The notes below the pieces were generated by a model that had not been told where the DNA came from, did no database searches, and worked only from the letters and a program-made list of their open reading frames with translations. A stretch of 64,000 nucleotides of DNA from Adineta vaga. Its lineage: Eukaryota > Animalia > Rotifera. This document shows positions 1 to 64,000 of this stretch, piece by piece. The position numbers were made by a program, and so were the translations under genes. Where the stretch lies: positions 8,928,001-8,992,000 of the forward strand of contig CP075495.1 of NCBI GenBank assembly GCA_021613535.1, read 5' to 3'. Every line of letters starts with the position of its first letter. Within the stretch, counting starts at the first letter, position 1.

Positions 1-71
1 AAGAGAGAAAAACGAGAGATAGAAAAAAACGAAATTTGTCAAAAGAGAAACTGTTCATAAACTGTTCACGA

Positions 72-964
72 TTAAACCGCTGCGCCCGTATCATTTATTG
101 ATGTTGTTGTAGTTACTGGAACATTAGTTGTTGTATTTGACATTTGACCACCTGGTAAAAGTGCAGTATTAGGCGCAAGAATTTTACGTAAAAATTCATC
201 TCGAAGACAACCTTGAACAAATTCATTTCGATGAACAACATCTATTATAAATAAACAAATGAAAAGCGAAGCTTTTTCTTTCATATCGAAGACACGAACT
301 GACCATCTTTATCTTTATTTAAACGTTGCATAATCAAATCAACACGTTTATCGGGTGATTTATCACCACTACGATCTTCTTCATTAGCTAAATCATACAT
401 AGCTTCGATGATTTTGGTCATATCTTTTCGATTAATTTCTCCATCTTTATTTTGATCTAAAATTTTTCAAATCAGAAAGAATTAACATCGAATGTAAATC
501 TTACCATAGATATCGAACGCCATTTTTAGTTTTTCTTCGAGATTTCCGTGTTGAGATACTCCAACAGCGAGTCTATGAAAAATAGAATATCAACAATTGA
601 AGATTCTCTCGATTGATGATGACTACTTACAAAAATTCAGTAAAATCAATCCAATTATTATTATCTACATCGAATGCTTTGAATACAAAATTACAGTATT
701 TATCCGCTTTACCCTCCGGATAAAATTTCTAAGAGAAAAAGATATCAATGAAAGATTAATATCATTTGAATATTTACATACCTTATAAACATTAAGAAAT
801 TGTTTCTTGTCAAGTTTACCCGACGGACAATCTTTTAGAAAACCTGTATGCCATGCTTGAATTTCTTCTTCACTATATTGTGTATTTAATTTTAATATTC
901 GAATATCTTCATCAGTTAATATCGTAGGGTCTTTTTTTCCTTTACCGCTGGCTTTATTTCCCAT
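72..964 (-). CDS. Neuronal calcium sensor family EF-hand protein (neurocalcin/hippocalcin/NCS-like), multi-exon
   Basis: Starts MGNKASGK (myristoylation-type MGxxxS). Contains EEIQAWHTGFLKDCPSGKLDKKQF, EF-hand DQNKDGEINRKDM and C-terminal EFVQGCLRDEFL. Exons are joined by short GT-AG introns. Confidence 0.9.
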
Positions 965-2382
965 AATTGTTTAACAAAAGAAATTATCTAAAACTATAAT
1001 ATTTTTCTCTTTCCTTTTCTGTTCTTTCTTTCATAGATAAAAATAAACTATACACACATCTTTATTACGAACATGTAAATATAAATCGTCAAGGTAGATA
1101 TAATATAAACAAATAAGACATACGGTTTGAAGTTTTCTTTTTTTCCTGAATCGAACATTTGTTAGGACGTCAGATTGTGTACAAGTCATTTACAGGCTAA
1201 AATAGCTATGCACAAAGTGTGCGACAAAAAAAATCGTTATAGCGAGTCTCGCGTGCACAACACATAAAGATGAAGAAAAGAAAAGAGCGTAGAAGAAGCG
1301 CATACATACACACGGAAAGAGGGAGAAAGAGAGCGAGAGAAAAAAGAAACAAGCGAGCGAGCGAGCGCGTAACGAACAAGTAAAAAAGAGAAATATTAAA
1401 ACCTTGTATATGTATTCAGCGTGGCAATAGTTGTGTTCTATACATATGAGGATTGTGGTTTGGTATGCGAGAGGTTGTACGCTGTGCATATGTATTACGC
1501 TCTTCTCTATTCTTTTTTCTCTCTCTACAGCGGCAGCAATGGATGAACATATCATAAGAATAAAAGTAAAACGAATGAAACGAAGTCAAAAGCGATAAAA
1601 AGAAAAGAATGAAAACTAAAAAATACTTCCTCTTCATATCGACCCAGAAAGATTATGTGTCAAAATAAGGATTTTCTTTTTCTTCCTCTCTTTTTTGTTG
1701 TTTCATATCGAATAGCTTGACCTTCTTGGGAATACTGATCATACTTGAGTAAAGAAGACGTTGCCCTTTTTACTTGTAAGCAATTCTTACCAGAGTCAGT
1801 TACACTAACAAAAAAAATGTTGTTATACTTCATACAAACATTGAAGATAACAATGCATATTCTGTTTTTTTTCTTTCTCTTTCGTTCGTATACGAGTATT
1901 TGTTTATGTGACAGTGTTTATTTGATCAGTACCAACATCAACGGTTGAAGGATCTTGATAAGAATAGTTCTATTCTTTCCACTTCCGTACATACATCTGA
2001 CGAGTTGATAGTTAGAGAACAGTCAAACTGGCAACAGTTAGTATGATAATTATTGATGTTATTTGACATATAAATCATTTGTTCGGATGGAATATAGAAA
2101 TATACTAATTGAACTAGTTCTTACATAGCATTCCTTCTATATTCATTTGTTTGTCAAGGATGAAGTTGTGAAGACAACAAGGGAAATTAATCGATAATGA
2201 TTTTTCGAAGTCAATTAACAGAAAACAGGTGTCGATCTACACATGTATATAAGTATTAATTAACATAAAAATAAGACATTTACGTCAAAAACTGATCGAA
2301 TTACATCTATGATCATATTCACTTATACTATTGCAGATTTTATTTTTTTCATACTAAATAGCTGTTAATGTATTCTCTTTAG

Positions 2383-5300
2383 GTTATCTATACATTGAAT
2401 ACAAAAGTTGATGAACATGAAACATTTGTCTCGAATTTAAAACAAGCATTTGAACACGAAAAAACAGCTCTAGCAACAAATGCTTCATCACGAATTGATG
2501 ATTTACTTCAACGTGTGGAAAAACTTTCTTCAATTAAAACGACACAAAATTCTCTCTATGAAAATAAGATTCAAATGCTCGAATCGGAAAGGTATTTTTG
2601 TTCTTTTTTTTGCTTATAACTTGTCGAATTTTCATTCATTCTACTCTAGACAAAATCAATCAAATGAACTTCTACGTATTCAACAATCAACCGTTGAACG
2701 TGAACATGAATTATCCGAAGATTTTCGAGCGAAAATTTCTACACTTAAACAAGAAATGAATCGTATTAAGAAAACTTATGATGATCAATTAACAAAACTA
2801 AAACGTGAACATAAAGAAACTTTGGATAATCTTCATGAAAAACATCAATTAGAAATTGAAAGCTTCAAAAAAGAATCGAAACATCTATTTGATGTTGAAA
2901 ATGAAGCTCAAGCAAAATTTTATTCTCAAACAATTGAAGAACTCAAACGTGAACATAATGATCTGTTAATGAAACAACGAAATCAACAAATGACACAGAA
3001 TGAATTAGGACAAGAATATCTCAAAGAAAAACAACAATTAGAAAAACGTATTCAAAGCTTTGAAAATCAAATTGAACAAATTCAAAGTAAATTTCAATTA
3101 GAATTTACCGAACAAAAACATCAGTTAGAAGTGAAATCCAATGAATATACACAATTACAAAAAGATTTCGAACAATATAAATCCAAATATCAAGTCACTT
3201 CAACTAATCTTTCAGAATTTCAAGAACAAGTAAAGAGAAATCAATCGAAAATATCCTTTAGAAAACAATGACTACTTGTTTTGTTTAGTTAATCAAACAA
3301 AAAGATGAATATGAAAACCTAAAACAAAAATTAGATAAAACCTATGGTGAAATGAATACTGTCAAAGAAAAATTCAATAAACAAACAAATGAACTTGACG
3401 AGAAATCAAGTAAGCACTACATACCTTTTTTTGTTTCAAATCTTGAAAGTCGAAAAACAAAGAAAGTATTTTCAATCCTTAATATGTCAGAGCAAACTAT
3501 TTAGAATAACCAGAGATAAGATTTGACTCTCTAACTTGAAGAATAACTGTCATGTATAATCATCTTATATTCATCCGAACATTTTCAATTATTAAAGTGC
3601 AGAACTTCTTTCCCAAACATGCTCGAAGCTACTTTTGTTACTTGATTATACACACATGAATACACAAACAAACACTTGAATAATATCCTCCGGATATATC
3701 GTTTATAGAATTTCAATTTATCATTATAGAACTTCTCAAAGAAAAAGAATGTTTCAATCGTCAATTAGAAAATGATCTGATAAATTGTCGTAAAGACTTA
3801 GAAATAACATCAGATCGTTTTCGACAATTCGAACAAGATCAACATTCACAATTAACACAATCAGAATCGACTACAAATTATCTCGAACGACGTATTCATG
3901 AATTAGATAAAGTAAATTTCATTATGTGTCTTTGTATCTTTCTTTCTTCTTTTCAATTAGACAATTCATGAATTAACAGTAGAAAAACAACAAATTATGG
4001 TTAAATATGATCGGGAATTAACAGATTTACGTGAAACTTATGAAAATCAAGTTGAATTATGTAAAAAAGAAATGCAAAATGAATTGAATCGTTTAAGTGA
4101 ACATCATCAACAATTAATAACGGATGAACAAACACGTTCACGAACGAAATTACAAGCAAGAGAACAAGTATAAATCATTTTCGATTTGAATGTTTCTTTG
4201 AATCTAATTTGTGTTTTATTAGGAACTTCATCAACAATTTGAATTAGAAAAAACTAATCTTCTCACTCAATGGAAAACGGAAATTAATCTGAATAAATCC
4301 GAACAAAATGAAATTAATCAAGAATTAGACCAATTAAAAGAATCTTATACGAAACAAGTAATTAGATTTTGTTTTCTTAGTTGGAAAAATAAGAAGTTTT
4401 CTTCTACTAGATTGATCAATTAAAAGAATGTTTAAAAGAAAATGAAAATAAATATTCAATCAGTCAACAAGAATTATCGGAAACTCAATTATCGAATAAA
4501 GAATATAAGAAACAAATCGAAAAACTTCAAGCGGATTTAGAAAAACAATTCAAAAGTACACAACAATTTCAAGTACAGATAGTTTTTCTTTTTTTAAATA
4601 TAGAATTATTCACGATTACATTTAGATGGAATGTGATCATTTAAAAAAACATTGTAAAGAATTAGAAATACATTCAACAACAGAATTGAAAGAGAAAATC
4701 GATAAGTTAGCAATGGAATTAAATGAAAAATGGTCGAAAAAATTGAAGTAGAAAAGAATTGATTCGAGATATTTTTATCAGGAAATTTCGATTGTTTATT
4801 TCTCTAGAACGGATTGTGAGAAAATTCGAAAAGAAATTACACTACAGAAAGATGAAGAAAAACAAAAGGCAATAGATGAATTACAACAACGAAAACAAAA
4901 TGAATTATTATCAGCATACGATCGAATCGAAAAACTTGAACAACAAGTGAGTCATACTGAGGATAGAGATTTTCAAGAAGAACTGTATTCATGTCGTGAA
5001 TATCATCTGATTGTGTCACTAGTGCATTTTCTTAACATTTTTTACTATTTGATTATTTATTTATAAAATTCTAATTTAGATTCAACAAATAAAGAATGAA
5101 ATTTTAACTGAACAACAAAAATCGAAAGAAGACGCTTTAATAGCTTTACAAAATGTGAATGAAGATAAACGTCGTACAATAAATGAATTTCAAATGCGTA
5201 TTCAAGATTTAACAACACAACTTCAACGATTAGAATCAAAGAATAAAGAAGATTCACTTGAACAAAAATTACAATTCGAAAAAGAACATCTGGTAAATTT

Positions 5301-6743
5301 AATTCGAATATATAATTACCACAGGACAAACAAATATTTTATTTTATAGAATCAAATCAATGAATTAAAAAATCGTCATATGGAAGATATTCGTGGACAA
5401 CAACTTGCTTATAATACACATTTAGATACAATTCGTGCTGATCATGAACGTGCATTAGCATTAGAAGTTGAAAAACAAAATGTTCAACAACAATCGAATC
5501 TTGGTAATAGTTTTTAGATTGAAATTCATCGTTTCATTCGTATGAACAAATGTTTAGATCAATTACGAAAAGAACTTAATCGAATACATTCGAATGAATT
5601 AGAAGAGAAAGAACGAGCTCTTGGAAAAGAATTAGCTGCTGTTCGTTTACAACTTGATCGTTCTTTAGAAATAACAAAAATCAAAGTTGAACATGATTTG
5701 TAATTTATTTGTTTTCTAAACATATATTCTTTTAGGAACGTGAAGCTGATCTACGTATTGAAGATCTGACAAATGATTTAACGACAAAACAAAATCGTAT
5801 TGATAAATGTCTACGAGATTTTCATGAACTTGAAAGTCAAATTGAACAATTACATAATGAAGCTAATCTACGTAATAAAGAACTTCAACGTGTTCGTAAT
5901 GAAACACAGAAAGAAATGAAGTAAATAAAAGAAAATTCTATTTCTTTATAATTCAACTTTTGTTTTAGACATCGAGAAGAAAAATTACGCAATCAACATG
6001 AAGAAAAAATTCGTGATCTTATTAAAGCACATGAAAAAGAAGAGAAACAATTATTAGAAGAATTTTCCAAAGCTCATGATCTTCTTAAAGCTCGCATATC
6101 TGAACTTCAATTCAGGTGACGAAAACTAGAGATTAGAAGTTTGATTAATGAAAGATTTCTTGTTATTTATCATAGTTGTAATGAAGTAGAAGAACGATAT
6201 CGTAAACGTGAATCTCGAACAGAAGATTTAGAATTAATCTCAACACTTCAACAGACAATCGTTTCATATCAAGAACAATTGAAGAAGATTCATGTAGATA
6301 ATAAAAAGACAAAGCTTCTTTTTTTTATTTCTATGAAATGTTTTGCATTTTAGGATGAAAAGAAATTTCTTCAAATGGAATTAGTCAATCGAGAAACGAA
6401 TTTTAATAAAGTTTTTACTAATGCACCGTCTTCTAATGTCGGTGTTCTCAATCCTTTAGCATTTAATACAAAATTTGTAAGTTTTCTCATGAATGAAATC
6501 GACGAAAACTAGAAGAAATTTCTCAATGTTTTTAATTCTATAGCTTCTTCTGAACAAATTTGTGTAATTTTTATTGATTTATTCTAGGTACCACGTAGTT
6601 CAGATGGTGCTGTTCCATCTCGTCTAAAATCTCAATCACCACGACCATCTAAACTCGAACCATTAGTTACTAATGGTGAAGGTCCACCTGATCTTACTCT
6701 AAAGCCAAATAAACCATTATTACCAAAACGATTTGTTAAGTAA
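2383..6743 (+). CDS. FAM184A: FAM184-family long coiled-coil protein, multi-exon, 5' exon not identified
   Basis: First visible exon begins VIYTLNTKVDEHE (FAM184 N-terminus VIYALNTKNDEHE). Heptad-rich Q/E/K exons follow. C-terminal region has RESRTEDLELI and MELVNRETNFNKVF. Stop TAA at 6741-6743. Confidence 0.8.
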
Positions 6744-6886
6744 AAATTATTATAATCGACATTTTTGAATAGTTTCATGTAAAATATTCTTTGCCTTTAT
6801 TTCTGTGTTCGAAAAAAGAAATATTCGTTATTGTAAACGTTATTTTTTACAATAAAAAAAAGAACAAACGAGAAAGATAAGTTATT

Positions 6887-9800
6887 TTATGAAAGTAAAC
6901 TTCGCTGTCGTATACGTTTCATTATATCTTCACATGCACGTGCAATATCCTACAAAAAGATATTTCTATTTCATTGATATATCCATCAAATTAACTTACT
7001 TCATTATCCGAATGGAAACGTTTTATTTCATAGAGTAAATTTTCATCAATTTTCGTTGAAATCATTTCATCAATTGCATCATCTAAAAACAATCGAAATT
7101 GATTTAATACACGATAAATATTTTCTTCATACCATAAGGTGACATTGATTTTAATAGAGTAATTATTCCTCGTGCCATATCTGTATGATTTTTAAATCGA
7201 TTGAATATTTTGTTCAATGTTTCCATTGAATCAAGAAGTGTACCATCGTCTGTACGACTGCAAAGAAAACGCATTACGCATCGTTCTAGAATAGAAAGAA
7301 AATTTTCTTTGTAGTTGAAAATAAAGAACAATAATCAATACCATCAAGTTTGAATAGTTCAGATAAAACTGCTAATGCTAAAAATACAAGATTCTCTCAT
7401 GAGAATTGATTTACATAGGAAAAGTACAAACCAGCTTTGACTGCATTACGATTATCATAATGTTTTTGTAGACCAATAGTAAAATATCGTACTAAATTGA
7501 ATTGTACTAAATGATCGATTGTTGATTCTAGATAGAAAGATGTTAGTTTAGTTTGGAAGATTTTTGAAGCGATTATTAGTTACTTTCGAAAATAAATGGT
7601 GAAAATGCAAAACAAACTTTAGTAAGAAGATCACCATTATTTGAATGTTTTTGAAGAATATTTAAGAGAATATTAAGAAGTGAAATTTGATTATCACGAA
7701 GATCTTTACCTAAATAGTTCATGAAAAAAGAATTATTTATTCAATTTAAAACAAATCTTACTAATTGAATCTTTTGCCATAAGCCAAATAAGTGTACAAC
7801 ATTTTGCACTGATATCACCATTATTTGCATGTTTTGTCATGACTTGAAGTAAATTTGAATTAATTCGTGCACTAATCAAAAGTTTGGCATCTAGAAATTC
7901 ATCAGATTGAACATCTTTCAAAAAGAATCACATTGTTCATCATTACTTTGTGTTGCAAGATTGACAAGAATATCAGCTATTCTTTCAATTAAATGTTCAT
8001 CATTTTCAAATATCTATATTAGAGAATAAATCGATGATAATCACAAAAACAAATACGAAAATATAAACATACAGGTATTAATTTTGAAACAAATGTTACT
8101 ACTTGTGAGTTAATTATTACATTATTATGAATGATTTTTTTGAGAAGTTCAAGTGTTTCTTCGACTACAATCGAATTGGATATGAAATGTTCTACGACAG
8201 GGATGATTTCATCTTGAAAAATGTTTGCTAATTTTGTTAAATCGATCTAAAAAGAAAAGGCAAAAATATGATTTTATTTTTTCATCTTTAAGAGTGAAGA
8301 AATCGATTTACCAATTTGGATTGATTACATAATTTAAGTGCATGTTCAATACGACTTTCAGCATTTCGATGTTGTCTTAAATAACTAATATAATATTCAA
8401 GATTTTCATTTTTTGCTAAACCTACAAAATGAATTCATTAAAGAAAATGATAAAGAGAGAACTATACCATCACGAGCCCATTTCTTGTCACGTTCAGATG
8501 GATATTTTACTTGATCGGAATCAATACTATGCATACTTTCAATAATATAATCATTACGTCGTAAATCTCTAGAAATAAAACAAATTAAAAGTTACCCATC
8601 ATTAAACATAGTTAGATCAAAGATTTAATAGAGATCTTTAGATTTCAGTAATGAATAGATGATCGCTATAGAAAAGGAACTAAAAACTATTTCAACTTAC
8701 ACTTCTGTCAAACGTTTTTGTCGATCGGGATGCATCATTTGTCCAATCAATGTTGGTAGTATTTGATGTACCTAAACACGTGAAACTTTGTAATTTTTTT
8801 TATAAAAATTTTATATTCACCGACCTTTCGTAGATTTTGTAATGTTTGTGATAATGTATTCGAATCATGACGTGCACAAATACGTAATTGTAATGTTTCT
8901 TCATCCTATTTATGTTAATATCTCAATTAAATCTGCAAAAAAATTTGTATATCAGTATGATTTCTTACATTTAATGTATCACAAGTAATCATATCCAAGA
9001 GAACACTTCCATATGAATAAATATCCGATTGAATTGTATATTCTCCAGATTCGAAAATTTCAGGAGCTGTATAAGACAATGCACCTAGGAACAAAATATA
9101 TTTTCATTATAAAAGAACATCTTTTCATTTCAAAAACAAAATCAATAAAAAAGCAAATGACAATCATATCTTTTTGTCTTACTATGGCATCTTATACAAC
9201 TATCTTCATCAATTATAAAACCTAGATCTTATTTATGAACAACAAATCTTGTTCAATAGAATGTAATACATACGACGTGGTAATCGTGTTCGCATACGAA
9301 CATCATAGGCAACAGATGATGGAATCATATCACCAATAATCAACGAACAATTTTCTGTATGCGTTTCTCCACGTAGATAAATTGAATCTGGTTTTAAATT
9401 TCTATTAAAAAAAGAGAAAAAAAGAACTAAATCGAACTGGAAACTATGTCTATTCACCGATGAATTATATTTTGACTCCATAAATACATTAATCCATCTA
9501 AAATTTGTGCACTCCACATATCGATTAACTTTAATGAAATAAAGAAAAATTCGTATTCAAAAAAAAACTTCATTTCACAAACATACTTGATGATTTAATG
9601 GAATTTTTTCATTTCGTAATTTCCCTAAATATTTATCAAGATTTCCCATCGAAAAATATTCAGTTACAAGATTGATATATGTTGCACTAATCTAAACAAG
9701 AGTGTCATAATCAGATCTTTGAAAACATCAACTCCTTCATACTTTATGTTCAACGGATGTGAATATATCGACATATGCTGCTACTTTTTCAGTTGATAAT

Positions 9801-10125
9801 TTCAATAAAGGTAGATACTAATTTGAAAACGATATCAACGAACTAAATATAAATCGTATTGTAATTCTTACTTCTTGATAAGCGACTGCTGTTGTTGTCA
9901 TATCCATTAATTCCATCTATAGGAAAACAACGAATGTGATATAGGTGAAATTTGTAAAGGTTAAACAGACTTTAGAAAGAGTATAAGCTTCATCTGAATC
10001 TTTTCGATGAACAATTAATCGTTCGGCAAGTGTATCCAAGCCAATACATTCATCAATCTGATAACAAATGAAATTAATTACGATAAAATTTATTCATATT
10101 CAATACTCACTGTATATTTATCCAT
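6887..10125 (-). CDS. STKLD1: Serine/threonine kinase-like domain protein (pseudokinase plus armadillo-like repeats), multi-exon
   Basis: Spliced translation gives LVTEYFSMGNL, QILDGLMYLWSQNIIHRNLKPDSIYL and IIGDM. HRN replaces HRD and DFG is absent, as in SgK071/STKLD1. Helical ARM-like exons follow. ATG at 10125, TAA at 6887-6889. Confidence 0.75.
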
Positions 10126-10510
10126 TAAAAAGGATTTCTCTCTTTATTAAAATTCAAACTATATAAAACACATTCGTTTTAGTTAGTAGCCATTAATCAG
10201 CAAGAAACTTTAGTGACAACCTCCGTACAATTTTCGAACAATTTCAATAAATTCATTCATTGTATTTCAAATCAGATATGTTTTTTCTTCATCATTAATC
10301 GTTCTACGAAAAACAAAACCTATAGACATATAACTTTCTCATGTACGACATCTACTAAATCAAATCCATAGTTTCATCGTTTTGGTAGAATATGTTAACC
10401 AGTCAAAGAAAAGTTCTGGTAAATCTTGGACATTTATTAAAACTTTGGTACTTACTTAATACAGTCAAAACAAAAAAAAAGGAATTTCTTTCCGCTTGTG
10501 AATATTTCGG

Positions 10511-11109
10511 ATGACTGAAATAGATTTATCAGCATTAGTAACTTCTATTGATGAAAATGATATTGAAATAATTCCATCAAATGGTTCAGAATTAAATGAT
10601 CAATTAGATTTTATGCCTGATCATTTCGCAATTGATAATAGACAAATGCACACATCAACAGCATCAATTCCAACGATAAGAAATGTACATCGTGAAGATT
10701 CTGAAGTAGTTTTCTTCGATTAAATGTTATTTTTGTCTATTTTCAATGCATTTTATTCTTAAAGGAATTTGAAGATGAAACATTTATGGAACGTATTTAT
10801 GGTTTAACCGAAATGTTTCCTAATTGGTTTCATCGATTCATTCAAAATTCTTATCAATATTCGAAATCTATTGGTACATTTATGAAAAAATCGATTTGGT
10901 TTTGTAGTTCATCATTCCTTGTTTTAATTCTTCCAATTCTTGTTCAAAAAGAATTTTCGCAAGTTGCTGAAATGCAAGCTGCACAAACACGTGAAGTAAA
11001 TATACATTTATATGAAAGAAAATAAGAAAACTTTATATTTCTCAATTATTAGATTTTACTTGGACCATCCGCTCACATTGGTACACATAGTGGTCTTGGT
11101 CTTCAATAA
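10511..11109 (+). CDS. TOMM22: Mitochondrial import receptor subunit TOM22, 3 exons
   Basis: Acidic N-terminus, EFEDETFMERIYGLTEMFP, transmembrane segment WFCSSSFLVLILPILV, C-terminal REILLGP. Confidence 0.9.
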
Positions 11110-11413
11110 AGTTTTTTGTGGTATATATATATCGAACGTTCTCGCTTTTCTTTTCTTTCCAATTCATTGATCCTCGTGTGTTGTACAGCACTTATATAAG
11201 TTATTCCTTTTGTTTTGTTTTTTACTTTTCTGACAGAACTTCTGAAAACACAAAATAACAAATGATGCATTTTTGGTCTTTCAATCTTTTATTTTTATGA
11301 ACAAAATGAAAGAAAACTTCTGTCGATATTCGGATAGTATTTGTCATGATTTTTATATCGAAACTATTTGTAGATTTGAAAATCAAAATTTTAATAACAA
11401 CAAAAGAATAATA

Positions 11414-14400
11414 ATGGATTTGGAAGTAAGAAAAATTTTTATTTAAACGAATCTTTTGTTGAATAAAATCATTGATTTCTAGTATCCACCATATGGAGGT
11501 GTTACATCTCAATCAACAACGAATCAACCAGGTTTGTTTATCGATTACTTTGATATTAAGTTTTTTTTTTCAATTTGATATGTCAATAGATTTCGATCAT
11601 TATTATGGAGGATCGTATGGTGGTGGTGGTAGTGGTAGTGGTTCTGTGAGTATTAGTCGACGTGAAATTATTGAACATTTTGCTGATTTTCGTCGAGCTA
11701 TTCATGAAGGACCTGTTTCATTGGTTCAACATTATTATAATTCCAAGTAAGAAACTTGTCTGTTAATGATCAATTCTACACTTCATTCTATTTAGTTATG
11801 AAACAATGATGCAAAACTACAATACAGAATGGCCATCTGCTGAAGCGTTGAAAGAACATGTCGGAGGTTTGTTTTTGTTCTCATTTTTCAAACAAAACAA
11901 CTTCAGAAGTTTTCTCACGATCTTCTATCATACAGAATCATCTTTTAATAATTCGAACATATAATAATTCTACTAAATATGAGTTGAGATTTCGTTCATC
12001 AAATTTATTATATTAATTCAATTTAGATGATCAATTATTTCTTACTTTATACAAGGAAATGTATTTTCGACATATTTATGCATCAAAACCCGTAAGAATG
12101 CAAACATGATGTTCTTCTTTTCAATTGTTTTTTTATCTTCAGGGTGGTGTTTCATTGGAAGAACGACAAGAATCTTACATGAATTATATTGATCTATTCA
12201 ATTTGGTTTTAACAAAAGATCAGCCATTGAAAATTGAATTACCTGATCAATGGTTATGGGATATTATCGAAGAATTTATCTATCAATTTCAATCATTTTG
12301 TAATTTCCGTACGAAATTAGCAAAACGATCGGATGATGATATTGAACAATTGAAACGAAATATAAAAATTTGGAATGTTCATGCTGTACTTAATGTTATG
12401 CATAGTCTCGTGGATAAATCACGTATTGTTGAACAATTAGAAGCAATAAAGAAAGGAGGTAGAACATGTTCATTTTCTTATGAAAACAAAAAGATTTATT
12501 TATTTCTTCTCCTAGTTTCATTTAATCCTGGTGGTGATGCTTTTTGTCAAACAAATCTTTATAAAATGTTTGGTTATTTCAGTTTAATTGGTTTATTAAA
12601 ACTACATACATTAACAAGTGATTATTATATGGCATTGAAAACTGTCGAATGCATTGATTTAGATGTAACAAAACAAGTATAAAACGAAACTTTGTTTTCC
12701 TCTGTAGAATATTAATCATCTTTTCATTGATTTAGAATGATGTCTGTCAAGTATTTCATTGTATTGTTGCAACAAATTATCATGCCGGTTTTTGTTATAC
12801 AATGATGAGAAATTATGAAGATGCTATTCGTGTCTTTGTTGATACATTATTATATATTCAACGTAGTAAACCAACAATGGTTGCACAAACATTTCAAAAT
12901 GATGCCGTAAGTGAAATCAAAATTGTATTTATCATAGTATCGAACGATCTCTTTGAATAGGTAAATAAAACAGCTGATCAAATGATGACATTATTAGCTA
13001 TTTGTTTGACATTGAATCCAATGCGTATTGATGAAACAATTTATTTACATCTAAAAGAAAAATTTTTGGACAAATTACCAAAACCATTACTTTGGGTTGG
13101 GTAAGTTTCAACATTTTTTTTATTATATTAAATGTTAAAAGTCTGTCATTTATTTAGACCTGATGGAAAATTACCATTCCGAGACAGTTTTGCCTATGGT
13201 AAGTTGTTGTTTTTCGATTCATTAAATGATATAGAAACAGATGAAGAGATATTTATTTTAACATTCCAGTTTGTAGAAATACTTTTCTTGTAAAAAAAAA
13301 TGGAAGAATTTCCAAGAGATGTTTGTCATGAAAGATAACGTTGTTTGAAAGCATTGAAACTTCAGCTCTTCTTTCATATGATAATCGACTATTCTGATCA
13401 GAGATGACAGTTCTCTAAGGACGAATGATTCTTAACTAATTCAGTATTCTTCATCATGAAATTTTATCCAAGCATACAAATAATAATAATAATATTCAAA
13501 GTCTTAATTTCTTAAAATCATCATTCTGTGTGTGAATTAATTAACTTTTTCAAACTTGATATTCTAATTACGAATAACTTGAACTGATATCTTTCTTTTG
13601 TTTTCAATGTACTATAATGAGGACATTCACCCTTTTCAATAGATTAATTCAGACGAAATAAGATTTCATGTGGAAAGAAAGCTTTTTCTTTGATCTTCTA
13701 TATAATTATCTAATCATTTTCTTTTAGCTTGTCCAAAATTTATTAGTCCTGCGCCAACAATCTTCGAGCAACGTAACGATACACAATGGGCTGAACCATT
13801 CAATAGACAAATAGAAGTTTTTACTGAAGAACTTCAAGAACAAGCTTACATTCCCGATGTTCGCAGGTAAATATGAAGAAGACAAAAAAAAATTATAATC
13901 ATTTTCTTTCGTTTTAGTTATTTGAAATTATATACAACAATGAGTATTGATAAATTAGCGACATTTATGGAAAAAGTAACTTCGTATTATAATAAATTTT
14001 AATTAAAATCATTAATTTTCTTTTTTAGACTCCCCAAGAAGTCAAACCATTATTATTAACATTTAAAGTATGTTAAATTTAAAAGATTTTCTAACATAAC
14101 ATTTCATTTCTTTCAGCATAAATTAAGTGGTACAGATACAGCACAAAAAACTGAAGAAGATTTTCAATCATCCGCTGACATCGATTTTTATGTTGATAAA
14201 GTATGAAAAAAGCAAAAATTCTCTATTGAAATCATTGAATTCAATTATTTTCTTTAGGATGTCATTTATATCGCTGATACAAAGATTACTCGACGTTATA
14301 GTGATTATCTTGTTAAACAAATTCTTAAATATGAAGAAGTACGTTTCGAAAAAGAAACAATCATTAAATTCTTTTGCTACTAGTCAAAAATTCCATAAGA

Positions 14401-14768
14401 AAATATTTGATTTTAAAACTTTAAGTATTGAATACTATACTTTTCATATTCAAATAGACAATTTGTCAATATTGAATGATATATTAATAAGAAATGATAG
14501 GTAGATCAGATATTATTAAAAGCAAACATTGTAGAAAATTTTTGATTTATCTATTTGAGATATTTCTAATTAAGAATGAAAGATCATTACTTTAGTTATT
14601 TGAGATTTAGATCCGAAATGAAATGGATCGTTGCCTTTGATTACTCATGCACATTGTTTTTCTCATTAAAATATTATTAAACTATTCAGTTTTTTTTCTT
14701 CTTCTCTTTTCTAGTTAACGCACTCGATCAGTGAAGGTCTAATTCCACGTCACGGTGGTAACAAATGA
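11414..14768 (+). CDS. EIF3L: Eukaryotic translation initiation factor 3 subunit L, multi-exon
   Basis: Contains LFLTLYKEMYFRHIYA, ELPDQWLWDIIEEFIYQFQSF, LYKMFGYFSLIGLLKLH, YLKLYTTM and DIDFYVDKDVIYIADTK. Start (MDLE|YPPYGG) is inferred from splice phases. Confidence 0.93.
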
Positions 14769-15992
14769 AGAACGTAAAAACCAAAAGAATAAGAAATCCA
14801 TGTCTCATCATACATTTTTTTTGTCTTGTTATTATTATTATTCTAATTATTTTATTTCCTTACAAGAAAAAACATACTTATCTACATATATGATGAGAAA
14901 AGAAATAAAATAAAAAACATGATTAATGGACTATCATTTTTGTTTCTGAAATATGTTAATTACTAATGATAAGGATATTTTCTTCGAAATGATTCCTTTG
15001 TAAAAGGACCTTTTAGAAATGTAAATAGAAAATATTGATTTGAGATCATATTTTTTGAATATTTAATAATACGAAAGAATTCTTACAACTAATCGATATA
15101 AATATTTTTCTTTATTCTGAAAAAATACACCTTGTAGGAAGTGAAATTCTACATTGCAAAAAGAAAATAACTTGGCATAATTCCCATTTTGACATAACAT
15201 CATAGAAGAAAGGAAAGAAAAAAATCTAAGCGTTTGTGAATATCATGATTTTTCGACGATGTGTGTCATCGGTTAAACAGTAGACAAGGTATGCGGTAAA
15301 GTGACGAGAAGGCGAGAGAAAGATGAAAAACAAGAAAAAAAAACATACGTCTGGCGACGAACATCTAGTTCAAGAGAGAGAAAGAAAAATATGGTTCGAT
15401 GTCTCTTCTCGTTATTGATTGGTTGTGCGCTTTTATTCATACGTAAGGCATAAGGCAAAGAAAGAAAAGAATGAATAGAAGTTAGCACAGCTGATGATGA
15501 GACCATAATAAATAAATAAAACAAAATGCAAAACAATGTTTTCTTGTCAATTGAAACATTCGATCTGTGTCTATATATGTTCAGTTAATATCAATGTATT
15601 TACATCATCTTCTATTATAACAAACTTCACATCGAAACAATATTAAAATTAGATACGCTGTTTATTTGTTTCGATTATTTATTTTTACAAGAAAATATAT
15701 TCGACTGTTTCTCTTCTTTTTTTTTACATCAGTTCTTTTCTATGATGAATTTATATTGCAACTGATCAAAGAAATAAAAAAGAGAAGAAGAAGAAGAAGA
15801 AAAATTACATCGGACACAAACATTTCTTCCAAATTTCATCGTTTCGACGACAACGACGAAACATCATATTCAGGTAAAAGAAGAGAGGAGAAAAAAATAG
15901 AAGAGAAGGTCTATACATATTATTCTTGATACTATAATAAACTATTACTGTTACTATTAATGAATTGTCGACGTTGTCTTTTTTAGAGCATC

Positions 15993-18900
15993 ATGTTACA
16001 AACATTATTATCACTGATCTGTATCTTTATTTGTGTAAGTTCAAATAACTGATTTATAGTTTCGAAGAAAAAAAACGACATGTCTTTTTTGTTGTTGTTG
16101 TATAGATTGAATATACTTCATCAAAATGCATTTGGTATGAAGGTATTCGTGATGGATTTAACCAAGCTTACCCAAATGGTGAACCAAAACCTTTACCATT
16201 AGAAGATATCAGTTTATTAAATGAAATGTGTCCACATATTGTTACTCGTGAAGGTTAAATTGTTCTTGATGTAATTCGAATGCAATTTTTTGTCTTTTTC
16301 AGGAGTTTCTCCAAATTTATGTTGTGATAGAAAACAATTAGCAGAAATGCAGAAATTTAAATATATTATTGACAATTTAATCGGTCGATGTCCATCATGT
16401 TATTTTAATTTCTTACGAATATTTTGTGAAATGTCTTGTAATCCAGATCATGATCAATTTATTTCGCCATTGGAATATTTAAATATTACTCGACCATCGG
16501 AACAAACAAGTATGAATAAAGATGACAATGAAGAGGTTATTCGAAATGATTGGGCTTTACACGATTATGTTGATCCCGACGAAGAAGGAGAAGAAAAAGA
16601 TGCTGATGAAAAAGTTACATCAAAAGCAATTTCAAAACCACTTGAAATAGTTCGAGTAATAACAAAAATTCGATATTTTATTTCTGAACAACAAGCAAAT
16701 GATTTCATTGCTTCTTGCTGGTAATCATTTAGAAAAATAACCTTTTGTTTTTTCAAAACATTTCTCTTGTCCATAGGAGTGTTCGTATTAATTTTCAGTA
16801 TGCTGTTGATATTCTCTGTGGATCATTGAATCGTGCTTGTGATGTGAAAAAATTATTTCAATATATTGGTTTAAAAAATACTCAATCACCAATTAAAATT
16901 GATTTCGTTTTTGTTAATAATACTCATTATGATCAAGAACTTCGACGAACATTTCGACCATCGAATGCCACCATGTTTGCCTGTGATCAACCAGTTATCT
17001 TACCGCATGTATCTCGACAGAAGTGTACTTGTATGGATTGTAATGCCATGTGTCCGAAAATTCCAGAAATAAAAATCAAGAATTCTATTACCGTCAATAG
17101 TACATTCGTGGAAAAAGTGAAAGCAAAATTATATAATCTTCCTCGAATAACAATGATTGCTATTGGAATGTATATAATCTTTGTATTGACATTTATATTT
17201 TCCAATATATTATTATCTCTTTGGAATTTTACAAGTAAAAAGAAGAAAGAATTTATAAAAAGTAAAACATTGTTGCTTTTGAATGTAGAAGAAATTTAAA
17301 TCATTTTTAATAATTAGATATTCGAAGCGAAAAATCAGCGGAAGGTGAACAAGAACAAATGAATACAAATGGTGTTCATAATGTAGAAGATGAAATCGAA
17401 TCGGAAACATCATTTGGTGATGATAGATCGGGATGTTTTGATCGATTAGGAGTGAAAATTGATGATACATTACATCAAATATTTACAGCGTATGTACTTA
17501 AATAAATAATCAAATTATTTTGTCAACAATTCTATATTTTATTTAGTATCGGTGAATTTTGTGCTTATAATCCATTATATACAATTGTACCGGTGTTGGT
17601 AATTTTAGTATTACTATGTTTTGGTAGCCGTTATTATACAGTTACAACGGATCCAGTTGATCTTTGGGTAGCATCAAATTCTCGTGCACGCCTTGAAAAA
17701 GCTTATTATGATGAAAAATTCGGGTAAGAAATTATTTTGATCGAAATTTTAATGTTCTAAGATGTTGGTTTTAGACCTTTCTATCGTATTGCACATTTGA
17801 TACTTGTACCAAAAAATAAAAATAATGCAACACTTCGATATAAAACACCATTAGAAGCCGAAGAGAAATATACATTTGGTCCTGTTTTCGAACGAAATTT
17901 TCTTCTTGATGCATTACGTTTACAATTATTTCTCGAAAATTTCAATGTCACCTCGGAATCTGGTCAACCTATTTATTTAAATAATACATGTTATAAACCA
18001 CTTGAGCCTGACAATAGGAATTGTGCTATCTTTTCATTATTTCAATATCATCAAAATAATTTAACTTTTCTACTCAATGAACCACTTTATCCATCACAAT
18101 ATCTTGAATGTATGCAAGCACCATTAACACAACAAACAAAATCATTTCAACGAACATGTATGGGTAAATTCGGGGGTCCAATTGATCCCTATATGGTTCT
18201 TGGTGCATTTCCAACACATGACGGTGTACCAGATTATGCTAAAGCTCAAGCATTAATCATAACGATAACTATTAATAATCAACGTAAAACCAATCAACGA
18301 GATAATGAACAATTAAATAATGCACTTCTATGGGAAAAATATTTCTTAGAATATATGCAAACATATCGTTCAAAATGGTTTGATGTGAAATATCGTGCTG
18401 AACGATCAATCGAAGATGAAATTGAACGAGAATCGAAATCCGATATTAAAACTGTACTTATATCGTACTTGATTATGTTCTTATATATAGCCGTGGCATT
18501 AGGTCGTATAAGAAACTTTCGACATCTTTTAGTTGATATGAAAGTATCATTGGGTATTGCTGGCGTAGCATTAGTTACTCTTAGTGTTTGGGCAAGTGTT
18601 GGCGTTTTTTCATATATGAGAATACCAACGACATTAATTATATTTGAAGTTATACCATTTCTTGTGTTAGCTGTGGGTGTTGGTAAGTAAATCGAAATTT
18701 TGAATTTTAAATATTCATTTCTTAAGATAATATCTTATTGAGTAAAACTATATATAGTGATCGAGGCAGAATAGAAATTAATTATTGTACCTAAAGGTTT
18801 ATTTAAAATAGAAAAGATTAAGAAATTGACCTTGAAAGATGACGTAGTTACGCTTTCTTATATGCGTAAGATTTATAATAGTTTCGTGAAGGACAATTTT

Positions 18901-21256
18901 TTCCTTAAGAGAATAAAGTCTTTAGGATACAATAAAAAGATCTATTCATCCTTGTGAAATCTTAATATTTTGTGAAAGAATTATTGTTCTGAGAATCTGA
19001 GATAAATTTGTCTTTTTTTCAATAGATAATATATTCATTTTAACTCAATCAATACAACGTGATCGACGTTTACCTGGTGAAGATGTTGAAACACAAATTG
19101 GTCGTATAGTTGGTCGTGTTGGTCCAGCTATGTTATTAACATCTGTATCTGAAAGTATCGCATTTTTTCTCGGTGCACTAACTCCAATGCCAGCTGTTCG
19201 TTTATTCAGTTTATATGCAGCTCTATCTGTACTTATTGATTTTCTTCTACAAATCACCGTTTTCGTTACATTTATAACGCTTGATCATAAACGAACAATT
19301 GAAAATCGTATTGATGTGTTTTGTTGTTTACAAATATCTCGTGAACAAGATGAAAATAGTTTATTTCCCAAAATCAAATGGTATCGTCGAAAATCTGATG
19401 CTGATAAAGATATCGAAAATTGCAATCCACAAGAAACACCATTACAAGAAAAGAAATCCGATGAAGCACAGACTAGTAGTCTTCGACAAGCATCAATTAT
19501 AGAACCATGTGAAGAACATTTAATGGAAATGGATGGATTTTTATTTGGATTATTTAAACGCTATTATGCTCCATTTATTATGAATCGTCATGTACGACCA
19601 ACAGTAATATTCTTATTTTTTACTTGGCTTGCAGCAAGTATTGCATTACTACCATATGTAAAAGTTGGTCTCGACCAAAATATAACTATGCCAAAAGATT
19701 CCTATATGATCGATTATTTTTCTGCATTGAAAGAATATTTTGCTGTTGGACCACCAGTTTATTTCATCATTAAACCAGGTAAATAAAAAGATTTTGGTCA
19801 CAGAGAAATATCAAATCCTTTCTTTTTTTTTAAATTTAGGAATTAATTATGCGAATAACAATGCAAGTAATTTGATTTGTGCTAGTTCTGGTTGTTCATC
19901 ACAGTCTATGGCAAATCAATTGGGTATCGCATCACTTCGTCCAACTGAAACTCGTATTTCACAAGTTGGTACAACATGGTTAGATGATTATTATGATTGG
20001 TTACGTCATCGTGGTTCCACACCTTGTTGTCGTTTATATAATAATACGGGAGCATTTTGTTCAACAAATGCTCCATCATCTGCGAAATGTTTTGCTTGCT
20101 CACGTAGTACAACACGTGAAAGTTTAACTGCAAATGAATTTCATCAATTTTTACCATATTTCTTACAAGATAATCCAAATCCAAAATGTGCAAAAGGTGG
20201 ACATGCAGCACATGGTAATAGTGTTGCATTATTTGGACGAAATAAATCCGTTGAAACAAGTCTTATTATGGGTTATCATAGTTTATTAATATCTTCGAAT
20301 GATTTTATTGAAGCAATGCAACAAGCTTATATTGTAACAGATAATATTACACGAACATTAAAATCATCTGGTTATGATGTAGAAGTATTTCCATATAGGT
20401 AGAAGAGACGAAAATTATTGCTGATCTTATATTTATTCGAATTTTTTCCTTCTATTTTAGTATATTTTATGTCTTCTATGAACAATATTTAACTATCTGG
20501 CATGATGTGTTTATGAATTTAACAATATCAGCAGCAGCTATCTTTGTTGTGACATTTATTTTACTCGGTTTTGATATTATTTCAGCGTTTATAATCACAT
20601 TAACCATTGCTATGTAAGATAACTAGGTTCTTTTTTTTTGATCGAAGAGGAAAAGAAATATCTCCTTTTTTTTTCCTCATTAGGATAACTTGTGATATGA
20701 TTGCTATGATGTATATATGGAATATCGAAATGAATGCTATTTCATTGGTTAATCTTGTCATGTCAGTTGGCATATCTCTAGAATTTTGTGCTCATATATG
20801 TCGTGATTTTATTCTATCAGCAAAAGGTTCACGTTTAAAACGTGCCGAAAAAGCATTAGCTTATATGGGTAGTTCGGTATGTAAACTTGATAAATGAAAT
20901 GAAATTTGACATTTAAAAAACAAAATCGATTTTCTTCTAGGTTTTTAGTGGTATAACTTTAACTAAAATTGGTGGTATTGTAGTACTTGGCTTTTCACAT
21001 TCCCAACTTTTTCATATATTTTATTTTCGAATGTTTATTTGCATCGTTTCATTTGGTGCTGCACATGGCTTAATATTTCTGCCTGTTTTACTCAGTTATA
21101 TTGGTAAGAATTTTTCTTCATACATATAGATTTTGAATGATATTCGATTTAGGTCCCAGTCCAAATGGTATTCGTAAAACTCGAATACAAAATCAACGAT
21201 CATTAAACAAATCACTCCACTTACAAACAAAATTATCATCCACTGAAATATCTTAA
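15993..21256 (+). CDS. NPC1: Niemann-Pick C1 family lysosomal sterol transporter, multi-exon
   Basis: Signal peptide, Cys-rich NTD ([13 protein letters not shown]), [20 protein letters not shown], sterol-sensing domain ([18 protein letters not shown]), [23 protein letters not shown] and VFSGITLTK. Confidence 0.95.
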
Positions 21257-22606
21257 ATTAGGCATTTTTTTCTCATGAAGATGGTCTGTTTGTAAATCTG
21301 AAATCTCATTCTGTTAATTCGAGAGAATCTCTAAACCGGTCCATCCCCATATCTTATTGATATTCTAGTGTATTCACCTCTATTTTCTTTTGTTGTCCCA
21401 TGTCCGCCTCGCCGTCCATTTTCGTCTGTGTACAGTTTATTATTAAAACAAATTTGTTTCTCTTTTTCATTTCTTTGTGATTCATTTTTTGTCCTTCATA
21501 TGTCAAAAGAAAACAGCAGAAAACAAGTAGGAAATTTTTTATGAGTCTTTGTCAGTTGCTTTTTTTTTCTCCGAAAAGAACAAGGAATATGTTTATATCT
21601 AATCACCATCCAATGACATGTATGTCAATGACAAGTCAGATGATGATATTTTTTCCGCTTTCTCTATGTATGATTCTACTCGCTTTTCTCTGAAAGCTCT
21701 CTACTATTTGATCTATTTTATTTTCCGTTTGTCTATAGTCTATTCATGTTATTTATTTGTTTTTCTTTTTCCATTGTCTATGTTTTCTTTTTATTTTCGC
21801 ATTTTTTCTTCATTTGTTTTATCTCATTTTTCAACTTTTTTGTTGTTATTTATATTCAGTTCACATTGCGGACATTTGATTTAAAAAAGAAAAAAATATA
21901 TATACACAAACATTAGATGAACATTTTTCCATTATGTAATAGTTCGATTTCTCATGAGAGAAAGTTATTCGATAGAATCCTTCAACGTTCATTAGAATTC
22001 AATAATACAATTATTCCTATAGATATCATTTAAATGGAAAGGATAGTGATATATATATATATATGGTATAAAATTTATGAAGATGAATATAAATAGAAAA
22101 GTTACGCTCTTTTGACCTTCTGATAAAAACATTTACTTATGATTTCATTATTCAAAAACCTACTTTATATTCAATATCCTTTCTATATCAATCATCTATC
22201 AAAATATTCAACCGATAGAGATCATTCCATATTTATCATTTCCTATCAAAGTAATGCTTCAGAAAAATAAGCTTTTTTTCGTAAATCTTCTCATATAACC
22301 TACAATAACTTTCATTCTCTTCTATCATATGTAAATATACATACATTGATTCCACTTCAATAAATCATTGCAATTAATATGCATAAAATGCCATTTTATT
22401 ATTCTTCAATGGATGAATTTTTTTTTCTTCCTCAATTAAGCAACGTACACTTCATTATTATCAAGCACAGAGAGAAAAAAAAACATAAAAAAAAAGAAAA
22501 AAAACGAAAACTGACATATAGAGTTTCTGATTTTGTTCTTTGTTGAAATATGAGAACAGATATACCTTTGTATGTGTTTTTTTTATATACAAAACAAAAG
22601 ATTGTA

Positions 22607-24536
22607 TTATAATTGACGATCAATATCAGATACAATCAATGGTTTAGTTAGATAGAGTTTATTATTTTGATCAGCATCATAAACCGGATGTGTTTTATAA
22701 TGATCAATTAATTCATATAAAGATTTAAATGAACGTTTACCAATAATATATCGATGTTCATTATGGGATAATTCAATACGAAAATGACGAATAGTATCAA
22801 AATCATCACGAATACTTAAGGAACAATTTCCCATCTAGAATAGAAAAGAACATTATTTCATTCGTCTTTTCTCGATTAAATTCAATTCTTTAAACATACT
22901 CGTCGTTCACTGTCTCGTATAAGAAAATCTCCTTTTTCATTTCCATATGATTTCAAATATTTTTCTGCTTCATCACGAGTTAATAAACCATAATACCAAC
23001 ATTCATTTCTGTAGGGAGAATGATTCAATGTTAAATTTTGAAATGTTTCATTGATGATGGGTGATGATGGATAGATTTTATGTTGTAATAATGTTGATGC
23101 TGAATTCAATTTTTTTTCATCATTGAAACTATTAGTATTCGTTACATTACATGTATCAAGTCTTCCATCTGAATGAGTCAATTTCGATGGTTTGATAACG
23201 AATGCATAATCATCATTCGATTTCGGAATATGTAGTGGATGGGAATTATGACGAATTTGTTGATGATTATCAGTTAGATTTGAATTTGCACTACTCGATG
23301 ATGAAAGACCGTTCGATGATGATGATGATGGACAATTGTGTTGGGTATTTATTTGATTTAATAAAGTAAGAGAACTCAAACTATCCGACGTTTTCTAGAA
23401 ATGAATGAATAGAATATTTCTCATCTATAAAATCTTATTCATATCTACTTCGATTAGATAATTTGATGGAAACCATCCACGTTGTTTTTCATACTGTACT
23501 AACCACCAACCATCTGCTTTTTTTTGTAAAATATTCACCCATATACCAACACTTAAACTTATTTCATCTTCACTAGAAGAGAATCAATTGCCTATTTATA
23601 TTTCATTGAAATGAATATGTTTCATATACCTTTCAGCATCATAATGAAATTTCACAAGTGCAGAGGAAATAAAACGATCATTATGACAAATTGTACTTAG
23701 AACTTGTTTTTTACCAATACGTTTTGATATAATTTTATCCAAAAGAGAACGTTTTTCACGTCGAGCAAAATTTGATGGAATGTATCTAAATATAAAGATT
23801 CGCTTCTTTGATTATATCTACTAGAAGAAAATCTTCTCATTAGATGATATACACAATGATTTACATCATTATATCAATGTATATTTATATGAAAGATGAG
23901 ACAGTTGTGTATACTTTAAAAAATGACAGAAAGATGAACTCTTTAAGTAACGATTATATGATCAAGAAGAATCAGTCATCTTATTGTTTCCCAGATGGAT
24001 ATTATTGATCATCAGATAATCATTCGATCGAATAATCATTCTTATAAAGGAAAATGAAATTAAAAAAGAAAAGAGAAATTGCTTTGGAAAAAAATGTACA
24101 ACTCAAGGGATTTGAATCGTTCATTTATATATATAGATACGTATTGATTAAATATATGATCACGAAATTGTTCGATGGATTAAAAGAAGGAATTATTTCT
24201 AATAAATAAATGACAACTACGTTATGTTTCGATAGACTTACCCTGTATCATCCGAATCGACACGTTTTACTTTCCACCAGAGACATGTGTCATCAAGTAA
24301 TAGAAGACGTTCATTTTTACTAATAGTTAATTCATGACTTTCTTGTGCATTGTAATTAAATTTTGCCACTACAATCTCACCACTATCTAATTACAGGAAA
24401 AAGAATCAAAAGAAAATGAAGCATTACTAATATATCAATCAAATTAATTATACTTACTAATACTACTATTATTTTCTTGCATATTGGTAGAAATATCGAC
24501 GGCATTCGATCTACAATAAATATCGTGCATTGACAT
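22607..24536 (-). CDS. NCK: Nck/Dock-like SH3-SH3-SH2 adaptor, multi-exon
   Basis: SH3-1 [42 protein letters not shown]3-2 [29 protein letters not shown]2 [17 protein letters not shown]. Confidence 0.8.
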
Positions 24537-26200
24537 CTCGTTTCTTCTCTCTCTATGTGTATATGTATTAAAGAGAAACAGTACGAGAAAGAGGAGAGAA
24601 AAAGAAAAGAAACTGGCACTGTCAATTTACTTTTACATAAATCGCTTTTTTCCTTATCTACATTGACGAGTGACGAACGAAGATTTTTTTTTCTAAATAC
24701 TCTTCAACAATCAAGAAAAGAAAAAATAACATATAATATACATTCAGTTTATGGTCGAATGAATGATGTCACTCAAAAAAAAAAGAGTTGATTTGACGGG
24801 TGCCCAAGCTCCTTCTCGCTCTCTCTACATATGTGTATATGTATATAAAAATGGTACAGTTACGTGCTTACTCACTGTCGTTCATTTTCTCTCTTCTATT
24901 TGCCTTGATACAATGTACAATGGATCAAATTTTTTTCTCTTCTTTTAATCGAATGTTCATATGAAAAAAAAGAAAGAAGAAAAGAAAAACCTTGACAAAA
25001 CACTCGAGGTAGTTGACTTTCGTAGGTCATAAAACAGTTTTTATGAATGAATAAAAAGTATGTCGAGAATATGAATGAGAATCAAGAAATTTTTCAAAGA
25101 ATAGTAATAGTTACCACGATAAGATATTGTATATCTCATACAAATCAATGAACAATCTTAGTTTCAATATAAGATTTCAATCTTTGTTTTCTATAATAGA
25201 TATCGAAATAATGAATAAGAAAAGAGGATGTACTCTATCACTGTTCTCATTGTCATGATGAAACTATACAATTATAATGAAAATATGAGTGAGAAGAAAA
25301 CGAAAACAAATAGATAAAAGAAAAAATGACGAGACATCTCGGTAACTATTTGAACAAGTCTGTTTGGCTGTCTTTCTCTTTCTATGTATATATATATATT
25401 TATAGAGTGATAATTGCGATGTGAAAATGCATGATCTCTCTTGGGACTATCTTACTGACTATATGTAAATATATATATATATATATAGTTATAAGCAGTA
25501 GCAACTTGTGTTACTGTATTTATTGTTGTTGACACAGATAGATAAAACACATCAATGGACAAGAATAACAGCATAAGAAAAGTATCATTCGAATGAAAAC
25601 TGTACTGCTTGTCAACAATCGATTCACTTCAATTATATCATCTATATCTTATCATAACATATGATAATAACAAAAGAAAAAAAAAGAAGACAAATCAATG
25701 TTTTTTTATCTAACTATCAAATAAAAAAGCATCCTCATCTAAATACATGTACAATATGAATAAAAAATCTATGTACAGTACAGTCATTAAAAATGACAGT
25801 TGGAGGGTAAAGAATGTCGATGAAAAAAATAAACAAGATACCCAGCAATTCATTGGGAGTACGTACCAGATTTGATGAGTTTTCTCTCGACCTCGATTGA
25901 TCCAATTAACACTAACTGATAAAAATAACAAAAACATTTGATATCTTCTTTTCCGGTACTCTCATATAAGAAATAAACACACCATTCAACATACGCACAC
26001 AGGGTCGAATTCATATGTGTTACTATCAATTTCAATGTTAACATTGCTTGTAGCGCTAGATTTGATCTTTTTCTCATTGGTATATTTTTCTGTTCAATTA
26101 AAACTAGGAAATTAAAAAAAAAAGAGTTCTTTGTCTAATCGGACGGCTACTATTTATTTATTCGTAGAACATCTCCATTCTTCAATATATTATCTTCAAT

Positions 26201-27954
26201 ATGTCAGCATCTAACACTCCAAAGTAAATTAACTAATATATTACTAGTATTTTGTATGAGCATAAATAATTATATATTATTTTTAGTCATATACGTCATA
26301 CACCCAAAACAACTCGCGCATATGAGTCAAGTGATGGCGGTACGCCAAGTCCGGCACGTTTTCGATCCAAACGAAATTGTAATAATGAAACTAATGAAAA
26401 GTATGAAATAAAAAAACAACATTTCGAAAAACAAATATTGATACTAAGGAAATTTCAGTTCACAGCGACGAAATAAATATCATCCATACCAAGCACCTGC
26501 TTGTTTTGATGAAAATGCGAATGATCAGTTTCATGATGAAAATCATCGGTAAATAAGAGATAGCAAACCATTTTCTTTCTACAAGATAATTATCTACTGA
26601 ATAGAACACCAAGTAAATTATCAACACCAAATAATCGACCAAATAAATTGAATATTAGAAATGATGACAGACCAAGAACACCAAAACCAAGGTAATGAAG
26701 AGTGTGTTTTCAAATGATTATTTCATACATGTTTTTGTTTTCAGTTTCGAAGAAGAACAACAAGAACTACAAAAATCACTATCAAAAGATTGGTGTGATA
26801 AAATGGACAATGAAGAAGCAGAAGAAAAAAAATTACATAGGTAATTTTAAAACAGAACTATTTATCATCAACTTACTTTCTTTTTATATATCTTCAGTTT
26901 TATACTTTATTTAAAACAATTTTCTGTTCATGCAAATAAAACAACAGAAGAAATTCTTGCCTCTATTGAATGTTGTCCGAAAGGTTGGATAAAATACATT
27001 GCTAATGTCTATTTTATGTTGATATTTAATTGTAGAACTTCTACGACGACAAAAAGAAATCAGTAAAGGAAAATTATCCAAAGCATATGAAGCATATACA
27101 TCGGCTGTTCCTCGGTATATTCATTGTTTTTTGTTTTGAATGTGATGGTTTAGTGTATGTTTACTTTTATATCCAAAGAAAATCTCGTGCACGACAACAT
27201 CCACGTACACCATGCAAATATGCAAAAATGTCTCGGCGTGGATTTGATGGAGCGATCAAAGCATGGCGTCGAAAACTTCATGAATTTGGTGCAGATAAGT
27301 ATGTTTTGTTCATGTTTAATTTGTACATATGAAAGTTAGAAATCTCATCGTTTCTCGACATAACAACGATAGCAGTATACTTTTGTTAACTCTAATTGAT
27401 ACGATCTATTTCTAATAGGTATTGGTAACTGTGAATATTTTGAGATAATGGAATATAAATTGTATTGTTCTTTTGTTTTGGAGTGGTACTGAGTATGTTG
27501 AAAAGGTGAATGGATTGGATAAACTGATGAGATTGAGAAAAATTGCATTATAAGAGTTACGTCTCTTCATCTATTGTATTCTTTCAATTTATTTGAGTAA
27601 GATCTTTTACATTCATATAAGATCTAATATGGTCAATTTCGAAAATTTGAAACTAAATTTTTATTTAGAACGAAAGAAAATGGTGGTAATGATGATGATT
27701 CAATTTCTTTATCATCATCGTCACAACGTAGTGATGGTTATTCAACACCATCATCAGCATCCATAAGCATGGATGATATCGATGAAAATTTCTTACCTGA
27801 TCTATATGATTTTGAAGAATCACTTATCGTTCAATCCAATAATGATCAAGATATTGAATTGAAATTTGGTGCATTAGTAGGTGGTGATGTAGCTGATTCA
27901 ATGGATACTATTGTTAACAATGTTGATTCACGTTCAGCGATGGCATTTGATTAA
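26201..27954 (+). CDS. SLBP: Histone mRNA stem-loop binding protein, multi-exon
   Basis: RNA-binding domain LLRRQKEISKGKLSKAYEAY...VPRKSRARQHPRTPCKYAKMSRRGFDGAIKAWRRKLHEF, followed by an acidic C-terminus. Confidence 0.85.
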
Positions 27955-28369
27955 TAGTAATAATAAACGGAAGAAGACAAATCAATGGACATGATGATTA
28001 TTTTGTTATCTTCTATTTTCCTAAATTTACTCGTGTTCATTCGCATCGAATGAGAAAAACTAAGTCCTGAACATCGTCAGATTATTTTTCTTTTTTCTTC
28101 CTTCATTTGTTCCCTATATATTTTTTTGTGCCTGTCTGATATACGTACGTTGTTTGGAATGTTCTTTTCTTTATATTTGTGTGCTGATATTTGTCTTTGT
28201 ATATATTTTTTTCCTGCTTCTTTCATTTAGCTGGTAGATTAAAACAGAAAAAAGATTAAGATCAGCGATGCGTATATGCATTAGCTTATGATATTAATAC
28301 ATCCTTTCACGAAAATGTAAACCATTTTTTTCTTGTTTGATTTGCAGATTGAAGTTTTTTTTTAAGAGA

Positions 28370-29096
28370 ATGATTCATAGTCTATTTATTATTAATGGAT
28401 CAGGGTAAATATTAATGATCAATGAATTATTATTTTATTTTTTAATTTCTTCTATGTAGAGATGTGTTTATGGAAAAACATTGGAAAACTGTAATTGGTA
28501 AATCCATATGTGATTACTTCTTCGAAGCACAGTCAAAAGTAAATGAAAATCTCATAAACTGAAACTTGTAAAGAAATAAGATGATTCTTTTCGTTTTAGT
28601 GTGCCAATTCAGAAGATGTACCACCTGTAATTGCTACGCCTCATCATTATTTAGTCAATATATTTCGTAATAATCTCTATTTTGTTGCCGTACTTACCAA
28701 CGAACGTAAGTGCTCTTCATTAACAAAATTGAAACGAATGATATAGATAAAAAATTTTAGTTGCACCATTATTTGTCATTGAATTTCTTCATCGAATAAT
28801 GGATGTATTCGAAAATTATTTTGGTGAATGTACAGAAACATCACTAAAAGATAATTATGTTATTGTTTATGAAGTAAGACAATTTTGTTAAATATTCTAT
28901 TTTAATTGAATATTTTAGTTATTGGATGAAATGCTTGATTCAGGTTTACCATTGGCAACTGAAACGAATATTTTAAAAGAATTAATTAAACCACCAAATG
29001 TTTTGCGTAAAGTGACAGATATTATTACTGGAGATTCTACGAAGTACGTGATAAAAATGAATTATATATTCATTTCATTTTTAGAATTATTCTATA

Positions 29097-29138
<42 letters not shown>

Positions 29139-31279
29139 AGAAAGACAACGAATAGTACAAAATTAAATCTCTTGTTCTAGTATTAGTGATAAACTTCCAT
29201 CTAGTCAATTATCAAATATACCATGGCGTCCTATGGGTATTAAATACACGAATAATGAAGCTTATTTTGATTTAATTGAAGAAATAGATGCTATTATTGA
29301 TCGAAATGGAGTTACAGTTATGTGTGAAATCCAAGGATATGTAAGTGAAATAAATAAATAAATATATATGGTTATTGTTATTGTCATTGCGCGATAAGTA
29401 GTATAGAAATTTAAATTTGAATAATAAAAATAAGTTGAAGTATACGTTTGAAATCTATATATTATTTTTTATTAAAACTTAGTGTTATTATGTCGCCTGA
29501 GAGTGCCAAAGATCTATCGAGTAGAATGATATCGGGTGTAACATGGCGTAAAATGGGCATTGTACATCGTGCAACAAATGAGATTTTACTTGACGTTATT
29601 GAAACACTCGATGCCATTGTCGATCAACGTGGAATGATTATTACTGCCGAAGTCAGCGGTGTGGTACGAGTTTAGCCGCACATATACGCAAAGTTTTGCA
29701 CAATGCTAAATGAAAAATTTTCTCAGATTTTATCGAAAAAAGATGCTGATTCTATTTGTTATGATTGAATTTCTTTTTCCTCACAATGATTGAACGCTAA
29801 TGTTTTGTGTGTTTTGTTTCTGTTTAGATTGATTGCTGTATTAAATTAAGTGGAATGCCAGATTTAACATTATCCTTTATTAATCCACGATTACTGGATG
29901 ATGTTAGTTTTCATCCATGTGTACGATTAAAAAAATGGGAGGTAAAAACAATTGGTTATCACGAAAAAATTCTTCCATTCTATCGAAAAATATGATTCAA
30001 TTTTTATTTAGGGTGAACGTGTTTTGTCATTTATTCCACCGGATGGAAATTTTCGTTTAATTTCCTATCATATTGGCTCACAGAAGTAAGTTATTGATGA
30101 TTGTTTGTTTAGCATATTGTATTTTTTCTGTGTCAACAGATGTCAATTAGAGTAAGTTAATTGTCATTGTATGACGAAAATATATGTGAAGTTTTTCCCT
30201 ATAATAAAAAAAGGAAAACTACCGCTTTATATAGATATGATTAGAAATTCATATTTCATATGAAGATAGTCCAAAAAAAACCTCTAGACATGCACTTAGT
30301 GGTTGATGTATAGGATCTTTTAAAATTCTTCTATATTTGTATAGATTTTATTGATATTGTGTTTCTTGTCTAAACCATTCCCTTAGATTCATCGTTATAC
30401 AGTGAAAAGATTCAGTTTTTATAGTCTATAGAATGCATAATTAATTTTAGACAACCTTGCCATTGTGATATCAAAACACCTAATACATATTTGACACTTT
30501 CTCAAAGCTTTGACTTCTTTGATCCTTCATTTTTCAGTTTGAATTAGACTGGAATAGAATTCTATCTATCGTCACTTGATCTTACCTAAAAAGTATCAAA
30601 TATTAGAATTCTTATGCTAATTATTAACAAAGAAACTGAATAATTTTACTTGTGATAATCTTCAATTTCCCTTGTAGATAGTGTTACCTGAATAGTATTT
30701 AAAAACCTGTTACTTAGATTTCATTTCAAATCCGTAAAAATTGATATTTATTCTAGTGCAATATCAATTCCAATCTATGTTAAACATAATATTCAATTTC
30801 GTGAAGGTAGCAGTGGACGATTTGAATTAACTGTTGGACCGAAACAAACCATGGGCAAAACTGTATGTCTTGATCTTTTCATTTATCATACATTCTTACT
30901 TTTTCTCGTATAGCTTGAAGCTGTAGTTATCGAATGTTCAATGCCAAAAAGTGTTCTCAATTGTACTTTAACACCAACACAAGGCAAATGTACATTTGAT
31001 CCAGTAAAAAAGATTCTGGTTTGGGACATTGGTAAAATAGAAAGTAATACACAAGCTGCAGCTCGTTTACCATCTTTACGCGGCAATATTGTCTTAGCAA
31101 CTGGTCAACCACTACCAGAATCCAATCCGATATTAAATGTTCGTTTTACATTAAATCAAATAGCAATATCAGGCATTCGTGTACAACGTGTTGATATGCA
31201 CGGAGAAAAATATAAACCATTCAAAGGCGTCAAATATATCACAACAGTAAAAAATGGTCGATTTCAAATTCGAACATAG
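28370..31279 (+). CDS. AP3M1: AP-3 complex mu subunit, multi-exon with a duplicated internal exon
   Basis: Contains MIHSLFIINGSGDVFMEKHW, ELLDEMLDSGLPLATETNILKELIKPP, IPWR..KYTNNEAYFD, LSGMPDL, FIPPDGNFRL and YKPFKGVKY..RFQIRT. Confidence 0.95.
29483..29663 (+). other. Alternative (putatively mutually exclusive) exon B of AP-3 mu
   Basis: AG acceptor at 29481-29482 and GT donor at 29664. Encodes VIMSP..VTWRKMGIVHRATNEILLDVIETLDAIVDQRGMIITAEVSGV, homologous to exon A (29181-29340) with the same splice phases. Confidence 0.85.
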
Positions 31280-31498
31280 ATTTCTTCAATGATTTTTTCA
31301 AAATTTTGTTTGTGCAATAGAGAAAAAACCCAATTCCTAATGAATGTCGTTCCGTATTTTATGATTTGATTTCTTTTCTTTTTTTTTGTAATTATACTGT
31401 CTTTTAGTTTCAATTGCTGATTAGACAAAAACGAAAAACACTTCAGAAATAAATCGATAGATTTTTTTTCTTCTTTTAGATATCTAAGTTTCAAATTC

Positions 31499-31780
31499 AT
31501 GGGTAAACGAGGTCGAAAACCAATCAAAAGTGATTCGAATACGCGATTAGAGAAAAGTCGTGAAAGTGCTCGACAATGTCGTCATCGAAAGAAACTTCGC
31601 TACGAATATTTAGAAGAACTTGTTACTGATCGAGAAAAAGCAATTATTCAATTACAACAAGAACTCGAACGTTTACGAACAATTTGTCAATATTTGGATC
31701 AAAATGGTGTCAATAATGAAATACGTCAAGAATTATCTCAATGGAAAGATGATCCTGATGTAATTAATTTGATCAAATGA
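31499..31780 (+). CDS. CREBL2: CREB-like 2 / REPTOR-BP small bZIP protein
   Basis: GKRGRKP..RLEKSRESARQCRHRKKLRYEYLEELVTDREKAI matches the CREBL2 bZIP. No intron is evident in the CDS. Confidence 0.88.
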   Translation: MGKRGRKPIKSDSNTRLEKSRESARQCRHRKKLRYEYLEELVTDREKAIIQLQQELERLRTICQYLDQNGVNNEIRQELSQWKDDPDVINLIK

Positions 31781-32014
31781 AATTGACAAACCAAAACAAA
31801 AATTTCGAATAACAGTTTTCTTCTTCTTCGTATTTTCTTTATGTAAAAAAAACACACATCCGGTTGGTTTTTGTCAAACAGTAAATTTTGTCAATGTGCA
31901 ATTAATGCACGAACAGTATTTTCAAAAATATATTAAATCCGCAAATATTTAAATACATTTCATTCATTGTATTTTCAGATTAGAAAATTCAAACTTCTCT
32001 TTACTTTTATCATC

Positions 32015-32727
32015 ATGGTACGAAAATTACGTTTTCATGAACGTAAATTATTGAAGAAAGTCGATTTTATCAATTGGGAAGTTGATAAAAATCTTCATGA
32101 AGTAACGGTAATGCGCAAATTTCATATACAAAAACGAGAAGATTATACAAAATATAATGATTTATCTCGACGAATACGTGATCTTGCACGTAAAATCAAA
32201 GAATTAGATGCCAATGATCCATTTCGTATTGAAGCAACACGAACATTATTAGAGAAATTGTAAGCAAACAATTCGAATGCTCTCATTTCTGTTTATTCTC
32301 TTTTCATAGACATGCAATTGGTTTAGTTCCAACTCGAGAAAATCTCGAACTAGTTGATAAAATCACTGCTAGCCGATTCTGTCGACGTCGTTTACCTGTA
32401 ATAATGACGCGCAATCATATGGCACAACATTTACCAGGAGCAGTGAAATTCATCGAACAAGGCCATGTACGAATTGGACCTGATATTGTCAGTGATCCAG
32501 CATTTCTTGTTACGAGGTAAATTTAACTTTTCACGAGTAGGTTTTATTTGAAAATTTTCTTCTATGATATTTAGAAATACAGAAGATTTTATCTCTTGGA
32601 CTGATAATTCAGCCATACGAAAACAATTATTAGAATATCAAGATATGGTAAGAACGAGCTTACGAACTAAATTTATTATTTCTTCGATTTGTTTTTGTTT
32701 TCTTTTTAGGAAACTGAAATTGTTTAA
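32015..32727 (+). CDS. IMP3: U3 snoRNP protein IMP3, 4 exons
   Basis: Contains [38 protein letters not shown] and [23 protein letters not shown]. Confidence 0.95.
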
Positions 32728-35700
32728 ATTCACTGTTTTGTTGTTCTTGTTCTTGTTTTGCTAATAAAAATAAGGCGAAAATAAACATATTTGAAATGAA
32801 TTTCTCGAGCTTTTCATGCATTATTGACAATAGAATTCAGTCATTCACGTAACAACTTCAATTAATTTTATTGATCAAATATAAGAAACATATCTGAATT
32901 ATTATTGTTCGATGATATTATGCTAATTTTTATCAAACCTTATATTTTCATTAATTGCTAAAAGAACGAATAACAAAACATGTATTTAAAACTTTGATCT
33001 ATCAAATTGAAAAGTCTATTCTCTATTCAAAATGATTTAATAATGATGAAATAATTTATTTGAATTAAAATTTACAATTTGTCATTGTTGTAAATATTTT
33101 TTCATGAAATATTTACTAAAATCAATTGAGACATCGTTGTATTCAAAGTTAAGAGACAAGATTAATGCAAATTGATCGTACTCTCTTACTTTCGAATATG
33201 AGAATCGTTTTTACATTGAAAATAAAACGAGTATTGTAAAAAAAATGTTTGATGAAAGATTTGATCAAGTTCAAATGCGATTTTTCTCGTAAAGTTTACA
33301 TTCGTTATTCATATGAAGATTTACTAAGAATAAAACGGCATCAATTAGTTTCCATTTTTGATTTGGTAACATTTGTTCACTAAAATCCATTATTCGTCTT
33401 ATCTTTTATTTCATTATTCATATCATACAATCAAAGTTTCAATCAAATGTGCAACATATCAATGATAATGATTGACAGAACATGCCTACAATATCTTAAC
33501 AATGTTTGTTCTCAAACATACTTTCATTCACAATGAGACCTATGCATACAAAAGGTAAAAACTAATAATATCTATAGGAAAACTTTTCTCTTCTTCATCT
33601 TTCAGATTATTGAATAATGAACAGATGGCATTGTGTATTCATCTCAATTTTGTTTCCTCGTCTCACTCTTAAACTTGTCGTTCATATCGATATCTGATTA
33701 AGGTGCACATTGATATATATATATATATATCCATTCATTTCTACAGAACGGGAAAAGCAAATATTGACTGACGCCAAGAAACCTTCATTTAGGTATCGAT
33801 TACTTTTTTTTTCTGAAGGTCTATGATCCGATTACAGCGAACTCTTGAATAAATTTTTTTTTGTTCTAACAAGAAGGAAAAAAAAAGAAAAGATGCATAA
33901 ATGGATGTTAAAGTAAGTCTAAACGGAAACGGAATGAATTTGCTTTGCTTTTTTTTCGTATTTACTTGTGATGTCAGTAAGAGGAAATCGAATGTAAATT
34001 TTAATCATCTTCTTCCATCTTATTCTATGTTAACGAACACAATTGATCGATCATCAATCGAATGTGCCGACAACGGAACTAACCAAAGACATCATTCGTA
34101 TGTTTGCTCTGAACAAACGTCTCCGTTTGGTCTCTTATTCTTTTCTCGTCACGATCCGAAATTGATGTATGATGATGAGGTGTGACCAAAGTTTATTCTT
34201 TGCTCATTTTTAATGAAGAAAACTTCTTCTTCGTCAACTGTTCTAAAATTGACGAGAGAAAAAAAACCATCTGTTAGTTATTTCTAAGAACAAAAAATAA
34301 CAACAAGTCAATCGGGTACAAAAATTTGAAGAGTTAATCCTTCTTCGTTTTCCAAGCCGGAATAATGTTAATCAAAAAAGAAGAAGAAGAAGATTGCTTG
34401 ATCTTTTGTTTGAATGAAGCTTCGGCTGCTCAATTCATTTTTGACCTTGTTTCTACACGTATACACTTCTTCAAGTATATTTGACAAAGCTATGTATTGA
34501 ATGAAAAGAAGAAAAAAAACGAAGAATTTATGTTAAGCTTTGAGAGTCAACACTAAACTAAGTAGAATATACAAATAACACTCATTCAAACACAAGAGCT
34601 GATTGTCGTCGTCATCAAGTGATCAAATGTGATAAAAGCATTTCTTTTTGAGGTGAAAGAGAGAGAGCAAGAGAGATTGAAACGAAAGAACCAAACGACT
34701 ACGTCTTAACAAATTATCATTTTAGTAAATCCTTTTCTTCTGTTTTCTACATCCGCCTTTTTTGGTATTTTCACAGTTTGTAGTGAAAAAGGAAATGGAT
34801 TAATGTTTGTTATTCATTTGATGATCAAAAGTAATTGAATTCGAAAGGCAATGCATCATTTTCTTTCCGAAACAATGTTTGTTTTCACTCAGAAAAAGAA
34901 AGAGAAGAGCGACTCATCATCATCACCATGATTAGATTGACTTGAAGACACACCTGTGTGAAATGGCAAAAGAAGAAAATCAAAGTTTTATTCTTCTTTT
35001 GATCCAATTGAATATTATTGTTACGTCTTGACATATATATCATCTTAAGAAGAAAACAAAACAAAATAAAACAAGAAAAGATGTCACAAAATGAAATTCA
35101 CTTGCTTGTTTAAGAGCTGTAGTTCATTTGAACAACAAAGATTTCACTCACTTTCATTCGATTTTAATATCGGCAATTGATTACAAGTCGTGTCACGTAC
35201 AATGAATCCCTAGAACAGACTTCTTCAGAACTACTAATGAAGTCATTCGTTCAACTTCATTTAATGGCATGAATATCTTCATGAAAGATTCGTTTTCTTT
35301 CTCTCTCTCTCCCTCTCCCTCTCCCTTTCCTTCTCTCTGTCTCTCCTTCATAAAAGCTTGTATGTCTCTATTAAGGTTCTCGAATTACTTTTTGTTCGTA
35401 TATTTACCTTGGGCAACCGTACATAATTTTTCTTTTTTTTCTTTTACTAACATATTTTCAAAAAAATGTAAGTAGTTTTTAAAGTTGATTAGTAGAAATT
35501 TTGTTTAGATCTTCTCTTTTATTTCTTAATAAACATGATGTACTCGACTATATTGACATACTTGTTCTTGATGACAAAATCTTTCGAACTAATTTTCTCT
35601 TCTCTTTATACATGACTCATAAAGTTTTCATATTTGTGTATATATACATATTCTCTCGTTCTCTTAAATAAAATTTACTTTTTGAAAATGAGAATCATGT

Positions 35701-36945
35701 TAAAGAGAAAGAACGACGATGAGAGAGAAGAAAAAGAATTTTCATGAAGAACTATATCGTGTATACTCAACAACAAAAACAACAACGAGATGAATCGTAC
35801 GAGACAGGTTCATTTTTGAACATATTCTTCTAGGTAACAATGTCAGTTAGAATATATGATGAACTTGATGTGAAATTGATCATCGAACGATCAAGCAATG
35901 AAAAAATAAGAATAAGAATGAAAAAACATCTTCGACAGGTGAGAGAGTTACCATATCTCTAACGATGTGCTAAGATTTATTCTTCAATTTCTTTCTCCTT
36001 CTATCACACCTTCTTGATTATCATCGTTTCACTTCGTTGTTTTGTTTCTGTTGTTTGATAATCCAATAGAAATATAAATTTTAGACGTGATTATTCAAGG
36101 TATTCAAAGCTTCTTCCTCAATTTACATACAAATGTAGAAAACGGAAGTGCAACAACACATGCAGTTCGTCCCTTCCCTTTTTCTAAACTAGCTAGATAT
36201 ATAGACACATACACACGTCAGGGCGGGATTAGCGACGATGACTACTACCTTTATATTTGTTCAATTTGCACACGTACATTGAGAGAGAATGAGTGACCAG
36301 TAGAACGAATCATCTATACATTCTTGTTAGATATGACAAACATCGAAGGTATCACGCTCTATAACTATCAAGGAAATGTTTATAGAAAGGATTTATTCGT
36401 TTACATGTGAATCATCAGGGTCATTCGTTTCGTTTTCTGAATAACCTAAAAACGAATCTACTTTTATCATTGAAGATCGGCTTATAGAAAAGAAGTAAAA
36501 TATCTTACTTATCCGTTTTAACAGAATCGAAAGATAAAATAGCTCAAGAAGATAGAGAGAGAGAAGCTTATAGATAATATAAAACAAACAAATCTATCGT
36601 TATCACAGTTACTCGAAATGTTGAAGAAGTCGATATTTATTGCCACTTCCACATTTCATTTTATCAAGTATATAATAAATTAATTTTGTTAAACTTCAAG
36701 TATGATCACGTTCTATTCAATCAATACGATTACACTCCATAACACCTACTCATTATGATAGGTTTCTTTCCCAGAAGAAAGAAAACGAGAAATCTTCGAG
36801 GATTTATTCTATTTTATTCTTTCTTATTGTTGGAAGAAAAAGTAACGGAATTTGAACATTCCATTGATAAAGATAGATGTATGAGTGTGTGTGTCAAGAT
36901 ACATTATCGTTTGATTCGTTTATTGTTGTTAAAAAAAAGAATATG

Positions 36946-36980
36946 ATTGGCCAATAGAAAATCAACATTACGATTGGTTG
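36946..36980. promoter_or_regulatory. CCAAT-box cluster upstream of FoxA
   Basis: Palindromic ATTGGCCAAT at 36946-36955 and a second ATTGG near 36973, about 550 bp upstream of the FoxA ATG. A further GCCAAT lies near 37225. Confidence 0.4.
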
Positions 36981-37191
36981 AAGGTCGTTAAGGGAAGCAG
37001 AAAAAAAAATTGCGAGAAGGCTTCTTCTCTCTTTCAAATTAATAATTGCAATATAGAACTTTTTTTTGCACTGTCGATCGAGAAGAAGTAAAAGTTTTTT
37101 TTTCTTCTCTTTTCTCTTCTCTCTCTCTCTTTTTTTTCTCTTTCTCTCTCGCTCTCCTTCTCGTTTGCGATAAAGAGATGTAAAATCTACA

Positions 37192-37221
37192 GAAGAAGAA
37201 GAAGAAGAAGAAGAAGAAGAA
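37192..37221 (+). repeat. (GAA)10 microsatellite upstream of FoxA
   Basis: Directly visible perfect trinucleotide run. Confidence 0.9.
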
Positions 37222-37525
37222 GGAGCCAATATTATTCTAGCAAGCAACAATCAGCAACGACGACGCGCGAAGCAAATATTGTTTCCATTTATTTGTAACG
37301 CACAAACATATCCACGCGCGTGTACATGCACGTATCGTACACATACAGAAAGATTTTTTCAAGAAGTTGAATAAAAAAAGTATGTGTGTCTATTCGATTA
37401 TAAGTACATATTAACAAAACTAATATAAATAACTTTTTTTTTATTGATAAATGAACATAGACAGTTGATTTAAATAAAAACAAAAATAAACATTCGATTT
37501 TTTTTTCAAATTTATTTACAGTTCC

Positions 37526-39084
37526 ATGTCATCCTCACCGAAAACATCAGGGAATTATCAAACCAATTATTCCTATCAACAATCACCTTATGGAAACAAT
37601 CCTACAGGACAATATTCTCTTGTTCCACCACCACCGCCATCGCATCATCATCAACAACTAGTCAATACTAATGGTCAAACATTATCACCAACATCTTTAT
37701 CTATGGTTTATAATAATGGTCAACAACAACCAACATCATCATCGTCACCTTCTTCTTATGGAACACCTCCATCATTAAATGTTCTTCATACACTTTCACC
37801 AACTCGTTATCAAAATCAACAAATTAATGATAAAATCAATAACAGTTCAACAACAGTTATTACCAATGGACAAGTACAGTCAATGCCAGTTAATAATGTA
37901 GCAAATAGCGCAGCAGCCTTAGCTGCTGCAACAGCATATCGAAGAAATTTCAATGCTTGTGCGAAACCACCATATAGGTATTTTGATTTATTGAAAATAT
38001 CTTTCTCATACTTATCTCATCAAATTCTTTTTTTTCTTTATTAAAAAAAAACAGTTATATATCATTGATTACAATGGCAATACAATTATCAGCAAATCGT
38101 ATGTGTACATTGTCAGAAATCTATCAATTTATAATGGATTCATTTCCATATTACCGTCAAAATCAACAACGATGGCAAAATTCTATTCGACATTCATTAA
38201 GTTTTAATGATTGTTTTGTTAAAGTACCACGAAGTCCTGATAGGTAAATTTAATATTTCTAAGGGAGAAGAAAAACAAGAAAGTTTTATCTATTTTGTAG
38301 ACCAGGAAAAGGTTCTTATTGGACGTTACATCAAGATGCAACAAATATGTTTGAAAATGGATGTTATCTTCGCCGACAAAAACGTTTTAAATGTAAGTCT
38401 CTAATCTTGTTATTTTAAAAAGATTTTTGATTTTATTCTGTGATTTAATAGCTTTTGTAGGTAATAAACGTGACATGGGATGTCGTATGCCACATGATCG
38501 AGATTCTAATAACAATAGTCGACGTAATGGAATAAATAATAGTCTGGACAAATCGACAACGTCAACCGGCAGTGGCCAACGAAGTCCACTTTCATCAGCA
38601 TCGGATAAATCTTGTGATGAACAACTATTAATGATGCAACAGCAACAACAACAACAACAACAACAGCAGCAGCAGCAACAACAACAAAGATCAATGTATA
38701 TGCAGCATCATCAACAACAAGCATTATCAGGTAGAATAAATTCTTTCTTTCTCCTCAAATAAATTTACTTTATTAGCATCAGAATCTCCAGATTCACGTA
38801 ATTTACAACATACATCATCAACATTAAATGCAGCTGTTGGTGTTAAACAACTTAAACAGGAACAGTGTGAATTTAATCAAATGTCATTTGACCCTCATAC
38901 ATTCCCTGGTTATTCACCATTTGCTATCAATACACTTATTATGCATCAAGGTTTTGGTGATAATCCAGCAGCATTAAATGCTTATTATGCATCACAACTA
39001 CCCCAAACCGCTTTTGTTCCATCATCATCAACTGATTATTATCACCATTCGGCAATGTATGCACCACAACCAACTGCATTATAG
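37526..39084 (+). CDS. FOXA: Forkhead box A (FoxA/fork head) transcription factor, 5 coding exons
   Basis: Forkhead domain [65 protein letters not shown] and C-terminal eh1-like motif PFAINTLI. Confidence 0.95.
38637..38687 (+). repeat. CAA/CAG repeat encoding a 17-residue polyglutamine tract in FoxA
   Basis: Visible mixed CAA/CAG run, in frame in the ORF at 38427. Confidence 0.9.
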
Positions 39085-40322
39085 AAAACAAAGAAGAAGA
39101 AAACTTTCTTTTAATTGTGTTTTGTTTCGTTTTTCTTTTCTCGTTATGTCTACCTGTAGATATTTGATACACATTCCATCTTTACACCTCCCTGCATTGT
39201 CGCTTGACTCCATTTCTTTTTTCTTGATCTATATCGCTTTTTTCTCTTGCTGCATACTTACCCTTTAAAATCATTTTTTCTTTTTCTCTTTTTCGTTCGT
39301 CCCTATTTCCCTAATTCACAACATATAATACAGAGAATTCTATTTTGTATTTTCTTCTTGATCTTTATATTGAAAAAAGAAATTATTGTCATGTTCTTTG
39401 TTTTCTCTTTTCTTTTCTGTTTCGTCTACATACCGATGGAATGTACAATCGCATGAGATATGAATTTTATTATATACTTAAATGTTTTGTTAAATAAATT
39501 ATTTGACAAATGATCTATATTCAAGTCGATAGAACTTATTTTTCAATGGTATGAGAGAGTCAATCAGATATTATTACATATGGTATATGTACATCAATCT
39601 TGTTGAATTATCATAAAAGATTTTCTTAACAATAAGTAAAAAACTTGCATTTTGAATATACTAAATGATGTTTTTTCTCTATATTCTCAAAGCAGAATAT
39701 CGTCACTAGCATATCTATTAAGTAAATACAACTGATCCGTAATGAATCTTGATTTATAATCAACAAAAGTCAGTATAGATTGGCTTACATATGAAGAATT
39801 ACTACGACTAACAAGATATAAATAAAATAGATCAAATGAACATCTTATAGTTAAAAAAGTGTCAATCAGATGAATATTACTATAGTTTCTCTTTTTGCTT
39901 AGTAAAAGTTAGTTTTTAAGTTTAACTTTCTTTGTATATTAGAATTCATAGGAAATCTTATGAACAATCAGTTATATTAACAAAAAAAGAATATATTACT
40001 AAATTCATACTTTGAGATAACCATCTGTGAAAGTACAAAATAGTTACAGTAATAAACAACAAACTTCATCTTACAAATAGCGTAACTGGTTGTTTTCACA
40101 TATGTATATATATATATATATCTAACAGAAGAAAAAGAGTATATTCACACAAAAATGAAAAATCAACAAACAAACAACTTCAATAATACGTGCACTTTTT
40201 CTTTTCACCTAATTTTCAAAAGATAGTTTAAATAACAAAACGAAAAAAAACAAACTAACTTTCTGCAATTAACGAAAACATGACAAATGAGAGGAAAAAG
40301 TAAAAATATCAAATAAAAAATA

Positions 40323-43300
40323 TCACATTGCTATATTTCGTTGTATTGGTGGAATAGTTGATTGCCATCGGAATTGTTCGAGATGTCTTTTTTCATGAGA
40401 CCAATAACCAAATTTCTTTTGTTCAAGATAAGCCGTCATAGCACGTTTCTTTTGATTGTATTCTTTGGCTGTTTGTTTAAGATTATAATAACTTGAGTCA
40501 GATGTTATTGGTTGAAGTTTTAATCGTTGACATACAAGACGATATTCACTTAAAAGAACAACTTTTGATATTAAACTTGTACCTCTAGAAAAATACGAAA
40601 GCAATTCATATTTATGATTAATTTTAAATTTTATTTTGATTCCTACCCCGTTACAGGTCGACCAGTACGTGCATCAATAATTTCACCTTGAAAGGAAGTT
40701 GACCATGCATAACTATAATCACAGTCATACTCTTGCGGTTGAACAAGTGGATATTTAACACGACCTAACGTATATGTATATTGAAAATTCAGAAAGAAAA
40801 TTTTCATCTTACCAATCATAGGATGATGTACTCGTACGGGATCAGTTGCTTTTTCTAATCGACAACATACAGCTCGTGATGTATGTGATTGTTTAAAACC
40901 GCTGACTATTGAAATAAAAAGCATAACATTTCAATATAATGAAAGTTAAAGAATTTATACGAAATGTAATTGAAGCAAGTTTAATTGGCTCGATGAGATT
41001 CGAAAGAAGAGCACCTTGAACGCCAAGAACATTCCATTTGAGAATTTTATCACTACATGACATAATAGCAAAACGTTGAAGAGCTAAAAAGTGAAATAGA
41101 ATGAAATTCTTTTCCTTATTAGATTAATTGAACTTACGTTCAGCATCAATTGTTTCCATACCAACTGATAGTTTATATCTTAAATGACCATGTTCCGGAT
41201 GTTCATAAATTGGTGCATGACCAGCTGCTCGCATTTGTACAAGATCATAAGGAGCCATCGGTCCTAAATGAAAGATCATCCGTATACATGATATTATCTT
41301 GGAAAATCGAATTAGTACATACCATCACAATCAGCTGGTAGAAATTCTCGTCCATCACCAGCAGGTGCTCCAGAAATCAATAAATGAATGGATACATGAT
41401 TTTTTAATTGAGTTTTAGTTGAATCTCTTTCACTAGATTCTAAAATGGATCGAATGGCACTACCATTTGCATAATTAATTAATTCTCCATATAAATATCT
41501 ATAGTTAACAGTAAAGAATTCTTTCAAAAATGTGAAATTTTTCGAAATGAGCATTTAGTAATATTGATTAACTTCCGAAACTTACTGGAGAAATGCTCGT
41601 CTTGCAAGAGCTAAAGCATGACAATCAAGTAATGATTCACCCATTTCACTAACATTATCCGGTTCTGGACATCGACTACCAATACCAAATGCGACAACAC
41701 GACCAGCATCACGTTGTGCTAGATTATAGGATTAAAGTATTACTTCATCTGTTTAGGAAAACATTACACTTTTTCGTAAAACTTACTCTTTTTTACAACA
41801 AAAGCTGCATAAAACCGATTATGAATTGTATCAAACATGGATGAATGATCATTTGCTCGATTATGTTTAATAAAATCAGCTACTGTATTTGATATTTCTT
41901 CATATTCAGTCAATGCTACCATTGGTTTACTTGTAATAATCTAACAAACAAAAGAAAGACACACATTGAAATTTCTTTTATCTCATATTTACATGTGATG
42001 GTTGTTTTTTCATAAGTGCTTCTAATGCTCGTTGTGCAGCTCGTCGTCTTGCATCTATTGCTGTATAAGCATACACATCCGATATTTTCGTATCTTCATT
42101 ATCCAAAATTACCCATGAACGATATCTAAATAAATCCCAAAACTGAATCCTTGAAAGAAAGAAAACAACTCTATAGATTACAATTTTCTCTGATCAGGAT
42201 TCTTTGGATCAGGTTCACAAACATCAGTTTTAATATCAATTGGTAACATATTTGCCTTACAATATTCTTGTAAATTTGTAATTGGATTTTCAATTTGTGA
42301 TGTTAAACCTGTGTTGACACCAAAACTACTTATTGGTGTACTTGTTGAATATTGATTCATTGATGAAGGCGGTCGTCCAGATAAGACTGATTCTCGACCA
42401 CATTGTCATAGGTAATTCATTATTATTATTACTATTATTCACAAGTGGATATGGATTATTGAAAGTTGATGCTCGTGATAATGCACGATCAGTATTGGCT
42501 CGTTGTAAAGCATGTGCAACACCTTTGGATTTCAATAGTTCAAGATCACTAAATAGATAAAAGTGATGCTTTGTTCTTCTGAAAAATAAAATGATCTATT
42601 TACGTAGCTAAAGCATTTAGCTTTTGTGTCAATTCTTCAACATTAGCAGATGTATATAGATGTTCTGGATTATTAGATCCATTTTCAACAATTTTATGAC
42701 CGTGACGATCAATTTTTACATCAGACATTCCTTAAGAGATGAATTTCTTAAATATCAACGATGTTGGAAGATTAAAAAATATTTACCTGCAAATTTTGTA
42801 TCAAACGCTTCTTCATCAAGATCAAGTAGAGCAGCGAATGCTCGTCGTGCACCTGCAATTTTTGCTTCTTTTTTACTTCTTCCGGTACCCTATCAAACAA
42901 GAATTCTCTCAATAACATATAAATCAAATTGCTATTTGAAATACTTGAGGAAATTGTACATCATCGATAGTTGCATAATTTGCATAGCGATATCCTGAAC
43001 CTGTTTCTGTATATACAATCGTTTTCTTAGTCATAGAACAGTATTCATTGAGACATTGTACAGGATTCTTTTTTCCACGTAATAAATCTTCGATGATATC
43101 TTGTCCGATACGTTTTATTTGACCGCCGATACGAGAATTGGACCGTATTCTAATGGGAAAAATAGAAAGAGAGGTAATAGTAAAAAAAGTTCATAGTATA
43201 GAAGAAAATATTCTTACGAAGCTTGATCTTGGAATGATTCTGCATAGGAAGGTCCAGCTGGCAAGCGCTGCACGGCAAATGTGAAGCGATTGTCAACCAT
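40323..43300 (-). CDS. ADAD: ADAD-like protein: two dsRNA-binding motifs plus a catalytically degenerate ADAR-type deaminase domain, multi-exon
   Basis: dsRBM1 [25 protein letters not shown]. dsRBM2 [19 protein letters not shown]. Deaminase domain [28 protein letters not shown] and [21 protein letters not shown]. Confidence 0.85.
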
Positions 43301-44415
43301 TGAAATAAAAAAGAAATCTAAAACTAAGCTAGACTTGTTTTTAATAATATGACATCAATAGAAAAATGTAAAAATATTGATCTTTGTTAGTGAATGTACA
43401 TGATCTTATATTTTAAATGATATCATGTCGATAGTTTTGAGTTTTCATTGATATTCTCGTTGATTATCGAAGGGAAAACACGTTAGATATTTATTTCAAT
43501 AGAATTGACTTTTTGCATTTGCTCGCTGATATTAGCATATTCCTATTAGAGCTTGTGCCAGGAGGCTTCAGTGTATTGCAGAATATGCTAATCATACATA
43601 ACATAGACAAGTTCAAAGAATAACTATTAAGCTGAACGTTTGTTGTAGATTTTCAGAAACATTCTTTTTAGTCATCATCAGTACCTGATACTCAACTATC
43701 AACTTACTATTGAATACATACACTTTCAGAAGAACAAACTTCAAAACAGGTCTGTCTTTTTTTTCTGTATATCTCTTGATCTCAAAATTTTGTTAGTTAT
43801 TTATGATTAGCATGCGATCTAATATACTGAGTTAGCGATTACTTTCGAAAATGAAAAACATTGAATTGACGTGCATTTGAATTCGTTAATATAAACTTAT
43901 TGGATTGAATAACAAATCCTTGAAAACAAGTGACATTCATTGTTTCAATAAGATTTTTAAAAAGCTGTTGTAAAGTGGTCTATATCAAACCTTTAAACTG
44001 TTCATATAAATGAAATGAAATTGGAAAAAAAACGAAGATTTTCTAACTATTATTCGTTCAAAATCGATAAGATTATTGGTTAGAAAATAAATCGTTTCTC
44101 TGCTCTCGAAATTATTACCCGTTCCACATCATTTCGTTGAAAACTATGGATCGATAGGTAATTAACGCCCTCTATCATCACACATTTATCAACAAGATGA
44201 ATAATTCATGTTCATTTTCCGAGAATACAGTTATACAAACATGAAAATTTCCTTTGTTTTTTCCAAATTTTTTATTTTTTCATATAAAAATAATCATGTC
44301 AGATAGAAACCAATAAGAAATTAAGTCCTACGCATCAAACCCACGTTAGTGTTAACAAATACATAAACTATCTAAATTTAATATAGTTAGCTACACAAGT
44401 AATCATTAAATTAAG

Positions 44416-46002
44416 ATGAATTTGGTTACGCCAAGACAACGGCAGGAATGGTTAAGTCGTGCTGAAGATTACGCTGATATTGTAAAGAGAAAATTTCTTA
44501 AATTTATACAAAATATTTCTTCAATTGCTTTTGTTCTCTTTCTATAAATAGTTTCTTAATCGTACGAAATATATCTTACCACATGTAGCAAGATTTTGTT
44601 TAGTATCAACATTTATTGAAGATGGTATTCGAATGTGGATGCAATGGGGCGATCAACGAGATTATATTATGAAAAGTTGGAATGTGGGATGGTTCTTAGG
44701 AACATTGTTTGTCATTACAAATTTATTGGGTCAACTGATTCCATGTGGAATGATTTTAGCGAGAAGAAAAACTGATATTGCATGTGCAGTTCTAGTTTTT
44801 ATTATTGCTTTTCAAGTAAGTTTTCTTTATTAACTTTTCAATCAAACAGAAAATCCTATGAAATATTTGATGTGTCTATTACAAAAAATGAATTGAGTCG
44901 ATTTAGAGTAGAAGAATCTTTAGCTGTTATCTACTTGTCAACATTACCTTCATTTCTGATTACTATTGAAAGAATACTTAACAACGTCAATATTCTGACG
45001 GTGAGAGAAAAAAGGAAATTATATGTAATGGAAAAAATATTTCGCTTGAAAAGTTTCAATTATTCATAATAATAACGATATAAACAATTCGATTGCTAGG
45101 CACATCTTCGTTTATGTATGAGTTTTTATCGAGTTTTAACCTGAAAAACAGAGATCAATCATTCTTTGATTCTTTTTCATAAACAAAAGTACACTATGAG
45201 AGTTATTACTAAACAATCATTCCTTAGCTTAATTCATCTTTCTTTTTTTATAAGGAATGAGAATGCTTTCGATACAAAACATTTTCTTTGCTTGTATTTT
45301 TATAGTCAATTGCCTATCGAATTATAATGGAACCTCGCTTCTTATTTAGGTAATACATTTTATATTCTAATTCTTCTTTATTTTAGACACTTGCTTATCA
45401 AACTTTATGGAGCTTCCGTACTTTACTAAAGTGAGAATTATCATGTAGAGAAGAGATCATTAAAATTGCTGCTAAAACTAGTTCTAATTATTTTCGAAGA
45501 AAGAAAAAGATTTCCATCAATTTTATCTTTTCTTCTCTCTTTACTTAGATCATGTTCATTAGTTGGCGGTTTATTATTATTAATGGTCGAAAATCGTAAA
45601 GAAGCACGTACTTTATTTGCTGGCGTACCGACAATGCATAATAATGCTCCGAAGAATTACATGCAATTCGCTGGTCGAATCTTATTAGTAATTATGTTCT
45701 TAACCATAGTTCGTTATGAATTATCATTTACATCTGTAATTCAAAATTTAATTGGTGGAATATGTATGTTATTTGTTGCTGTCGGTTTTAAAACAAAATT
45801 ATCCGCTCTATTTATGGTAGTATATTTAACATTTGTGAATTTCTATTCAAATTCGTTTTGGCTCGTACCGAATCATCGTGCATTGCATGATTTTTTGAAA
45901 TATGATTTTTTTCAAACAATGTCCGTTATTGGTGGATTACTTTATGTTGTTGCACTTGGTCCAGGTGGTGTATCAGTCGATGCACGAAAGAAAGAATGGT
46001 AA
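44416..46002 (+). CDS. SURF4: Surfeit locus protein 4 (Erv29) ER cargo receptor, multi-exon with a duplicated internal exon
   Basis: Contains [53 protein letters not shown] and [14 protein letters not shown] (KKXX retrieval signal). Confidence 0.96.
45306..45430 (+). other. Tandem pair of 44-nt putatively mutually exclusive exons in SURF4 (45306-45349 and 45387-45430)
   Basis: Both are AG/GT flanked, 44 nt long, phase 0 in and phase 2 out. They encode [15 protein letters not shown] and [15 protein letters not shown], both aligning to the SURF4 segment TIAYSILWDLKFLMR. Confidence 0.88.
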
Positions 46003-46373
46003 ATTCAAATACATAGATCAAAGAAATACATAACTTATCTACATTCTTATTCAAAATTTTATGTTATTCATTTTCAAATTAATAACAGTACATATAATTT
46101 TTTTCTAATTTTTGTTGTGCACTCATTTCTTTTGTGTGTATCGTCCATTTTGTTGTTGTTATTATTATTATTATTATTATTTTATCTTTTTATTCTGAAA
46201 TCAAGCTTATTTATAACCTATTTAAAAGTAAAAGAACAAAATAAATATCGTCTCTAGTGAATTTTGAAATCTTTTTCTTTTTCTTTCTGAATTATCAGAG
46301 AAGAACAAACAAAAAATCAAAATTGAAAATTGTACAAGTCTTTTGTTCTATTACTGTAGATATATTGTTATCA

Positions 46374-47235
46374 ATGGAGAACACATCGAATTTAAATGAT
46401 TTGGTATGATTATTAATTAATTTATAGAGAAAGAAAATTTGTCAGATCATACGACAGATTCTTTTATTCGAACTTTTTAATGTTGTTTTCATCACATTTT
46501 GAAGTCAATATCTTTTCTCGTTTACAAATTTGATTTGTATACATTATCTAGGATTTGGATAACAAACAAGGAGCAAGTGCACCACTTCCATCAGCATCTG
46601 CTGAAGATTATATCAATGATGTAAACTAGCAATTTGAATATGAACTTAATCATTCATTTCTTCTTTATTTAGCCTATACTTGAAGAACAATGGGCAATGA
46701 AAGCTTTTCAACATGCCGAAACCTATTTCAATGTATGAACTATGAAATCGATTGAATTACAATTCTTCTTTGTATTTAGTTACTTCGTTCACTTGATCCA
46801 ACAAGTTTACGATTAACTCCTCATGATGATCAAATCTATACTCGTTTTCGTCAAGTCTTTCCAGATTTAAAAATTGATCATCTCGACGAAGATCATATCA
46901 AATCAGTCGAAGGCAAACAAGTAAAATTTCAGAAAAGCTTTTATTTCATCAACTGATTGTTTTCTTCGATTTTTTAAGCAATGGAGATCATTCTGTGAAG
47001 AATTTCGAGAATTAATCGATGATTACAGTTATGGTACATTGGTTCGAACTGATGCTAAAGGAGAATATACCAGTGAAAATACAATTCTTGGTAAAAATTT
47101 TGCTGAACAAGTTTTGATTTGAAGAGAAAATTCTTGTTTTTAGTGGTGCGAATTCAATTCTATGCAATTGAAATTGCTCGAAATCGCGAAGGATCCAATG
47201 AATCAATTCGACGTGATTTTGGTTCAAAAAAATAG
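46374..47235 (+). CDS. PBDC1: Polysaccharide biosynthesis domain-containing protein 1, multi-exon
   Basis: Contains LEEQWAMKAFQHAETYFN, LRLTPHDDQIY, WRSFCEEF..DYSYGTLVR and RIQFYAIEIARNREG. Confidence 0.93.
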
Positions 47236-47336
47236 AGATAATTTGTTTTTTTTGTTTTTTCTTTCGAAATAAAACGAAACAATTATGGATAAGAAGAATA
47301 GATAATTATATGTTTAACTTTATGTTTCAGTTAAAT

Positions 47337-49633
47337 ATGACGAAATGGGATCCATTACACGAACGATATTTTTATTATCTTGGTAGTTTATCGTTTGATA
47401 AAGCAAAAGAACTTTTAGTATGTTTATAATTGACATATTCTGATTCATTAAATTCAATTGAATTATTTAGGATAAAGATGGTCATCGAATGAACGATGAT
47501 TTTCTTCCACATTTCCATATGTTAATACAACTCGAACGGAGTTATCATAATTTCGGGTTTGTTGTTGGACCAAAAGGAAATTTGAGTAATATTCGAAAAG
47601 ATGTTAGTAGTTTTACACTCATTTATATTAGATAGAAACGTTTTGTATTTTATTTTCAATAGAAATCTTTATGTCAGTGCTATTCCGATCTTCACATGTC
47701 TTTAATTGAAGAACAAGTAACATTTCCAAGAGAAACACATGCACTTTCTCTGATCTATTTTTTCTTCTAGGCAAATAATAAATCGAATATTCCATCGCAA
47801 ACATCCGTTGATGAAGCAAAAGAACTCAGTTATATTCAAAAATTAACAGCTGGTTTAATTACATTCCTTAGTGTTCGAACAAGTCTAATGAAATTGTATA
47901 AGATATATATTTTAATTTTCTCTGAATCCGAATCTTTTCTTTTCTTATCAGATACGAACAAATTTCTACTGCCGTCAAACGGAGTGAACATAACGTTCGT
48001 CTAGAAAATTATCTTGATGAAACTCTAACTATTTCGCAACTAGACATGTCTTCATTAAATATTCCAGTTCTTCAGTCTCTTCGTCGATTATTGAAGTAAA
48101 AACAATGAATTTATGAAAAAATATAAATGAATTTTGCTAGGCATGAAATCGATTGTTTATTATTATTAATTCAATCTTATGTTTTTATATGTGAATATCA
48201 ATACATGGATGGTATATCAACATTACATCATATGCATTGTGTATTGAAAGAATGGAATGATAATATTGAAAATCAACAAAATACAAATCATCGTTTTACA
48301 TTGTCAAGTACAAGTCCATTGAGTTTTTTCAAAACAACGACTAAACCAGCACTCTATACATTTTATTTTAAATTTCATGAATTATTAGTCGCCAAAGTAA
48401 AAATCTATTTCTTATTGATTAAAACAAAATCAATTTCGTTTTAGTTTACACTTTATTTCACGGATATTCTATTAGAATATGGTGGACCAGAAGCGAAAAC
48501 ACCGATAAGTAAAACAAATTCGGAAATTTCTGCGCGTATTGCACATTTTTATCGACGTTCGAATGTTGAATGGATAACATTAATTTTAAATACGAAAAAA
48601 GAACCAAGTTCTTCAAATCAATTAAAAACAGATAATACAACAACGAGTGAAAATGATAATTCTTATCAGATTATCTTTGGTTATCCTTCGAAATTGAATG
48701 CAGTTCGTAAAATTGCGTTGTTTAATTTCAAATAAATGTTTTCATCTTGTGTCTAGACAGACGATATTGCTCAACAAATTCTTAAAAAAGTTGCGATCAA
48801 TGTTGAAACACTTGTCAGTGGAGAAAAAATGTTTTATCATGGTGATGCGGTATGTACTCATCTGTTTTTTCTCAACTAAATCAAATATATCCGGTATCTG
48901 AGTATTCATTTCCTGTTCCTGACTTAAACGAGTAGATAATTTCTGCCATAAATAAATATGTCAGGTTTTCTTTAAAAAACATCTGTAAGAATAGTTTACT
49001 AAATTGACAACTATTTTCTGGACATGACATATTGTTAAAAGATTGCAATCAATCTTCCTGTTGACGTATAGTACAAAACGATTTTTTATGCATATATTTG
49101 TAGTCAACTTTCATTGTATACCAAACTCGTTCAAACGTTCGTTCAAACGAACTTTTTTTTTGTATATCATTATGACACAACTAGTCGAGTGAATAGAGGT
49201 TAATTGATATAAAAAGAACGAAAAAGAAATAAATTTTCGTACAGGTTAATTCACCCTCAAAACTTCATTTGAATCTGCATAATCGACAATCAAATCTAAT
49301 TGCTTATATATATTTTTTATCTATCTCTATCGATCTTCGTATGAATAAGCGTCCTTGAAATCGTCGAAGACGAAAAAGAAAAACAATCGATTGATATCAA
49401 ATTGATAATAGTCATTGAGAGGAAAAAATAGACTAGTTAATTTTTTATATCTGTTCTAGAATCAATTGAAAACATATTTCCTACAAAATATTGATCCACG
49501 AATAACTCTTGCATTTGTTTTTGCATCTCATCGTCAAGAACGTGATACAACGATAACAACTTTTCTTAATGAATTACTCGGTATATTACGTGGTATACGT
49601 CAATTGATTTATTTCAAAAATGCGGCGAAATAA
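47337..49633 (+). CDS. KICS2: KICSTOR subunit 2 (C12orf66)-like protein, multi-exon
   Basis: N-terminal YFYYLGSLSFDKAKELL, LERSYH, LLVAKFTLYFH and C-terminal TYFLQNIDPRITLAFVF..ERDTTITTFLNEL all resemble C12orf66. Confidence 0.72.
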
Positions 49634-49766
49634 ATGAAACTAGTTGATTTGTAAATTGTTTTTTTCTCTTACTTTATTTTATACCTACAATTTGCACATA
49701 TACACATACACAGAAGAGATGCAAGAATTGAGCAAAGCAACAAAAAAGAAAAACGAAACAATAAGA

Positions 49767-51496
49767 TTAATTAGGAATGAGAAGAAAAGGCAGATAGAAT
49801 TGATTTTTTTGCATGAGTAAATCAGTTAAATGATTTATTTGTTCACGAATATGTAAAAGTCCATTGTAACGATGTGGTTGACTACCGGCAAATGTTTCAT
49901 TCTCATATTGTTGTAAATGTTTCTGATAGATTTGTTCAAATTCAATTAAATCATTCTGATCCATCATTTGATTTGTTTGATCTAAAATAATAAAACAATA
50001 TGATTAATAGAAATATCAAAACAACTTCTTGTTTCTTACCATATTGCATAACAAGTAAAATAGATAGTAATGAAAATTCTGTATGTGTTAATTGCAAAGT
50101 AATCAATTGCATTAAAAACTTGAAGAATTCTTCTAGAATTCCATGTGAATGTGATGAGTAATAATTCGTTTGTTGATATTCAATTAAACGTTGTAAACAT
50201 GTGTGATATGAAACCAAAGTTCCATGACTATATTTTGTAGTTAAAAAATAACAAATGATTAAAAGAATATATCTTGACCAGTAATGATTTAATATATAAT
50301 GATTTAAATTCTTATCTAATAGAGAATAGAATGGTAATGCACGATACCATGTTATAAATGAATCGATTAATAAATGTGATGTTTTTTTAATCATATCATC
50401 TGTCAATGGTACTTCACAATGAAGAAGAGGTTTTAAATGATCAAATAATGTATCAAATGTTGATAATTGAGTGAAATAATGTGAATGATTCGTATTAGAT
50501 TTAATTGATAATGATTGATTTAGTTTATTTTCAATATTTGCTTTAAGTTCAACATCAGACAAAATTATTTGTTGATATTTCAAGATTTTTGAAGATAAAA
50601 TACTTTGTTCAGGTTGATGTTCACGATGTGTTGTTTCTTTATGATACTGAAAATAAATTCTTTTTTTATTCTTTTGTTTTTATATTCATCATTAAACTTT
50701 ACTTTATATAATTGAGCAACATTCGCAGGAGTTCGTCCACCAGGTGCTCGATCAAAACGAACAGCTGCAATAACCATACCTTTTGCTAAACATTTTGTAA
50801 AACGACAATATTGACAACGATTTCGTTGTGATTTGTCAATTATACATGAACCATTTCCAATACAACGATATTTTTTCTTATTTTGAACTGTTCGTTTAAA
50901 AAATCCTATACGAAGACAAGAATGAATCATCTCGTGTTTTTGAAAAACAATTTTTCTAAATAAATTACATACCTTTACAACCTTCACATGTGGCCAAACC
51001 ATAATGAATACCTGTAGCACGGTCATGGCAAACACCACATTGCATATATGGTCGTTTTTGATCACGCACTAATGACCTTTGATGATCCAAAGAATAATAA
51101 TCTTGTTCATTCTGAAAAGAATTCTTTCTAGTTTAGTTAAAGTTTAATATAATTACTTACTTGTTGTTGATTTTGATTCAATGATTGGACAATTTCGTTT
51201 TCTTTTCTTTGAAGTTCATCAATATCTGGTGTTAACAAAGTTTGTTGACGCTTTTGATGCATCCATTTTGGTGCATGTGAATGATAATAGTTTTCAAAAT
51301 GCGGATCAACATCAAGTTCAGGCGTTGTTGATTCTGATGTCCAGTCATCGGAATTTGCAAGATCCATTTGATCATCATTTTCTTGTATAGATTGAGTTGT
51401 TCGATGATGTTTAAGTTTGAATTTTTTGAATAAATCATCTTCACAATTTGGTGATGTTGTCGATGAAACAGGTGATGATGATCGCGACGACGACAT
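49767..51496 (-). CDS. HR4: Nuclear receptor of the NR6A (HR4/GCNF) group, multi-exon
   Basis: C4 zinc fingers [45 protein letters not shown]4-type extension [14 protein letters not shown]. Ligand-binding domain ends FYLPFLL. Confidence 0.82.
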
Positions 51497-53756
51497 AACC
51501 TTGATAGTTCTGGTTTTCTCTAAAAAAATATTTTTAATATGAAGATAATCGTTTGAAAATGTATAGGTATATGTATATATGTAGGAAAGAAAATTAATAA
51601 TATAGTTAGAATAGAGAGTGAATCAAATCGTGGGCAGTTTGATGCAAATCAGTTACATTCACTCACAAGGTCAACTAGTTATAGATAAACAAGTACCGTT
51701 TTCGTATGCTGATAAATGTAGTAACAATGTATTAAAAGGTAGCATACGTTTAGGTTTTGTCTGTTCTGTGTCTGGCAAGAATGACAGGCAGGTAGCTATA
51801 TATATATATGTTGTGGTACGCTCATTGCTTTTTCTTTCCATTTGGAAAGACGTTAGGTTATTTTATTTCAGAGGTCGAGAAAAACTAGATAAAAATATGT
51901 CATGAAGAAAGAAAGAAAAAAAATATATATTACACGTGCATTCATTAGACATTATTTTTTTGTCGCATGAGACGCCTGAAAAAGATTCTCATTACTTATA
52001 TGAGTACATTTTAATAAGGAGCAGAGCAATCTTGTTGAAAAAAAACATAAGGTTTAAAGAAAGGAACTCTAAACATTTGAAAAGCTATTAGGTAATAGGG
52101 AAGAAAAACATTCGTCAAGTGAAAGAAAAACAACTATCATTGTGTAAACGTTTGTGTCACTCGGGGTGATTATTGACATTGATATACCACCGCTTCACAG
52201 GATATAAAAGATTATAAATAATTTTATTAAACAAAATCTACTTTGCTACTATAATTAAGTCATTTCTTTCAAACTAAATGTATCTACTTGGAAAATATAT
52301 TGAGAAATATGGAATGCTATCGGCAACAAATAAAATTATTTTCTTCGGTACATATAATATGTCATACTACCATGCTCCGCTGTTTTTTTTTTCATTAAAA
52401 TGATGTTTTCAGTCGAGTATCATCATTACTAATATGAATTCTCGTATAGCATAACTTAGCAATGCCAAAGCTTTTCTTTACAAGAATCTCACTCAAGAAT
52501 AATATGTAAAAAAAAGCATCACGCTCTTATTCTCTTTCTCGTTGATATTCTTCGATGACAATCGAAAAAACATTACTAAGAATAGAAATAGAGTTCTGTC
52601 GACTTATATCGCAAGAGTACAAGACTTATTTTACTTATATTGATGAACAACAATGATGACATCTATGATCGTCTTTCAAGAACAAGAAAGGTCACTATGA
52701 CTGTGACCGATTAGAAAGAAGTTTGAATTTTGATTCTATTGTATAACACTTTTTCAGAGCATAAATACAGAAAAGAGTTTCAATTGAATCACCGATATGT
52801 TTTTAAAGTGTATGACTGAGAATCTTCATAAATGACATTAGTTTCGACGATAACAACTATACTCGAGGATCCATGATGTTCTTAGAATAAGAATATCATT
52901 TTCTTATATGTTATTTCTAATTTCAATATATCTTCAAATTGCTCTAGGAGTATCCGTGTATGTTCTCATCTGAATTAAAATCTAACATACGGAACAATAT
53001 TAGAAATAGTATAGTTTGATACAACAAACAATAATGAAAATTATTTATAAGGAATTTTTGAACAAATAATTCAGCATCTGTTTGAATGCGCCATTGCATT
53101 GTATATTAATCCAATGGTATTTATGCTAAATATAATTTGACAAGTTAATCATCGTAAATCTGAAACGTGAAAATATTTAATCTGATTTCAAAGTGTTAAA
53201 AAAGGTCAATATGAACGTGAAAAACAATCAATAGGAGTGTTTCGACTTTATCGGAACATCAAATGCTTTACAAAACTTGATCATGATTTTTGAATTTATT
53301 GAAGCATAGAATATCATCGGTACTTAATCGTTCATCATACATCTTTGTGATAATTTGAAAGAATACGTATGACATCTAAACCAACGAATGTACTCTTTAA
53401 TAGCATCGAAGATTTATCTTACGCATTATTGAAGTTGAATCTTGAAACAAAGTGTTAGAATGGCATTCATGTCAATATGAGCAAGATATCTAATGAAAGC
53501 TATATGAAATATACTTCCTATTCAACAACAACAACAGACTCCTACAAAATGAATTATACTTCGTCTAACTGATTATATTCGTTGGAGTAGAAGAATATTT
53601 ATAATAAACTTTCATTTTTCCATAAAATTGATATTTACTAATTTTTATATGTTTTTATTTATTAAAATTGTTAGAAGGCAGAAAGGTGATAAGGGATATT
53701 TATTTTAGTTCATAGATTTTGATTAATAAAAATACAAAACAAGCACGAAAACAGAT

Positions 53757-56495
53757 TCATCTTGATGAAGTATTAAATTGAGTAAAATAAGCAGCTGTTG
53801 GTTGATTTGTATAAACAACTCGATCAAGATATGCTTTTAAATTCTGTTGTTCATTGGATAAACGTTGGTTATCGTAATAAAGTTCGTGTTGATTTGTACG
53901 CCGTTCACGTTCAAGTTGTTTTTCAGCAATCATTCCAGCTTTAGCTTCAGCTATACGTCGTTGATCCCATTCCTGATCACGTTGTCGTTCTTCTTCATCA
54001 CGACGCTAAAACAGAGAGAACCTTTATGAATTGAAATTCATTGAGGAAAAATCAAATCTTTACTTTTTTCTCTTCAAGTTGTCTTTGTTGTTCTTCACGT
54101 ACACGACGTAATTGATCTTCATTCATACCTTTCCATCGATCTGGAACAACACGATGTGGTCCAAATTGACTGATAGCTTGATCAGGATTTTCCGATAATA
54201 AATCACTTGTAACCATATTCGTCATTTCTGCATAGTTATCATAATCTTCTTGACGTTTTTTCAGTGCTCGGCGTTCTTGACTTTCTCGAAACTAAGAAAG
54301 AACGAAAACAAACAAAAGTTTTTTCTTCTATATCAAATAGTAATTATCATTAGTTTATCTTTTGACAAAATAGAAATTATCATTACGTTTTCTTTCTCTT
54401 CCGTTTTCTTTCAGTATTCATCATTATTTGCAAGTATTAGAACATTCGTGACATTAATGAAAGGTTTTTTAATCAATGTCTGACAGTAAATAACAAAGAT
54501 TTAACGCCCAAACTATATTTCCTCGTAAATATTAAACGTCTGCTTTGTTTTGTTAGATCGTATGATGAAGAATAGGTAAGCTTTCTATTCGAAATCGAGA
54601 TTAGAAACATGAATCGAACCGATTTTGTGTTATTTTTTTTGAAAATCATCTATTTTGCTTTTCATAAAATAGATCGTGAAGCAAGTTTGATTAGTCTTAA
54701 GGATAGAACTAATAACATAGTGTTCGTTAGGTACAATAGAACGGTTTTCTATCATGATGAAAATCTAAGAAATTATTGTTCACTAGTGAACAGATTTGTT
54801 ATAGTTTCTTTTAACTTTTCGAATAGATTTTCTCGAATTTATACTCTAAAATACAAGCTACTTCAAGTCGATTGCAATCATAGAAATCAATGTGTGTCCT
54901 CTCTAGTGTACTTGAATTCGATCTCAATAGTACAATCAAATGTTTAGAAAGAAAATTGACTCTAATCAGTTATTATTGATTTCTCGTTAGCTGAATGTTA
55001 GTTTTAATCATGTGTATTTTGAAAAGAAAATTCAATCTCTCACCTAAATCATTTTATTAAGACTATGCAATGTAATAGTTAATTACTTAATGTCAATCTG
55101 TCTACTATTGTGATAATAAAAAAATAGAATATGTTTTTGGTTAGTAATCCTTATTTATTGTATTCATAGAAATAACTAGAATGAAAAATAGCTGTCACTG
55201 AGTGCTACATATGTTACTATCTATTAGTTTATCGAAAATATCCCCTCGAGATAGTGAACATAAGTATGACATTGAATGCTCTCGTATTATCTGGAAGTAA
55301 ATAAATAGTATGACTATTTTCAAAAAATCTCTTATGGTATAGCCTTGTTACATATTATTTCGATTTTTTTCTATGATTACGGACGAATAAAAATGAACTG
55401 GGTAAGTTTTGATGATAATTAATACGTTCCTTTTCCGTTGTAATTCTCCTGTAGTGGAACTAATTATTAGTTTGATTTTGTACGTTTTAAGAAGGTTACA
55501 TTAGTCTTAATTACAGAAGTTATCGTGCTAGACTTTGTTGTTTTCTAAATGAATAGGTACGATAGACCTTAAGTTTAGTTATTTAAAGTAAAATACGTAG
55601 GTTTTATGATCCTTATTAGTTTCCGGAACAAATCTTCTCTGTAACTTACTAATGCATCATTGTAATTTCGAATCGATTTATTAACATCTCTTCGACATTG
55701 TTCTTCCGCACGTTGAAGTTCAATAGCTCGTTGATCCAATTCAATTTGTTTAGCATGAAATAATTGATCAGCTGCATGTTGTTGTTGTTGGGCACGACGT
55801 TGATCTTCTTGTTGCATACGTGACCATTCGCGTAATTGTTCTTTTTGATATTGAGCACGTGCATTTGAATTAAGATCTTCACCTTGAAATTTTTGTAAAC
55901 TAGCTAAACCACAACGTGGATCATCATCGGAGACACGTGCTGGAACATCTTTTTTCAAAAAATCTGGATCATTTAAATCCCATTCACCTACAAGAGAAAA
56001 ATGACTTTTCTTTTCTTAAGTTTTTATTTTCTAGAATTTCTTACGTTGAGCATTTGGTTGTTGATGTAAAGCACGAAATTCATTTAATGCTCGATTATTT
56101 TCTCTTTCATCATTTTCTTGACGACGTTGAAGTAATTGAGCAATTGAATCATTTCGAATTGCATCTTTAGCTAGAAGGATGAAATAAAAGAGATAGGTTT
56201 TTTTCCCCTCACCAATCAATTCATTAAAGATCAGTATTACCAAAAGCAGATGCTCGTTTGTGTTCTAATTCTTCCATCCATTGTCGATCTTGTATTTGTT
56301 GATCTAATGTATTTTTATCAATCTATACAAATCAATTTTAAATAAGAAAGATTCTTTTTTTTTCATGTTTCTTCTAACCCCAATCTGACGATATTTCGAA
56401 TTGAATATTCGTCCTTGACGTTCTTCTTCTGCACGACGACGTCGTTCAATCGCAGCTTTTTCTTTCAGATCGATGGGTAGATCGAGTTTATACAT
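53757..56495 (-). CDS. RIBC2: RIB43A-like ciliary microtubule inner protein, multi-exon with one ~1.35 kb intron
   Basis: Contains [71 protein letters not shown] and the terminus [14 protein letters not shown]. Confidence 0.92.
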
Positions 56496-56594
56496 GTCTA
56501 ATTTCGATAAATGAATGAAAGAATGTTGTGTGTATTCAAATTTTTTTTCTTATGTTAAAAACATAACAAAATATGTCTACCATTGATGTTTCAT

Positions 56595-56608
56595 ATTACC
56601 ATGGTAAT
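56595..56608. promoter_or_regulatory. RFX X-box-like palindrome upstream of RIB43A
   Basis: Perfect 14-bp palindrome ATTACCATGGTAAT, 100 bp upstream of the ATG of a ciliary gene. It resembles the X-box GTTNCCATGGNAAC. Confidence 0.6.
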
Positions 56609-58762
56609 GAATAGAAAAGAAAAATGTGTGAATCAACGAAAGTCCTCGATTACTTTTTTTTCTCTTGAGCTGTTCAGCGACCTCTGCCATAAGTTGAAAA
56701 ATTGAATAATTTCATTCTTTTTTACAGAGCTTATCGATCGTATGTAAAAAAAAGATAATAAAATGAACGCCGTTTGTTCATTGTCTGTCATATGTGTAGG
56801 GAGATAATCGAATTTTATGCATGCTACAATGATCTAATGGAAAGTATCATAGTTCTACGAACATGAAATAATATAACCGCATCAAATATGATAAACAGTT
56901 TTCTATAGAGCTTGAACTATTGTCAGTATCATGTCGTAAGTGATGTTTATGAGAAATGAACAATGAATAAACGATTTCTGTTTTTTAGTCTAATAAATCT
57001 ATTCATGTAATGAAATGATTCATTTCCTTTTTGTTAATATGCAAGTTCAAGAGAATGAGATATTTTGAAGTAGTCGGAAGTATAATTTGCATATTTGGAT
57101 ATAATTTCTTTGTACTTTATAGAGAAAATCTCGTCCTGTGAGACAAAAGAAAAATAAAGTATGACTAAAATCTTCAGTCTTTTTGATTTAGACTGATCAA
57201 GATGAAAGTAAATGAAGACTATATACCCCTGATGAATAGGCATTTCCTTTTCTTTTGCTAAATACTATGAAAGAAATTTCTCATGAGCCTTGTGGGTGAT
57301 AAAGTATTATTGTTACAAATGAATTAATACTTCACTTTGGTGGCGTTTTGTTTAGTGCTTATAAATCAATAGACTATATTAATATGGATAAAGTACGTCT
57401 GATGTTTATAAGTGAAAATAACAAAATAGGTAAGAAGATTTGATTAAGTATATAGTTCAATGTCGGGCAACCAATTTGTACTGTATGTTCGTTTCTTATA
57501 ATCAAAATTCACATTTGTCACGATAGATTTTTGTTTCCTTTTATATTACATTAATTTCCAATATTTATACACTCTATTAGTTAGTGGATTTCTTTCTGTG
57601 AAAAGTTTGACATCTTTATACCAAGTCTTTCAATATATATATATATATTTCTTCGAGCGATGTATAAGCTATTCATGTCTTTATAAAGACATCTAAAAGA
57701 GAATTAATATAACATGTTGTTAATTATCTCATAAAGTTCGTTAAAGAATTATTATCTTTCATTCGGAAATTATTCATTCGTTTGATGTCCAAGGTCATTG
57801 AGATATTTCTGTTTACTTATAAGCAATTTATTAGAAAAGATAATAAGGAATGGAATTTTATCTCGTAAGCATTTGACGCTATTTCGATCAACCATTGATC
57901 GTAAATAACTAAAACGAACTTAACCCTTGTTAAATCGAACGTGTCTTTCTTTCTACGTGATATATTTGAAAGTATACAATAATTTCCACTTGAATAGAAT
58001 AGATGTTTAATAAGTTTGTAAAGTAAAGATATTTCGGACAAAAAGAAAGCATATCCGTAAGAGAATATGTTCGATACTTGAAGATCGATAGTTATTTGTT
58101 GTAACATCACATATTATTGATTCTGATTGATTGAAAATTGAACGCGAAAAAGAAAACAAAACTAACAAAGGAAATGAAAGTACTTGAATATGTCACAATA
58201 CACATTTCCGCACAATTGCTCTCTTTTTTTTTCTTCTTCGCATATATGAGAAAAATACAGAAAAGATTCCCTCTGAACAAACTATTTGTATCGATGTGAA
58301 CTTTACTGATTCTGAAGAAGAGGAAAGTGGCGACTCATTCTTCTTCTCTTGTTTTATTCCTTCTTTTCGAGTACGTTTACATAGTTTATGACGTTATTTT
58401 TCTCTGTGATCAATGATTCGATTGATAGTAAATATGAATCGATGTATTGATTATATGTTTCTTGTTGTTTTAGTATAAATAATATATAAAGATACTTTTT
58501 CTTTCTATTAACCATCATTGAAAATTCTTATCGAAACAACATAAACGATATATTTCTATTAGAAGAAAACGAATGTCATCTTTTTCTAAGTATTATTATG
58601 AATATTCGATAAGATTATTCGTTCAATTGATCAAAGATTGGAATAACAAAACATGTAACAACGTCTATAATAACGAATAACTCAATTAATCGGGTCTATC
58701 CCGTTTGAGTTGTTCTTCTTATCATTCTATACATTGATCATATTCTCCGCACATACAATAAC

Positions 58763-60954
58763 ATGTTTTATTTTCAAATCGAATCTATTTTTCTATTCAT
58801 ATCTTATTATCTATCAGGTAAAAGACTAAAATAGAAATTCTCTTTTGTTTTTATAAATTCCACAAATTTAGGAATATTCATGTGTGATGTTGAAATGAAT
58901 TTAACTCGAGTTTTATTAAATCCAATTCTTTATGATAAATCAGTACGACCTGCACGTACTCATACAGATGTAACAAATATTTCATTTGATTTATCACTTG
59001 CTCAATTAATTGATGTTGATGAAAAAAATCAGATTATTACAACAAATCAATGGTTAACTATGGTATGATTTATCTTCAATATCCAAGGGGAAAAAATACA
59101 TTTTCTTTCTTTGTCGATTTCCTTAGACTTGGCTTGATCCAAAATTAACTTGGAATCCATCAGAATGGGACAATGTCAGTTTACTTCATATTAAATATGA
59201 TAAAGTTTGGTTACCTGATATTGTTCTATACAATGTAAGTAAAACGGAAATTTTCAGAAAATAAGACGTACTTTATTGACTTTTAGAATGCTGATAATCT
59301 CGCATCATTAAGTCAAATATCCACGAATGTTATGGTATCTTTCGATGGTACTATTACATGGTTATCTACTGGTATTTTTCGAAGTTCATGTGCTGTTGAT
59401 GTTCGTTACTTTCCTTTTGGTAAGATAAAAACCTATTTGTTTGCTTGTTTTTTTAATCTATTGATATGTAGATGAACAGAATTGTTCATTGAAATTTGCA
59501 TCATGGACATATGATAGTGCTCGTATCGATTTATCACAAAAGACAAATATTGGAGATTTGAGTAATTTTATGGCAAATTCAGGTGAAGATTCTCTTTCTT
59601 TCATGATAAGTGTGTATTTGTCTTCTTTTTTTTTAATTAGAATGGGAAATTGTTAAATTACATGTGAAAAAAAATGTTGTCACATATTCTTGTTGTATGT
59701 AAAGAAAAAAAGTGATGATTGATATGAAATTGATGGATATTTCTATTTTATGGAAATACTAGGTCCAGAAAGTTTTCCTGATTTAACTTATATTGTACAA
59801 ATGCGTCGTCGTCCGTTATTTTACGTATTTAATATGATTCTCCCATGTTTTCTTATCACAACTGTTGCTTTTCTTGGATTTTGTGTGCCATCCGATAGCG
59901 GTTAGTGACATTTTTCGAATCAAATATGATGTAAACATTTATACATAATGTATTATTTGATTATTATTAGGCGAAAAAGTATCGATTGGTGTAACCACTC
60001 TTCTTTCAATGACAGTATTTCTAATGCTTGTTACCGATAGTATGCCACCAAATTCTGAATCTTTACCATTAATAGGTATGTGAAGAGAAAGACGATGAAA
60101 GTTAATTTACATACAATTTTAGGTATTTATTATTTTTCTGCAATTATTATTGTTAGTATAGCAACAGCTATGTCTGTTGCATCTCTCAATCTCTATCATT
60201 ATGGTAAAACGTATCGTCATCCGGTTCCGAAATGGACTGCTCGATTATTTTTTATAATCATTCCTAAATTACTTTTTATGAACATCGAGTTACCTATGAA
60301 CTGGCAAGATCGTCGTAATAGTCTTCTTCAATGCATGGTAATCATCCAATGTTTTTCTTCTTTTTTCTTTTGAACTTCTTGAATTCATTCTTTTAGTCCT
60401 CAACGAAATTTCCATTAAAACCTAAAACAAAGAAAAAACAAATCAAAACATTCAATAAAGCAACAATGAACAAACATGAATATACGAATAAAGCAACTGT
60501 AACACATAATGGTAAAATGACCTTATACGAAGATCCAATTGAACGTGAACCGACAACAGCAACAACATCATTAACATATTCAGATAATTTTCAGCCCTTT
60601 GAATTTCTTTCATCTCCACCATTAATACTTCGGTCATATACATCATTTCAAACATCAACCAATTCAACAACAAAACAAAAACAAAAATATCCGGAAAAAG
60701 AAACCTTCAATAATCTAACTGAATCAACGAATAAATCGACAAATAATCTCATACAATCTGCTGATTATATTCATCGACTTGTTGAACAAAATGAACGTCG
60801 ATATGAACAACAAGAACATAATTCAGCCATTGAACATGAATGGCAAATTTTAAGTCGAGTTGTTGATCGTTTACTTGTTTTTGTATTTTTAATTAGTAAT
60901 ATTCTTGTTTTTTATATTATTTTTCGTCAAGCACCACATTTAAGATTAAAATAA
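58763..60954 (+). CDS. Nicotinic acetylcholine receptor alpha subunit (alpha7/9/10-like, cation type), multi-exon
   Basis: Contains [29 protein letters not shown], Cys-loop [18 protein letters not shown], vicinal YSCC (split by an intron), M2 [17 protein letters not shown] and M4 [11 protein letters not shown]. Confidence 0.93.
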
Positions 60955-63265
60955 ATGAAAAACAACAAAGTTATACAGAAGAAACAAATTTTTATCTTCT
61001 TATTATTATCTTTCTAGATGCATGTATAAATATCTCATCATGATAAATCTGAAAACTAAATCCTTTTTCTTATCATTCTTTAAAAATAATTCTGCATCAT
61101 ATAATCTCTAGTCTTTGTCAATATATTTTTGTAATAATCGAAGTCAGAAAAGTTCTTATGAAAAACAAATTAAGAAATACATTCGTTTTATTATCAATAG
61201 AGGAAATAGAATCTCATTAAAAAGAAAAAGAACTTCATTAGTTAAAAGGAAATAAAAGACTTCAGTGTAAAGGAAAGATGAGTTTTTTCTATTGTTCAAA
61301 ATTAACAAGTAAATTTGTTTGATAAATTTCATGTAGAAACTAATGTTATTCTAGTTTTATAATAATGTAATATGTTTATCGATAAGAGCTCATTTCATAC
61401 AACTATAAATTATTAATCAAATTGTAATTTGTTTCTGCACTGAGGATGTTCTTTTTTTTTGGGATTCAATAATGGAAAGAAAAAAAACCTATCGTAGAGG
61501 AAACGTGTACGGAATCGAGATAGAGATAATTCGTACCTGCGATTATCTAAATTATAGAAATAAAAAAAAATGAAAATGACGAAGAATACGTTCATAAAAC
61601 TACTTCATGATAGTAGGATTATTTCTTGACGGCTAAATCTTGTTACATAATAATTATTAAGCCGGAAGATCAGAAATATATAATTGAAGATGATCGTACT
61701 GTTTATATATATATGAAAGTTAAAAAATAATCTAGAATAGTATGTAAATTTCCTGTAATTATTCATGTTTATAAAATAGAAATCTCAAAGAAAATATTTG
61801 ATCGACTTCTCTCTTTCTATTCATATATATATATATATTTCAAATGATCATCAAAATTTATCATTCACCGATCCAATGATCAACAACTAAGTTATTTTGT
61901 TGTTTCTTATAAACTAGGTAATGAATAAAATAAATCTTTTTTTCACTACTTTTCATCATCGAGTACGGACATATATGTCAATTACACTTTGAAATCTATT
62001 AAATTTAATCAATTATTCGACTTCCGGAAAATAAATTTCTTTTTGTTTGCATGAAAGAAAAAGAGCGCAGTTTTTGTCATCAATAAAGCTCAAAAAATGT
62101 CCTCAATGTCAATATTGACTGGGAAAGAGTATCGTGATATTAGTCATGAGAACTTTTTCAATCATTTAATCTACATCACCTAGAATAGACTATTCTTCAT
62201 CAGAGAAATGAATGACTTGATTATTTTTGATCAGTCTCATCTCCATAGAATATTCATATGTGTATAGTTGTCTTTCAACGTCACGTTAGCACATTTATTG
62301 TCTCAGAAGATTTTCAAACCCATAGAGTAAAGAAAAAAAGGATTCTTTCAATTTATAGATTATTTCAACTAGTTCTATGTCATGAAACTAAACCAAGCAA
62401 GTAATCAACTAATAATTTACATACAATTTTTTTCTTTTAATATACTCCTGATTCATATTTATGCTATATGTTATCAGATTAAAATCATGCAGAAGTAATC
62501 ATTCATGCTTAAAGATATCATCCCTTTTCCTATCATAGTAAATTAAATATTTCAGTTTCTATTCTATAAATTACAATTTTGTGGATTCGAATTCATGACA
62601 TCCAAATATTGATAAGCACACTTAATGTATGTCTAACCTTTGACTACATACATTTTCTCCAAGGTAATCTAAACATGCGTGTATACATAGACAAATATAT
62701 TATTAATTATTTACTCCCACATATATAATGAAATCAATGTATAGTTTAATTAAAGTGCATATCAAAATAATCTATTTTTCTTCGAAGATTAGTGAAACCA
62801 AAAGCTTAAAATATTAACTAAATGAAATCATATTCAGGTACAAGTTTTCTCAAATACGAGACGATACTATAAAAAGAAAACAAATCCGTATTGTTAGATG
62901 ACTAAAAATACGATTATATTTAGAAAGGCTTATCTTATGATTCACTCGAATAACTATTGCTTATTCTACAATGAAATAAAATACATCATATCTAAAAAAA
63001 TCTTTTTTTATCATTTCAACCAGTCTTTCAACAGACTTCTATTTAACAATGAGAAAAAAAAACAAAAATAAATTTCATTCTTTAACAGATCATGTATAGC
63101 AAAACGCAATATACAGCATTGGTATAGAGATCTAATACTAATACAAATAACAACAAAACCACAGAGGACAAGAAAAACACATCGCATTTGTTTTCTTTTT
63201 TCACAGAGAAACTTTTTGATAACGAAAAGAAAGAAATGAAACATCACCAAGATCGTTTGGACATT

Positions 63266-63268
<3 letters not shown>

Positions 63269-63298
<30 letters not shown>
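63269..63298 (+). repeat. (GA)15 microsatellite just 3' of the GPCR stop
   Basis: Directly visible dinucleotide run. Confidence 0.9.
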
Positions 63299-63303
<5 letters not shown>

Positions 63304-63325
63304 GAAAGTAGATATATAGATATAT

Positions 63326-64000
63326 CTAATATCCTGTTGATCCATCACCGTCCACTGTTGATAGAGTTGCTCGAATAGGATTTGTTCGTTCTAGTGCATA
63401 TTCATTAAGTCGACTATTACTCGAACCATTTGCTATACTAATTTGTGCTTGAAGAAACGGTCGGATTTCATGTGAAGATGATGGTCCACTCATTGCACGA
63501 TTTATTCCATGTTTTGGTTTGTCATTTCTATGTAGAAGTTTCTTTATTTCACGTCGAAATATTGATGAAGATGCAAAACAAAAGACAAATGATGCTGCAT
63601 AATATGTATTAATTAAACATTGGAATATGCCAACTTTAATCATAAATGATTTGTATATACTTGGTGTTTCAACTCCACGTTCTGGATCAAATAAAAGTGC
63701 AATGAATATTTGAGCAGGTGCTACCATAGCTAAGAAGCCAATATTCGATGTTAATAACATAGTCGTTACACGTCGTGTTCGACTTTTCGATCGAGATTTT
63801 AGATGTTCATTGCTTGTTGGATTGAGAAAAGATTTTTTAATAATAAATATATTCAATATTAATGTTAATATACATGGCTAGAAAAAGAAATTTGTTGGTT
63901 TTCAGAAAACGAAAATTATTTATTAATACTTACAACAATAATAATTGTAACTAATTCTTGCCAAGTATTTGTTGATGCAAAGAATCGATGAATAGCACTA
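63326..64000 (-). CDS. Class A (rhodopsin-like) peptide-type GPCR, 3' part only (TM5-TM7 and C-tail)
   Basis: TM6 RRVTTMLL..FLAMVAP and TM7/helix 8 YYAASFVFCFASSSIFRREIKKLL, then a Ser/Thr-rich tail. The gene runs off the window end. Confidence 0.75.

Follow-up and report, generated by a model that had tools for sequence, protein, structure and literature searches.

The AP-3 mu subunit gene of Adineta vaga carries a genuine, old and selected pair of mutually exclusive exons, A and B, and this one gene probably makes two AP-3 mu subunits with different cargo pockets. The pair lies in a 64,000-nt stretch of the A. vaga genome, here called the window. Its evidence comes from the reading frame, from the conservation of both exons across lineages, from codon-model estimates of selection and from assembled RNA contigs.

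The gene has ten coding exon positions, the sixth of which is filled by A or B (Table 1). Its predicted product is 425 amino acids long with exon A and 432 with exon B. Seven GT..AG junctions of the gene were confirmed in RNA contigs. Searched exon by exon, Pfam model PF00928 (Adap_comp_sub) is matched by exons A or B, 7, 9 and 10; the N-terminal exons are individually too short for a Pfam search. Among PDB structures, exon 10 matched AP-3 mu-1 alone (E 1.5e-39), through residue 418 of 418. The intron between exon 5 and exon A holds a (GAAA)n(GA)n microsatellite at about 29089–29149 that is specific to the window's lineage. The window as a whole has a G+C content of about 29%, and its introns are mostly 45–75 nt long. 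It lies on C2, one of the six contigs of the 100.8 Mb assembly. Chromosomes 1–3 of Adineta vaga are homoeologous to chromosomes 4–6 (PMC8494291). Contigs 2 and 5 are paired in our comparison, consistent with the published Adineta vaga assembly (PMC8494291).

Table 1. Coordinates of the AP-3 mu subunit gene and its alternative exons in the window (a slash in a splice donor marks the exon–intron boundary)
Feature	Position	Strand	Remarks
AP-3 mu subunit gene	28370..31279	+	start to stop codon; stop-free segments and splice sites read from sequence
AP-3 mu exons 1-2	28370-28404, 28460-28538	+	placed from sequence and ohnologue only
AP-3 mu exons 3-4	28600-28705, 28761-28873	+	
AP-3 mu constant exon 5	28919..29043	+	exits in phase 2; donor AA/GTACGT
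Intron exon 5-exon A	29044..29180	+	137 nt
Exon A	29181..29340	+	160 nt; canonical mu3 version: linker end, beta-1 and beta-2; motif NEAYFD
Intron A-B	29341..29482	+	142 nt; blocks conserved among close lineages
Exon B	29483..29663	+	181 nt; diverged alternative version; motif NEILLD, linker 7 codons longer
Intron B-exon 7	29664..29827	+	164 nt
Constant exon 7	29828..29941	+	starts IDCCIKLSGMPDL; entry phase 0
AP-3 mu exons 8-9	30012-30085, 30757-30862	+	
AP-3 mu exon 10	30914-31276, stop 31277-31279	+	

Both exons lie where the initial annotation had placed them and encode the peptides that it quoted; nothing in that observation needed correction. Reading starts at the second base of each exon and yields 53 stop-free codons in A and 60 in B. 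Each exon is flanked by AG and GT, with donors TAT/GTAAGT (A) and GTG/GTACGA (B). The two peptides are identical at 20 of 50 positions (40%; BLASTP E 1e-14), and the underlying DNA can be aligned codon for codon. Both cover positions 1–40 of PF00928 (E 5.8e-11 for A and 9.9e-7 for B). As expected of a tandem duplication, the exons are adjacent between the same constant exons, homologous, similar in length and equal in their phases.

The reading frame allows one of the two exons at a time. RNA contigs fix the splice sites that flank the pair, at the end of exon 5 (29043) and the start of exon 7 (29828). Two bases remain at the end of exon 5; a further 160 or 181 nt brings exon 7 into phase 0, and 341 nt or none does not. 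Because the lengths of A and B are both 1 mod 3, the frame is kept only when one of them is included. The earlier frame arithmetic, in which the frame is restored by A or by B on its own and shifted when both are present or absent, is therefore right.

Exon B has a raised G+C content (42% versus 29%), which also exceeds that of exon A in ten of ten lineages. This raised the possibility of a foreign origin for exon B. We rejected it because the position and phase of B are homologous in all lineages and its sequence resembles nothing but adaptor mu subunits.

Exon A is the canonical mu3 version, as first proposed: its score is 75.9 bits with human AP-3 mu-1, compared with 28.3 bits for mu1, and it aligns to residues 154–204 of human mu3A with about 80% identity. 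The description of exon B as strongly diverged yet intact also holds; its bit scores for the two subunits are almost the same, 29.9 for mu3 and 27.7 for mu2. The aligned range of exon B is residues 157–205 in human mu3A and 146–198 in mu2. Alignment to solved structures shows that the cassette corresponds to about residues 153–205 of mu3A, a span that takes in the linker end together with beta-1 and beta-2. The swapped segment thus contains beta-1 of the mu homology domain, as the initial annotation had stated, with NEAYFD of mu3, NELFLD of mu2 and NEILLD of exon B in register.

This strand takes part in cargo recognition. The tyrosine and hydrophobic pockets for YXXO signals are formed on beta-1 and beta-16, and the tyrosine hydroxyl is bound by D182 in mu3A and D176 in mu2 (PMC3912200). 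The Asp of the aligned motif, which had been assigned to the signal pocket, is D182 of mu3A and therefore the hydroxyl-binding residue of that study (PMC3912200). Exon A has this Asp, as do all exon B sequences. In place of the NEAYFD of mu3, all exon B sequences have NE[ILV]L[LVIF]D, so that the aromatic residue two positions before the Asp (Tyr in mu3, Phe in mu2) is replaced by an invariant Leu. In the mu2 structure, this aromatic residue lines the tyrosine pocket. The neighbours of the Leu in exon B are aliphatic, as in mu2. The exon B linker is 7 residues longer and has a conserved G-M-E-T/S-G motif that is absent from A. From these sequence differences, an altered signal preference or affinity of the predicted B isoform is plausible.

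Exon B is widely conserved. A search with its 60-residue peptide returned five short B-type ORFs at 69–77% identity. An exhaustive HMMER scan over 1.84 billion representatives yielded 15 B-type fragments (54–76% identity), set off by a clear gap from generic mu matches (at most 59%, mostly below 52%). A profile built from the B-type fragments extended the set to 44 B-type clusters. We then examined genomic context in contigs from nine B-type fragments and in twelve more from metagenomes. The A-B tandem was found in at least 15 other lineages, presumably bdelloid. The initial annotation had proposed conservation in relatives as a check on exon B, and the relatives in these lineages do hold it intact. 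In every examined B-bearing contig that spans the interval the order is exon 5, A, B, exon 7, and two shorter contigs (L015 and L027) have the matching order over the part they cover. The same bZIP gene lies downstream wherever a B-bearing contig is long enough.

The details of the pair are kept as well. Among the fifteen distinct lineages checked, exon A is always 160 nt long and exon B is 178, 181 or 184 nt, which means that all indels in B are in frame. The AG acceptors, the A donor GTAAGT and the B donor GTG/GTA are kept across lineages. The intron between B and exon 7 begins with GTACG in 13 of the 15 lineages read; in L022 it begins with GTAAAT. The A-B intron varies between 96 and 159 nt. 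Twenty-two residues of exon B are invariant across ten lineages (alignment A5). This conservation holds over lineages whose intron G+C spans 23–52% and whose synonymous divergence is beyond saturation.

Exon B is under purifying selection. With a GY+F3X4 codon model and 10 lineages, omega was estimated at 0.051 for exon A and 0.195 for exon B, and omega = 1 was rejected for B (2dlnL 113.1, p 2e-26). Exon B has evolved about 4 times faster than exon A. The conservation of B and the dN/dS check suggested at the outset have together much strengthened the case for B as a genuine coding exon. When the model was fitted to the first 14 codons of B by themselves, omega was 0.22 (p 1e-6). Selection on these codons indicates that translation enters B from its 5' end; splicing of exon 5 to B would lead to just such translation from the acceptor onwards.

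The copy of B in the window has changed more than its relatives. Its terminal branch is the longest among close relatives (0.64 versus 0.07–0.23 changes per codon). Four linker positions have changed (R5P, G14R, E16I and I19V) that are invariant or nearly so in the nine other aligned lineages. Pairwise dN/dS between this B and its nearest relative is 0.25.

The RNA data are assembled contigs of four runs; such contigs drop rare forms and show neither expression levels nor absence. All four runs contain RNA, since GT..AG junctions occur in each. Exon A is the default exon in public RNA. The junction from exon 5 to A (29043->29181) appears in three runs, and single contigs that join exon 5, A and exon 7 through junction 29340->29828 appear in runs X7 and X6, which belong to two studies. 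Run X1, from a third study, contains the junction from B to exon 7 (29663->29828) at a depth of 13.3, which shows that the B donor is used in RNA. X1 also retains part of the intron between B and exon 7, with a depth of 37 unspliced versus 13.3 for the spliced form. The whole interval 29341–29827 is covered unspliced in this run at a depth of 37–72, compared with 62–66 for the exons, and the other AP-3 mu introns are absent or have a depth of 3–7. X1 has a contig that reads from exon A straight into the intron and contigs that cross the B acceptor unspliced; retention of the A-B intron leads to a stop 6 codons past exon A. Our reading is that the introns around B are either spliced slowly or retained in the RNA of the X1 study. 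Because X1 contigs run unspliced across the B acceptor and the A donor, the junction from B to exon 7 may come from partly spliced or unproductive RNA.

The initial annotation had proposed counting junctions into and out of each exon. At the level of contigs, this check bears out use of the B donor; joining of exon 5 to B (29043->29483) was not seen in the contigs of the four runs. Routine joining of A to B, named at the outset as a result that would speak against the pair, is not what the RNA contains: there is no A-to-B junction (29340->29483) in the contigs of the four runs, and one study has A, the intron and B together unspliced. Among the 44 B-type clusters there was no spliced fragment of exon 5, B and exon 7; all are genomic read-throughs, from a search that covered proteins of 64–203 amino acids. 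The peptide search, the HMMER scan and the fetched contigs likewise gave no spliced B-isoform protein, a weak negative given the limits that length or clustering set on these searches. A productive mRNA with B alone is expected from the selection data.

Exon B can be lost. The initial annotation had named absence of B from homoeologous copies as a result that would count against the pair, and the homoeologous copy on C5 is without it. This ohnologous gene has the same neighbours and keeps exon A, and a 184-nt intron takes the place of B. At the protein level, 84.2% of its residues are identical to those of the window copy. No significant relic of B was found in the 184-nt intron (nhmmer scores of 2.0 and -0.5 bits). 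A 15-nt similarity at the expected site of B in this intron was discarded, as its local alignment is no better than those of shuffled sequences. In one metagenome lineage (L028), B is interrupted by a stop at codon 56.

Single-exon trees did not resolve the order of the exon duplication and the bdelloid genome duplication. By per-exon identity, all B-bearing copies are closer to the window copy (83.5–91%) than to the ohnologue (79–84%). The most distant B-bearing copy, from L022 (83.5%), is about as far from the window copy as the ohnologue is (84.2%). Exon B may be older than the bdelloid genome duplication and have been lost on C5, or it may have arisen just after.

We consider it likely that an old tandem exon duplication gave rise to the pair and that the copies are used as mutually exclusive exons, with A as the default and B as a second isoform. 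Inclusion of exon A would give canonical mu3. Inclusion of exon B would give an isoform that keeps the Asp but has a different linker end and different beta-1 and beta-2 strands in its mu homology domain. The reading frame would enforce exclusion, as transcripts with both exons or neither would run into early stops and presumably be degraded. We infer that exon 5 is spliced to B and that the product is translated; the isoform is probably minor, cell-type- or condition-specific. It would differ from the A isoform in the sorting signals that it binds or in how tightly it binds them.

That only single inclusion is productive follows from the incompatible frames, which do not account for the choice of B. 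Steric hindrance between the splicing of A and of B is unlikely unless the branch point is distant, because the A-B intron is long for this genome. We also considered two RNA structures. In one, a stem would hide the A donor through complementarity between the intron upstream of A and the A donor region (-6..+30). Across the first ten lineages its mean z was -1.56 relative to dinucleotide shuffles (Fisher p 4e-4 on six distant lineages), and three controls were null, as was the ohnologue without B (z +0.29). The stem was not reproduced in five further lineages (z -0.49, -0.89, +1.11, -0.68 and +0.36), and we treat it as unconfirmed. The other structure, a stem around B predicted by RNAalifold, brings together CATTGCGCGA from the A-B intron and TTGCACAATG from the intron that follows B. 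It has 9 bp with mismatches and no compensatory changes, is confined to five close lineages, and was set aside for insufficient support.

Other explanations start from the same observations. Exon B could be functional in relatives and little used or decaying in this species, with the RNA signal coming from slow or faulty splicing. The long branch of the window's B and its four linker replacements fit this account, as does the exon 5-to-B junction not being seen in the contigs of the four runs; the missing B of the ohnologue and the broken B of L028 show that loss does occur. However, the frame of the window's B is open, its AG acceptor and GTG/GTACGA donor are intact, and the B donor is used in RNA. 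Its dN/dS relative to the nearest relative is not near 1, and its beta-strand part is conserved as in other lineages. We regard decay in A. vaga as unlikely. It is somewhat less probable still that the B region acts as a regulator through unproductive splicing, in which retained introns or inclusion of both A and B produce early stops that tune the amount of AP-3 mu and no second protein is made. This would account for the exon-like coverage of 29341–29827 in X1, where other introns are nearly clear, and for the contig that runs from exon A into the intron and its early stop. A poison element, however, needs no open frame homologous to exon A. Nor would it be expected to keep the whole B frame under purifying selection, first 14 codons included, to confine indels to multiples of three or to hold 22 residues invariant. 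Retention was seen in one study only, and two others show clean splicing from A to exon 7.

Exon B might instead be the first coding exon of a shorter product, started in the A-B intron or by internal initiation, that lacks the longin-like domain. Met15 of exon B is invariant in all aligned B-type sequences and Met3 is present in most, conserved intron blocks lie directly upstream of B, and RNA across the intron and B exists. Against this, codons 1–14 lie upstream of Met15 and are under purifying selection, Met3 is missing in L013 and L015, and all lineages retain an AG acceptor where the exit phase of exon 5 requires it. X1 coverage runs on unbroken from exon A and shows no start within the intron. 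We consider a shorter product very improbable.

A pair of mutually exclusive exons in AP-3 mu has parallels elsewhere. Vertebrate AP3M1 and AP3M2 (mu3A and mu3B) are the ubiquitous and neuronal AP-3 medium subunits. Like vertebrates, the rotifer would have two versions of the cargo-reading subunit of AP-3 in one organism, the B version being predicted from sequence. The vertebrate versions are encoded by separate paralogous genes and differ throughout, whereas in the rotifer a single cassette of 53–60 codons is swapped by splicing. At the aromatic pocket position, exon B also differs from every mu subunit of solved structure.

Exons 5a and 5b of SNAP-25 and exons 9 and 10 of pyruvate kinase M are mutually exclusive pairs that arose by tandem exon duplication. 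Exons 4a and 4b of OGDH are another such pair (PMC7969005). The AP-3 mu exons resemble all three: they are adjacent and homologous, have equal phases, break the frame when both or neither are included, and are conserved in both copies. Unlike these cases, the host gene is an adaptor mu subunit, which is new for a switch of this kind. Our literature search turned up no account of such exons for any adaptor mu subunit or for rotifers, and alternative splicing in bdelloid rotifers has hardly been described.

More tentatively, bdelloid AP-3 may have a second, splice-selected mode of cargo binding that serves other signals or regulation in certain cells, for example neurons, or in certain states, for example desiccation and recovery, with a switch about as old as the bdelloid genome duplication. 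As beta-1 of the mu homology domain forms one wall of the tyrosine-signal pocket, a natural and conserved swap of this strand would be a ready-made experiment on adaptor cargo specificity. It would show that AP-3 isoform diversity, known from vertebrate paralogues, can be reached through one cassette exon. For bdelloid rotifers, the AP-3 mu pair adds to the old duplicated alternative exons of the group.

Depth over both introns flanking exon B, the second of the two alternative exons of the AP-3 mu gene, was about that of the exons in the public RNA run X1, and the gene's other introns were spliced out. The retention comes from one study, whose runs X1–X4 hold 91–93% of the sampled words; comparable retention of these two introns was not seen in RNA contigs from two other studies. 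The cause may lie in the type of library, or splicing may be delayed under some conditions.

Run X1 also carries two haplotypes across the A–B intron, both differing from the reference. A G at 29487 in one of them changes exon B codon 2 from isoleucine to valine, the residue of most other lineages. Over another part of the gene, run X6, which has a different organism label, yields a second contig that differs at 14 of 99 bases and has odd joints that are not GT..AG; it probably represents an imperfect placement of either the ohnologue or a related strain.

Among other lineages with the A–B tandem (presumably bdelloid), one from a metagenome has codon 56 of exon B replaced by an in-frame stop, reflecting either genuine loss or a mistake in assembly. 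In two lineages (proteins P0064 and P0065) the A–B intron is open in frame with both exons, so that gene callers give a 153–161-aa protein containing both versions. G+C content is higher in exon B than in exon A in all 10 lineages compared, regardless of intron G+C; the values in the window are 42% versus 29%. The intron preceding exon A contains a (GAAA)n(GA)n microsatellite, missing in all five of the closest lineages aligned. From sequence, the initial annotation proposed a second candidate pair of mutually exclusive exons in the window, in SURF4.

Coordinates of features at and around AP-3 mu (L, loci in other contigs)
Feature	Window position	Other loci
X5 contig	28300-28348	
Microsatellite	29089-29149	
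Exon B and flanking introns, run X1	29341-29827	
X1 haplotype differences	29428, 29446, 29462, 29487	
Exon B with in-frame stop		L028:1501-1680
Second X6 contig	29935-30917	
AP-3 mu, bZIP, S4-domain gene order	31421-32520	L006, L007, L010, L016; L002
SURF4 candidate exon pair	45306-45430	

The order of AP-3 mu, a small bZIP gene and an S4-domain gene is conserved in other lineages, and the ohnologous AP-3 mu copy (contig C5) likewise adjoins a bZIP gene. On the other side of AP-3 mu, a contig from RNA run X5 terminates with a run of A at 28348, suggesting that the upstream gene is polyadenylated there. This position adjoins an AG (28346–28347) and lies only 22 nt upstream of the AP-3 mu start codon (28370). 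The upstream gene and AP-3 mu may form an operon-like or trans-spliced arrangement.

What the first reader, a model, noticed from the sequence alone, without database searches (positions are those of the whole stretch)
45306..45430. Second mutually exclusive exon pair, in the ER cargo receptor SURF4, with a 37-nt spacer
Seen: two 44-nt exons, [14 protein letters not shown](R) and [14 protein letters not shown](K), share identical phases. The intron between them (45350-45386) is only 37 nt, shorter than the ~45-70 nt introns I examined elsewhere in the window. Including both breaks the frame. Known: very short spacers are a classic steric mechanism enforcing mutual exclusivity, and SURF4/Erv29 is a cargo receptor for soluble secretory proteins. 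Inference: the swapped segment is a short inter-transmembrane loop region, so the isoforms may differ in cargo selection.
Basis: partly seen in the sequence, partly recalled or inferred. Interest (0 to 1): 0.78.

Follow-up and report, generated by a model that had tools for sequence, protein, structure and literature searches.

The report
Swappable cargo-pocket exon in rotifer SURF4
In bdelloid rotifers the gene for the secretory cargo receptor SURF4 carries two copies of one 44-base exon, likely too close to be spliced together, and the second copy is predicted to reshape the receptor's cargo-binding pocket, although only the first copy was seen in a correctly spliced RNA.

Summary
The window is bdelloid rotifer DNA (exon 4 is 100% identical to an Adineta vaga protein), and SURF4 has two same-phase 44-nt exons, A (45306-45349) and B (45387-45430), 37 nt apart. 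The pair recurs in 4 of 9 informative bdelloid metagenome loci with a 36-nt spacer, and B appears in gene models of three more species. The spacer is shorter than all 43 introns I could define by homology (minimum 45). The exon equals human SURF4 residues 105-119, part of the mapped lumenal cargo pocket; B changes four positions that are near-invariant in other animals. RNA contigs are only half supportive. A is spliced on both sides in 7 of 8 runs. B's donor is used in 3 runs, but each time with A and the unspliced spacer attached, which makes a premature stop. No exon 2-to-B junction was seen (0 of 8), though contigs drop such variants. Best reading (0.65): a minor, regulated mutually exclusive exon, excluded sterically and leaking a dead-end RNA. 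It is a new member of a known kind.

The parts
44416..44481 (+). SURF4 coding exon 1 (from ATG)
   Evidence: joint 44481->44552 in RNA contigs of X1, X5, X8
44552..44815 (+). SURF4 coding exon 2 (constitutive)
   Evidence: PF02077 positions 14-101; joint 44815->45306 in 7 of 8 runs
44816..45305 (+). intron 2 (490 nt), with a cryptic donor at 45000/45001 joined to exon A in one run
   Evidence: joint 45000->45306, GT..AG, depth 2.7, one contig in X1; intron-2 contigs in X1 and X2
45306..45349 (+). exon A, 44 nt, default form; protein residues 111-125, equal to human SURF4 105-119
   Evidence: spliced on both sides in 7 of 8 runs; annotated form UJR27275.1
45350..45386 (+). 37-nt spacer, GT..AG, shorter than any intron sampled; begins with an in-frame TAA if retained
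   Evidence: 36 nt in four other loci; retained in contigs of X1, X3, X6, never seen spliced out
45387..45430 (+). exon B, 44 nt, duplicated alternative exon
   Evidence: open frame, acceptor and donor kept in 5 of 5 loci that have it; donor used in X1, X3, X6; acceptor use not seen
45467..45473 (+). conserved intronic motif TGCTGCT (two overlapping YGCY), candidate Muscleblind-type enhancer of exon B or distal branch site
   Evidence: in 5 of 5 B-bearing introns, no YGCY in 5 of 5 A-only introns, 2 copies on the + strand of 64 kb
45549..46002 (+). SURF4 last coding exon, ending in the di-lysine tail and stop
   Evidence: PF02077 positions 119-267; joints from A and from B

Best explanation
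Bdelloid SURF4 carries a conserved tandem duplicate of the 44-nt exon that encodes its loop between two membrane helices; exon A is the form seen in spliced RNA, and exon B is likely a minor, regulated mutually exclusive alternative that would give a receptor with a changed cargo pocket. Steps: (1, shown) the pair, its phase and a 36-37-nt spacer are conserved. (2, shown) B's donor is used in RNA. (3, inferred) the spacer is too short for the spliceosome, so A cannot be joined to B. (4, inferred) a factor binding the UGCUGCU motif downstream of B, most likely Muscleblind-type, switches on B's donor in some cells. (5, inferred) once B's donor is used, exon 2 joins either B's acceptor, giving the 275-aa B protein, or A's acceptor, giving A-spacer-B RNA with a premature stop; the A-spacer-B-exon 4 part is shown in three runs. 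(6, inferred from human mutants) B's changes at the equivalents of I110, D113, F116 and R119 alter or weaken binding of soluble cargo.
For: Pair present in L004, L005, L007, L013 with a 36-nt spacer, a pyrimidine tract plus YAG before B and GT after it. B-form gene models in A. ricciae, R. sordida and D. carnosus, the last two with an A-form model of the same gene. B keeps exactly 44 nt, no stop and 5 of 14 invariant residues across five loci while the next intron varies from 103 to 119 nt. pN/pS is 0.57 (bootstrap 0.26-1.07, 4% at or above 1); in a neutral star-tree simulation at most 1 of 20,000 runs matched this conservation. Spacer below 43 of 43 sampled introns; A-to-B joint in 0 of 8 runs; B-to-exon 4 in X1, X3, X6. 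Motif TGCTGCT 31-50 nt after B in 5 of 5, shuffle P 0.0002-0.002 per intron, and lost together with B in L008. Segment lies at helix 96-113 / loop 114-119 / helix 120-140 in both models. Human pocket mutants include Y108S, I110S and F116R (PMC11557686 Table S1). Among 72 selected non-bdelloid SURF4s I110 is 71/72, D113 71/72, F116 71/72, R119 72/72; across nine B sequences these read T in 8, non-acidic in 8, non-F in 9 (Y in 7) and K in 9.
Against: No exon 2-to-B junction in 8 of 8 runs laid, and only four of them (X1, X3, X5, X6) cover this copy at the site with near-identical sequence. All three B-containing contigs run unbroken from A through the spacer into B. None of the JGI/Logan-derived bdelloid proteins that span the site (P0011, P0012, P0019-P0021, P0145, P0158-P0160, P0164, P0165) and neither mRNA-like locus (L006, L011) is B-form; two searches aimed at B-forms returned only the genome models. 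B is missing from 5 of 9 informative loci, including L001 and L008 in the window's own gene lineage, so it is dispensable. B evolves faster than A (pN/pS 0.57 against 0.16) and its interval touches 1. The simulation assumes independent lineages, and exonic enhancers could also conserve B. Published predicted bdelloid introns mostly span 30-100 nt (PMC5916493), so 36-37 may not be an absolute bar. The human pocket mutant is a four-residue compound, and the W112/D113 mutant is called 'unaffected' in the text but 'Partial XL' in Table S1. F-to-Y in most B exons is a mild change.
Confidence: 0.65

Rival explanations
1. B now works mainly as a poison switch: its donor is an alternative 5' splice site that extends exon A over the spacer, brings in a stop codon and lowers the SURF4 dose by nonsense-mediated decay; B protein is rare or absent.
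For: The only B-containing RNA seen is A-spacer-B joined to exon 4, in three runs of two studies, at contig depths 9.6, 11.7 and 2.5 beside 19.3, 33.7 and 5.7 for A-to-exon 4 (contig depths are crude). The stop lies 77 nt before the last junction, beyond the recalled 50-55 nt rule. A second stop-bringing joint (45000->45306) exists in X1.
Against: A poison extension needs neither B's acceptor nor its reading frame, yet both are kept in 5 of 5 loci, with the family-invariant Y, L and W kept in 9 of 9 B sequences. The stop is just the GTAA of the donor, present also in A-only genes. A decay target would not be expected at roughly a quarter to a third of junction depth.
Confidence: 0.2
2. B is a decaying relic of an old exon duplication with no present role; its donor fires as splicing noise and lineages are losing it.
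For: Absent from L001 and L008 and from the second gene copy (L009, L010, L040); relaxed pN/pS; no productive junction seen.
Against: Kept intact in Adineta, Rotaria and Didymodactylos models and four metagenome loci at synonymous divergence near 0.37, with fixed length, a conserved spacer (68% identity window against L004, the highest of the intron alignments) and a conserved downstream motif.
Confidence: 0.1
3. The two exons are not strictly exclusive: A is sometimes joined to B or to an acceptor inside B, adding a few residues to the loop.
For: One A. ricciae model (P0127, 281 aa) joins A to the last six codons of B; the window's B has an AG at the matching place, which would leave a 63-nt intron and keep the frame (seen in the sequence).
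Against: That AG is absent from B in L004, L005 and L007; no such joint in 8 runs; the model is a prediction.
Confidence: 0.05

Closest known systems
Homologous mutually exclusive exons with a sterically short intervening intron (C. elegans egl-15 5B/5A, 14 nt; let-2 9/10, 30 nt; bet-2, gly-5, gly-6; PMC4165533, passages read)
   Same: Tandem same-length exons from a duplication, separated by an intron below the organism's usual minimum that is not seen excised.
   Different: In those five clusters all exons are 3n long; here they are 3n+2, so frameshift decay would back up the steric block. Here a spacer-retained, stop-containing RNA is conspicuous, and single inclusion of the second exon is not yet shown.
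Vertebrate steric pairs with a branch point close to the upstream donor (alpha-tropomyosin 2/3, cited in PMC4165533; OGDH 4a/4b, PMC7969005, search listing only)
   Same: Exclusion by too little room between donor and branch point.
   Different: Those use a distant branch point in a longer intron; here the whole intron is short. The branch point was not mapped.
SURF4/Erv29 cargo receptors (Pfam PF02077); human lumenal pocket mapped in PMC11557686
   Same: Whole-length family match, same helix layout, di-lysine tail; the same 44-nt exon with the same boundaries is single in a vertebrate-like locus (L034).
   Different: No duplicated or mutually exclusive version of this exon turned up in my paper searches; form B departs from four near-invariant residues.
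FGFR2 IIIb/IIIc and egl-15 5A/5B ligand-specificity switches (FGFR2 role recalled, not checked here)
   Same: A swapped exon remodels a receptor's binding surface.
   Different: Those are cell-surface signalling receptors with shown specificity changes; here it is an ER export receptor and the change is only predicted.
Muscleblind-activated exons (YGCY downstream of included exons; PMC2853123, abstract read)
   Same: Tandem YGCY 31-50 nt downstream of the regulated exon's donor.
   Different: Only a motif match; binding was not tested, and the motif could instead be a distal branch site 56-75 nt before exon 4.

Membership tests
Homologous mutually exclusive exons | Tandem exons of equal length and phase coding the same protein segment | tested here: met
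   both 44 nt, both align to human 105-119, both give 275 aa
Homologous mutually exclusive exons | First single-inclusion isoform exists as RNA | tested here: met
   exon 2-A-exon 4 in 7 of 8 runs, one 732-nt contig spanning it in X5
Homologous mutually exclusive exons | Second single-inclusion isoform exists as RNA | tested here: inconclusive
   exon 2-to-B in 0 of 8 runs, but only assembled contigs were available and the tool states they show presence, not absence; B-form gene models in three species are predictions
Homologous mutually exclusive exons | Double inclusion and double skipping absent or degraded | tested here: inconclusive
   neither joint seen for this copy in 8 runs; both would shift the frame; a spacer-retained double form is present
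Homologous mutually exclusive exons | Both exons conserved in relatives | tested here: met
   4 of 9 informative loci plus models in three species
Sterically enforced subclass | Intervening intron shorter than the organism's minimum | tested here: met
   36-37 nt against a minimum of 45 in 43 sampled introns; a small sample, and published predicted introns reach down to about 30
Sterically enforced subclass | Donor-to-branch-point distance below the spliceosome's limit; lengthening the intron restores joining | not testable with these tools
   needs lariat sequencing and a minigene
RNA-structure (docker/selector) subclass | Stable pairing around the alternative exons | tested here: not met
   45250-45560 folds no better than shuffles, z 0.08; longer-range pairing with intron 2 was not tested
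SURF4/Erv29 family | PF02077 match over the protein, multi-pass helix layout, C-terminal di-lysine tail | tested here: met
   tail seen
SURF4/Erv29 family | Binds and exports soluble cargo | not testable with these tools
   inferred from the human receptor (PMC11557686)
Muscleblind-regulated exon | Conserved YGCY cluster downstream of the exon | tested here: met
   2-3 YGCY in 5 of 5 B introns, none in 5 of 5 A-only introns
Muscleblind-regulated exon | Binding by, and dependence on, a Muscleblind protein | not testable with these tools
   no genome was held, so even the presence of the factor was not checked

The most novel reading that the evidence does not exclude
Bdelloid rotifers switch the cargo specificity of their ER export receptor by splicing: a Muscleblind-type factor selects exon B in a cell type or state, exchanging the lumenal pocket loop of SURF4 so that a different set of secreted proteins is fast-tracked, while the same switch dumps part of the A transcripts into a stop-containing form and so turns the default receptor down as the alternative comes on.
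Probability: 0.25. Interest if true: 0.75.

Novelty: new member of a known kind. Interest (0 to 1): 0.52.

Why it matters
How one receptor, SURF4, recognises many classes of secreted protein is an open question, and I found no solved structure. This pair is a natural swap of 15 residues of its lumenal pocket, kept across three bdelloid genera. The A and B loops can be put into SURF4-knockout cells and tested on known cargoes, which would show what this loop decides. It is also a compact case of steric exon exclusion with a visible by-product and a single candidate regulatory motif, in an animal group for which my searches found no report of mutually exclusive exons. The splicing mechanism itself is known.

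Tried and rejected
No genome was held, so the second A. vaga SURF4 gene could not be read for exon B. Its mRNA contigs in X2 and X3 run unbroken across the site, a weak hint only. A protein tree of exon 4 left the bdelloid copies unresolved and its bootstrap had not settled (two earlier scripts crashed). The DNA tree of 13 rows did separate two lineages, but with one long outgroup branch, so I do not date B against the bdelloid genome duplication. Two searches for transcript-derived B-form proteins found none; the database merges A and B forms at 90% identity, so this is weak. No local RNA structure. No solved relative by sequence or fold. A strict first scan for exon pairs gave only 2 candidates and was loosened. 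One paper search on Muscleblind in invertebrates returned nothing. Three look-ups of earlier findings returned nothing. I laid 8 of the 23 listed runs; X2 did not cover this copy at the site, and X8, X9, X11 are diverged strains, species or paralogues, so they say little about B. Contig depths were not used as isoform levels. No complex prediction was run, since it could not tell A from B. Chance resemblance was rejected on conservation.

Full report
Observation. The gene lies on the + strand: exon 1 44416-44481, exon 2 44552-44815, exon A 45306-45349, spacer 45350-45386, exon B 45387-45430, last exon 45549-46002. A alone or B alone gives an open 275-aa frame. Both together, or neither, shift the frame. 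Keeping the spacer keeps the frame but meets TAA at 45351-45353. Both flanking exons match Pfam SURF4, and the last exon is 100% identical to an Adineta vaga protein whose model uses exon A. Among 812 equal-length AG..GT pairs with open frames in the window, this pair scores highest (18; next 14).

Conservation. A scan of metagenome contigs gave 40 loci; I examined 21 of them for the exon. Nine distinct bdelloid-type genomic loci cover the site (L001-L003 counted once). Four have A and B with a 36-nt spacer (L004, L005, L007, L013); five have A only (L001, L008, L009, L010, L040). Two more are mRNA-like and A-form (L006, L011), and L012 does not reach the site. Annotated proteins with a B-type segment occur in A. 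ricciae, R. sordida and D. carnosus, and the last two also have an A-form model of the same gene. These are predictions, and I do not know what RNA support they had. A DNA tree of exon 4 puts the window, all four A+B loci, L001, L006 and L008 in one clade (100/100), apart from L009-L012; L001, L004, L005, L008 and L013 share neighbouring genes with the window. L008 is sister to L013 (96/93) and lacks B and the downstream motif by a clean deletion. So B belongs to one gene lineage and has been lost within it at least once. A vertebrate-like locus has the same exon boundaries with one copy (L034), so the exon is old and the duplicate looks bdelloid-specific; monogonont genomic structure was not checked beyond L014, which has one copy.

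Is B under selection as protein? Over the five loci B keeps 44 nt, its acceptor and donor, no stop and 5 of 14 invariant residues. pN/pS is 0.57 for B (codon bootstrap 0.26-1.07), 0.16 for A and 0.13 for exon 4. In a neutral simulation on a star tree, no stop plus five invariant residues arose in 0 and 1 of 20,000 runs at two rates; the star tree overstates independence, and splicing enhancers inside B could add constraint. I read this as real but relaxed coding constraint.

The spacer. Aligning the window and related loci defined 43 introns, counted once per acceptor and leaving the spacer out: minimum 45 nt, median 55. The spacer is 36-37 nt in 5 of 5 loci and was the most conserved intron in that comparison (68% identity, window against L004). 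Against an absolute bar, PMC5916493 (passages read; its figure S6 not seen) says most predicted bdelloid introns fall between 30 and 100 nt, with medians 55-58 in Adineta. In C. elegans, spacers under 40 nt between such exons are not excised (PMC4165533, passages read). No special fold surrounds the pair.

RNA. I laid 8 of 23 listed runs, all assembled contigs whose RNA status is a guess of the tool, though their GT..AG joints show splicing. Exon 2-to-A and A-to-exon 4 appear in 7 of 8. B joined to exon 4 appears in X1 (listed joint), X3 (loose end matching exon 4) and X6 (with read errors inside B), from two studies. In all three the contig starts at 45320 and runs unbroken through the spacer into B, at depths 9.6, 11.7 and 2.5 beside 19.3, 33.7 and 5.7 for A-to-exon 4. 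Exon 2-to-B and A-to-B appear in 0 of 8. The tool warns that contigs drop rare variants, and assemblers tend to remove equal-length bubbles (recalled), so B-only mRNA is neither shown nor excluded. Intron 2 has contigs at depth 3-4 in X1 and X2 while the intron after B has none, so part of the A-spacer-B signal may be intermediates still waiting to join exon 2 to B. No transcript-derived B-form protein was found.

Candidate regulator. TGCTGCT lies 31-50 nt after B's donor in 5 of 5 B-bearing introns (shuffle P 0.0002-0.002 each; I found the motif by eye first, and the loci are related). It occurs twice on the + strand of the 64 kb, and the five A-only introns hold no YGCY. YGCY downstream of an exon goes with Muscleblind-promoted inclusion (PMC2853123, abstract only). 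A distal branch site for exon 4 is the alternative reading.

Protein. AlphaFold models of the window's A form and of the A. ricciae B form (mean pLDDT 78 and 80) both place residues 111-125 at the end of helix 96-113, the loop 114-119 and the start of helix 120-140. The segment equals human 105-119 by numbering on an ape sequence. PMC11557686 (passages, one results section and Table S1 read; figures not seen) lists W112/D113 as luminal and builds its pocket-blocking mutant from Y54E, Y108S, I110S and F116R; that mutant loses cargo cross-linking and secretion rescue. It is a compound mutant, and the W112/D113 mutant is 'unaffected' in the text but 'Partial XL' in the table. In 72 non-bdelloid SURF4s, I110, D113 and F116 are each 71/72 and Y108, W112, R119 are 72/72. 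These 72 were picked by hand from 120 listed hits of 750; 34 rows were left out, among them long or apparently mis-annotated entries, several of which differ in this segment. A-type exons keep these residues or the acidic E. Nine B sequences keep Y108, L111 and W112 but have T at 110 in 8, a non-acidic residue at 113 in 8, no F at 116 in 9 (Y in 7; T in the window) and K at 119 in 9. No solved structure was found.

Mechanism and verdict. Most likely (0.65): A is the default; a downstream-bound factor activates B's donor in some cells; the spacer forbids A-to-B joining; the result is either a B-form receptor with an altered lumenal pocket or a stop-containing A-spacer-B RNA. Rivals are a mainly poison role for B (0.2), a decaying relic (0.1) and partial double inclusion (0.05). 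It works like the sterically enforced mutually exclusive pairs of nematodes and vertebrates and meets their structural criteria, but the defining RNA test for the second isoform is inconclusive here. I found no report of it in four paper searches (SURF4 with mutually exclusive exons; bdelloid with alternative splicing; SURF4 with splice variant; rotifer with mutually exclusive exons; listings only, plus passages of PMC6980569). The library lacks most subscription papers, and supplementary tables were not searched. B-form models already sit unnamed in public annotations. Novelty: new member of a known kind. Interest 0.52.

Noticed in passing
My one trial join was out of frame, probably from a misplaced boundary. 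No TGCTGC motif lies near it. Both pairs are in membrane-traffic genes.
   Followed up: partly
window 45000/45001: A good donor inside SURF4 intron 2 is joined to exon A in one contig of X1; read on from exon 2 it meets a stop. Two Rotaria models (P0133, P0135) also start from an exon upstream of A.
   Followed up: partly
window 45327-45329: Exon A of this gene has Met where 72 of 72 selected non-bdelloid SURF4s, and most bdelloid A and all B exons, have Trp (human W112).
   Followed up: no
L008:137-271: A close sister of L013 has lost exon B, most of the spacer and the TGCTGCT motif in one deletion, a natural loss allele for comparison.
   Followed up: partly
proteins P0019, P0020, P0021: Divergent bdelloid-like SURF4s from transcript-sized contigs have a third kind of loop, lacking the Trp and the acidic residue.
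   Followed up: no
window 53760-56549 (-): A RIB43A-family gene with about 1.3 kb between the matches to profile positions 103-219 and 216-290; not examined.
   Followed up: no
window 40326-49700: Gene order around SURF4 (adenosine deaminase-domain gene upstream on the - strand, PBDC1 and a C12orf66-like gene downstream) is kept in L001.
   Followed up: partly
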